A DNA stretch of 63,991 bases, counting the filler, from Basidioascus undulatus (Eukaryota), in NCBI GenBank assembly GCA_000826855.1. It is 5 parts of 5 records of this genome, joined end to end, with 100 filler letters (N's around TTAATTAATTAA, not from the genome) between each part and the next. Parts side by side here need not be neighbours in the genome. Positions count along the whole stretch, not along the records: positions 51,629 to 63,991 come from JTLS01000913.1; 4 more parts are not named here. One strand, written 5' to 3'. Both the position numbers and the translations under genes were made by a program. Below the pieces are notes generated by a model that had not been told where the DNA came from, made no database searches, and was given only the letters and a program-made list of their open reading frames with translations. Shown here one piece after another: positions 1-63,991 of the stretch. Numbering within the stretch: position 1 is the stretch's first letter; every line of letters begins with the position of its first letter.

Positions 1-1202
1 GAGCCACTAAGCGATGAAAGGGTTCAGCGACGAAAGGAGGTGTCAACCGTCAAAGTGGTGTCAAAGGCTAGATCGTCCTCTGAATCTCCAACATGTTTTT
101 CTCAATCATCGCCAAAATTTGTCTCATCAACACTAAACTCAGGTTCTTGCCAGGTTACTTTAACAATCAGACACCCACAGCATAGGAAGCGGATTCGGAC
201 AAAACAGAAATCGTTGCATGTACCCTTACAAAACTTAAGCCATGTGACAAATGTGCTAGAATATGGCTGTTGAACACTGCGCCAGAGCCTTTGCTATCGC
301 TGTCAAAGAAGTGAAATACTAATAACCGGACATGCCTTACCTTGTCCCAAAACGGGTTGGACTGACAAAAAGGGGAGTAACTAAATGTTTTGGTGGCTTA
401 TAATATTGCCCATTTTCACATCTTCTGCCACAACTCTGAGGTCAGTCGTACGCGTGTTTCGCCCACGAGAGGCAACGAAACGAGAACCTCATCTGCACAA
501 GGGCGCCTGCGCCTTCAGCACAGATATGTTTAAAAGAGCCTGAAAAGCTGGTTCTACCGTTGAAACCCTTTCTGGGTAGTATGATGAGCAGCAGCTGAAG
601 AGGATGGACGTAACCTGCAGAGCAGGCCGGCTGTTGGCCGCTTCAGCTCGAACGCGCAATACCGTCTGTATGTGTGGATATAAATAAAACAAGCCAACAG
701 TCACCACTAATGAGAAACAAATCAATCAAGTAGATGGGCGCAGGTTTCCCGGCTCGAAAAGTCGTCTCCCTGTGTACGCAGCTGCGCTCTCTGCCCTTCT
801 GACAGTAGGGTGCTTTTCATTCATGTGGCAACGCCTGCTTAGACTATCGCTAGGACCAAGATGATCTAGAAGGAGTAGTATGATGTCATAAAAACAGGAA
901 AAAGTACGGCTTACACTGCCTTTCGCCTTTCGTCGTCGGTCGGCACACTGGCAAGTGCCTAGAGCCCCTCGAGTAGTCGATCGACCTGACATTCAGTTTC
1001 TTTGATAGTCAGTTTCGCCGACGCCCAATGTAATAGCACCTAGTTCGAATGCCGCAAAGAGGAACATCGCAACTGATAGCTGAGCGTTAGCACCCTGGGC
1101 TCCGTGCACTGCGCCTCGAACTTTCTCTCCGATACCGCAGGACTGCGCGTCCCGTCACACGCACTCTCAAAATGTAAAACAAAGGGGTATGATGCATGCA
1201 CT

Positions 1203-2956
1203 CTAAACCGATATAGTCTTAGCGACGTTGAACCCGTCCGCGGCGGTGGTGACGAAGCAACCCGGAATCTGGGAGTGCCAGTGCGCCTCTTTGATGTCTT
1301 TCTGGCCCTGGTGGACAAAGAGCAGCTGCGGGGGCACCTCGCCCTCAGCCATGTCGATCGCGCCGCCCTGCTCGTCCTCGTCGACCTCGACGGCCAGGTC
1401 CCACAGCGTCACCTGGTCGTCGGCGCCCGAGGCCATCAGCACGGAAGCTTCGGACGGGTGCCACTCGATCGACGTGATCGGCGCGGTGTGCCAGTTGAAC
1501 TGCGCGACGGGCGAGGGGGCCGCGTCGGGTGCACTGCGGGGACGAAGAATCACAGTGTCAGGACGGAGGCGGAAGAGTGGAAGAAGATGGAGTGAAGGAA
1601 GACGCACGGCTTGAACGTCCGCAGGTCCCAGACCTTGATCCCGCCCTCGTCGCCGCCAGATGCGAGGAGGTAGCTCGTTTGGCGGTTCCAGCTGATGACG
1701 TTGACGTCCGCGTCGTGCGCCTGGATAGAGAGGACGCTCTTGCGGTTTCGGACGCGGGTGTCCCACACGCGGACGGTCTGGTCGGCAGACGCGCTCGCAA
1801 AGACAGTCTCCTCGCTCGGGCTCCACTGGAGGTCCTCAACGCTGCTGGTGTGCCCAGTGTACGCGCCGGCGCTGGGCGTCAGCCCGTTCGCGCCGATCGT
1901 CGAGAGGTGGATCTTCCCTGCGCAGTCGCCCGAGAGGAGACGCAGGTCCGCCGCGCGCAGAGACCAGTCGAGCGCGAACCCTTCCTCGCGCCCGTGAGAG
2001 GAGATCGTGAACGCGGGCTTGGACGCCGCGACGCGGTCGTACACGTGCCCTGGGTTCGCGAGCGAGAGCAGCTGCGGGCGGATGTCGAAGATGTGCACTT
2101 TGCCCGTGTCCGCCCAGGTCGCGACGTAGTAGGGCGTAGTGGGGGAGGAGGCGGCGGAGGTCGGGGAGAGCGTGGGGGGGACGGGCTGCGCGCGGATGCG
2201 GTTCACGCCGCCGCGGTGAGGGATGGAGCGGTGCTCGAGGATGGCGTCGTCGTCGGGTTGAGAGGTGTCGTCTTCATCGTCGGAGAGGTCTGCCGCGCTC
2301 CATGCGTTTCAGCATCCCATGCCCATCCTCATTGAAAGGAAGTCCACCACTCACCGTCGTCGTTCTGCGTCCTGTACAAGCTCGCCCAGTGCATGACCAG
2401 CACTTCGTTCGCGTCGCCCTGGGCCTGGGTGCCCGAAGTGACGTACATCTCGGCGGGGAAGGTCTTGCGCTCGTCGCCGAGGCCGTCGCGGAGAATATCG
2501 AACGAGAGGCAGGGCCACTGGACGTTCATGCGGTGGAGCATCTCGTACACGGTCTGGTCGGGCTCGAGCACCTCGCCCTCGCCGAGCTTGTGCTGGTGCG
2601 GGATGTACACCTGCGCGGCGGGCCCGCTCTCCTCCTCGTCGTCCTCGTCTTCTTGCGCGGGCTGGATGTCGTCTTCGAATTGCATCTCTGAAAGCGCAGG
2701 TGTGCGTCAGTACCCAAACCCGTCAGCAGGGGCCGCTCAGCACGCCAGGCCAGCTCTGGGTCCCCTAATAGTCTCAAGACTCACCATCATCGTCGCCAGC
2801 ATCCACAACCTCGCCATCGCTCTCCAGCTCGTCCTCCCAGCGGTCTTCGAATTCTCCCATCCCCTCATCGTCCTCCATCTCACGGCGGTCCTCGCCCGGC
2901 CGGCCCTTGGCGGCATTCGGGGGCGGCGGGGGAGACGAGGGACGCTTTGGCGGCAT
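1203..2956 (-). CDS. RRB1: Ribosome assembly protein Rrb1 / GRWD1 (glutamate-rich WD40), multi-exon
   Basis: Acidic N-terminus (MPPKRP...DDEGMGEFEDRWEDELE); CAF1C/H4-binding-like segment LEPDQTVYEMLHRMNVQWPCLSFDILRD; WD40 repeats GHTSSVEDLQWSPSE, AHDADVNVISWN, WHTAPITSIEWHP; C-terminal PPQLLFVHQGQKDIKEAHWH. GT-AG introns join the ORF pieces. Confidence 0.93.
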
Positions 2957-3204
2957 TGTTGATGTGAGGAATTAGGGAGTAAGATAGAAAACAATTGAGT
3001 GTTAGAAAGTGGCAAGAAAGTGGGCGTAGAATGGAGAAGTGAGTGTAGGCAAGAAGCGAGAAGCCTTGCCTTCGCATCCGTCCCAACATTTTCCCCTTGA
3101 CCTTCCGCGGTCTCCCGGCGGTTGCTCCCGGCCCTTTTCGTGCTCCCTTCGCGTCTTCTCCCTCCGACTATCCACCATCCACCTACCCTCCTCCTCAATC
3201 CCCA
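2957..3204. promoter_or_regulatory. Short divergent (bidirectional) promoter region between RRB1 and RSM25
   Basis: Head-to-head ATGs at 2956 (-) and 3205 (+) are separated by 248 bp, with pyrimidine-rich leaders on each side. Confidence 0.55.
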
Positions 3205-4089
3205 ATGCCCCGCCGCGTAGCATCGCAGGTGCACTCTACAGTCTCGCGCCTCCTGAGTGGGTCGTACTTTGTGTCCCCCCCGACCTGGTACGACGCCGTT
3301 CTCCGGCACCCGCCCGCCCCGCTCTTTTCCCGCGACGGCGAGCGCAAGCCCAAGCGCATCACCTACGCCGAGGACTCCATCCGCCGCCAGTTCTTCCGCG
3401 ACTTCCCCTTCGAGGCCCTCAAGCCCCGCACGCTCGCCGAGGGGTGGACCGCCAGACAGGAGCATGGGCGTCCGACGGGGCGCGAGTGGACCGAGCTGAG
3501 GCAGTGGGGGCGGTTGCCGAGCGCTGAGGAGTGCGTTGCTCTCATCTTTGTGTGGTTCAAGCCTGGGGGGAACCGGGAAGGCTGACGTGGAGGACGATAC
3601 AGCACCATCGCCTTCACCCTGAACCTGCACAAGCACCACGACCTGTCGCTCGCGAACGCGTACATGCTCGCGACCGCGCAGTTCGCCGCGCTGCGGGCCG
3701 AGCACGAGACCGCGTCCATGTACGCCGCACTTGAGGCGGAAGCGCACGGGGACGTGTTCGCGCCAACCGAGATCCGCCGGGGCTTCAACGTCGAGCAGCG
3801 CTACCTGTCCGCGAGCCAGAAGCAGACCGCCGGCGGCGTGGACGCGAGCAAGCCCCGCCCCGAGGTGCCTCTCCTCACGGAGGGCGTCACGATGAGCGCG
3901 CACGCGGGCGAGTGGACCGGCGGGCAGGGGTACGAGATGCGGAGGCGGGAGGGTGTGCGCATGCCCGAGCAGGCTAGGGCCGACCCCCTGCCCGCCGTGG
4001 AGGACGTGCTGGGCCAGCAGGCGGGCAAGGAGGCCGTCGACTTTATGGGACTGTTGGACGAGAAGCAGCCGGCGGGGTCGAGGGTTTAG
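3205..4089 (+). CDS. RSM25: Mitochondrial small-subunit ribosomal protein mS23 (Rsm25), 2 exons
   Basis: MPRRVASQVH...PPTWYDAVLRHPP...KPKRITYAEDSIRRQFFRDFPFEALKPRTLAE, then LSLANAYMLATAQFAALRAEHE. Intron about 3532-3602 (GTGCGT...ACAG). Confidence 0.88.
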
Positions 4090-5408
4090 AGGCACATTGC
4101 ATTGCATATGGTATGACTGTACATTGAGGATGCCGAGTCTCGCGTGGCTGCGTTCCTAGCATCTCTTTTCGTGGAGCTGAAATCCTTTAAATCCTTTTGT
4201 CAATGAAGGTTCGTGGCTGAGGGACCGGCGGGCAGTTGTGTGCGGACTCTCAGTGAAGCATTGCAGGGACACTCGCATGGCAACGCCACACCTTGCCGAG
4301 ACTGCGTGAGATTGCGCAATACAGCCTCTGAGGCGCCCATTAATCCTACTGGTTGACTCCATTGATTGAGCCAAACCAAGGCCCGGCACGTGAAACAATG
4401 CCAGCACTCGTTCAGTTCGCAGTCAGCAGGTTGCATTCGATGCCTTGGAGTTGGTTTTGCATCTGTACTGCACGCAAACGCTGAGTTAAGAAGACAGACA
4501 GTGCTCTGCTCAGACCTCAATGTTTGTTTGCATCTTTTGAACAGTGGTAAGGCGCCTTCGCCTTGAAAAGCAGTGGGGTGCAGCGGTCGCTACCTGACCT
4601 GGTTCGGTGTGCAGGATCGTCGCCGGAGTAACGCATGCCCAGGGGCAAAGAAACTGGCTCCCGCACGGGCTCCGTCATTTTTTTGTGTAGCAATACGAAC
4701 AGTCGCATCTTGAAAAGAGGCATGCGGGCGGTCGCAACTGTGGCGGCTGGAGAAGGGCTCTCGCCTCCTGGACGAAACATCAGGGGCATGGTGCATCGAA
4801 CACATAGAGCTTTTATGAAGGTCATCTTCCCTTCGTTTGAGGCTGGAACACGGGCGACAGCGTACTTCGAGCTGGCAGGAAGGACATATGCCACTCGAAG
4901 TATGAGAATGCTTCGTTCGAGTGTTCCCTCTTGGACATGACCTCCCAAATACAGACGCTTGTGAGCTACAGTCAAATTTAAAGTTTGGGAAATCTTGGCT
5001 GCACTCAATACTTCTCCCTCACACGGGCGCATGATCTCGGTCTTCGCACGCAGACGGAGAAGAGGACGCTTTGGACTGCACAGCCCTTCGGGGGCATTCG
5101 TTCCCGACTTTCACACGTGGGTTCGTCTTTATGGATTGATACGATCTGACCGAATACATAACTTGATGCTGCTGTGCTAGGTCGGGCAAGACTTCAACTT
5201 GCCGAATGCGGACGCCCGCCTGCTTGCACCGTTATCACGCTAACAGGCGACGTCATAGTGTGCCTGGTCTTCGCCAGTTCCTCGTTCGTGTGCAGCTTGG
5301 CGCGTTCGCGCACACTGCATAAAAGACTAGCATGCTTCAGTCCCTCCAATCCTGTTGCTCTCCTACGTCGACCTTCTCACTTTCAAGACCTCAAGACCTC
5401 AAGACTTG

Positions 5409-7874
5409 ATGCTGAACACGAAACTTACCGCCTCACTCGCTTTACCTCTTTTCACTTTCGCCATCGCGCTCCCTTCGCCTTTCTCGTACACTGCCAGGCA
5501 GAGCGGCGACAACGACTGCAAATGCATTCCGGAGGACGCGTGCTGGCCGAAGGGGCAGGAATGGGCCCAGTTCAATCGGACGCTGGGTGGGAAGCTGATC
5601 GCGACGCTTGCGGTGCGCCCCCATTCTATGTATTTTCTTCGCGCGACATCTTGCTGAAGATGTCCGTGGTCGTGGGCGGGTAGCCTGGCGCGGTCTGCCA
5701 CGACCCAACCTTTTCCTCCGACGCATGCGCCGAAGCACAGTCTGCGCTGTACTACAACTCCTACTGGCGGGCGTGCGTTCCTTTCCACGATTCTCCCTCC
5801 TTCCCACAACTTCTACTTCAAACTCTGACCCCCCCACCCCTCTGCTCCTTCGTTTCTGCTCCCGCAGCGCTCAGCCGGGAGCGATGCAATACACAGGCTG
5901 GGAAGCCTTCGACGACCCCGCGTTCTGCTCCGTCAACACGACGCGCGATTCGCGCTGCCCGCAGGGCGACGTCTCGGTCTACACCGTGGCTACTGTGTCG
6001 GCCGAGGACGTCGCGGAGGCGATCAAGTTTGCAAAGGCCGCAAATTTGAAGGTCGCGGTCAAGTCGACGGGGCATGACCAGTATGTTTGTCGCTGTGCAT
6101 GATAATGGGCGCACGCAGTAGAAGGGATATGTTGACGGTTTGCTGTGAAATAGCCAGGGACGCAGCGCCGCCAAGGGCTCATTGACGATCTGGACGCAGC
6201 CAATGAAAAACATGACATTCTCCGAGGCATATTCGCGCGCTGGCGACTGTCCTCGCACCCTGGAAGCCAGTACGCTCACCTCTCCGTTCGGACACTTTCG
6301 TGAGCCCCTACATTACTTACGCCGCCTTGCGCACTTTCAGTCCCAGCGGTATCTGTTGCACCCGGCATCTCGTGGGCCGAGGCGTATGCCTTTACCAACG
6401 ACCACGGGTATGTCCCTGTTGGAGGCGGGGGAACCTCGGTGTCCGCTGCGGGCGGCTATGTGAGTTCTCTCACCTGCCCACTTTCCGCTGTGATTGCTAA
6501 TCCTTCTGATGTATAGGTCGGGGGAGGTGGCCACTCGCCGCTCGGTCCACAGTTTGGAATGTCTGCGGACAATGGTCAGCTCTTCCTTTCCATAAAGCTT
6601 TGACCACCATCCACTGACACTTTCCTCTTGCACACAAATCGTTCCAGTGCTTGAGGTATGCACGTCCAGCTCCGCCTTTCCGTAAAGCTTTCGCGTGACA
6701 CTTTCCGCTTGCACACGAAACGTTCCAGATGGAGGTCGTCACCGCTGACGGCGAAATCAAGATCGCGAACGACTGCTTGAACCAAGACCTCTTCTTGGCT
6801 CTCCGCGGTGGCGGCGGAGGGACTTACGGGGTAGTTACTCGCGTCACGCACCGGTGGGTCTTTCATTCCCTCCTGTCAGCAGACTCGCTTACCCCCCTGC
6901 ATCCCGACAGGCTATACCGCTCGGCTCCCCTCCTATTCGGCTTCTTCAACGCTAACTTCACGTCCGACTCCTCCCTCACGCAGTCCATCATCCGGCGTGC
7001 GAATCGCGCTGTCTTCCCCCTCACCGAATCCGGGTGGTCCGGCTACGCCCGTCTGTATCACCCTAAGGGCCTCTACTACGCCCTGATCAACCCCTCGCTC
7101 AACGCGTCCTTCTCCCCGCTCTCCGACCTCGCTTCTTCCCTCCCGCAGGGCGTCGCTATTGCCACAACCATCCCGTACCCCTCCTTCAACGCGTGGTTCG
7201 CAGACACCATCGGCAAGAACAACGAGACATCTGGGACGCCCACGACCCTCGGCTCGCGGCTCCTCCCTCCCTCCGTGTTCGCCTCGGAGACGGAGGTGGA
7301 TAAGCTTGCCGACGCCTTGTGGGAGGCACGCGACTTCGCACCGATTGTGCACTTCGTCGCGGGCGGGGAGGTTGCGAGGAAGGAGGAGGGATGGAGCGCG
7401 GTGAACCCCGCTTGGAGGAAGGCACTGGCGCAGGTGGTGATCAGCTCGGGATGGGAGGAGGGGGCGGCCAAGGAGGAACAGCGGAAGGCATTCGAGGAAA
7501 TCTCGAGCCTTACCGACAGATTTAGGGAGCTCGCGCCTGACAGCGGAGCGTACACGAACGAGGTAAGCGCGCTGGCGCTCGTTTTTCTTGAGAGTGTTGC
7601 TCATTCAGTACTGGCACTTCCTAGGCGGACTACCTCGAGGTGCGCATCCGCTTCCCCTCCTCTTGACAATCGCGTATCCAGATCCTCCTACGTCCCCAAC
7701 CGACTGAATCTATATGATCGAAATCTACAGCCGGACTGGCAGCAATCCTTCTTCGGTGCGCACTACCCGCGCCTCGCCGAGATCAAGAAGGCAGTCGACC
7801 CCGATGGGCTGTTCTGGTGCCACCACTGCGTGGGGAGCGAGGAGTGGGACGAGGAGGGGACGTGTAGGGTTTGA
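5409..7874 (+). CDS. Secreted FAD-binding berberine-bridge-enzyme (BBE)-like oxidoreductase, multi-exon
   Basis: Signal peptide then CKCIPEDACWP..EW.QFN.TLGGKL; VKSTGHD (FAD-linking His); [45 protein letters not shown]; BBE C-terminus GAYTNEADYLEPDWQQSFFGAHYPRLAEIKKAVDPDGLFWCHHCVGSE. Confidence 0.92.
6575..6728 (+). repeat. Two homologous 73-nt introns (6575-6647, 6656-6728) flanking an 8-nt micro-exon
   Basis: Shared blocks cagctc..cctttcc.taaagcttt and tgacactttcc.cttgcacac.aa.cgttccag. The micro-exon TGCTTGAG restores the conserved [10 protein letters not shown]. Confidence 0.85.
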
Positions 7875-8359
7875 TTTTGAGAAGTCTCGCCCCTGTCAGT
7901 TGGATTTGAGATGATGTGAAAAGGACGCTTTTTTTTACCATCATTTGCCTTACTTGTAATGTAAGCACACACGGGCGTGTATGCTTTGCTGGTTCTTGCA
8001 CAGGTAATTCCGATGCTTTAACTCTATCTGTCTAATGAAATGTACATTTACGCAGGCTTTATCAGTTGTGTGTTGGTATAACGCTGGTAAGCTCGACGTT
8101 ACACTACATCGCGCATAAGGACCAGCTTGAACACAAGCCTACTCTCGCAGCCATTCTGCCAATGCCTTACACCCCGCCTGTTGAGATTGACAGCCTATAA
8201 CTACCCTAACTGAAGCTTATGGATGCTCTTAAAGATCTCAAAACTGGTTCAACGTGAATGGTCGCACAACAGCGACGATGATCCAACCTTTTCGGTACAG
8301 GTTTCCGTCCATCTAAAAGCGTTTCATCTTGGTCACTGTTGTCTCACACACAACACACA

Positions 8360-9545
8360 GAATCCCATCGGTCTGGCACTTGCCAGTGTCATGTCACCCG
8401 CTGTGACCACGGATGCCAACTCCGTCAACTTCGGCGTATGTCTCGGTCTTGTCGCTGGGCTTGAATTGTGGCTGAAGCCTTGGACAGTTCCTCGTTTTCG
8501 CAATCATTTCCACCATCGATCGTTGTTGGCGTCTTTGGTGCTCGACAAGCCCCCTACGCCCCCAAGTACAGCTTGAGGTGTATCAGAGTCTGCCGAGCTA
8601 GCGAACGCTGACCCCATCCTCCCGCGCCTCCCGGTGAAGCTCGCAGCGCCGCGACCGCCCGCTCCGCCTACACGAGTCCTTCGTCAACTTTTGCACCTTC
8701 CGGCGAAGTTGCTTTCAAGAATGACGAGCTGCATCATATCACAACCAGGCAGAGGATCGATCTGTGGATCATCTTCATAGTGTTGTTCAGCCAACTCGTC
8801 TCAAATTTCCAAAGTGCGTGCCTGCTGCTTACTTCCTCTTCTGCTCCATCGCTCACTGAATGCGAGTCGGCAAAGGTTCAAACAAATTTCATATCCCAAA
8901 TTTTTGTACATTGACACACCTGTCTTTCCTTCGTTCCGCGCATGAGGATTGACCCACTTGTAGACGCCCTATGGGTACTCCGCCGACACCCCTGGCCTCT
9001 TCGCGTTGGCCGCCATCGTAGCAGGCTTGCTTGCCTCTTTCATCCTCGCGCCAGTGTTTTACCGCTACCTCACGCATCACCTCGCTCTATGCGCTAAAAT
9101 TTGCGTTCCCCTCATCGCCGCCACCTACCTTGCCCTCATATGGGCTGTCAAGCGCAACCCCGACGCTGCGCTACGCTCTACGCCTGCTTCGTCCTGGTGC
9201 CGAGCTTTCTGCTTCTGCCAGTCGGCCTCGAGATCCCTGCCGAAATCACAAGAGCGCCGGAGACGAGCACCGCTGTGCTCTATTGGAGCTCGAGTCTTTT
9301 CACGTTCATCTACACGCCCAAAGTGCATGCTCCCGCAGTGTTTCTACCCCGCTTACGTCTCTTGTCCAATTCTCGACCACCTCCGGGCGAGCAGTAATGC
9401 CCACCCTCCCGAAAATATGCGCAACGCCCTCATCTTTCTGGCCGTCGCTGCTATCGTATGCGCTGCGATCGTCCAGCTTGCCGAGAAAAAACAGAATCCG
9501 ACGTGAGAGGGACGCAGTGGCACAGTCGGATGCGGACAGCGGTTG
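8360..9545 (+). pseudogene. Degenerate MFS transporter (FLVCR/SLC49-like)
   Basis: TM fragments occur in shifting frames: NPIGLALASVMSP; IVAGLLASFILAPVFYRYLTHHLALCAKICVPLIAATYLALIWAVK; LLPVGLEIPAEITRAPETSTAVLYW; NMRNALIFLAVAAIV. The frame changes near 9170-9330 have no intron to explain them. Confidence 0.6.
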
Positions 9546-10949
9546 AGAACATGCGCTGTTGAGATTTCTTTGCTTAAAAATGGGAAATCACTTGGATATC
9601 TTATCCGAGATGGATTTGTGGCGCAAGAAGCCGTCAAACCTGAAAGGAGAGGTGACTCCACGTACACTTGGCACTTGCTGCTTAGTTGCAAGTTTCACCA
9701 TGGACTGTGAACCCTGCTTTCGTATAACATCGTGATTTTACCACATCTCTGGAACACATTTACTCAGCAAGTTGTCCCAACGAGGCATTGCACGCGGACG
9801 TCCTGGACGTCCCAAGCGTCGAAGGTTGTTTTTCGAGCATCGGAGCCGCGTGCCAAATGCGCAGAATCCATGCGGAACGGCACGGCGCGCAAAGACCTTT
9901 GACTGTCTGAAGAAGATGTAAGGCACTTGACTCCCCTTGACTGGTATGGGAGGATCAAGATCGTGCACCAAGCCACCACATCGCGCATATTGTACACATT
10001 ATTCATTCACAGCGGGAAATGGCTTTGTGAACGGGTCACTGGCCTTGCAGCGATTCGAAACTCAGGAGCTGGTCCAGTTCTACAATGGTCCCCAAGCTCG
10101 TTACTCCAGGATACAGCAAGAACAGGCTGTCGAGCGGACTGCCGCAAGCCACGATGGCGAGGCCGGCGTTGCCTAGCATGCGTACGGGGCTTTTGCAATC
10201 CTGCCTCTCGCTAGGCTGAAGCGCCCATCGAATTCATTTCTTCACTCTTCCTTCCCGCATTAGGGAAGCCCCGCACGTGCAGGACCTCCACCAAAGCAGG
10301 ACCAAGGCTACAATTGCCGTATGTCGGGTCCTCGTTCCAGGACCTATCTACCTTCTCACCCACCCTGAGGTCTTCCCGTCCTAGCACCCCCGCACCCAGG
10401 CACCGCGGCATGTCACCCCCTGCGACACCGCCTGGCTCTCGCGCAGCGCCCAGAGCGCGCTCTTGAAAGAACGAAACTGGCGCAAGCTGAGCAAGCGTAT
10501 CAAGGCTCTGCGCGCGGGGATGGCTGGCACGGCCTTTCATGCGAGAACGCCTGCGAAGCTGAGGAGGCTTTGCCCTGGTCTGAGCCTTAACGGGTGGGCG
10601 GGAGAGCCGAGGAAGAACGCGAAATGAGCCTGGTGCAGAGATGCAAGCGCAGGTCGTCTAAGAGGGTGGACTGATATTGATCGAGTGGTGGATACGAAAG
10701 CCGTCTGAAGTACGAGAGACGCGGGAAAAGTGATGTTAGGGGATGGTCAATGATGTTGTGCGAAGAAATGTAGATGTGTGATGATGAGCGTTCCATAGAT
10801 CCTGTCGATCGATTGTGAGTCTCTTGGAAGGCGCGGAGGGAGCTTTACAGTCGTCCAGCCAGTACGTTTCCCCGTCCTTCATCACATCCATCACCCACCG
10901 ATCCTCTTTCGCTCCTCTCGTCCCCTAAATGCGCTTTCCCCGCAATCTG

Positions 10950-12812
10950 TCATTGCCAAGTCGTCCCCCACTTCTTCAGAGGGCCCGGCACGTCCTTGTA
11001 CTCCTTATCGCGCAGCACAAGCGCGTCCTTGATCTCGCCCGGATCGAGAGCGCACCGGTACTTGGCGTAAGTGCGCATCTCCCCCGCGGCCTGATTGACA
11101 GATCCCACCGGAAGGAACAGCGCGAGCGAGACGAGTTGGTCGAAGGCCTTGGTTGCATAGCGATTGTCAATCACGACGGCGACTGAAGAGGGAAAGGGGA
11201 GGAAAGTTGGAACGCACGGCAAGCATCAGCCCCCTCTCCCAAATAGCCCTTCCGATCGTCCCCCGGCCGGCCAAGCTTCCTTCCCCAGTAGGCATCGCCG
11301 CCCTCCTCCGCTCCCATGCGTCGTACGCGGCGTAGACTTGCTCGAACGTGAAGACTTCCACGTCGGTGTTGGCGAGGTGTCGCGTGGCGATGACGAGCGC
11401 AAGGGCGGGATGAGGAAGGCCGTGCAGCGCGTGAGGCCGCTCGGAGGGGCGCTGGGAGAGCGAGGATTGGCGAAAAGACAAGGAGTTGGGGATGGGGTCC
11501 TGCGGAGTGAGACAGGCGATGGGGGCGGCCTGCAGGATTGGCCGGCGTCAGATAGGCGCAAGAGGGTAGAGGGCAACGAGGAGACGAACGAGGATCCGGA
11601 AGAGGATTCGCACGTCCGCGAAGAGGTCGTGTGTAATTTGAAGGGTCATGTTGAAGTCGGGATTATTAAAGAGGTTCTGGTTAAGCGGCCTGCATCAGCT
11701 TGACCGTTCCCCCTTGTTAAACACTTCCACCTCACTCACATCCATCTCCTGCTCCCACAGCTCCTCGAACTCCGTCTCCGCCTCCTCGTCCTCCCCTGTA
11801 TACTGGAAGCGTAGCGCATCGCGGGCCACTTCCTCCCAAGCCTCGAACGCCGATGGCCGGCTGACATGCACAAGCCGATGCGAGAATCGGCTCTTGACAC
11901 GCTTTTCGAGCTGTTCCACGCAGTCCTAAAGGCTCCACTCCTTGCGTCAGCTGCATTGCGCTATCCAGCAAAAGAATGGAGATTGACGCACCACGCGAGC
12001 TGTCGTGCCGACCACGCTCAGCCCGCCGCGCCGTCGGCCGCCCTGCACGCAGTCGAGCAGGCAGTAGAGGAGCGCCTGGCGCGGGTGCTCTGCAAAGAGG
12101 TCGAACTCGTCGAGGATGATGACGATTGGGAGGATAGACGAGGAGAGGAGTGCGAGGAGGGCGGTGAGCGTGGATTGGGACTGTCAGGACAGCGTCGTCA
12201 GTCTAGTCGCAAGAGACTGTGATGAGTTGAGGGCCAGACCCACCAGGTCGATCGTTGGTTCGTCTGCGTCGTCGCCATCGAGAAGTGAAGGATCTGTCAC
12301 CGCTCCGCCTTGCTCGCGGAGCTGCCGCGCCATCTCGCGCAGCGCAAGACGGTCTGTAGTTTGCAGGAGGCCCGACAAGCGAAGGGTGAGGAAGCGGTTG
12401 TGAGATAGGTGGGAGAGCGCGTGCGAGATGGCCTGTACATCACAGACCGCCGATCAATACATAAATATGGATATGGAAGGGGAAAGACAGACTCACAAGC
12501 GTCTTGCCCGCCCCACGTCCTCCCATGACCAGACAGCTGTTCCCCTCCCCCCTCTCCACCGTGCCCTTCAACAGCACGACCAGCTCGCGCACTGGCCCGG
12601 CAATCCCCAGGTCGTCGGGAATGTCGCTCGCCTTGCCCTTTCCCTTAGACGGCGTAGGGACAGGGGTGGGGAGGGCGCTGATGTCCCGGCAGGGAAGGGA
12701 GGTGCGGTTGTAGAGGATGGAGAGGATGCGGCGCTTGTGGGCGAGGAAGACGGGGACGAGGTGAGGAGGCAAGGCGGATGACGGCGGTGCTATGGCGAGG
12801 GAAAGAGCATAG
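10950..12812 (-). CDS. ORC4: Origin recognition complex subunit 4 (5' end lost in gap)
   Basis: LLKGTVERGEGNSCLVMGGRGAGKT (Walker A); RLSGLLQTTDRLALREMARQL; IILDEFDLFAEHPRQALLYCLLD (Walker B); LEQLEKRVKSRFSHR; winged-helix C-terminus ending LKKWGTTWQ*. Confidence 0.92.
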
Positions 12813-12912
12813 NNNNNNNNNNNNNNNNNNNNNNNNNNNNNNNNNNNNNNNNNNNNTTAATTAATTAANNNNNNNNNNNNNNNNNNNNNNNNNNNNNNNN
12901 NNNNNNNNNNNN
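12813..12912. other. Artificial contig spacer (N44-TTAATTAATTAA-N44)
   Basis: Six-frame-stop 12-mer embedded in Ns; identical in form to the three other gaps. Confidence 0.97.
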
Positions 12913-13184
12913 ACCCCCGCCCCGCCCCGCACAGCATCGCCATCGTCGGCCCTCCCGCGCCAGGCGAGAAGGGCGTGACCTCGTCCGGCGGGTTCCGGAT
13001 CCTCGAGGGCGACAAGGTGAAGCCGTATATCGACGCGCTCGGGCAGGAGGCGGGCGAGCCCGCCGACGACGACCAGAGCGCGCCTGCCGTGCCTGCCGCC
13101 GGCGAGGGCGCTGGCACGCAGCAGGCCCAGCAGGCGCAGACGCATGGGGCTGCGACGGAGGAGGACGTACAGATGCAGGAGTAG
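12913..13184 (+). CDS. PRE5: 3' end of 20S proteasome alpha subunit (alpha6/PRE5, PSMA1-like)
   Basis: SIAIVG...FRILEGDKVKPYIDAL followed by an Ala-rich tail ending EEDVQMQE*, resembling the alpha-type-1 C-terminus. Only the last exon is visible. Confidence 0.6.
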
Positions 13185-13625
13185 GGTGAAGAAGACGGGA
13201 GGAATGAAGGAGAAATGAACAGTTGAAAGTGATGCGTTGCGTGGGTTTCGCGTGACTGCTGGGCAGTTCGGCCGCATTGTGGAGTCAGCGAACGGCAGGC
13301 CAGCAGGATAGCGAACGGCAGGTCAGCAGGAAGATTTGGCTGCATTAATACATCCACCTTCAGAGCACTTTCCGTGATGAACGTCGAAGGCTGATCATAC
13401 GGGCCTTTATGCGTGTTGACGGTTGCGTAAAGTCCCCGCACCCCCGCTTGCTGTAGCACTCAGGGTCTGCAATCCAGCCGTGTTCCGTGTTCACTCACAA
13501 TGGGATAATCAGAAATGGATCTGCTTGCTTAGCTGTCGATGACCATGCCACGCAGAGCGATAAGGCCTGCGCTGGCAGGTGCCTATCCTTGCACGTTGTC
13601 AAGTCCAGTCAGCACGCGTGTACGT

Positions 13626-14501
13626 TTAAGACTCGTCCATGCCCCACGAATCGTCCGCCTGTCCAGCAGTCCCGACCGTCGCGCTCCTCCCCGGCGGCGC
13701 CCACAAGTCGTCCCCGGTCCCCGGCCCCCCAACGCTCTCCTCATCGCCCTCGCCCTCCCCGCCGAGCTTGCGGATCATCCCAAAGCTCTTGACAAAGAAC
13801 GGGCGGATCTCGTGCACCTCCATCTGCGCGATCCCCGTCATCTGCATCCCGTCCGCGTTCATCTTGAGCACGCCCTCGCGCGTCTTGGACTGCCGCACCT
13901 CGCGGATGTCCTTGAGCAGCGAGCGGACGTGCGCGGGGGAGAGGAGGTCGTCGGAGGCGCTGTGGGTCGCGGATGAGGGTGCAGGGGGAGTGAGTGAGGA
14001 TAGTGCGAGGTGGGGAAGGGAAGGGGGACGAACGCTTCGAGGATGGCGCGTGCGATCTCGATATATCGGAAGGGGAGGGCGGAGTACTGTCGATGCGAAG
14101 TCTCGTCCGACAGCTTTTCTTGTAGTGCTTCTGCGCGTACCCCCGTGAACATTCAGCCTTCACCGCCTTTATTATCCCTTCGACGATAAAGCATACTCAC
14201 CGACGCTCAACCAATCCGGAGGGACGATCGTGCACTGCTTCTTCCTCTTCAGATCCAGCGCCAGCCACAGGGGGACGGTCGCTTTCCGTGGCGGCTCGAA
14301 AGGGCCCCATACGCCCTGCTCAACACCGCACCATCCTCAGTATCTCTCATACCGATCCGGGGGAGAGATCCGACGGACGGAGAGTAACCGGATCTGGCCC
14401 ATGCGGAAGTTGGGCACGATCTCGAGCGTCGTTTCGGACGTGGCGATGAAGGTGAGCTCGGCGGGGGTCAGGCCTGGCCGGAGCGGGCGCGGGAGAGCCA
14501 T
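13626..14501 (-). CDS. PSF2: GINS complex subunit Psf2, multi-exon
   Basis: [102 protein letters not shown]. Confidence 0.93.
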
Positions 14502-15060
14502 TGGGTAAGAAAAATTAGGGGATGAGCTGAAGTGATAGGATGAGAAGCAAAAGTGAGAGGGGGATGAGAACGAGGGAGACGAGAGCGAAGGCGGCGCGTC
14601 GGGCACGCGTCGCATGAACGCGCATTTCCGACAATTGGATTCAGGCTCGGTCGAGGCTGCCCTTGGAAGGTAAAGGGGCATCCTCTCGCAAATCTCTTTA
14701 AAAAACCGAGAACCCCAACGTAGAAAAACTCTATTTCGATAATTCTAGCCACACTCACGGGAGCTCATGACGCAGGTTCTCAGCTGACTGCCTGTCCAAG
14801 TGCGACTCTACGCAATGGCCGGCAGTGGGGAGTCCAACTGTGTGAAGTTGAACGTGAGCGGTGTGTTGTTCAAAAATTCACCTACACAGCCTTTATATCC
14901 ATAAGTCATCGTGAAAGTTCAGCGAAGCTTCACTGCGAGGCAAGCTCCTGCGTGCAGCAGCGTCACACTTTCGAAAGCATCTCTCCCCAGCCCTCCTCTC
15001 TTTATTCGCTGATGCCGCCACTCCGTCTAGCCCATCGCCGGCCCCTTCCTCATAGCCGGT

Positions 15061-15669
15061 ATGACAGCCCCGGACAAGATCGATCCCCTCCGCGGCCATT
15101 GCTACTGCCAGTTCACGACGTTCAAGTTGCACGCCGACCCGACCATTGCGAACATGAAGATGTCCGCATACTCGCATTCCCCGGCCGATCAGAAGCTACA
15201 TGGTGCACCGTGAGTCTTTTAGCTCATTGGTGTCATAGATATGTGGGCTATGCTGATAGAGGGACATCCTAGATTCGTCTGGACTACGAAGTGGAGCAAG
15301 AACGCGGTCGAATGGGAGAACCTGGAGCTGCTGTCGAAGTACGAGAACAAGCGCGGGAGGACGTGCAAGCTGCGGTGCCCGGAGTGCGGGAGTCCCGTGG
15401 GAGGGTGGAATGCCGAGAAGCAGGAGTACGTTGCCCATCCGTTGTAGTACCCTTTGAGCGGGACAGCCACTGACCGTTGCGCTGAGGGCAACAGGTGGAC
15501 GATATGGCCGCCCTCGACCCTCGCTCGGGATGAGGAGGGAAGAATAATTGGTGGAGAGAGACTGAAACCTACTATGCACATCAACTACGGGCCGGCACAC
15601 CTGGTGGATCTCGATGACGGTTTGGAGAAGTGGGAGGGCTTGCCGCGGCAGTCGCGGAGGATTGCTTGA
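15061..15669 (+). CDS. GFA/Mss4-like (CENP-V/Gfa) domain protein, 3 exons, non-canonical second zinc site
   Basis: LRGHCYC ... AYSHSPADQKLHGAP|FVW ... RCPECGSPV ... KPTMHINYG..VDLDDGLEKWEG. Introns about 15210-15272 and 15427-15494. Confidence 0.8.
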
Positions 15670-16598
15670 AATATGGGTGCATGGCTTCCCTTGGTGGATC
15701 AGTTGTAAAACTGATAAGTGGTTGCGACCCGTGGCTTGTAGAACCCTTCTTGCCAAGAGGGAGCAGGATGGGAATTGCGAGAGGGGAAGGTGCCTCGATT
15801 CAAGCGGGCCACACATCGGCAAGCGTGGCACGAGGAGAACCACCTTAGCAAAGAACTGGCTGTACAGGAGAATGAAAAGAAACCCATCCTGCTCGTGTAA
15901 CTGGTAGTGTCACTGAGGAATATCATTACGATCGCCTACCGGTGCTCCATTGCACCTTTGCAACGCTCGAGACGCAGGCTCGCCAGTCGAAGGCTTGCTG
16001 TGCACATACGAAACCAACGACAGTTTTGAACTAGCCGTATAAGTGTAGCAGGTGGTTATTTTCAGTTCCAAACGAGACATGCTCAGCGCTTCTCCGATCA
16101 AGTCGGAAGGACGCTCATGGATAGTGAAGATTTGACGGGCGAGACAGCGCTGCTGCACGGGGTTCATGCCCACTCTACAAAAAGAAATGTCAGGGTTCTC
16201 AAGCATCGAAGTTTCTATTTAAGTCCAAGCTGAAGAATCAACTCGCTTCAGCGCTCGCTGTGACGTGCAAGCAAAATATAGCGCACATGTCCATCATGCG
16301 CTCAGCCGACATCGCAAGCCTCATGTGCACACAACAGGGCCAACATACGCAGCACCCTGACGAGAGCAGCAAGAGACACGGGTATGCCTATCGATCCTCC
16401 CGTCGTTCATGCGACAACCCCGTATTCAACCACAACGTGCGCCCCCCCCTTTTACTCATCCCACCCAGCCGCATACCGAGATCGTCGAGTCCTCACAGAG
16501 ACCGCGTCCCTCGCCCAGATGCCCGATGTGGGAGTGCGAGAAGGTCTATCAAACGGGGCCTTCCGTCTCGACCGATCACGACGTTGCACGGCTCGACA

Positions 16599-17756
16599 TC
16601 ACCATGTCAGATCCCGAATGCGTGAACCTCGCCCACGACGTTGAAGATCGCGCGCATACTTAGAGCGGATACGCATTGCAGCACTGTAAACGGCCCCGCC
16701 TTGTCGTAAGCTAAGGACCAAAGCAGAAGAGAGGGGGGCGGGCGGTGCGGAGGGATAGGCAGACGGGAGCACGAACCTATTTGTGTTTCGACCAGTCGAC
16801 CTTCTGGTGATCAACTCCGCAATGCCACGCGCCTTTTCAGCGGCAAAGACTTCTCGCAGCGGATGTCGCAGATCTCGAAGACGAACTCTGCCGCCACGCC
16901 AGCGTGGTGCGCATTTGTACAGAGTGTACGAAGCGTTGCTTCGCTCAGCGGTCCCGGTCGCTTGCACGGCGACTTGCTCCAAGTGCTCACGCGGCTTGCT
17001 TCGCAGCGACTCGCGGAGAAGCAGGCGCAAGACAGCGTCAAGCGGGAAAGGACGTAAGCAGTGTCCGAGGGAGTACTGAAGGCGCAAGGCGATCAAACGC
17101 TGGCGCTTGAGGAGTTTTTGAACGCCGAGGGAAAGCTCCCAGAGCGCCCAAGGCTGGCGAAGGTGAGTCTCGTGCGACGACTCGAGGGCAGCGTCCGAAG
17201 GCCACCACTTGGGCGATGCGCAGGACAAGACCTTGCGCGTTCGCGTTTCGATCCACATCGCGTCCGAAGGGAGGTCAAGGACGTCCTGAGATGATAGGGA
17301 GATATGCACGACAGCGCTCTCCAGCCAGGGCGTCATGGCTTGGATTGTCGAGCGAATGGCAGCGAGCGTGTCGAACATCGGATCGTAGAGGCTCGGATCC
17401 GACGCCGGACGAAAGATGGTGATCTCGATTTCGACATCTTGCTCGGCGCTGCCACTCGAAGAAGAAGCGAAGGCGTCCACGAACTCCTTCGTAATGAAGT
17501 CGCGGCTGATCTGGTCCACCCGCACAAGCGCGAGGCGGTCGCTCCTTGACGATGACGTGACAAGTACGGGCTCGCCCGGCCCCAATCGATCGACGCACAG
17601 GCCCGAGACTGAAGACTTAGGATCGACGACGCCGAAGCAGGACGGCCAGAGCGCGGCGTTGTTTCAAAGAGTAATCTCGAACTGGTTGTCAAGGGGAATC
17701 CAATCGGGTATGCGAGGCCGGATGGGGAAATCGAGTGTTTGAATCGAGAGCGGCAT
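16599..17756 (-). pseudogene. Hypothetical protein ORF interrupted by one in-frame TGA
   Basis: ATG at 17756 gives 30 codons, then TGA at 17664-17666, then the same frame stays open for about 355 codons to 16599. No family recognised. Confidence 0.4.
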
Positions 17757-18250
17757 GGTGGCTGTGCGCGAAGCATCAAGATGGGCGGTCGAGACGAGGA
17801 AGCTAGGGGCGAGGTCGAGGTTCACGAACGATCGAAGGCGGGCCGCGCACGTTCACTTAACAATCGACGTCGATGGATTGCCTGATACGGCTTTCGTTGA
17901 GCTGTTGGATGATCAGAGCGGAGGTGTGTAGATGAGGTTGAAAGGAAGAAGAGCAGGCAGTGAGCGGTGATTCAGAAATGCGGCCTGCCATTCAATTTCG
18001 GATGGAGGGTGAATTCACAGCCCGCTTCCGCTCTCAGTTCACTTGTGTAGATCAGTGCTTGACCTATGTAGATTTACAGAAACGAAATTGGGTTTAAAAA
18101 TATTTCAAAAGAGTAGAGGGCCTCGTCAGAAGACATCAGCAATATCGCGACGCGGGCTTGACTTTTCGTATACCCTTTCGTAGTGTTCGTCCATGCAGGC
18201 CATGCCGCCGTAGCCCAGGAGCGCATCAGGTATGATGCAATAAGCGCTAT

Positions 18251-18298
18251 TCGTATCAGACCGTAAAACATGGATCGTATCAGATCGTAAAGCATGGA
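18251..18298. repeat. 24-bp tandem duplication (2 copies)
   Basis: tcgtatcagaccgtaaaacatgga / tcgtatcagatcgtaaagcatgga, just downstream of the Kre9-like stop codon. Confidence 0.75.
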
Positions 18299-18312
18299 TC
18301 AGAAGGATGTAA

Positions 18313-19240
18313 TCATGCAACCACCAGCAACCCCCACAGCAGCAAGAAGAGAGCCGTGGCGCCCATCGTCTCGACGGCGAATGTAGCCGCGACCGACCCA
18401 TTGTCAGATCCAGAAGGACCTTCATTCGGCTGTACACCCTCCGAGGAGCTGCGCGCCGGCGCCTGGCCCGTCTGCGTCGGGGTCGTACGCGAAGAGGTAG
18501 GGATGGTCGTCGGCGCGGGCTCGGCTGTGGGCGAAGCCATCATCGCAATGTCAGTGCGCTTAGCCGAATGCTGCTACGGGAATCGGTCCCGAAAAGCCAT
18601 ACAAAAGCTGTTTCACGTACTGCCAGAGTCACGAACCTCGAACTGTGTGGAAGCATAAACGTCGTTGATGTCTAGGATGTTGACCAAGCTGAGCCTGTAT
18701 CCCGGGCTGCACAAGGAAACATCACTGTCCTCGTCAGAGTATTCGCTAAGAACCCAGCACTCAGTATCACAAAACGTACCCAGGTGGGACCGAGAGCGGG
18801 ATGACCGAAACATTCCCCCGCGTAACAGGGACATTGTTTGCGAGGGCCTATCCCGTTACCCACGCACATTGGGTACGGTCGGTACCGAGTGAGCTGCGAC
18901 CGCTTCGACGACGCAAAGGGCACAATAGAAAGACGCACCAGCATTCCTCCATACACCTTTTTAGGGTCGGAATGGCTGAGCTCGACATTGAACGCATCTG
19001 GCGTGTCGCCTTCCGAATCGGCGCGCCAGGCGACAAAGTTGGTCGTGTTGTCCACCCAATACGATCCAGCGCTCGGGGAAACGATCGTCAGAGCCGCTGT
19101 GGTGGTGTTGAGAGGGCCAAACGGGTTATTCCCCGCAAGGCGTGCAATCAAGGCATAGCTTGTTGAGTCGTGGAAATGGGCGCACCAAATGCCGCCTGTG
19201 CGAAGAGCACAGCCAAGGGGAGCACGAGCAAGACATGCAT
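18313..19240 (-). CDS. Ser/Thr-rich GPI-anchored cell-wall protein with Kre9/Knh1-like N-terminal domain
   Basis: Signal peptide MHVLLVLPLAVLFAQAAF; LTIVSPSAGSYWVDNTTNFVAW...PDAFNVELSH; PGYRLSLVNILDINDVYASTQFEVR; S/T/P-rich stalk; hydrophobic GPI signal ATALFLLLWGLLVVA*. Confidence 0.8.
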
Positions 19241-19764
19241 GATTTTACTGGTATGATGGAGCCGCACGATGTTCTGTGAAGAAAGGTGTATGAGACAAAG
19301 CAGAAGCGAGTGGCGGCTGCACAAGAGCTGATGAAGGGCAGGCGGATGTGTCGAGCATCGGGAACTTGCGGGAGTGGTCTCGGATGTGCGCGAGCATCAC
19401 TAGACAAGTCATGGCCGCGTGGACACCCGTCAAATATGGATATGGATGCACAATAAGGCAGGAAGGCAGTGAGCGAGAGGAGCATTGCAGGATGCAGCGT
19501 GCGAAATAAATCGGTCGAATGCAGCGCGAAGCGTTGACGTGAGCTGAACGTGAGAGCGAGGGAGGGTGACTACGTAGACGAAACAGCTACTACTGTAGTG
19601 TTCTAGATGCAGGAAATGACGAGAAGGAGAGTGAGGCGTTTTGTGTTTTAGTACTATGTGTGTTGTACTCGAATACAAAAGATGACCGTCGTGCGTGCCC
19701 AAGTGCGTCTGCAAATCCACATCCACTGTCCATCACGAGAAACTCAGCAAAAGGGAGTCCTATC

Positions 19765-21840
19765 TCAGAGCGCCATCGCGGCACCAAGGACCGCAGCGAC
19801 AGCGACGGCGATGCCAGAGCGGACCGCTCGCCCGGTGCTCGCACCGTTGTCACCCGAGGATTTGGAGCCTGCGCCCGTGCCGGTCGAGCTCGCGTCGCCG
19901 ATGGTCGGGCTAGGGACCGAGCCCGTCTCGGTCTGCGTCGCGATCGCCTGGTCCGAGAGCGCAGCGAACCCGACCGCAGCAGGGTTGTAGCGGAAGACGG
20001 TGTAGTAGTTCTTCATGAGGGTGCTGCAAGCACAATGGAGGCGATCAGTCGCTGATTAAGGCATGAGAAGGATCACAAAGGGGGTATAAAACGACACGCA
20101 CTCGCCAATAACCCATTGAATCGATTGGGAGGTCTCAGACGACGCGCCGTCTTCGAGCGCAAAGATCGCGCCCTGGCACCGCCCGTCGTTGAGCGTGTTG
20201 AAGATCAAGTCTTGCGGGTTCACCGCGTACTGCTGGCCGTCGAAAGTGAAGTAGACCTGTGCGCGTGTCATGCACCGATCAGCTGAACCGCTCATGAGCG
20301 CTGGGCCAGGCGGGAAGAAAACCAACCCTTGAGCTCGTGTCGCACGGGTACGTCCAGTACCCCTCAAGCGCTCCAGTGCCCTCCTGCGCGCCGTCAATGG
20401 CAGCGTAGATCTTGGCAACGTCTTCAGACGGCCCGCCGATGAGGGTCGTGCCGCTGTCGATCGCGGCGCCGAGTGTGAAGCTGGGAGTGAAGACGGCGTC
20501 GGAGTCGACTTGGATGGCTGTGTACCACCAAAATTCCAGGTCAGCAGTGCAGCTGGATTCGGATAACATGGATGAAACGGACAGTCAAGTTTGATGCGCC
20601 AGTAGTCCTCGGCAAGCAGGCTGTGGTACGTGATGCCGCCCGTGTACAGCGACGAGTCAAGCTCGCCGAGGGTGAACGTCCCGCCGGGCTCGAGCTGGTT
20701 GCTGTTGTAGATCGGTTGACCACGCATGCGAGTGACTGGCGGATGAGGAGACACACAACTGTCAGTATGCAATGCAGGGCGATGCGTCGACGGGGCAGAG
20801 ATTAGAGCTGGACGGTGGACGCACGGTAGAAGCTCATAGTGTCGTTGGCCGAAATCATGTTCTTCTCCGCAAGGGTTTGCCCTGTGCGAGCGTGACGGGA
20901 ACAGTCAGACGCTGTTGGCGCTGGGGGGGAGGATGGCCAATCGGACTAACAGAACGGCGTAGACTGGTCCGGTGCCAGACGCTCCCATCCGAGACCGAGA
21001 ATCCCAGAGACGGGCGTCGTGATGAGCGGGTCTTGAGCGTCGAACGCAACGTCTGTGAACAGAGGGGCACTATCATGAGCAAGATGATCGACTGCCCCTG
21101 AGAGATGGCATACTCACTAACGGCCGAATCCGTCAACGAGTAGTCTCCGAGCTGCACAGTGTCCGTTCCAGCCCAGCTGTAGACCATGAAATACCAAATC
21201 AGCACCAGCTCCCGGCAGGAAAGCACCGAGGCCAAGCACCGCTACGCACACATAGGTCGTTCCGCTACCGTACGCGAGCTTGTACGACGACGAGGAGTTT
21301 GTCCACGTGCTGCTTGCGCCAACATTGAAACCCTCGCCGACCTCGTATTGAGAGTTTTGGAGGTATGCGGACAGCTCCTGCGAGGTGAGCCAGAGAGTGG
21401 AGCTGCCCGTGTCGAGGATGACTTGGAAAGCCTGCGACGGCGTGCCGACGCCGATGGTCGCGTAATAGGACCTGATTCAGCATTCTCCAGTTCAATAAAC
21501 CCGGCCCGGTTGTCGCATCCAGTAGAACGAAGGGAAGGAAGACGCACGCATCCGTCCCCTGATTGACGATATCAATGACGCTCCGCCTCTCCAAGCTGCG
21601 CTCCTCCACCTTGCGCTTCCCCAGCTTCGTCCCGTACTTCCGCCTGAGCTTACCGCCGACACGACGGAGGACCTCTCGGCGCTCGTGGTCCGTGCGAGCG
21701 TGCACATGGGGATTCCGTCGTGTGAGGGGCAGCGAGAGTGACCTCCTCTGGGATGGAGCGGGCTGTGGCGGGGCGGAGCTCGCTAATGCTGATGCCGTGA
21801 TGGCGAGCGAGAGCGCGAGGAGCGGGAGGGGCGCGTGCAT
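19765..21840 (-). CDS. Pepsin-like (A1) aspartic protease, probably GPI-anchored (yapsin-like), multi-exon
   Basis: Signal peptide and basic propeptide; catalytic motifs VILDTGSSTLWL and AAIDSGTTLIGGP; WVIG..FMKNYYTVFRYNPAAVGFAAL; S/T/G-rich tail with a hydrophobic C-terminus. Confidence 0.93.
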
Positions 21841-23400
21841 TGCGCTGGCGAGGTCAATGAGGTGGAAAGAAGACGGATGGACGCGGATGTGTTGGAGATG
21901 AAGGGGTAGAGATGGGTGTAGATCGAAGGCGATTAAAGATGTCTAAGGGGCAGCGTGTGCACTAACGGGCTTGAAGCGTCAGGGGAAGGGGGGGGGGAGT
22001 TGGGGGAGCTATGGCGGGTGAAATTGGATGATGGTGGTACAAAAGTAAGGAAGAGGAGGAGGAGCAGGTCCTCCTCTTGGCGACCTGATCGTGACGAGAA
22101 TCATGCTGCCGAGGCGGGGCTACTTTCGTCGCGCTGCGGAGAGCGCAGCCCCAAGTTCGAAGCCGCCAACGTTGCCGCCTGCGGGCCCCGACGCCGCCTG
22201 CGGCCTCAACGCTTGCACCGCCCGTCTCTCGAACTCGCTGACTCTTTTTGTATCTTCTTTTTCTGGAGGAACTGGCCGCTTGGAATCTCAAAACTTGGTT
22301 CTTTCTCGATCGCCATCATCATCCGGACATCGGAGTCCTCGAGGTCTGGAGCGGCGCCGCCTCTGGCGATCACCCAAACTGATGACTGCTTCATTATGGA
22401 GTATGAAACCGTTCTCGGCTCACTCAGCCTCGACGGAGTCCATTGTCATTCTGTCACCATAAGAACCATCAAGCGCTCGCAGCCACAGACCTCGATAATT
22501 TTCATCGATCGACAGTGGCAACACTGACAAACGCTCACTGGCAAGATGATTTGCGCGCAGTCGGCCTCTCTTCTATTGTTTTTTCTGGCGTACACACCGC
22601 CACCGCAGCAGGCCAGATCAAGCGGCGGCGCAGCCAACTACAAATGACCGCAGTCAGCAAACTCCTCAGTCCTTCTGTGTGCAGACGGAAAGGGCATTGT
22701 GCACAGCATTGTCCGCCTTGCCAAGGCGACGTCAAAGGGCCCCAAGGCCAAATGTGTTCTAAGCAATTCCGAGTAACCGAGCTGAACCACGCTGTCGCAA
22801 GCCCGTTCTAAAAGATAGCAGCATCCACGCCGAACATCAACAGGAGATACCGAAAGCCCGAAAGCTGTAAACATGAGGGTGTGCAGAGCGTGTCGCAAGG
22901 CACAGTCGCAGTCGCGAGTTTCAACGGCAACCTGCAGGGGCTCAGACTCGTCGCGTTGGCTCACCCTCCGACCCTCAGTCTTTATACCCCCAGTATGTTA
23001 CATTGCGCTGAGCGTGTTGCATCGTTGCAGCAGAAAAGATGTGAAAGCGTTTGCCCCTGCAACTGCACCGTTGGGTCAGCTTGGCAAGTTGATTGCAACA
23101 GACCTTTGGTAAGCATGCGAATAACTAAATAGAACGTAAGATTATAGACGACGGTATGTAGTATGAAGCAACAGTCTGGCTCTAGGATGGTCCATAAAGG
23201 TGTAGAGACTCGATGGACTACAGCGACGAAAAGCGGGCGCATCCTTTCGAAATTGATGTCGTTTTCTGCACTTGAATCCAGCACCTTCCGAGTCTGGCGC
23301 GCTCCGCTGACCCCTTCCGGTAAGGACCCAGGCAGCCAGCAGCGTTACTGTGCACGGTCCATCTCCGGTCCACATCAATCCCAGCTCCGATCCCAACCCT

Positions 23401-25723
23401 CTACTTCTTCCCTCCCAACCCGAGCGCAGCCATCCGCGCCTCCGCCGCGCGCGCCCTCCGTTCCCTCTCCACCCGCGCCCTCATCTCCGGCGTGAGCCCG
23501 GCCACACCCGACTCCCCGCTCCCCGCGCCACCCAGCTTCTGGGGTCCTCCTCTCCCCGCACCAGCGGGCGGCTCCAGCACCGGCGCGGGCTCATCGAGCA
23601 CCGGCTCCGGCGCCGGCCTGCTCGCCTGGCGCTCCTTCATGCGCTCCTTCAGACCCCTCCTGCGCTCCTTCCCCTTCTCCTCCTGGCGCTCCTCCATCTC
23701 GCTCGTCAGGGCGCTAGGCACGCGGGCCGCCCCGACCCAGTCGCACCGCCCCGGGTCGTCCGCCATCGCGCGCCGGAAGACGTTGCGCGTCTCGCGCGAG
23801 GGAGCCAGATCGTACGCTACCGTTGGGCCGCGCGTCGGGTCTGCCCGCCGGGTGAGCAGGAGATACTGCGTTAGGGCGGGGTGGTCCGACTGCGCGGCGA
23901 GCTGGAGGAGCGTGCGCGCGTCGCCGGGGAGGAAGGGCGGGAAGGCGCGGTCGATGTCGACGTCGGTGTCGATTCCGTCGAGCGAAGGGAGGAGCTGCGC
24001 CCCGTGCTTGTCGAGGAACGAGACGAGCGCGTCTTGCCTGCCCCGGCGCACGATGTCCACCAGCCGCGCCCACCGGTCGTGGAACGCCTCTTCCTCCGCC
24101 GAGAGCTTCACGGGCATGGCCTTGGGTGCGGGCGCGGGCGCGGGCGCGGAGGGCTTGGGCTTCGGGCGGGGGGCGAGCGACGCAAGCCACGCGTCGTCTT
24201 GCGCTTGGAGCGCGGAGGCGGAGAGGAAGGTCGTCTTTGGGCGGGTCAGCTCGGTGAAGCAGCGGAGGAGCTCGTTGTGGGTCTGCACGTGCCCGAAAAA
24301 TGTGATTAGCTACTACGTCCTGCTAATTCCGCAGAGGAATGGACGCACAGGTCGCCGAGTGGGGAACGGGAACGCCCGGATCCGGTCGTCCTCTGCGGAT
24401 TATGATTCCCAATCAGCCATCACCTCTAACGGGATAGAGAAAGAAAGAGCAGAACGCACTCTGATCCAGCGCGCCCTCCTGATCCCCAAACAAAACCCTC
24501 CGGTTGGCGCTGCTGCTCGCGCGGACGAAGATCCGCTCACTCGCGTCGACGTCGTCCTTCCACTCGGCGAGGAGGTTGCGGATGTCCTGTTGTCCCACAC
24601 AAGCAATGTTAGCTGGAGAGGAGGAAGAAGGAGAGGAAGGGGAAGAGGGAAGAGGGAGCAACGCACGTCCGCCAGCGCCTGCTCGTTGTACCTTCTCAGC
24701 TGTGCGCCGGCCGACTTAGCGTTCCCCTTCGCCTGGTCGTTGCTCGACTGCGCGCCACCCTGCTTCCTTCTGGCTATTCCCCAACACCCACCACCCCACA
24801 TCAGCTCATCCTCCTTCCCGCTTCCCCATCAACACTTCGGCCACTCACTAGTATACCGATGGAATGTCTTCTGTCTCAACACCTCGCCGACCTCCCAGTC
24901 CTCCCCGCCCCCGACTTTCTTCCCCCGCTTCACAACGCGCGGCACAAGACTAATGACCATCCCCGCGAAGTGTCCGCCGCCTATCATAATCAGGGTCCAC
25001 CTCCTGGGCCCTCCCTCACCCGCCTCCACCTTGCCCTTCTTCGCCACCTCGAGCTGCAGGTTCCGCAGCGCGCCGAGGTAGTCTGCGCTCGCCCCGGACG
25101 CGCGCAGGAGATTGGAGGGGAAGAGCGCGCGGTACAGGCCCAGCTGCACGGGCGCCTCCGCGGTGAGGGAGAACCAGACAAGGGGCGTGCGTGCAAGTGC
25201 ACGCTGCGCGTTGTACGCGGCCTCTTCCGCCTCCTCCGCTTCATCGGCCCCGGCCGAGGCGGAGGCGCCCGGGCGAGAGAGACGCTGCTTCTTGAGCAGC
25301 GTAGCCACCGCGTCCGTGTCCGACGCGGAACCCTCCCCTTCGGAAGAGCCGGAGTCCTCGCTCCCCGAGAGGCTCGAGAGGCCTGCGTACGCCACTTGGT
25401 GAGCGGAAGGGGAGGATGGGGGCAAGAGGGAAGGGAGACGCGCACCATCCATCAGCTCATCAAACTGCTCCTCCGACACGGGCTCCTTCCCCGCCATGCG
25501 CAGCTTCACACAGTAGCGGTACCAGTCGCTCCGCAGGTGCGCGCGCAGCTCCTCGACTGTGTCGAAGCGCGCGCCGGTGGTGGAGCACACGAAGCGGCCG
25601 GCGCCTCCCCCCAGGGTGGGCTGGACATCGGGTTGGTCTTGGGGAGATCCGGGCTCGGGTGAGGGGGGCTCGGGCTGGGGTGAGGGCTCGGGCGCGGCGG
25701 AGACGGTGCGGAGCTGGAGGGTG
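23401..25723 (-). CDS. VMS1: Vms1/ANKZF1 ribosome-quality-control factor (5' end lost in gap)
   Basis: C2H2 finger CSTTGARF..LRAHLRSDWYRY; VLRF1 domain LIMIGGGHFAG, KTFHRYT.RRKQGGAQSSND, KSAGAQLRRYNEQAL, FPFPTRRP..NELLRCFTEL; ankyrin LLQLAA..ADPT; VIM RERRARAAEARM. Confidence 0.93.
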
Positions 25724-25823
25724 NNNNNNNNNNNNNNNNNNNNNNNNNNNNNNNNNNNNNNNNNNNNTTAATTAATTAANNNNNNNNNNNNNNNNNNNNN
25801 NNNNNNNNNNNNNNNNNNNNNNN
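25724..25823. other. Artificial contig spacer
   Basis: N44-TTAATTAATTAA-N44. Confidence 0.97.
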
Positions 25824-26198
25824 GTCCTTCTCCCCTTCCCACCCATTCACTTATCCTTAGCCTTGTTGCCTTGCCGCACGCACATGGAAACAACGGAACG
25901 GAGTTCTCACGAATGCAAGCACCGCGGAGCAGCCCATGATGTAGTCGAGGACGTTCTGAAGAGCATAGCCGGACAGCACGCCTTGGAGCGCGAAGCCGAG
26001 CGCGGTGGTGCCCAGCGGGATGGCGACCGCCCATAGCGGTGCGAACATGGACGCGCGCAGACGCCAGAGCCACTCTCGATCCGCTGGCGACGCGTTGGAG
26101 CGCAAGGCGTGCCACGCTCGGAGGTGAGCGTTTGCGCCGAGGACGATGCCGGTCAGTGCGGAGGCTGCGAAGAGGATGAGCCCGGGCGTGATCGACAT
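25824..26198 (-). CDS. 5' part of a hypothetical multi-pass membrane protein (3' end lost in gap)
   Basis: MSITPGLILFAASALTGIVLG... with about three hydrophobic segments, then a GTGAGA donor near 25910. Confidence 0.45.
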
Positions 26199-26550
26199 TT
26201 CGAGCGAGAGCGAACGAGTGGGTGAGGCAAGGTATTGACGGCGACTTGTCTGACCAGCAGGCGCCGTCCTTTATAATGTTCTGCTCGGAGTCAGGAATGG
26301 ACGCTTGCGGGAGGAATGAAGCGAGTGTGCTGAGAAGGGGCCGAGACAAGTGGTCCAAGACAAACACGACGACTTGCGCACCTGGCCGCCGCGCGTCGAC
26401 TTCCGCTCATGCGCTCCTCGGACTCGCACACACGCACGCGCGGCCGGGAGTTTCTATCAGACGAGAAGGAAAGTTTATCAAAGACGGTTCGCGCAATCCT
26501 CCTACAAAAACACCCGTCCGCGCTCTCAATGCTCCCGCTCGGCGACCTTT

Positions 26551-29209
<2,659 letters not shown>

Positions 29210-32200
29210 CGTGAGGCGGCGGGCAAATGCGAGAGGTGATGGAGAAGGACAAGTGGGAGCGGCGCAGAAGAGTGCTGGCGCTGGCGAGTCGCGGCCGCCT
29301 CGGCCTTGTTCGCTCAACTGGCTCCCTTGCACTTTGGGGTGATTTCATTCAAACGCCGATGACTCCTTGCCCATGCTCCTTACCTGTGTTCTTGTATTTC
29401 CACAGCCATCACCGCAAGAAAAACATTCACGCAGGTATAACGCAACAAACACCTCAAGTTGCAAAAAAGGAGTGCGAAAATCAGAAGCCCACCAATCAGC
29501 GATTGATCCGCCCCCGCCCGCCGTCAAGCCGCACCAAATGCTCGCGCCTCAAGTCCTTTCCGGCTTTTTCCATGCGGTCTGATGCCTTGGAGCAGTCAAC
29601 ACAGGCAACAACTTGCGACCATTCTACAGTGACTGGGTCTGCTGTACATCATTCATACTTTTCCACGGCCTTGGACATGTTTGTGAAGAGTGCGAGCTGG
29701 ACGGCAGATTCCAAACCGCTGTGGCTGTACGCTGTCGCAGTCTTCGTTCCTCAGGTTTGGAAACAGCGGCTACCTGGGGTTCCAGTATACACACCATGAA
29801 AGACACTGGTGGTCAAATTTTTTTAAAGCCTCTTGAGGTTGAGCATCTGAGTTCAAATTGGCTGGCTGTGCTTTGGCGGCATGGAGAAGATTGTAACGCA
29901 GATCGCTGAGATTGACGATCTGCCAAAGTACAAAAGCAGGTCCCATATACTCTTTGAAAAATTTGTGTTTTACTTTTGGCATCCAGTAAATACATGGAAA
30001 CAGTATGAGGTGCATTGTGGGCTCCTGTCGCCAGCAATGGGTAACAGCCGAGCTGGCCAATCTTTTCGGACACGGCCACCTTTCTGAAAAGGCTGACTTC
30101 CGATGCTTACTTTATGCCAGATATATAGAGGTGGACTCGCAATACGAGTACTGAGGCGAGCCGATGCCAAATGAATCAACCCCTAAGCTGGCCGACCCGA
30201 CTGGTTTGGTGAATGGATAGGCCGGATGAGTAGCTCTTACGGCTCGCTACAGGTCACTTTCCGCCCTTGTGAGTAGTTATAGATTAAGACAAATTGAGTA
30301 CAAGCTAACCCCCCAGCGGGTCAACTGCGACCGCAAAAGTCAAATGCTGCCTAACTGGTTCCTTCCTTTCGCAATTCGGGTTCTTTATGCCAATCCGATT
30401 CCATAAAGCCTGCCTTCATAGATAGCCATATTTAGTGCAATATTTGAGCAAGACTCCACCGACGCATTCTGCAAATATACACTTGAAACCTCACGCAAGC
30501 GGCAAGCATTCCCACAATTGCCTCGAGAAGAACTCTCGTCTTTCCTGTCAAGCCCATGGCTCTTGTTAGTCCATAAAAGAAGGAGAGGGTTAGGGGAAGC
30601 AAGGGCGTAAACGAAATGGCAAGGAGTGCATGCGCGCTAACATTGTCGAAACTGCCCCAATGAGAAGGAAGCATGGACGGCCTCGAGCATGCCATCTCCA
30701 ACCGCCTGCCCTACGCTACTCTACCGCTCGAAGAATGACACAAGATAAAACACGGAACCTTTTTCCCCTTCTTAGTCTCCTTAGCCGTTCTCCGCGCCCC
30801 CACTGCCGGCCTTCCAAAGACGGCGGAGCTTCCCAGCTGCCTGCTTTGCATTCCATCACCCAGAATCAGTCTACCGCAATCATTGATGGCTCTCTAGCTA
30901 GATGAGAAGCTGGTATTACCCGCGCAAAGACAAATGTTCTCCCCCTCTCCCCACGGTCCGCATGAGGGACGGTCTGGAGCAGCGGCAGTGGGGAAAGACC
31001 GCTCTGCGCAGAGGTGCGGCTCGCACTCGCAGCTGCGTGTTCGTCTGGTGCGGTGGAAGTTCAAAAGAGTAAACCGCTCGGGGGTCTTTGCGAAGCACCG
31101 CACCATACCAGGCAACCATTGTAGTCCTGTCAAACAGGTTCACTCAACCTTCTTCCCAAGCAGCTCAGCAACTCCCCCTTCCAGATCTTGGACATTGCCG
31201 AGCTCCCAATGAGGAGCTTATACACTCTCCCTTCTCTGATATTATTCCTAGGCATCATCGCCTGGCCGTCGACGATGTGCGCCGTCTCCTCGGGCGAACC
31301 GTCTGAGCGCGGGAAGTGGATGTAATGAACCGCAGCGGAGGAGGGACTAGGCATTTCGTGGACTTTCGAAAGTAGTGGGCGATCAGGATGAAGAGAAAAG
31401 ATGCCTGTGGAGCAGGAGAAGGGTGAGAATGTTCAAGCAGCCGCGGTCAAGGCCGTGAACCCATGCGTTCTTGAGACTAGCATGTGGTTCATGCATGAAT
31501 GGAGCTCCGGACGCGTGTAAGCAGGAGCTCGACCTTACTCACCGCAATGGAAGTTTCGAGTGTTCTGAACATTCGTCTTTATCCAATCCTCTATGGTCTT
31601 TCGTTACCACTCGTGATTCATGATGCATTGTGATCGATCGTGAATTTGGTTCGCAAGCCAACAACGCCTGAGGTGGTGCACGCCGAAATTACTGTATGTC
31701 TGCCAGCTTTGTACACACAGCTGCTTCAGAAACCGGCGGAAACATGGTTTTCCCAAAGGGCTTTGAAGACTTTCAGATTTCCTCTTCATCGAGTCAGAAG
31801 TGTGAGACTGTCCTCAGCAAGGACGATGCGTGATGTGTTTGGGCCAGCCCGAATCGACCACACGGCGGCGCGCCCTTGTCTCCTGCAAGCCATGACACAA
31901 CCAAGCCCTCTGAGTTGTCCGAAAGCTCAGAAGTATCCCAGCGGTGCCGTTTCGGGTGGATCGACCCTCTCTGCTGCCCAACTTCGTTATTTCTTCCTCT
32001 GCAGCCCTCGCATCATGCAGTCGGGTGTGACAGTGTCGTTGGCACTCGAAAGAAACACGACAAAGCCTGGCATGTTACAGATATGTACATCGAACTATCA
32101 ATAATGAGGTACGGGACCATGATCTGAGTTCCAAGTAGGGGGATGGACACCGCAGCAGCTCGTGTCGAGGACCTCGAGGCAAGAAATCCGCCCCAGTCGA

Positions 32201-32594
32201 AAATTACTGTCACTCGGGTTGATCAGACTGAAGAATATAGTTGGTCCCCAGATTAAGTCAAAGAACAAACCGCCTGCCTGTCTTTTGAGTCCGGGCGCAC
32301 CCGGCAGGTTGACAAACAGTTGCGGGCATGCGGCCACACCTACCATCGAGCATCTCCACCACGCCTGTCCACTGGAAGTAGTGGGCTTTCCAAATACTTT
32401 TCGAATTCCAGTGAGGGTGGCCCAGTTCGCTTAGCGCACAGTCGAACTCAACTTGCAGAGAGATAAACCAAAGCTAACGTTGTATGTAGTCTTGAAAAAG
32501 TTTCGGCAAGTCCATAACCAGCTCTCAAGCTTCTGTCATCCCCGACTACGCGACAGCATCCTTAGCGGCTTGGAAACGAACTACCTCTCTCTCC

Positions 32595-33620
32595 TCACGC
32601 AACTACCCATACCCAACCACCCCCATCAGCTTCTTTCTTGATCCTTGCGCAATCCAACGCAGTCGCCAGACTTGCCCGAAACCCACTCCCCACCCTTGTA
32701 TGCGAGCTCCTCCACGCTCTCCGCCCTCCCAAAGCGAGCGGGCTTGGTGCCCCACCCACGCGACTTCGTTTCCGCCCGGCCGCGAGGCTTGCGCGTCGCG
32801 GAGACGGCGGCGAGGGTCTTGTCGGCAAAGGCCTGAAGGATCTCGGGCTTGTGGATGAGGGCGGGCTCGATTGTGCCGAGGAAGTACTGCGGATGACAAT
32901 GGGATGAATCAGCATTCAGCGTGATGGTTGGGTGAGAGCTGAGAGGGGGAGATATGGGCAGCGCACGTAAGGCCCTTTCTCGGCGTCCGAGTCGGGAAAG
33001 ATCACTTCGTGATGGAGGTAGAAGCTGCAGTTGAGCGTTCGGATAACAAAAGCTCAGCGACTAAGCCCATTCAAGGATGGGACTGTGCGGACGTACACCG
33101 ATTTTGGTGTGCTGTCCGCTGCCGGCTTGGAGCCGTGGTCGTTGGAGATGGTTTCGCCTTGAATCACAAAGGATAAGCCAGATGCCGAAGTAGGAGGACA
33201 CAAACGCAGCAGGGACTCACCCTGGAACCACTCCCCGCCCTTGTACTCCAGTAGCCCGACCTTGTCCGCCCTCCCGAAGCGGGCAGGCTTGGTGCCCCAG
33301 CCCCTCGACTTGGTCTCCGCGCGGCCCTCCGGCTTGTACTTGGCCCCGACGATCTCGAGCGTCTTATCTGAGAATGCCTGGAGGACTTCCGGCTTGCGGA
33401 CGAGGGTGGGGTCGATGAGGCCGAGGAAGAACTGCGGTTTGATTCGGGGTATGAGTGTAAGTTATGGGTATAGGTCTCAAACAGGACGGGCAACGCACGT
33501 AAGGACCCTGGAGCTCGCGGGCGAGAGGATAGAACAGCTCGTGGTGAATATAAATCCTGCACACCGGAATTCAGCAACGGTCCTAAAGGGTACAAGGGCC
33601 TGCTGCGCCTATGCGGACAT
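32595..33620 (-). CDS. Uncharacterised protein built from two tandem ~75-aa homologous domains
   Basis: Repeat 1: MIYIHHELFY..QGPY|FFLGLIDPTLVRKPEVLQAFSDKTL..RAETKSRGWGTKPARFGRA..YKGGEWF. Repeat 2: VFYLHHEVIF..KGPY|YFLGTIEPALIHKPEILQAFADKTL..RAETKSRGWGTKPARFGRA..YKGGEWV. Splicing keeps the frame. Confidence 0.75.
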
Positions 33621-36392
33621 GGTAGTGCGGTTGCTGCGTGCTGGAGGAGAATGTGGCGATGATCAGCACTGAGGAGGGGGATGGTGGCAAGAGTACAAGG
33701 GGCTTGACGAGACAGTTTGGCCCAAATGCTCAGCGATAAGGGCTCTGGCAACGATAGGTCCACGACGGCAACGGCGCGAACTGAAGGGAGGCCAGTCCGC
33801 TGCGAGCTGTGTCGGAACGTTTCAGACGCCCCGAGACGGCATGTGCTTTTCTCCGTTCTTGGTCCACATCCAGCCACTGATAAGCATACCCTCATTCAAA
33901 AATACAACCAGCATGGACTTCAGTCTTCTTTGGAATGTAGAAAGGTTTTTAGCGACCTGTAGCACTCGTGAATGCGGCGAGAACCAGGAGGGCCCCGGTC
34001 TGCCTCGCTCTGGTCAGGCTGGCGGCACGCGTGCGCTTGCTGCGCAGACTTCGACTGCAATATTCGGATACTGAGGTAATAGTGACATTTTGAAAGTACT
34101 AGAGAGAATAGTTTTCGATGGATCAACGTCTAAGTGAGCTACATTCGCAGTCCACACAAGCGAACCAACAGCGAAGCGGCCGCATTCCGCTCTCCCGCTC
34201 GTTCTGCCATTCCGAGGGTGACGGAAGGGCAAGTGTAAGGAGGACGGACCGGAGGGAGCCTACCTGATCCAATCCGAGTGACGTTTGATAATAGCATAAA
34301 CTGCTTCCAACATTGGAGGATTGGTGGTGTAATGCTGTGCGCAGTGCGTGATCGCTGTCGATATCGTCCTTTTCGCGGACGTTCCCGCTCAGCTGCTTCT
34401 TCTTGCAGGCTCAGGGACGAAACTTAATGGGATTACAGCCCTACATATACATATTTTTTTACTTAGCTTTCTATTCGGAGCATCCGCTTGAGCGCCAACA
34501 AGCCTGCACGAGCTCGAGGAGCTTTCGATTATCGGCAGGGTGCCAACGACCTGCGTAATGTCGTTCAAAGCCTACGTTGTCTCTGCCTCCCGGTACCGTC
34601 AGGAGGTTCCTAAAGAGACCTTAAGTACATCTCTTCTGTTTTTAATAGCGCTCCTAATTGCTGTCCTGCTTGTGGAGATAGGACCTACGACGTTCGCGAC
34701 GGACGCGGAAGGACGTGCAGAATGCGCGCTCGGGAACTGGATGAAAGAGTTAGAACAGAAGCTAGGAAGGCAAAATGCTAGGAGGCCTGTGGACTAGCAT
34801 GGTAGTGCATTCGAGTACCTCTGGCTTCGAAGTCCAACTTCACTCTCGCGCAGTCACTACTGTCGTCGGCCGCGGCATGCCTTCCGACTGGCGAGGGATT
34901 CGGACCTGCTCATGACAGATAGACTTGGGCAAATACTCAAACAATCAGGCGGTTCAAAGTCACTGTCCATGCGCCCTCAGACCAGCCACCTTTCGTACTC
35001 AACATCCAGCTCAGCGACGCTCAACCACCATGCCGCCTGTTCCCTCCCTTTCCCCAGGGTTCACGATAGTCTGTGTTGCTCAAGGAGGAAAATAAGCTGG
35101 TTCAGCTTACACGAACAGCAAGAGGAGCGATGGTAGGGGAAACAGACTGAAAGTGGCGCAACCCCCCAACCCAGCTGATCGCCGCGATGCGGAAAGCGGC
35201 TCTTGTGTCTTACATCATTTGCCGTACCTACACCTCTGTAGGTGAGGGAGATCAATCAGCGAGACGCTCGGAAAGGGGAGGCGCTTCGTCTGCTGTAAGC
35301 CGCATGCACGCAGTTCAAGTGTGAGGCCTCCCTAGGAGATCTGGGTCTTTCCTTATCCTTTCCTTGAGTTAAGGACAGTGCAGGTAGGGCTCTCTCTCGC
35401 CAAAAGTGTGCGGCCCGGACTTCCAGCACGACGCGCCAGGTAAAAACATGGGGTACACACTCAAGATTCAAAAGACGAGAGCAGGGAGATGTCCAGGTCG
35501 CATCTGAGAACCGTGGGTGTGCAGCGAAGAGGGTGAGTGACCGACTTCGTGTATCTAGAGCTGTCTGAGGAGATGCACCTAAACAAGGCCCTTTGGCTGT
35601 GGCGAAGTCGAGTGGCGACGACGTGGTGAGAGGGAGAAAGCAAGATGGTCCACTTGAACAGGTCACCCTAAATGCTCACCGTACAGACACTTCCGGCTCA
35701 AATTTGAGCAGTTACTGACGCATTGTGGTGTGCCGATATACGCGTGGTAGCCAGATCTTCAAGTTACTCAGGCTGCGCAGCTGTGTCAAAGGGGACCTGA
35801 GCGTGCGCGTTGCTGCATGCGTGCAACGGTTGTCGGCTGAATCACCACGACGCATTAGCACTGGGGGAATGAAGTGAAGGGGATGAACAGGGGAATGGAA
35901 CTGTTTGATGTCCTGTCATTAGTTCCGTGCGAGGCCTGGTCTGCCAGTGCAAGGTGGTGTGCCGTGTCGAAGGTTGTCACGTTAAGTGGGCGGGCAAATG
36001 TGCTTTCTATGCTCGACTTCCCAAATCTGCTTTAAGGAATGCCATTTCGGCCTTCACAAATGGCCGTAACAATTGTCGTTGATGAACAGCTTGCCTGTAG
36101 GTCGTGAGCGCTTGCGCCTTTTTTACCACTTCGCTTCTGACCCATATGCGGCGAGGCTTGGAGTGCCGGAGTGCGTTTCGGAAGCGCACTGCGAGGAACG
36201 GCGCGCACATCGCATTTACGCACTATCGTTTCAGCGCTTATAGCATTTTCTGATGGACGCGGGCGGATGAAGCCTCATGCGTGCTCGAATGCCCGAACCA
36301 ATGTAAATGCCTTAAAATGTGAATGACTGAGGACGGACCTGCAGCGGTTCATCCCCACCCCATCGTCCACATCCGCAGTGTTCACCGCTGCC

Positions 36393-37927
36393 ATGTCGGT
36401 AAAATATTTTCCCAATGAGCTTATCCTGAACATTGTCGTCCTTGCTGTCGAAATCGACTCGCATTCCGCCCAGCCCAACGTGCCAGCGGCACCTCCGCCA
36501 GAACCTCCTCGCCTCGCCTGCCTTCCCCCGATCTCGACCGCACGGCGACGTGACGCGGGAAGCTTGCGTGGATGGCATTGAGAAAGCAAAGGCGCTCGGG
36601 TGTGTTTCTCGGACAGTCAGGGTGAGTCCGGGCCTTCCGCTCCGTCATGGGGAAGGTGTGCAGAGTCGCTCAGGCATGCTTGAAACAGGGATTTCTCGTC
36701 GGCGCCGTCTCGCATCAGCCTATCCTCACAGTCGCGGCGACTCCAAGAGGTGATCGGCTGGCTCGACCGAAATATCGTCAAGCGGGGAAAGTACGGAGTC
36801 TCATCATCAAGTTCGAGCAGGACCTCGGCTGGATCGACATTATGCTGCGTTCCACCGACCTCCGAGCTCGCCTCGGCAACCTCGTCGACATCTCTGGCGA
36901 CCTCTTACCCCTGGACACATACACCCGCGACATTATTCCTCAGCCCGCACTTCTCCCCGGCGTAAGCCTGCGCGTCGACCCCGACGACTACCACATGCTC
37001 ACGGACTTCCGGAATCTCGGGTCGCTGCGGCTCGCAGCCGCTCACAGGAAGTACTCGACGTTCCGCATAGATGGCCCGCTTCACCTTGCCCACCTCCGCG
37101 ACCTGACGCTAGACATCGACAGTGCTCTATTCCCTGGCTGCGACGACTCCTTCGGCCATCAGCCCTGGTTCCCCGCCCTCGAGACGCTCACGTTCAATCG
37201 CCGCAGCCACGCCCCCAGCACGGCACGCCATTTGTCGCGGACATCGGCCGCGGACTTCACTGGGCGCGTGATGGTCCACTCGGACGACCAGAACTTCATC
37301 ATGGACGTCACCCTTTCGCTCCTCCTCATTACCGACCTCGATGATGAGTGGCAGGCCTTGATCGACACCTCGCACCTCCTCCACCTCGTCCGCCGCGCAC
37401 CACCGACTTCGGCCCAGTCCCCTTGCCGCTCGGAGTCGCCGGAACCGATCTCTCCAGCTCCCCCCACGCCGAGCCCGGCCGCCCCCCTGTCGCTCGGAAT
37501 CGAAGTTGAAGGAGGAATACCTGGTAAGTCTGTGATGCTGCCCTGAGCGATCTGATCTTGTGCTAACCTGTATGGATGTGTAGAACCCAAACTTGACTAC
37601 GTGAGCAGCGGTGGCCGACTCCGTCCAGACACTCTACTGACTGCGTTGCCATACACGCGGATACGAGTCGTAAGGCCTTCCCTCATTCCACTTCCGTAAA
37701 GTACTAAATTTCCTTTCAAATTTCCAGCTGACAAAACCCAGTCAAGGGCCGCACATCGACGCAAGGCGATAATAATGATTAGATTATTACTGACGCGACA
37801 GATTTACCCTCCCTAGAACGCTTTCCTGAACCAGGACGATGAGAAATGCCAGACGGCGCTCAAGACCGCTCCGTCCGACTTGATCGGCAGAACGGACTAC
37901 GACGGCGCGTCCGACGCGATCCAGTGA
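36393..37927 (+). pseudogene. F-box-like protein with LRR/RNI-like body, apparent frameshift in first exon
   Basis: MSVKYFPNELILNIVVLA (F-box-like start) ends at TGA 36579-36581. The expected continuation KALGCVSRTVR|ACLKQ is in another frame. Downstream LxxLxL units: FRNLGSLRL, LAHLRDLTLD, FPALETLTF. Confidence 0.45.
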
Positions 37928-38349
37928 AGGGCTGTGGAATCTCATCTGCGGTGGAATATCTGGGTTTGGAGCAGCACTAAAGAGCTATGGACCCTTGCTC
38001 TTTATAGGACAATTTCGGACTTTTACTGTAGACAACGCGCATCGCATGTATGGCCGAACTTGTGCTGCTCGATAGCGTTATGGGAAACCCGCTCGTGCTT
38101 CTTGACCCGCTCGACCTCACAAGCTTGCACCGGTGCCGCGTGCGCAGTCTCACTCGGATTGAGCCTTCCATACAGTTTGTCTCTCAGAAAAAATATTGTA
38201 GACCGAGCACGGCACAGTTTCAAGCCAGTATCAGTGGCAGCCCATAACATTGACAGCCACGCAACAGGCAGAACCAGAACCAGTAAAGAAGCACAGCTGC
38301 AGCCAGGCGCTCGCACCCAGTAATATCCCTCGCCCCTCCCACTACCACC

Positions 38350-38632
38350 TCACTGCGACGCCCCCTCCAGCTCATCCACCTCCTCTTCCTCCTCTTCATC
38401 GTCCCCCGAGCTGATCTCCCCTTCCCTCGCTCCCGCGCTCCTACCACTCCCAAGTGGAAGAAGCGCCTCCCACCCTGGCGAGCCAGCATCGTCGTCCTCC
38501 ATCGGCTGCGAGGGCGACCGCGGAAGTTGAGGAGGAGGAGGAGGAGGCAGCGACCCCAGCGCGTGCGGGATCGCAGAGGAGTACTGCCTTGGCCTTTCGG
38601 GGGCGGGTGGAGGCGGGGAGGGCGAGAGGAGC
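38350..38632 (-). CDS. 3' end of a hypothetical Pro-rich/acidic protein (rest in gap)
   Basis: Open frame ...LPPPPPPQLPRSPSQPMEDDDAGSPGWE...SSGDDEEEEEEVDELEGASQ* with GC-rich coding-like composition. Confidence 0.45.
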
Positions 38633-38732
38633 NNNNNNNNNNNNNNNNNNNNNNNNNNNNNNNNNNNNNNNNNNNNTTAATTAATTAANNNNNNNNNNNN
38701 NNNNNNNNNNNNNNNNNNNNNNNNNNNNNNNN
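38633..38732. other. Artificial contig spacer
   Basis: N44-TTAATTAATTAA-N44. Confidence 0.97.
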
Positions 38733-38803
38733 CTTCGAGATGCATCTCAACTTACCGTGTGCAGCCCACAGCTTGCCAGGCCCCTCTCATCTGCTGCACG
38801 TAG

Positions 38804-39190
38804 CACACGCCACCCGCTCACGCACTCGCCGCCGACCTCGCCTCCAGTCTCACCTCCCACGCAGCGGCGCTCGACCGTTCCGCGCGGTACCTCGCCCTCG
38901 CCCGTTCCCACCTCTCCTCGCCGCTCCTGCGCCGCGCGCTCCCGCAGACGTGGCGACGCTGCGTGGAGAGCGAGGTGCTGTTCGACCCGGAGGGCGGGGC
39001 GGAGCTGGATGTGGATCACCCCGGGGAGAGCGGGTGGGCCTGGCCGCTTTTGGAGGGGGGTGTTGGAGGGATGAGTGGAGTGGGGGCGTGGGCGGTACAC
39101 TTTGTGTGCTTTGCGAGGGCGGCGCTGGAGGAGTGGGCGAGGGCCAGGGGCGCGGAGTTTGGGTTGGAGGAGAGGAGGGGGAGGAGATGA
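38804..39190 (+). CDS. Last exon of a hypothetical protein (5' part lost in gap)
   Basis: After an AG acceptor: HTPPAHALAADLASSL..LPQTWRRCVESEVLFDP..GWAWPLLEGG..WAVHFVCFARAALEEWARARG...*. Confidence 0.45.
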   Translation, partial: HTPPAHALAADLASSLTSHAAALDRSARYLALARSHLSSPLLRRALPQTWRRCVESEVLFDPEGGAELDVDHPGESGWAWPLLEGGVGGMSGVGAWAVHFVCFARAALEEWARARGAEFGLEERRGRR

Positions 39191-39964
39191 AGGGGGTGGG
39201 GATCATGATAGGAGGTGAGGGCGGATGGTATTGGATGGGGCAGGAGATACACCTTCGCAGGGTTTCTAGTCTTCTTCGCATACAGACACTACCCTTCTAT
39301 ACTCACACCCATAACAGCGGCATTGCAGCTCTTCCATCTGCCCCCCACCGCTTTCCACCCCGGTCCCATTCGTCTGCTCTCATCTTCCATCTACCGCATC
39401 CCTTTCCGGTACGAGTATGTGTGCGACACCGTCGCCGAAGGCCCGAACGCTTACTTGATTCGACTCTATATTCCTTGCTTGCTCCTTCTTCCTTACTCCT
39501 CGCACTCTCGTCTGCCATTGTACTAGCATGTCCTGCATGCACTTTTGAATAACGTGGGAGAACCACAGCCTGCGACTACAGTCAGAAGACTCAACGAGCA
39601 GGCTGTCCTAGCCCGCGGAGTGCATCACTCCCACTCTCTCCCTCACATCCCAATGAACCTACAGCGATCCCCACACCCCATCTTTCTCTCCTCTTCCACA
39701 CCTCACCCACTCCCAACACGCCCAACTCTCCTCCCAGTCCAACTCTTCGCTCGGGGCAGCCCTGATCGACAGACGACGCCTGAGCGATCGGGCAGTGACG
39801 TAACAGGCACGCTCTCTCTCTCTCTCGGCCGCCGATCTTCCCCTTCAACCTGCTCGCTCTCCAGCACACGACTTGCTCCTCCATCATCATCCTCATACCC
39901 AGAAGATACCCCGAAATACCCAGGAGATACCACCAGAAAAGATAGAGGGAAGAAGAAGACAAGC

Positions 39965-40458
39965 ATGCCCGACCTCCCCCGCGCGCTCTTCCACGCCTCT
40001 GCCCTCGGGGGGATGCTATGGGGTTGGCTGTTCTTGAAAGGCAGTGCGTTGTCTCCCTCCTCTTCGTCTCTTCTTCTTTTCCGGAACGCTGATAGCTGGT
40101 GGGCGTGGGAACAGCCGAGGTAGACGCGTTCATCGAGAGCCAGGCAGGCGGGCACTCGGCGTTCCTCACTATCTGGGGGCTGTTTGCGGCTATGGGGACG
40201 ATGGGCGTGGCGCTGGTGCATGATCTTGTTCGGGGGCAGTGTAAGTCAATGAGAGGGAGGTGGGGTGAAGGGGTGGATTGCTGAGAAGGGTGGTGAGGTA
40301 GTGGTGCTGGATTTGAAGAGGACGCTGTTGATGGTTGCGCTGCCTATCTCGGTGGAGCGTCCCTGTCCCATCCTTTTCCCAGTTTCAGAACCCGCTGACG
40401 CTCGCGCCGTACACAGGTCGTCTCCTCCATCTATTGGCCCATAATCCTCCTCGCCCCC
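39965..40458 (+). CDS. FAR-17a/AIG1-like membrane protein, 3' truncated
   Basis: MPDLPRALFHASALGGMLWGW; SQAGGHSAFLTIWGL (AIG1/ADTRP catalytic-Thr region); LKRTLLMVALPISV|VVSSIYWPIILLAP, then a GT donor with no further exons. Confidence 0.75.
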
Positions 40459-40502
40459 GTATCTCCCTCCCTCTCTCCCCCCTGCCCCTCTTTCCCTCTT
40501 AC

Positions 40503-42015
40503 CTCCTCCCCTTCCCCGCTCTCCACCCATCCCCGCACCTCCCCGCCCACCGGCCATCCCCTACTCCTCTTCTCCACATGCACCGTCCGCCCCGCGCGCT
40601 CAGGGCCAGGCTCGAACGTCAGCCCGCCCACGTCCGTCTTAGAGGAGAAGGCGCCCTCGTACGTCGAGGGCAGGGACACGCGCACGCTGCCTGCTTCGGA
40701 GGAGGAGGTGAGGTTGAGGGATGCGCGGGAGGGGAGCGTGGGGATGAGAAGGCAGTTGGAGCCGGCGGAGGTGCGGGAAAGGAGGCGGAAGGAGGAGCCG
40801 GAGAGGAGAGAGACGGTGGAGTGGATGGAGCTGTGCGGGAGGGGGGGGGTGAGGATGAAGAAGGCCGGGTGAGTGAATGGAGGAGAGGCAAGACGTACCC
40901 TGTCTCCGTCTTGAGGGTGATGTTGGTCGGGGAGGAAGATGAGGGGTTGGACGCTTTGAGGTCGACGACAATGGCTCTGTAACCGCCAGTGAAAGCATCG
41001 TTACGTTCTGCAGCAAAGGGGCGTCCACCCGAACAGAGGGCCCACGCACCCGTTCTCCGTCTGCGCATCAAAAAAGTCATCCACCTCGAAGCTCCCCTTG
41101 ATCGCGCCGTTCTCGCTGCGGAGCACCACCCCGCTCGCCTCAACGTCCTGCTCCCACCCCCTTCGCGTCAGGCACGTCCACACACTCACAAAGTCCAAAC
41201 TCCGTTACGCACTTGGCTGTGCAACGCCCCGTTCTCAGTGAACAAGTCGAGCTTCCCGAATGCGATGCGCGCGGGCGCGAGGTCGCCGACGTGCACGGAC
41301 AGGCTCGTCAGGTCTGTGCGGAGGAGCGGGTACACGCGGTGCGAGGGAAGGGTGAGCGTCACTGTGAGGTTGAGGGGCCGCCAGGGGTGCGGATCGGGGT
41401 GGGTGCGGTCTTTTGGGGTCTGGAAGGAAGACGCGTTCAATTGCCGACTCTCATAGGGAAAGCCGAGAAGACACAGAAACGCACCTTAACGATGACCCCA
41501 GCCTTCCCGCCCGTCTCCTCCCGCTCAATGAGCAGTTCCTCCCTGTCCTCAGCGATCCACCACATGGCCTGGATATCCACATCCACGGCGTCACCGCCCT
41601 TCTCCCCGGCCTGCACGATCACCCTCCCGCCAAGCCTAAGCCCCGACGACTCGACAAACAGTTCCTGCGCGCCCGCAGGCAGGCTAAAGCGCGTGGACGT
41701 GATCGTCGCGCCGTCGTGCCTGGTGTCACCGTCCCGAACGGGCGCATCGTGCAGCGGCGGATGCGAGTGCCCGGGCGCGGGCGAGCCCCAGTCCGGGGCC
41801 GCGCTCGCGGGCGCATGGTGCCCTCGGAAAAATCTGGATGCCATGTAGATGATGAGGGCAGCGAGGACGACGGTCGCAATAATGAGCGGGCGTTTGGAAC
41901 TCGAGCGCTTGCGACGTGGGGAGTATGCGGGCGGCGGAGGGAGGAGCGGGTCCGCCTCGGAGGTCGAGCCGTGTGGGACGTCGACGTGTGCGTCGTTCTC
42001 GGCTGACTTGATCAT
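40503..42015 (-). CDS. Single-TM protein with beta-strand-repeat adhesin-like (DUF4097-like) ectodomain, 3' end apparently truncated
   Basis: EADPLLPPPPAYSP, TM LIIATVVLAALIIYMA, then repeated units LDLFTENGALHS, VVLRSENGAIKGSFEV, NITLKTETG, VSLPSTYEGAFSSKTDVG. Confidence 0.65.
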
Positions 42016-42563
42016 CGTCAACGATAGCGAGCGCGAACTGGGAGACGGTTAGCGTGAGTGGGAAAATGAGCAGAGAATGGTTGTTGATGATAGAGGTGTG
42101 GGAGCCGTCGGGCTCGGCATCGCTGCTGCGGGAGAACGCATGATCATGAGCGGCGGAGAATAGAAGCGCAGCCCGCAGCCAAGGGCAGCACGCGCAAGCA
42201 CGCGAGCGCGCCTCTGTGTCGTTTATCACGCGTGTGTGCGAAGTCTCTCGGTATAATAATTAGCGCAGCAAACTTTAAGAATCCGGAGGACTTGGAGTTT
42301 GTACAGGGCGTGATCCACCGGCGAGCTGTGAACGGCCTGCGCAGCAAACGACATGGAAAGACAGCAAGGAACCAACCATTCCCAGCAGGCACACGGCGCA
42401 CAGGTCCAAGACAGACTTGCAAGACGACAGGAAAAAGTACTCGAAAACAACACGCCTACAGAGCATTAAAGAACCGGACGGTAACTAGAGCAAAGAAGCA
42501 CAATCCGAGGGGTATCTGTCCGCAACCAAGAGCAAAGAAAATACAGTCACCACCAACTACCCA

Positions 42564-44737
42564 TCATCGGTACCTCCTCACCTCATCCCTTTCCGGCGTC
42601 CCCATGTGCTCCGGACTCGAACTCCGTTGCAAAGAATCCCTTGCCTCCCGACCATCGGTGCTCTCTCCGCTGCTGCTGCTGCCCGCCTTGTCCTCCACGT
42701 CCTTCCAGAACTCCTCCCACCGCTCCTTCTCCTTCTCCCGCGGTGGCGCCTCCTTCTCCACCGGCGGCGGCGGGGGCGGCGACTTCGGAGATGCCGCGGG
42801 GGAGCCCGAGTGGGAGCTGGAAGAGGAGGAGCGCAGGCTCGTCCGGCGTTGGGCGGGGGACATCGCTGCGAGCTCGCGCGCCTCGCGCTGCGCTGCGGCG
42901 ATGCGCTCGAATGCGAGGATGAGCGAGCGCGTGGCGACTACTCCGCCTGGAGGGGGCGCGGGCTGGCCGGGCGGAGTCGACCCGTGCACGAGCATGGAGG
43001 TGGAGTCTTCTTGGCCCGGCGTCCCGGGCAGGCCGCCGCCTGAGCCGCCTGAGGACTTCTTGTGGTGGTAGTGCGGCGAGAAGGGGGAAGTGGGGTTGGC
43101 GAGGGTGCGGTAGCTAGCGGAGGAGGAGGAAGTGGACGAGCGCGCGTAGTACGGCTTCTTCGGCTTCGTGGGCGTGGGCGCAGGCAGGTTCTTGAGCAAG
43201 TCCTTCTCGTCCTCGTCCGACTCGTACCCGCTCCCGACGATCGTCGTGCCCGTCAGGCCGCTCCCGCGACTGAGCCCGCGGCTCAGCAGCGGGCGCGCGG
43301 CGAACGACCCAGGGAGGTCGAACGGCTTTCCGAGGTCGAACGAGTCCTCTTTCTCGTCCGCGCCCCGGAGGCCGAGTCCGATCGCAGCCTCCTCGTCGTC
43401 CGGGTCGTACTTCGGCAGCGGCGAGAAGGTCGACGGCGCGTGCGGCGAGCGCAGCCCGCGCGTCGGGTGCGAGGGGAGCGGGGCGTGCCCTGAGCCCGGG
43501 CCGGCGTGCTTGGCGTGCGTGGGCAGGATAGACGTGAACTTGTCCCACCCTGATGGGGCCGGCTGGAAGACGCCCGCCCGTTCGCCCCCGGGGTACGCCA
43601 GGCGCGAGGTGTACTCGCCGAGAAACGAGTTCCACTCCTACATGCAGCCCCTGAATGAGCAACTGAAAGCGCTAAGGCTGAGAAAGCAAGCGGGCAACGT
43701 ACCTCGTCCGGGTTCTCCCCGTACGTGCGGTGCATCCACTCGTCCGCCACCCCGCCGACCGCAGCGATGAGCGCCAGCCCCGCGGTAAGGCCCTTCGCGC
43801 CGCTCCCTCCCCACCCGTCCGCGCCAGCCCAGTCCTGCACGACGAGCCGAACAAAGTAGTCGATCCACGCCTCCTGGCCGGCGAGGATCGCGCACGCGTG
43901 GGCGAAGGCGAACGCGCCGCCGAGGGAAGACGACGTGTTGGTGAGGATGTGGCGTATGCGCGAGAAGGGGAGGAGCGGCAGGAGGAGGAGGAGCGGGAGC
44001 GAGATGGCGAGGAGGATGTGCCGCGCCAGGAGGGCGGAGGGACGGAAGATCCCGAGGAGGAGGATAGTGAGGGCGAGACTGTCGGAGGAGGGGATGTGAG
44101 GATGTGGGAAGGGGCAGGATTGAGGGAGGGGACGCACCCGCCAGTGAAACCGTGGCACATGAGGGCAATCCATCGGTACCGTGCGCCGAGGACGGCGATG
44201 AGGATACCCGAGCCCAGCCAGACGGCGAAGAGCGGGATGGAGGAGAGGGACTTGGCGGGTGAGAGGTTGGGGACGATGAGGGCGATGAGGATTGCAAGGT
44301 AAGCTGTTTCTCCCGACAAACCGCTGATTAGTCCTGATGCGATCACCCTGTAAAGAAACGAACGAAGACGCACATCCAGCCAGGAACCCGCCCGCCGCAC
44401 CGCCCAGTCCGCCAGTCAGCGGGAACCGCGGCGGGTTCTTCTCGTCCGGTGCGACAAGCCAGCGCGTGCGGTCGAGCGTGAAGAAGCGGCCGGCGAAGGC
44501 GACCGCGAGGCCGAGGAAGAGTAGGAGCAGGCCGGTGATGAGGCGGGTGGGGAATGGGGAGAGCTCGAGGGCTGAGAGGAGCGTGACGCTCGTCGCCGTC
44601 CCGGTGCTGGAGACCGCGGCGAGATTCTGGGGAGCGCTGGCCGCCCTAGCGTCGCCGGACGCGAGGCGCTCCGAGTACGCGAGGATCGCGTTGTACGCCT
44701 CGATCGAGCTCGGCGTCGAGTAGTAAGTGGTCGTCAT
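42564..44737 (-). CDS. DUF4203 (TM7S3/TM198-like) multi-pass membrane protein with long low-complexity C-terminus
   Basis: RLITGLLLLFLGLAVAFAGRFF, GGLGGAAGGFLAG, several TM helices, WMHRTYGENPDE|EWNSFLGEY, then a Ser/Pro-rich tail. Confidence 0.7.
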
Positions 44738-45648
44738 CGTCGTAATCGTTAGTTCGTATGGATCGTAAGCGTGCAGTGGGTTCGTTAGAGGGTCATGAAG
44801 CAGTTCGTTAACGGGGCGGGAGAGGATTTGATCGAGGTGAAGATGGAGGTGGGAAGGAGAGAGGGGCGCGACGACGCCCGGCCAAAGTGGAGCGGGTGCA
44901 AATGAGTTGCCTGTTCCTGTTCAACTGCTATCGAAGACTACTACTAATTGTGCCGGGGCCAGGGGGAGGAAGCCCCTATCTGCAGTCGGAGACCCCTGAC
45001 AGCCTCGTTGTGCAGTGCGCGGGTGCCACCGCTCCAGAAGATGGTGTCACCATCCGTGAAAGTCAGTCGATGCGAGCATGACTGGTTCACGGAACGACAG
45101 GTAAGCAAGGGTATTCGGGAATCAGCATGATCGCAAAGGCGGATGAAAGATGGAGGAGGAAGACAAGGAAGGGGAGCCGTCACGTCGGGCAGCTGTCAGA
45201 GCCGTCGTCTTCCCATTTTTGTTTCCAAACCCTTTCGCACAGCTGGTTATTCACAGACGCCGGAGTTGCACACAACAAACCGGAGCTGATCAAAACTTAA
45301 CTTTCCTCTCTTCACTTCTCAAGTTACGGTATGCATATGGATACGGTAAAGGCTGATGTGACAGTATTAGTCAGTGCAAGCCAGCTTTTCTCGATTTGCG
45401 TAGGTACTTGCGTCGAGGCGTATCTACCACAAACGCAGCATTTTCTTAAGGCTTAAAAGCGTTTGCTGTGCGTGTTACCTATATTCTCTCCGTTCATGTG
45501 TTCCCGGGATCGCCTCGAGGCACTGGTAACGGGCCGTGCTGTTCTGTCTGCGAGCTTCTGTCGCCGCTGTCTGCCTTCCACGATCCACTGCCGAGTCGTT
45601 GCTGATAGTTCTCTTATCGGTTGACCATCATCACACTGCATAGGTCCA

Positions 45649-47150
45649 GCCTCCTAAGAAAGCTCTCAACCGCAAGGATGCCTGCCATGAGTGTCGCAAG
45701 CGCCAGAGGGCCGTCTGCCCCTCCAAGCCTCCACGAGAATTCGCGTTGACGTGTTGTGCTCGCTCTGCGAAGCGTGACGGCCAGAAGCCGGCGTGCAGCA
45801 ACTGCTCGAATGCGCAGAGGGCTTGTGTGTGGGGGAGCATGAAGGGCACGCAGTGAACGCAGTTGCTCAGGCAGATCAGTGGACATTTTTTTGATCGGCC
45901 GTGTAGTGTACGGCGCGGAGAACTGAGTAGAGACCTGGATGAACAGCGGAGCTGGAGAGGGATCTGGAACGGGTGGGGTGAGTGGGCTGTTCGTGCAGAG
46001 AGGCTGAACGCTGCGCGGTGGCGGGGGATTGAGTAGCGGCTTCAAATAAACCTACTTCTCAATACGGATGCAGTGACCTTTCCAAATGGCTTTACTGACA
46101 AATGGGGGCCTGAAATGCCCAGCTTCAACATCCAACGACGGCGACCTATGAGCAGCCTCTCTGCTCCCCGAGATGGCCGTGCAGGAAGAAGCGGACTTCC
46201 CACAACCTTGCGCAGCAGCATGCCAACACTCTCATACAGTGCTTCCATCTTCCTCAGCCCTCAAGCTCAGCACGCAGTGCCTTGACATACGGTTCAGTTG
46301 AAACTGAGTGCTAGCTTGGAGGTGCAAGGCTTGTGTGGCAAGGTCTGGCCGATGGCGATGCGTATGCCTTGACGGCATGAATGCAGCTTGCGGCAGTATC
46401 GTCGCCATGCAAACGAGAACTACTCTCCAGTCAGGGCTTCTGAGAACGCCCTGGACTTGTCTGAAGCGATTCAGACTGCCACAGCCAGCTCACAGTTGGC
46501 CAATGCCCAGAGTAGCTGTCAACCCTGAACCTTTGCCACGTATTTTTCAGGCAGTATACGGTCCCCGCACATCATCCCTCTGACCCATATATTATCAACT
46601 GGCCTCTTTGGTGGGTGTTGAAACTGTCAGCAGCCTGCCAAGAGTGCACGGTCTGACCAAGTCTGACCATGCAGGGCATGCTTTGACAGTCAAGGCTCCT
46701 CAAAGAAGTTCTTTGAACTACAGACAGAAGTCATTTTTTCAGAGACCAGGAAAGTCGTGGTAATCTTTCTACTCAGGCAGCTCTATGACCGCCTTGCCAT
46801 CCACAATGGTGTAAAGGCTGGCTAAGGACTGACTAGTACAGCCACAGCTGTACCCCTCTTATCCACTCCTTAAACAATGAAATGACTCAATCTTGAGACA
46901 GTAAAAAGTTGACACAACGGCCTGGCTGCGAGCCCTGCCCACAACCCCTACACCTCCCGCATGCCCCTTCGACTGGCCATCGGAGTCAGGCCTGCGGGCA
47001 GAGTGGCAAAAGCTGAGATGGACGCACCGCTTGCCAGGAACAACGGCCGCCCCAGTGGCAACAGCACACTTGCCACCGCCCAGCTTATGGCAGAGCAGCA
47101 GCTTGGTCGCAGCCCGCAGTCGGGGAGAGCAGCGCTTCGGTACAGTACAT
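45649..47150 (+). pseudogene. Degenerate Zn(II)2Cys6 transcription factor
   Basis: RKDACHECRKRQR ... (R)DGQKPACSNCSNAQRACVW. The third Cys position reads CGT, the intervening donor is non-canonical, and downstream frames are broken by stops. The 3' limit is approximate. Confidence 0.55.
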
Positions 47151-47446
47151 GAACAATATTAACCTGTATCCTTATGTCCATACAGTTTGAATTCAGATGC
47201 ATTTTCACTTTCATCGTGGCAATTTGTGCACGGAGGCAATCCGTTTGCAGTTTGAGAGTTGAAACGGCGATGGAGCTGTCAGAGTGGGGCCGAAGACACG
47301 CCAAATTTTGGCAAGTTGCCGGCGCGCTCTTCATGTCGACGCGCCCTCACTTTACCGTCCGTCACTTTTGCCGGCTCCGTGCTCGTCATCTCCTCCTCAC
47401 ACCCCCCTCGGTAAAATCATACCGCGCGTTATCGAGGCAGCGGCCC

Positions 47447-49551
47447 ATGACTGAGGTCTTGCAGCCGTCATCGGCGAGCGCGTTCGACGCCGCGCTCGGC
47501 AGGCGCGACACCGCCAACGGCGTCCTCGGTGGTATCGACGCGCTCCTCGCCACGCCCGTTCTCTTTAAGGAGGCGCGACACCCTGATAGCAAGGGGCTGG
47601 GCATTCCGACAGGGTACAAGGCGGTCAATGAGCCGCCGAAGAAGAAGGAGGGCGAGGCCAGGGTGAGCATCCAGTGCACCCTTGTGGTCGGCGTGGATGT
47701 CTGCCGGAGGCTCGCGTTTTCAACCATCACTGATTGCTGAGTGGGGACTGTAGGGCATGAAGACACCGAATGGCACCGCTCCCTCCTCCTCCTCTTCCTC
47801 CGCCGTCGCCTCCTCTTCTGGCGCTCCCGCCTCGAGCCCCGCCACTGCGCCCACCTCTCCCTCCGCTTCCGCCCCGACCACGCTCGCCGCCCGTCCAACG
47901 CTCAAGGCGAGCAGAGACAATCTCTACCCCTGGCTCATTCCCAACCGCTTCCCGAACGGCGTCACACGCGTCGGCAAGGGCCTGCATAACCTCGGCAACA
48001 CCTGCTACCTCAACAGCGCGCTGCAGTGCCTCCTCCACACGCCCGCCCTCATCTACTTCCTCGTTTCACCGCATGCCAAGGGTCGCACGGACGGAAAGTT
48101 CTGCATGATCCAGGCGCTCAAGCTCGTAGCGAAGTCCTCTTTCACCGGGAGCGGTTCGAGCTTCGCTCCTCGACCGATTACCAACAACCTCCGGCGTGCG
48201 TACATCTCTCGTTACACAGCCCTGACCCACAGCTAAACCTGTTTCCATTTGACAGAAATCGCCCGCCATCTCCACATCGGCCGTCAGGAGGACTCGCAAG
48301 AGTTCCTCCGCTACGCCGTTGACGCGCTGCAATGCTCCTTCCTCTCCAACCACCCCCCGAAGCTCCCCCATGCCGCGACCCTCACCTCGCCCATCCACAA
48401 GATCTTCGGCGGGAAGCTGCGCAGCCGCGTGCTCTGCATGTCGTGCAAGACGCCGAGCGACACGTTCGACGCGTTTCTCGACCTCAGCGTCGGCGTCAAG
48501 AACTGCGGCAGCCTCCAGGACGCGCTCAAGGGCTTCGTCGCGCTCGACCGCCTCGAGAAGGACAACAAGTACAACTGCGAGAAGTGCGTACACTTGCCTC
48601 ATGGGGTTGGCTGCGCGGCCGAGTGCTGACTGCCGCTGCCCTCTGCGTGCAGGTGCAAGAAGCGTGTCAATGCGACGAAGCAATTCACCGTCCACGAAGC
48701 GCCGCAGTGCCTCACTATCCACCTGAAGCGGTTCGGTCCGACGGGGGGGAAGCTCGGCCACCGCGTCGTGTACAACGAGAAGCTGGACCTGAAGCCGTAC
48801 ATGAGCGCGGACCAGGTGCGTTCCCTCGTCCTCCCTCCCCCTCCCGCCGCCGGCAACCTCACATTAACCCTCCTTTGCCCTCACGCAGCCCGGTGCGCGC
48901 TACCGCCTGTACGGCGTCGTCTGCCACGCCGGCTCGGGCGCGCGCTCGGGGCACTACATCGCGCACGTGCGCGCGGCCGACGGCCACTGGTACACGATGA
49001 ACGACGACATGGTCTCCCCCACGGGCCCGCCGCTGAGCATCGGGAACGCGTACATCCTCTTCTACGAGCGCGAGAAGGGCTCCGTCCTCGAGGAGGCGCT
49101 CGCGGGCGACAAGGTCCTCGGGAAGCGCAAGGCCGAGGCCCCGGCGGAGGACGACGACGAAGACGCTTCGTCGGACGAGGGCGAGGACGACGCGCCACCA
49201 GCGACCACCTCGTTCTCCTCCCCCGGCGTCTTCCAGAACCGCTTGTCGTTCAAGCACCCCTCCGCGCCCTCGCCTGCGCACTCCACGCCCGGCGGCCCTA
49301 TCGGCGGCAAGCACAACGTCTTCAACTCGCACCGGCCGCAGAAGATCGCGACGCCGGGGTACGGGCAGAGTTCGAAGAAGCAGAAGAAGCGGCACGGCGG
49401 CGGCGGCGGCTTCGGGATGACCGTCGGGCGCGACACGCTCCGCGGGGACGACATGGGTGTGCCCGTCCAGCGCCCGGTGCCCGCAGGCGGGTTCTACGGG
49501 AAGGGGAACGGGTATAAGCCGGGGAAGGTAAAGAAGATGAAGAGGTTCTAA
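47447..49551 (+). CDS. Ubiquitin-specific protease, USP36/USP42 (Ubp10/Ubp16)-like
   Basis: Cys box GLHNLGNTCYLNSALQCL; GRQEDSQEFLRY; NKYNCEKCK; LTIHLKRF; His box YGVVCHAGSGARSGHYIAHVR..WYTMND..AYILFY; basic C-terminal tail. Confidence 0.92.
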
Positions 49552-50077
49552 GGGTCGGGCGGGCTTTCTTGTACCGTCGCGTTTCACACGTCCTTGGGCC
49601 CCCGTTCCTCTTGTCATCCCACCGTCATCACTGCATAGCACCGTCACACGCATCTTCTCACTCGTAGGTCTCTGTACGCAATATTCACTGTACTCGCATC
49701 ATTACCAATACCACTATTGCTGCCATCTATGCCTGTCCATATTTGCTTGGGCTTTGGGCTTTGGTGCGTGTGTACAGATGTGGAACCGTCGCTGCTCTTC
49801 AGGCCGTGCCAGACGAGCTCTGGCTTTGGGCGCTGGCTGACCTCAGGGACAAGAGAACCACCCCAGTTACGCAGCCGTTATCATTCTTCACGCCATGAGT
49901 CTGTACGGTCGTCTGAGTGCGCGGCAGGAGATGTGCGGTGCGCAGTCCACGAAGGGTCTTCCGGCTTCCTAATCAAAACTTTCGACAAACCCCTTGTCAT
50001 CAAGGCAGTGCAAGCATGCATGGGAAGCAACAGCAAAGCTACGACGACTCAGAAGCCTGAAGCAACATGCAAGTCAG

Positions 50078-50605
50078 CTAACAAACGAACATTTCGAAAA
50101 GCCGGTGATCCCACGCACCATACTTGGTCCCCGAGTGCGCCCTCGTCTGCTTGTTGCGCGCGATCTGCTCCTCCAGCTCTGCCCTACGATCGTGCGCTTC
50201 GGACAGCAGCGCGGAGAGCTGACCGCGCACGCGCGCGCCGCGGCCTTGCGGACCCTTTTTGGGGATCTGGGGTCCGCCGTATTCCATATCAGCCAAGCAG
50301 TTCGAAGCCTTGGGACAACGAATTGCTCAGAACACACCTTAACCTCCGGCGCGGCAGCCGCAGCTGGCAGCTGCGCGGGACGTTCAATTTTGGCGAGGTT
50401 GTCTTTCGCGTTGACGTCGACGACGTTCTTCCCCTGGAGCTCCGCGGCCTCGCGCTCCTCAAGCGCGGAGACGTCGACCCCGTTCGCGGCCTGCCAAGAG
50501 CGGTAGGCGGCCTGGTAGACCTCCGGGTCATGCTGCGCCCACTCGCCGGAGGGAAGCTGGTAGTAACCAGGGTAGGGGTCGTACGGCGTTGGAGGGGGGG
50601 GGCGG
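50078..50605 (-). CDS. C-terminal fragment of PRCC-like (MAD2B-interacting domain) protein
   Basis: PTPYDPYPGYYQLPSGEWAQHDPEVY; RGQLSALLSEAHDRRAELEEQIARNKQTRAHSGTKYG, matching the PRCC C-terminal signature. No start codon or N-terminal part is seen. The exact 3' end depends on a possible final intron. Confidence 0.75.
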
Positions 50606-50627
50606 ATACGGAGAAGGAAAAAGGTAC

Positions 50628-51528
50628 TTTGAGGCGTGTTAGAGTGACGATGTCTTCCCGCAGGAAGTGGTCCAGTTCGCGGAGCTCTGATTTCCGCACG
50701 GGCACGGGCGTGAGCGTTGCGAAGCAAGCGACGTGGGGGGCGGGGGAGAGGTACCGTTCCAGACTTCGGCGCGCCCTTCCTCGGGCACTCCATCTGCGTT
50801 CCAACTCAGAGATCAGTTTCTCCTGTCCGTGGGAGAGGGATAGATGGGAAGGAGGGGAGGGAAAGCGCACCTCCGTTCAGCAGCTCCGCGAGCGCTTCTG
50901 TCCGCGCTAGCGCGTCGTTCGCCTCTTCTTGCGCCGCATCGGCGTCTGCGAAACTGCGCCGCTCACCGAGATACGAAGTCAGACCGGTGCAGAGAGTGGG
51001 ATGGAAAGCAAGGGAGAGGATGCACTCGGTCGCCTGCAGCTCCGCGTCAATCTTCTGTGCCTCCTCCTCAAAGTTCCGCGCGAGTGCCTGGATCTCCTCA
51101 AAGCGTCGCGCATACTCCTCTACCCCCCAAGATCCCTAATCAGTCCGCCAATCCCAGACTACACCAGGCAAGAAAGCACGGCAACTAACCCAGCGCCCCC
51201 TCCGCCCCCCTTTTAACCTCCCGCATCTTCCCCCTGCTCACGTAGTCCCCCAACCGTCTCTCCTTCCCGCCCACCAATCTCGGATCCACCTTCACCCTCT
51301 CCACCAAATCCAAATCCCTCTCATAGCCATCCACGAGCGCGCGGTGCCTGCCCAGGGCGGCAGCGACGGCCGGGCGGAAGGTGCCGAGGAGTGCGGCGAG
51401 GGAGGCGAGGTGCGTTGCGAGATTGTGCGACGCGAGGAGGAGGGCGGCGTGCCGTGTGTGGAGGGAGGCGTGTAGGGCGGCGGATCGCGCGTGGTGTGTC
51501 CGCGCGAGGGAGAGGTGGGTTTTGAGCA
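50628..51528 (-). CDS. ATG11: Internal N-terminal-region fragment of autophagy scaffold Atg11
   Basis: ALLLASHNLATHL...LVDGYERDLDLVERVKVD...RRLGDYVSRGKMREV...ARRFEEIQ...ELRELDHFLREDIVTLTRLK resembles basidiomycete Atg11 (recognised from memory). Cut by the gap at the 5' end and by a junction at the 3' end. Confidence 0.6.
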
Positions 51529-51628
51529 NNNNNNNNNNNNNNNNNNNNNNNNNNNNNNNNNNNNNNNNNNNNTTAATTAATTAANNNNNNNNNNNNNNNN
51601 NNNNNNNNNNNNNNNNNNNNNNNNNNNN
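51529..51628. other. Artificial contig spacer
   Basis: N44-TTAATTAATTAA-N44. Confidence 0.97.
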
Positions 51629-51702
51629 GCTGATCTACCTTGTTCCTCTTTCATCCACCCACAACATCCTCTCACCCCTGACACAACTCCCTCCCCACCC
51701 AG

Positions 51703-54700
51703 CACCAACGCCGAACTAGCGCACGATTACTTCCTCCTGCGCCTGCTGCAGGGCGAGATCCCGTGGCAGGAGCTAGACGAGAGCGAAATCATCCGCCGAA
51801 TATGTTCGTCCACTCCCCTCTGTCCCCTCCCTCCTCCACTGCCCCACTTACCCACCTCGTTCTGTCCCTCGTGAACGGAAGCAGTCTGGCCTACTCCCGA
51901 AGACAAAGCGGCGCTCGTGGCGGTGCGGGAGAAGTTTACGGACAACGCGGATTTGTAGTGGGTTGATTTTCGCGTTGACTGTCCCGGGTTTTAATTTTTT
52001 AATTTTTTGTGAGGCCAACTTAGTGATGGATGGGGGGGGACAGCACCGGGACGATGAAGCTCAACGACTCGCAGCGCCAGGCAGCGGGGACGCTCCTCTC
52101 GCCCGAGCCGCGCATCGTGCTCATCCAGGGCCCACCGGGGACGGGCAAGACGCGCTGCATCGCCGCGGCCGTGCACGAGCTTGTGGAGTTTGGGCAGACG
52201 GCGTGGCTTTGCTGCCAGAGCAACATCGGTCGGTCCGCCCTCCTGAGATGAGGAGGTGGGATGGGAAATTGACAATGTGTGGGTGTGGGCGGGTGGGTTG
52301 CGAAGGCACGCTCAACATTGCTACCGCGTTGCTTAAGAACGGGTTTACGAACTTCAAGCTGCTTGTGTCGAAGGACTTTGGGTTCGAGTGGTGCGTAGTT
52401 TTTCCCTCCCTACCCCCCTTCCTCCGTCCCATCTTCCTTCCACATACCAGGCAGAGTTGCTGAGATGCGCTGAGGGTGATGGGTAAAGGCACGAGCACCT
52501 CTATGAGCAGATGCGCGAGAACGTCATCCGCTCGGACGAGCTGCCCCAGAGCCCGTTCCTGACGGAGGACATCCTCGCCGGCACGCCGATCATCCTCTGC
52601 ACGCTGTCGATGCTGTCTAGCCCGGCGCTTGAGGAGCGAGGGGTGTTCCAGGTGCGTGCCGCTCTTCGCACAAGCTTTTCCCCGGCGGTCGAGCTGAATT
52701 GGGGACGAACAGGTCGTCCCCGTCCGGACGCTCATCGTCGACGAGGCGTCGCAGATCCCGACGGGGGAATATCTTGTGCGTTTTCCTTACACCCTACATT
52801 GATCCATTTCCATGTAGCTGACGAGGAAGCAACCAACCCGCAGCACCTGTTCCACCGTCTCCGGGACACGCTCCAAAAAGTCGCGTTCTTCGGTGACCCG
52901 AAGCAGCTAGGCCCGTACGGGTCCGAACAAGTCAAGGAGCTCGAGAGCGTCTACACCGCTGCTTGGCTTCGGCCCTCGGTCGTCTTCCTCAATACTTCTT
53001 GTACGTGCGCTTTTGTTCGGATGTGGTTGGTGGATGTTTGGGGCTGATGTGAAAGAGGAGCGCAGATCGGCTGCCGCTTCCGATTGCTGAATGGCTTAGC
53101 GAGGTGCGTTTGAGCTTCGGCTGCAGGGATAGGCTGTGATGGGGTTGCTGATAACGGGATTGCTGATAACTACATCTGCTCGGCAGGCGATATATAATGC
53201 AAGTTTGGCCTGTGGTTTTGAGACAGATGGGCAGGGACGGATGCGCTAATGCGTCGTCGGTGGGCTCGCAGGGCAAGTTGAAAGCCGACCACCCGATCAG
53301 CGACCCGTCTTGTTGCGCCTTCGTGGATGTGGACAAGTCGTCTGAGAGCAAGCAGGGCACGTCTTGGAGGGTGTGTTGCGTATCCAACCATCTTGTCGAC
53401 ATCGGTTCGCTGACATGATAATGTCCAGAACCTGGAGGAAGAGAATACGTGCGCCTGTGTACTTCCGGAACGAAGGTTGTTCAGTGCTCACGCGAGGGAT
53501 GGGCGGCCGCAGGATCGTCAACCTCGTCCGGAACTACTACAGGCATCGCAACTTCGTGATTGTGTCGTAAGTGTTCCCCTGCTGATGCAAGAACATAGTA
53601 TGCTGAACGTGTCGGTCGGTCTTGCAGCCCTTACGACAGTCAGCGCAACTCGATCGAGGGCGCACTTAGACGCGCGGGCCTGCCGTACGAGGGGCGGGTG
53701 TTCAACCTCGACAGCTATCAGGGCAACGAGTGCGATTATATCTTGATCAGGTTCGTGCTTCCCCATAATCAGCTAATCAGCTGTGGCTGACGAAAGCGGT
53801 GTGGGATGGAAATGGGAACAGTCTTGTCCGCACGACTCGACCGGGGTTCTTGATCCATGACAATCGCATGAATGTGATGTGCGTGCAAAGTTGTGAAGGA
53901 AGTTTGAGATAGAGAAATGGGAGCTGATTTAGGTGGCCGTCCAGGTTGTCGCGTGCGACGAAGGGGATGGTCATTGTTTCGCAGGTAAGCCGGGCGCATT
54001 GTTCTCGGAAGACAGCCGCTGACTTGGGATTTGATCTACAGCGCAAGTACCTTAAGGTCCGTTGCGCTTCGGGTGTCGCTGTTGCACGCCACTGAGATGG
54101 CTGATGATTTGTTCAGACTGGAGGTCTCGCCCTGGTGGCGAAGATGGCGAACTACTGGGAGAAGAAGCGTCCTTGGGTGAGCGGCGTTCTCGAGCGTCGA
54201 AGCCGGATGCGGATGCTTAATGATGGAAAATGGACAGGTGGACTGGAGAGACACCGCCAATGGCTATGTGGACCTGCCTGGCTGCCCCGCTCCCAACCCG
54301 CGCGAGGTAAGCCACCGAATCACGCGTCCAGCGCTGGCGGCGTTGCTGACGAATCACCGCCGCTTTGTCGCTTTGCAGCGCCCCGCCAGCCCTGTGGTCA
54401 GCATCCGCTCCTCGCCAACATCGCGTCCCGGCTCTGCGCTCGGCTACGCGGCCGCGCCCGTCGCGTCAAGCTCGAAGGCGCCCATGAACGGCAATAGCGT
54501 TTGGGGCGGCGCGGACAAGGGCCACAAGGCCAAGGTCTCGGTCGCTTCGAACGTCGTCCATACCTGGCAGCTGTCCGAAGCGGCCGCGAAGAAGGTAAAC
54601 CGCTTCGCTTCTGCGCTTGTCGATCTGCGGGCGCTGACATGTTTCTCGATGGTACACAACAGCAAGCCGCTCGCGATACTAAAGCTGCCGCCGCAGCTGT

Positions 54701-57666
54701 CGCAGCGGCGGCACAGCCAAAAAGTGGGCGATTTCTTTTTGAAAGCCTTCGCGCATGGCCATAATGCTGATGCCAATTCAAAATGCTAGACGTCATCTGT
54801 CCTCAGTTCATCGAGCACGGCCAGCGCGGGACAAAGAATTGCAAGACGCTCCATACCAAGCGGTCCGAGAAGCCTGTCATCTCCCACAAAAGCAAGCTCT
54901 ATCGCAGTGTGTGCTTTTCGGACGTTTAGTCAGGCGCCGACGGCTGCTGACCAGGCTCATCGCATCCGAGCCGAGCAGCCAAGCCTTGCAAGTGCGTACT
55001 GTGCTGCAACCGCAGGAAATCGCTGCTGGACGTCCGATGTCTAAGCTGTTTTCTGCCCCTCCCAGGTTCTTCGCCAAAGGCAACTGCGTCGCCGGCGACG
55101 CCTGCAGCTTTCTCCACGACGAAGCGCCGCCGAAAGTGCCCCGCGTCCCGGTCGCGCCCGAGATGGTGCAGCCTCGTCGCGCCGAGACGCCCGTCCAGGG
55201 TCTCCCCACGCCGCTCCCGTCCGAGCCACCCTCGCCGGTGAAGCAGTACGCGCACGTTCAACAGCAGCAGCAGCAGCAGCAGCAGCCCGCCAAGGTTGGC
55301 GCGTCGCGCTACGACGCTTTGGAGTACGACCACACGTCCGAGGCGGCTTCTTCAGCCGACTATGAGAGCTCGCAGACGGAGGATGTGCGTATCGCCTGCG
55401 AGTTTTTTCTTACGCACGTACGAAAAGCTGATTGAACGCTGTCAATAGTCCGTAGAGCTGAGTCCCACGGCAGTGCAGCTCGACATCAACGCGCCGCTGC
55501 TCCTGCCCCGGCTCGAGGAGGAGCTCGCCGCGATCGGCGAGCGCTACTACGCCTCGAACGGCGCGCCAAGCTCGAAAGCAGAGCTGCTCGAATTCGTCGT
55601 CTACCACCTTTTTGAGAACTCCAAGGACTCGCTCGACGCGCTCGAGAGCCTCGCTGCGCGCTACCCGCAGCCGCTCGCGAAGCACATCGACGACCCCATG
55701 TTTGGCGGCTGGCCGCCCTTGTTTTGGGCGATCGTCTGGTGCGTTGGCGCTGTTGTTTTCTGAACTCTCGTGTCGTGCTAATGAACGTGTTTCCGCAGGA
55801 ACGAGCCCGGCTTCAAGCTTGTAGAGTTTTGTCTTCGGAACGGCGCCGACGTCAACGCGACGGGCCCGCACGGCATCCCCGCTTTGGCGTTCAGCATCCT
55901 CCACCATCACTCGTTCGAAAATGTTCGTTGCTGCGCAGCTTGTGGAACACACGCGCTTGCTGAACCCCCTCCCCTTCCCCCCTCCACATCGACAGAGCGT
56001 CATGACCAAGTTTCTTCTCCTCGCCGGCGCCGATCCATTCAGTATCCCCGCTTCCGTCCTCACGCCCGTGGCGGAGCTCGACCAGCCACTGATCCCTATC
56101 ACTCCGGCTTCGTCGTGGTGTACTCAGCCCTGGCAAGCGAAGCTCAAGGAGAGCATGAGCACCTACATCCAGTACGCGCGCGCTGTCCCCCCACTCAACG
56201 GCATCTCACGCGCCTGATGTTCCCGTACGCAGATACATCATCTACAAGGCGTGCGCTCGTCCCGCCCCAACGCTCCGGCAGGCCAAGGTCCTTCAGGCTT
56301 CGGGGCTGGCGAAGTTGCCCAAGGCCATGTCAGTATTTGTCGGCGGCGACACGGCGTACGACGCCATGCTGGACGCCGTCGTCGCACATCGCTTGAACCC
56401 GGACGTGCGTCCGCTCATCCTCGCTTTCACTGGTAAGCGCGGCGTTGTGCTTGGTCTCATGAGAGGCCGTCCTGAATAATCGTTTGCTTGAACAGGTCAA
56501 CGCTCGCACGGCAAGCGGCGTCTGGCGCACAACTGTAAATTTCCTGAACCCAGCGATCGGTCTGGTGAGGTACCATTACTGACTTGACCGACGCAGTGGG
56601 CACCGTGCTGGACATTCCCCTGCTCGCCATCGATCTCGTCAACGCGCAGCACGAGAATTCTCTCTTCGGCCAGACTGCGTCGGGAGAGGTGTGTCGTCAA
56701 CGTGTTGAGATCAAACTCCTTCCATCTCTAACTGCCCGACCGGCGGCTACAGGGCATGGCGCTCAACGACTTTCTGCAGAGCAACGCGGGAAAGCAGGCG
56801 CTGGTGTTCCTGGACGAGCCCAGGAAGCTGAAGGGCAGCCTGCGTTTGGTCGTGAGTCCGACATTGTCATATTTTCACTTATACGTGCTGACCTGTTTTC
56901 CTCACCTCTCCAGGACATCCTCTCTCAGATCGCGCAGGGCAGCTTCACCGACAAGCGCGTCGGACCAGTGGACGTCTCGTCTATCATCTGGATCGTTGGC
57001 ACGGAAGCGGGATCGTCTACGATTGGTGCGCTTCTCGTTTCCTCCTTACTGGTGAGAGCGTGCTGATTCGTCCATGGCTCCGATTAGGCACATACATGGA
57101 GAAGCACCCGGAGCGGTTCGTCGGAGGTCGCGCACTCGCGAGAGGTCTGCAGCGCTTGCAAGAGTGAGTCGTCTGTGTGCCTGTACGTAAGGGCTATGTA
57201 GGCTGATGCGAGGAGCGCGATGCAGGCTTATCATCAAGAAGAACCTAAAGAAGCTCGGGGTAAGCGTCAACTGGTTCCTGGCTTTCGGTGGGGTGCTATG
57301 CCTAATTTTTTTTTAATTCCGCAGGACGCCATCCCGACCTACGTGACAGCCGTCGTTCCCTTCCTGCCCTTCACTCTCCCGGAAGCCGCCGCGCTCGCAT
57401 CGCAGGAGCTGCTCAGGCTCAAGCGGCAGCTCATCAGCATCATCGACGCCGAGTCGCTGGCCGAGCAAGAGCTCTTCACGATCCAGGACGAGTACGAGCT
57501 CGCGCGCTGGCTGGCGCGTAAGTACAGCCCCGAGCGCGGGGCTGAGAGCGTCTGCGAGGCTGCGGAGCAGTGGGTGGAGAACCCAGTCCGCATTCCGGGC
57601 CCGGGGGCGAAGAAGACGGAGGAGGAGGTGCAGTGGACGGCGGTGAAGAAGGGGGGGAGGGCCTAA
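51703..57666 (+). CDS. Multidomain fusion: Upf1/DNA2/NAM7-like SF1 helicase + 2x CCCH zinc finger + polyQ + ankyrin-like repeats + degenerate ClpB-NBD2-like AAA+ domain (5' end lost in gap)
   Basis: Helicase motifs LNDSQ, QGPPGTGKT, IVDEASQ, FGDPKQLGP, LNTSYR, SPYDSQ, DSYQGNE, RMNVMLSRA. Fingers CPQFIEHGQRGTKNCKTLH and LYRTKPCKFFAKGNCVAGDACSFLH. Ankyrin-like GWPPLFWAI..LVEFCLRNGADVNA and GIPALAFSI..KFLLLAGADP. AAA+ PLILAFTGQRSHGKR, LVFLDE, VVPFLPF, YSPERGAE. About 33 short introns keep a single frame. Confidence 0.8.
55259..55285 (+). repeat. CAA(CAG)8 microsatellite encoding Q9
   Basis: caacagcagcagcagcagcagcagcag in the linker of the helicase fusion gene. Confidence 0.9.
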
Positions 57667-57792
57667 GGGCGTTGCTAGGTTCGAATACGGTGGAGCCGGA
57701 CCAGGTTTCGCGTATGCGCAGTTTGGTTACAAACTAGGCGATATGCAGACTATGCGACCCAACCAAGCGACACGTACCGAGGATGCACGCCA

Positions 57793-58560
57793 TTAATCCC
57801 GCTTGACAACCCACCCATCTCCCTCCAGCACGTCTAGCGCCCCCTTGAGAGCTGCTTCCTTGACCAGCACGAAGTCGGTGTCCCTATCCGAACATATGTC
57901 CACATGAGCGACGAGCAGGCAGGTGGCGCTCGCAAGCGGAGGCAAGAGAACGGACCATGTGGATATCACGAACACCGAGACTTCGCCTCGGGCGAGCGTG
58001 CCGCTCAGTTCAGCTATGATGCCCACTACCGAGAACTCAAACGGCCTGGTTTAAGGAGTGCAGCGGTCAACGCTTCTGTCGCATCCCAATGCATCTCATG
58101 GAGCGCCTTGCTTACCCCTGTACTTTCAGAGCCCGCCACGGCCCCTCAGGCCCGCTTATGCCCTCCCCCTCCAACGGCAGATCATCCGACGGGTTGCTCA
58201 AGACTACCGAGATCTCAGCAGCATTGCGCGTTATGGAGTAGAATTCTGGACTCGGCGTAGTGGAGAGGCGCGAGAGAAGGCTTAGAGGGAAAGGTGAGCG
58301 TGCTCGGGCGGCTACGCGAGGAGTCGGGATTAAGTATGAGTCGAACCTCATACAGTGCCTGCAAAACGGTTGTGCACTGTTTGTGTACTGCAATATGTGA
58401 TGGTGGTACGGAGAAGGAGAGGGCTGTGTCGATAACGACTGGAAAGAGGAACGAGCCGAGGCAGTGCGCGAGTTGCTGAGCAAGACAGCCTGATAACCGA
58501 TAACAACGCTGTGCAGTACGCAAACACACTTTGTTGTGTCGATAAGAATTGCAGTGCCAT
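57793..58560 (-). CDS. Small ACT-domain protein (CASTOR/GATS, ACT_7-like), multi-exon
   Basis: EFYSITRNAAEISVV; EGPWRALKVQG|PFEFSVVGIIAELSGTLARGEVSVFVISTW|DTDFVLVKE. The start at 58560 is tentative. Confidence 0.85.
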
Positions 58561-60010
58561 ATAATGCCTGTTGAAACAAGAAAGTAGTAAGAAGAAAAGG
58601 TGAGGAGAAACAGCTGCATGCAACGACGCAATCCATCCAACTTCAAGCACAGAACACCACCGAATTCTGCACTGCGACAGTAACTACCACGTCCGACCTT
58701 CGGAAAGTGCTAATGCATACAACGGCACAACGTCCGAAAAATAATGGTGAGTATGCTGCTGCCTCTTGCTGCTGCCTCTGGCATTTATGCTCTGTATCCT
58801 CCGCATGACCGCAGCACCCTCTCGCTGCCTTCCTCCTTCCGAGCCCCCCTGATGCTTCTCCTTATCTCGCCCTGAACTGGTGAACACGCACTTGAAGACT
58901 GCCTCGCAGTGTTCCAAATCACCCGCTGCGTCGGAAGACCTCCTCCAGCCGGGCCTCTTCTCCGCAGCAGCACAGCTCGCCGCGCACTCCTCTCATGCAG
59001 CGCAACCCTTCTCAATCCGACCTCGATACCGGTGGTACGTCTCTCTTTTCCTTCCCTTGACTGCAGGAATTCACAGAAGGAAAGTATTCCCACTAAGGAG
59101 GACCGCCTACGGAGCGCCAGAGCGCCCTCTTCGTATCTCCGCAGCCGTGGCAGCTGCCCGAGCGTTCGTCCCCCATCCTCCCATTTCCCACTCCAACCTA
59201 GTCTGCCAAATATTAAAATCCACATCCAAAAGGGCTTATCCTCGTGCATGCCCTCTCCATGACCCTAAACTACCTAGTCCTCCCCCATCGCAGTGCTCGT
59301 ACCGCGCTACACGAGGCATCGATGGGGTGCGCCGTTCCTTTTCTCTCCTACCTTTGGAAAATGCCTGCTCAAATGTGGTATCAGAAATGCAAGGTGCGGG
59401 TGATACTCGATGGCTATCAGGGAAGAGTTGCGCACTGACCTGGATGCGAAAGTACAGGCTTGGCTGCGACAACCTGTTCGGGATTTGAAAGGGGCTCTGG
59501 CTGGCTGTTCAGTTGGCAGCGCAATACAGCACGGTTTGAGGAAGACTACAGGCCCGTAACAGCTTGGAACCCCGGGCTATATATTATGGGAAGCTGCTCC
59601 GAGGTAGAAGCGGAAGTGCACGCACATGCGTTGCAGCAGCTGTCTTGAGCTGTCTGCTTCGCCAACCACCAATGCCACAAAGGATACCAGCTGATCACAT
59701 TACAGATCTTGTGATCAACCATTATACATATTCCGGCCTCTGTGAGTGACTTTGCGTGTACGTAGGGACCCCTTCTGCCCCGACTTACGGCAGGACGCCA
59801 CCGCCGCCTCTTCGACCTGCTGAACCTGTTCAGCGAGCGCTCACTCTTGCTTTGTCAGAGTAGCAGTTAGACGTGTGTCGTCCTTATTCACGTCGGATCA
59901 CGGTGCTGGAAGATAATCGCGTTCATGAGTTCTCGGACCCTCTGAAATGGCAATTGTGAGACCGCTCTTCACAATCCCTTTCATCTACGGACCCATAACT
60001 TGCCGGAGGA

Positions 60011-60880
60011 ATGACCTACGCTGAATCGCAACGCTTAGGACGGCAAAGTGGCCATCGTTACCTGTGAGCCACTGGCCGCATGGATTCTCGACGGGACTGC
60101 GAGACTGACTGTCCGATGAATCAGGGGGTAGCGGCGACGGCTTCGGCGCGGCCATCACCAAACGCTTTGTTTAGGTTGGTGCAAAGGTGGTCGTCATTGA
60201 CATCAATTCTAACAAGGGCAAAGCAATCGCTGCAACGAGCCCCAACATCGCATTCCTTCACGGCGAGGTGACGAAGGCCGATACGTGGACGGAAGCAGTA
60301 GAACTCGCTCACAAACAGTTTGGCGGCTTTCACATTGTTGTAAACAGCGCTGGTATGTGTGGCCATGCAATCGTAACCCTCGCCGATCGAGACTAACCAG
60401 AAGCGCGGGCTGTCAGTCCACGGCGCACATACGAGCCCAAGGTAAGCGCGGCTGATTTTTGTGTCTTTCGTCACAAACAAACGAGCGATCTGATATAGGT
60501 TTGCTTTCAGAAAGTACATGAGCTGCCTATGGCTCTGTATGACAAGGTGTTCGAGCTCAACTTTCGGGTGCGTGTATTTATGTTTATTCACGTTCATCCC
60601 CAGCCATTGGTCTGATTGCTGTTTTCAGCCGGTTCTCCTGAGTGTGCAAACTCTCGCACCTTCCATCCTCAAAGATGGCGACGGAAACTTTGTCAGCATC
60701 TCAAGGTGAGCTTGGCCCGTCTCGCCCACCGCACGCGATGAAAGAGTTGACGGGACTCTGTAGCACTGGGTACACACGCCCCAGGGCCGGCTTTGCGTTC
60801 TACAAGCTATTTCAACAGGTTTTTGGTGATTCTTTCTTCTGATTCGAAGTACAACAGTGCTTCGAAAGCGGCTGTGACGG
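60011..60880 (+). pseudogene. Short-chain dehydrogenase/reductase (FabG/TsaC-like) pseudogene
   Basis: RL/DGKVAIVT needs a 1-nt frameshift near 60038. GSGDGFGAAITKRFV* carries TAG at 60172-60174. Also KVVVIDIN, HIVVNSAG, RPRAGFAFY and YNSASKAAV. The C-terminal part is not recognisable. Confidence 0.8.
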
Positions 60881-61755
60881 TATGCTTTTTAGCTACGTGT
60901 TTGACACATCAACTCGGCTCATCATGCGCAAATGATTCCCGTCTAATGAGTGTTCGAGGTCTGCAATGACTCCAGCACCAGCGTGCCAGTCACCAACTGT
61001 TCTGTGAGCGGGCTTCCCTACCAAAACTTCCCCCGTATTTTCCGCGCCATCATGAAGTGGAAAACCGAGGAAAATGTAACTCTGAGCATCTAAGTGTATG
61101 TTCGTGCGCTGGAGTTGCGGCGCTCAGTGGACTGTCAGCGATGCCAGCCTGCAGAGTCCGCAGATCGTCTTTAGCGTCCTGTCGTCCTCCCCACCCCCCC
61201 TGAACCACTGTGGAAATTTTTCTTCAGATTTCAATTCTGTTCTATGCTTTCCGGCCATGGGACTGTGTCGGTCAGTCCCTTTCTGTGACGCTGTGCAGCT
61301 CTGCACGGCTGCTGAAGTCGATGCCAGATAGGTGCAATACTTTTTCTTGCTTGAACTTTTGACCAAGTCAAAGAGCACACCTGAACATTATACATTCTCC
61401 CGCCTCTAGTGCAACACTGCGACTCTCAGCGCGTGTGTTTTCCGAAACAACTACACCGATCTTACCATGCTATCCTCAATTATATATATCCTTCTCGCGG
61501 AAAGTACCCCGTCATGATCGCGGCGCTATTCCGAGGACTCAACAGTCACACGACTTTGCGCGACACTCTGTAGGTACATAAAAGGCGATTGGTTGCAAGT
61601 TGACCGACCGGAAGTCGGATGTTCTGGCGTCGGGCCGGTTGCCCTAGAGCCTGGCAGCTGGACGTTGCTGGGCAAGACAGGTAAAGGATCACCGTCAACC
61701 AGTTTCGCTCGTTCTTCGTTGTTTACTATTTCGTCCTTGCTGAATCTCAGGGGCA

Positions 61756-62830
61756 CTTTCAAACCCGCCATAGCGAGCGTCAGCCTCGGCCGCGCCTCCG
61801 CTGGCCACTCGCTCGACAGCAAGCCCGTCGCTGCAGCCGGGCTGGGTTCACAGGCATCGAGATCTTCTACGAATGTTTCGAGGCCTTCAGCAACACTCTT
61901 CACCACCGCTGGGCGCCTCGTCGCCGCCGCCCGGCAAGTCGCCGCTCGGTGCAGTGAGCTCCCTCTCCAGGTCGTTTGATTCCAGCCCTTCGCCGACTAC
62001 GGCGGCCTGGTCGATCGGGCAAAGCACGCCGAGCCCCTCAAGGACGCGAAGCTTTGGTTCGAACTCGCGACGATCCTCAAGGCGGAGGCGATTAAGGTCC
62101 CGGCAACCTTCCGCGTATGCGTCTGAGTTTTCGGCGGACAAGTCGCTCATTGCCGCAGACTTGCGCGAGCGTGCGCCTTGCCGCGCCGCACGGCTTCCGG
62201 CTTGCGTACGAGCAGACTGTGAGTTTTTCTTAATTCTATTATTTTTTGGCTACATCTGGTTTCTAAACACTCTCCCAGGCTTGGAGTACGCACGTCGACT
62301 GGTGGAAACCCGCGTACGAGATCATCCTCCTGGTGGACAGACCCAACTTCGGCATGGACACGTTCCACATTCGCCGGACGCGAGTACGATGACCCGACAA
62401 TCGAGTCCGGCCTTCCCGCCGCACCGGATGCCTTCGAGCGCAGCATGCGCGAGACGACGGCGACCCTTCGGGTGGAGGACATCATCTACTTCCAGCTCTC
62501 CGACGCGAGCCTCGTCGCCCCTCCCCTCCCGCACCACCCGCTGTACGACCAGTTCCGGGTGTTCTCGTTCGAGGAGCCTGAGCACGGCGGCTACCTCCCG
62601 TTGGACTTGACGAGCAAGGCGGTGCTCGACACCGGCTACACCGGCTGGCTCAGCATGGAGATCTTCAATGCGTCTCTTTACGAAACGTACGTGCGCCCCG
62701 TATTTTTATTCTTCAGAACATTAAGGGGCTTATCCCAGTGGAGGTTTGGACGGGTAGCGACCCCAATGTGCCGCGCGAGCACGCACAGCGGGGAATGAGG
62801 TCGTTCCGTGAAGTCTGTAGCCGATTCGGA
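61756..62830 (+). pseudogene. Xylose-isomerase-like TIM barrel (AP_endonuc_2; 3-dehydroshikimate dehydratase-like) pseudogene
   Basis: FKPAIASVSLGRASAGHSL; GFTGIEIFYE (shifted frame); LQVV*FQPFADYGGL; AWSTHVDWW..LVDRPNFG.DTFHI; IIYFQLSDA; GYTGWLSMEIF. Several frameshifts and a stop. Confidence 0.8.
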
Positions 62831-63991
62831 TCGACAGCGGGGCGTGACGACAGCAGATTAACAATGTATTCACATTGGGTCGTACATGAGTAATTACCGA
62901 GTGTTGCTTGATTCGGGCCAAACAGTCAAGCAACGTCCAGTCGTCATCGTGGATGGAATCATAACACAATCCAAGCAAGAAAATGCGACCTCCCATTGAC
63001 AAAGTATCGCACAGTCCCCTTCGTATATGGCAGTCACAGTCAACAAGAAACGCTCGACTTCTGCATCCTGAAAATGACGGCAGCACACGCTCGGCTGCCA
63101 GCCTCCTTCATCGGCCCTCCTTCCCGATCCCCGAGCTTTTTCTTGATCTTCCCCCAGGATTTGGACAAGATTCCCCAACTATACACTCTCTGCAAACCAG
63201 ATTCTAGAACTCTATCCGCGTCTTCCCAGTTTCCCAAGTGCAGCAGGTCAGCCTCCAAGATCATGCAGCGCAAAGAGAAGGTCCAGGCCATCCTCATTGT
63301 GGCCGATACATCTGAGGTCCCAGAGGGGTTTACACTTTCAAAGTTTTTGGGACTGATGGGAAGCACCCCGAAAGGAAAAGGCGGATCGCCTCCCTTGGGC
63401 CTGCCCGCGGTCCTCTTCATGTCCCCGCAGCCGTGGCAACTCCCCAAACGTGCGTGCTCACCTCACATTGGCCACTCTGATCCGAACCCTCAAGCCATCA
63501 GGACTGATCCTCGTCCACGCCCTCTCCAGAGCCCTCGGCTGGCTGGTCCTCGCCCCCATCGCCATCCTCATTCCACGCTGCCACCGCTACATGCGACACC
63601 GCTGGGATGCGCCGTTTCGCTTCATTACGTTCTCAGACGCTCTTTAAAACAGCGGCCTGTTTGATTAGTAAGTGGATGGTTCAGGTTGCACAGAAACACC
63701 CACCTGTGCGGGACGCTCGTCCTCGTCTTGTATGGTTTCTCATGCGCCGTCGCTGGGGTGCAGCTTAGCAATCCGGCGGGGCATTTTGTTCGGACGCACC
63801 AAGTGCATCGTCGCTTTCCCTTTAGCTCCAAGGAAGCAGGGCGGTTGATTATTTTGGATCGTGCCATATGTGAAGCGCATCGGCCTCGCACTCGTCATCC
63901 TCCTCCTGCTCCAGATCGCCCTAGAGCACTTCGCGCACCTCTCGCGCGCCCGCTAACGACACATTACCTTCATGCCACAGCTACTTCTCCT

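Follow-up and report, generated by a model that had tools for sequence, protein, structure and literature searches.

On one contig of Basidioascus undulatus (GCA_000826855.1), we found an Upf1-like SF1 helicase, a disordered linker, a CCCH zinc finger, a run of nine glutamines, ankyrin repeats and a degenerate ClpB-NBD2-type domain encoded in that order along one frame. These modules are real, and their order, their common strand and the absence of a spacer between them are observed directly. That they are covalently fused, as one co-oriented transcription unit with at least one mRNA form carrying a single frame of ~1,240 aa or more (its N-terminus missing), is a reading that we put forward tentatively, as almost an even call. 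The first-pass annotation had presented the locus as a single gene; its open frame, strand and order held up, as did most of its module assignments, and the fusion itself is not established, resting on an ambiguous stretch at 54595-54806 (Table 1).

The window, that is, the whole 63,991-nt stretch of DNA analysed, comprises five contigs (~12.8 kb each) joined by four identical spacers, each a 12-base linker with stops in all frames, flanked by 44 N on either side. What had been described as a 51.5 kb gap is one of these contig joins, and the N-terminus of the helicase is cut off by the contig end (JTLS01000913.1, from 51629). A switch from non-coding-looking sequence at 51629-51703 (-0.59 bits per codon, GC3 0.44) to coding-looking sequence at 51704-51802 (+0.36 bits per codon, GC3 0.79), with a branch-like site and CAG directly upstream, confirms 51703 as an exon start. 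From there, a 33-intron model built from coordinates on the plus strand gives a single stop-free frame of ~1,240 aa to a stop at 57664-57666, in agreement with the earlier estimate of an unbroken spliced frame of more than about 1,200 aa ending at 57666. Its introns (32 GT-AG and one GC-AG, the latter at 53199-53271) measure 57-98 nt, with a median of 65, and GT...AG ends are present at all six previously proposed linker introns. Two other splice choices were discarded: a 32-nt intron in the AAA part (56565-56596), which was too short and was replaced by 56535-56596 (62 nt), and an acceptor at 53932, in frame like the acceptor at 53944 that was preferred for yielding a better motif VI. The intron and codon style of the locus looks fungal. 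No coding signal was detected in the ~4 kb downstream of the final stop, so the locus is not unusually compact. No paralogues were found in the other four contigs of the window, Rfam gave no match anywhere in the window, and 15 long ORFs from other parts of it gave only BBE and Asp matches with Pfam.

Table 1 Features of the helicase-CCCH-ankyrin-AAA+ locus, in coordinates of the window.
Feature	Position	Strand	Evidence
Contig-join spacer	51529..51628	.	Same spacer at 12813, 25724, 38633 and 51529
Intron 3' end, truncated by contig start	51629..51702	+	Branch-like site and CAG before 51703; negative coding score
Upf1-like SF1B helicase, 18 exons, N-terminus missing	51703..54306	+	Spliced model, Pfam, matches to solved chains
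72-nt intron candidate, in frame, stop-free	54307..54378	+	PWM 17.9 bits; unspliced frame also open
Linker exon, 72 codons, Ser/Ala/Pro-rich, extending the helicase frame	54379..54594	+	Coding score
Junction zone, 212 nt	54595..54806	+	Introns 54595-54662 and 54724-54789 with bridging exon 54663-54723, or a single intron
ATG/stop overlap	54783..54789	+	ATG 54783-85 (three A upstream) overlaps TAG 54787-89
Exon with CCCH-like motif, second Cys replaced by Gln	54790..54906 (54807 start with better acceptor)	+	Translation, coding score
Complete C-x7-C-x5-C-x3-H finger, 9-Gln run, acidic low-complexity stretch	54979..55384	+	Spliced translation
Helical region, then about two ankyrin repeats; three exons	55449..56171	+	Matches to consensus ankyrin and DARPins
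Degenerate ClpB-NBD2-type AAA+ domain and C-terminal small domain, nine exons	56233..57666	+	Stop 57664-57666

Motif I (Walker A) and motif II (DExx) mark an N-terminal RecA domain in the helicase half, and motifs III, V and VI are also readable in the spliced translation, which includes exons as short as 12 nt (53187-53198), 15 nt and 20 nt. The initial assignment to the Upf1-like SF1 helicases was upheld by a Pfam AAA_11 match on exon 52045-52227 (41 bits, cut-off 27, profile positions 1-62) and by alignment of UPF1, SMUBP-2 and NAM7 chains along the full length of the same exon (residues 3-60). A second, weak AAA_11 piece lay at 183-211, and AAA_12 reached 19 bits (cut-off 27) with a single 40-aa exon as the query, motifs V and VI being readable after splicing. 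All helicase exons of at least 30 nt from 51885 onward scored as coding in frame. With its ATPase and translocation motifs intact, the helicase would be predicted to act as an active 5'-3' RNA or single-stranded DNA translocase.

Downstream of the linker, one complete CCCH finger was recovered where the first-pass annotation had described several. This finger is split between a 13-nt exon carrying the first Cys (54979-54991) and exon 55066-55384, and its four ligands take up canonical spacing only once introns 54907-54978 and 54992-55065 are removed; the three-ligand part that lies in a single exon scored 23.1 bits with zf_CCCH_4 (cut-off 29) and 16.4 bits with zf-CCCH (cut-off 20.5). The motif upstream of it, in a coding-looking exon (54790-54906; +0.32 bits per codon, GC3 0.79), has the right spacing, a Gln at the second Cys position and no Pfam match, and so does not make a second complete finger in tandem. 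An unspliced ORF at 54743-55435 was rejected as the finger exon, lacking the first Cys and showing no coding signal across 54875-55040. The polyQ tract noted earlier is a run of nine Gln in exon 55066-55384 (CAG repeat at 55262-55286), situated after the finger and before the acidic stretch. The CCCH finger would be expected to contribute single-stranded RNA binding.

The ankyrin assignment was likewise sustained, with exon 55800-55922 matching many DARPins as well as 3q9n, a consensus ankyrin repeat (E 1e-13). Exon 55996-56169 gave a weak match to designed repeat proteins (E 0.03), Pfam Ank_4 reached 15.7 bits, under its cut-off of 22.7, and about two repeats were counted by reading; these repeats would supply a protein-binding surface.

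The C-terminal domain had been called ClpB/Skd3-like, and our analyses support a ClpB-NBD2-type AAA+ domain and argue against a Skd3-like function. Residues 970-1239 of the model align collinearly with E. coli ClpB 571-829 (24% identity, Smith-Waterman score 100), with z values of 10.2-12.5, a level that no shuffled sequence attained (0 of 500 and 0 of 300); the corresponding comparisons gave 8.8 for ClpA D2, 1.8 for ClpX, 2.3 for Lon and 0.1 for ClpB NBD1. Pfam AAA_2 and ClpB_D2-small gave no match at E <=1 in six AAA exon pieces. With motif positions checked in the E. coli ClpB sequence, the Walker A Lys (K611) and the Walker B Asp-Glu (D677/E678) are retained, and five of the eight AAA+ landmark residues are lost: the Walker A Thr (T612) aligns with Arg, the pore-loop Tyr (Y653, in GYVG) with Gly 1043, the sensor-1 N719 with Glu, the Arg finger R756 with Tyr and the sensor-2 R815 with Glu (in this pairwise alignment at 24% identity, single columns may be a few residues off). 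With these five residues missing, the domain would probably be unable to thread polypeptides; it may more plausibly be an oligomerisation module, either nucleotide-binding or purely structural, through which helicase or RNA-binding arms are clustered.

Homologues were sought with individual exons as queries. Word-index searches against longer targets gave 1,843 candidates for exon 57325-57663, 770 for exon 55449-55736 and 10 for exon 52844-52999, of which none scored, and an exhaustive phmmer search with the last exon as query, covering 1,835,955,588 representatives, returned no matches at E <=0.001. Three loci returned by a metagenome scan were rejected as relatives: in local tblastn, two of the matches centred on one short shared motif, and the third was weak, at 31% identity over a stretch with that motif at its end. 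A phmmer search of the PDB with exons 56234-56431, 57325-57663 and 55449-55736 returned nothing relevant. Single-sequence AlphaFold2 models of the last exon (pLDDT 56.7) and of a 96-aa exon (54.1) were of low confidence and were disregarded, and Foldseek with the last-exon model gave no match at E <=0.001. The helicase-CCCH-ankyrin-ClpB architecture was not found in the literature search.

At the junction between the two halves, the helicase frame continues past ~54290 without a stop, as originally reported. The intron candidate at 54307-54378 does not decide the frame, since it is itself in frame and free of stops, and the linker exon that follows is coding-looking in the helicase frame (+0.39 bits per codon, GC3 0.85; -0.52 and -0.18 in the other frames). 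The next 212 nt (54595-54806) form the sole stretch of the model without a coding signature, with a GC content of 0.54 compared with 0.55 for introns, and the coding signal is back by ~54785-54800. Relative to 27 other introns scored leave-one-out (6.4-27.2 bits, median 18.1), five of the six linker introns are within range (14.4-18.6 bits), which counts for fusion; on the opposite strand, only 9 of 1,164 candidate introns reach 15 bits. The sixth, 54724-54789, scores 8.2 bits, with -2.7 bits for its acceptor at 54789. The bridging exon that it delimits (54663-54723) scores below zero for coding in its frame (-0.21 bits per codon; GC3 0.40, against 0.58-0.93 for other exons), as does no other exon of 30 nt or more except the piece at the contig start.

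Splicing of this zone would join the helicase to the CCCH-ankyrin-AAA part in one frame, and it could be achieved in many ways. Among 406 candidate introns enumerated within it, the 15 best in-frame, stop-free paths of one or two introns scored 63.8-68.8 bits; the pair chosen in the first-pass annotation was not among them, and at least 15 other in-frame paths scored equal to or above it. An open path across the zone is therefore expected by chance, and the path taken earlier is not confirmed as evidence for one gene. Of the short introns, the two with the highest scores (54595-54662 and 54724-54806) would together remove 151 nt, by their lengths, and thus shift out of the CCCH frame, 151 not being a multiple of three. 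Taken as a single intron, the zone scores 18.3 bits, close to the median for the other 27 introns, and links its flanking exons in frame, both at phase 0 (1,238 codons counted from 51629, compared with 1,264 on the same count for a model using the original pair); at 212 nt it would be more than twice as long as the longest other intron of the model and would cost the CCCH-like motif its first Cys. More generally, in GC-rich, intron-dense genomes a hand-spliced open path over 200 bases is to be expected by chance, so such a path alone cannot show gene fusion.

In favour of fusion, the helicase frame passes the end of the core without a stop into a coding-like 72-codon exon reaching 54594, the junction zone resembles introns in composition and, taken as one intron, in score, and the locus leaves no room for a terminator, a promoter and two UTRs. 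HELZ, ZNFX1 and IGHMBP2, which combine a helicase with zinc fingers, provide functional precedent. The principal competing explanation, a serious one that we nonetheless consider somewhat doubtful, is that two same-strand genes abut here and that the fusion was created artificially by splicing by hand with an open frame as the aim. The first would encode the helicase with a disordered tail to TAG 54787-89 (631 aa from 51629, ~25 of them intronic, N-terminus missing) and the second, from ATG 54783, a 679-aa CCCH-polyQ-ankyrin-degenerate ClpB-NBD2 protein, either from a transcription start site inside the 3' end of the first gene or from a read-through transcript in which it is the second ORF. 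The stop of the unspliced helicase frame and an ATG in A-rich context fall exactly at the junction, this start leaves the first motif with its CCCH-like spacing complete at 19 residues, and both the poor bridging exon and acceptor and the many chance paths speak the same way; the ATG alone is weak evidence, however, as 15 of the 33 exons have an in-frame ATG upstream. Pfam gave no match on the exon opened by ATG 54783 and none above threshold on the unspliced tail of the helicase, where a DUF6615 hit (E 0.1) fell short of it. Read in the helicase frame, the zone hints at translation as far as TAG 54787-89, scoring -0.09 bits per codon, above 97.5% of intron blocks (-0.53 and -0.48 in the other, non-coding-looking frames), but this value also lies below all 200 held-out coding blocks (minimum 0.03). 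Scanning ribosomes translate an ORF downstream of a long ORF poorly, and the second ORF would lie behind a helicase ORF of more than 1.9 kb. Read-through multi-ORF transcripts involve 7.9% of the loci transcribed in one basidiomycete, yet Agaricomycete polycistronic units have a mean of 364 nt between ORFs (both PMC4503453), whereas the two unspliced frames here overlap by 7 nt, leaving no intervening sequence in which a 3' end could form and a promoter lie.

We regard as quite improbable a further explanation, in which the junction is an assembly artefact (a spacer lost from a short-read contig) or the locus is a decaying gene or pseudogene. The fragmented assembly, with contigs of ~12.8 kb, the loss of five of eight AAA+ landmarks and one finger ligand, and the three exons for which no homologue was found would fit such an origin. 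Against it, 33 introns and ~1,240 codons contain no frame break or stop, GC3 of the ankyrin and AAA exons (0.71-0.91) is as high as in the helicase, where decay would erode both GC3 and the open frame, and no repeat or break in composition marks a misjoin at 54.6-54.8 kb.

The covalent fusion, oligomerisation and any role in surveillance or antiviral defence are inferred. The locus may hold a fungal-type, independent combination of ankyrin repeats with a single ClpB NBD2 (the Skd3 layout) in which the residues for threading and hydrolysis are lost and which is joined to a CCCH finger and, by fusion or at zero spacing, to an Upf1-like helicase, thereby acting as a pseudo-AAA+ oligomerisation hub for a multivalent RNA-helicase machine in RNA surveillance or genome defence; we think this composite proposal rather unlikely. 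If the fusion is true, an Upf1-type helicase would carry a ClpB-derived ring-forming domain, which would suggest a route to oligomerising an SF1 helicase, normally monomeric. Even without fusion, the CCCH-ankyrin-ClpB-NBD2 frame presents a Skd3-like layout outside the lineage of its presumed origin, with the motor residues gone, and may thus exemplify both convergent domain shuffling and a pseudo-ATPase scaffold.

Among known systems, UPF1, IGHMBP2/SMUBP-2, HELZ, ZNFX1 and MOV10 share with the locus helicase motifs of the AAA_11 and, probably, the AAA_12 type and a zinc finger adjoining the helicase; here the CCCH finger is C-terminal to the helicase only if the halves are fused, and we know of none of these proteins with ankyrin repeats or a ClpB-type domain. 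Agaricomycete read-through units resemble the locus in that two sizeable same-strand ORFs may share a transcript, and differ in the distance between ORFs, as described above (PMC4503453). Likeness to the HCLR-clade proteins, ClpB/Hsp78/Hsp104 NBD2 and ClpA D2, is collinear over the whole NBD2 and small domain, whereas NBD1, a middle domain and an N-domain are absent here and catalytic and substrate-contact residues are lost. The closest layout is that of Skd3/human CLPB (ANKCLP), with ankyrin repeats N-terminal to a single ClpB-NBD2-type AAA+ domain and then a small domain. Skd3 has four ankyrin repeats, compared with only about two recognisable here; an N-terminal mitochondrial presequence would not be possible in the fused reading, and the two-gene reading places the CCCH-like motif immediately after the start. 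The GYVG pore-loop Tyr is essential for Skd3 disaggregase activity (PMC7343390) and is Gly here, alongside the other replaced AAA+ residues. ANKCLP is reported to have originated in stem holozoans (PMC4339202), in contrast to the fungal-looking intron and codon style of this locus. The Skd3 likeness of the ankyrin-AAA part stands whichever way the helicase junction resolves.

The window is a string of separate, size-sorted contigs, not a single molecule: four identical spacers (see table) divide it into pieces of 12,812, 12,811, 12,809 and 12,796 bases, followed by 51629-63991, so features are not to be read across them. What the first-pass annotation had described as a 51.5 kb gap before the helicase is a contig end, the spacer at 51529 being identical to the three other joins; the sequence upstream is therefore unrelated and the helicase N-terminus is missing from the contig. 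The opening 25 codons of this contig resemble intron sequence (-0.59 bits/codon, GC3 0.44) and have a branch-like site and CAG at their end, which bears out the proposed exon start at 51703. Two other contigs have open frames with recognisable domains, consistent with a fungal-type genome: the frame at 6699-7871 (+) has the end of a berberine-bridge (BBE) domain (E = 1e-9), and that at 20056-20901 (-) a partial eukaryotic aspartyl protease domain (E = 2.5e-7).

Splice sites were placed by hand along the sequence and splicing was done by coordinates, giving 33 introns (32 GT-AG and one GC-AG; 57-98 nt, median 65) and a stop-free frame up to TAA 57664-57666. The introns follow a short GT(G/A)NGT...CTRAY...CAG pattern and GC3 of the locus is high, a combination that we take to be basidiomycete-like. 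A splice previously implied at 56565 was discarded, as it would leave a 32-nt intron; its replacement (56535-56596, 62 nt, GTAAAT donor) kept the frame and improved the ClpB match. Exons of 12, 13, 15 and 20 nt (at 53187, 54979, 54042 and 53429) each complete a motif typical of the family, be it the first finger Cys, the helicase C-terminal helix or the helicase motif after IV; of the 33 introns, only the GC-AG one after the 12-nt exon has a donor other than GT. Two in-frame acceptors 12 nt apart, 53932 and 53944 (53931-53944), may form an alternative 3' splice site, the distal one giving the better helicase motif VI. With a codon table derived from the helicase and Ank/AAA exons, and intron composition as the background, in-frame coding scores were positive for all exons of at least 30 nt except the contig-start piece and exon 54663-54723; the claimed unbroken frame to 57666 thus stands as a stop-free model, but one of its exons scores as non-coding. 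Scored with the same codon table, the region after the final stop (57667-61900) is nearly devoid of coding signal on both strands. Pfam matched none of three long ORFs in it, and a small 13-nt tandem repeat at 58754-58779 is the only one present. It may represent non-coding sequence, decayed mobile DNA or a gene whose codon usage differs.

The Upf1-like helicase was confirmed by a Pfam AAA_11 match on exon 52045-52227 (41 bits; cut-off 27), residues 3-60 of which are matched by UPF1, SMUBP-2 and NAM7; on later exons, at collinear profile positions, lie a further piece of AAA_11 and one of AAA_12, the latter below cut-off at 19 bits. CCCH fingers had been proposed in the plural: one complete C-x7-C-x5-C-x3-H finger is built by splicing across the 13-nt exon (its single-exon part lies under Pfam thresholds), but an upstream CCCH-like motif of the same 19-residue spacing has Gln for the second Cys. 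A CAG repeat (55262-55286) encodes a run of nine Gln. The ankyrin repeats were upheld by exon 55800-55922, which hits chains of consensus ankyrin and DARPin type (3q9n among them, E = 1e-13); designed repeat proteins give weak matches to the exon after it. With intron 55385-55448 scoring 18.6 bits and coding signal on both its flanks, there is good support for the CCCH-ankyrin-AAA part as a single frame.

No AAA+ exon piece searched matched Pfam AAA_2, and single AAA+ exons returned nothing relevant from the PDB; since the single pieces gave no match, the spliced domain was compared locally with E. coli proteins. The alignment of residues 970-1239 of the 33-intron model's protein with ClpB 571-829 extends over the full length of both (24% identity, pairwise E = 2e-5), with a Smith-Waterman score against NBD2 of 100 (z = 12.5 and 10.2; none of 500 and none of 300 shuffles equalled it), compared with z = 8.8 for ClpA D2, 2.3 for Lon, 1.8 for ClpX and 0.1 for ClpB NBD1, which bears out the NBD2 identity first suggested. 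By this alignment, the AAA+ domain is a degenerate ClpB NBD2.

Spacers, split helicase motif and ClpB landmarks, the latter checked in the E. coli sequence and mapped pairwise at 24% identity, so that any one column may be shifted by a few residues; ClpB roles are as we presume them to be
Feature	Window coordinates	Observation	Presumed role in ClpB
Spacer (44 N, 12-base linker stopping all six frames, 44 N), four identical copies	12813-12912, 25724-25823, 38633-38732, 51529-51628		
12-nt exon, then GC-AG intron 53199-53271 (GCAAGT donor)	53187-53271	Restores conserved helicase motif	
ClpB K611		Lys in AAA+ domain	Walker A Lys
ClpB T612		Arg in AAA+ domain	Walker A Thr
ClpB Y653		Gly in AAA+ domain	Pore loop
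ClpB D677/E678		Asp-Glu in AAA+ domain	Walker B
ClpB N719		Glu in AAA+ domain	Sensor-1
ClpB R756		Tyr in AAA+ domain	Arg finger
ClpB R815		Glu in AAA+ domain	Sensor-2

Because landmark residues are replaced, and local segments of the aligned domain hold no substitute Tyr, Asn or Arg for the lost roles, we conclude that the domain would not be an active threading motor. Disaggregase activity of Skd3 is reported to require the equivalent pore-loop Tyr (PMC7343390). The suggested RNA-sensing oligomeric role is possible via scaffolding only, not threading.

The modules, their order and their close linkage are real; whether the helicase is joined to the rest depends on the route through a junction zone, 54595-54806. 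The helicase frame runs beyond its core, through a 72-nt in-frame intron candidate, into an exon of 72 codons (54379-54594) whose coding signature is complete (+0.39 bits/codon, GC3 0.85), and coding signal resumes at about 54785-54800; the zone between has a GC content of 0.54 (introns, 0.55). As proof of fusion, the linker route of the first-pass annotation failed: against a leave-one-out range of 6.4 to 27.2 bits (median 18.1) for 27 other introns, its intron 54595-54662 is acceptable (15.7 bits), but 54724-54789 is poor (8.2 bits, acceptor -2.7) and, in the frame that the route needs, the bridging exon 54663-54723 has the look of non-coding sequence (GC3 0.40, -0.21 bits/codon). The zone holds 406 candidate introns, and the pair is not among the 15 best open in-frame paths; with so many such paths, an open route is expected by chance. 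A single 212-nt intron, 54595-54806, would be a simpler reading: it scores 18.3 bits and joins phase 0 to phase 0 in frame (1,238 codons, counting from where the contig begins), but has over twice the length of every other modelled intron and takes out the first Cys of the degenerate CCCH-like motif. The single-gene claim survives in its modules, order and tight linkage; the covalent join we put at slightly under an even chance.

Two abutting genes, with the unspliced helicase frame ending at TAG 54787-89 and a second, 679-aa CCCH-ankyrin-AAA frame opening at ATG 54783 (three A before it), are likewise simpler than the linker route and a serious contender, if one we would sooner bet against. 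In the helicase frame the zone scores -0.09 bits/codon, above 97.5% of intron blocks and above its other two frames (-0.53 and -0.48), yet lower than all 200 held-out coding blocks; and the ATG is weak evidence, given an in-frame upstream ATG at 15 of the 33 exons. The 7-nt frame overlap, moreover, leaves no space for 3'-end formation and a promoter in a locus that is not unusually compact (about 4 kb after the final stop is without coding signal), whereas, even in polycistronic units of one basidiomycete, the mean distance between ORFs is 364 nt (PMC4503453). An artefact or decay of the locus seems improbable, and intron retention making both fused and separate forms real is speculation.

Word-index searches with three single exons ('longer' lengths only) found no relative, and exhaustive phmmer with the last exon (113 aa) as query, run against 1.84 billion representatives, gave no match; three metagenome loci were rejected as chance motif matches. 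Structure predictions for individual exons came out at low confidence and were set aside. These empty searches mean that the collections hold no close relative of the searched exons, and are not proof of a unique architecture; the literature searched held nothing relevant on a helicase, CCCH, ankyrin and ClpB-type combination. The nearest functional analogues are, we presume, the helicase-plus-finger proteins HELZ, ZNFX1 and IGHMBP2. The Skd3/CLPB architecture once proposed applies to the layout, ankyrin followed by a single NBD2, which the locus protein has in common with Skd3/ANKCLP, but not to the functional features, as the pore loop, sensors and Arg finger are replaced. Skd3/ANKCLP is reported to make its first appearance in choanoflagellates (PMC7343390), and its origin is reported to lie in the stem-holozoan lineage (PMC4339202). 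We treat the predicted locus protein as Skd3-like in layout, and not as a member of Skd3/ANKCLP.
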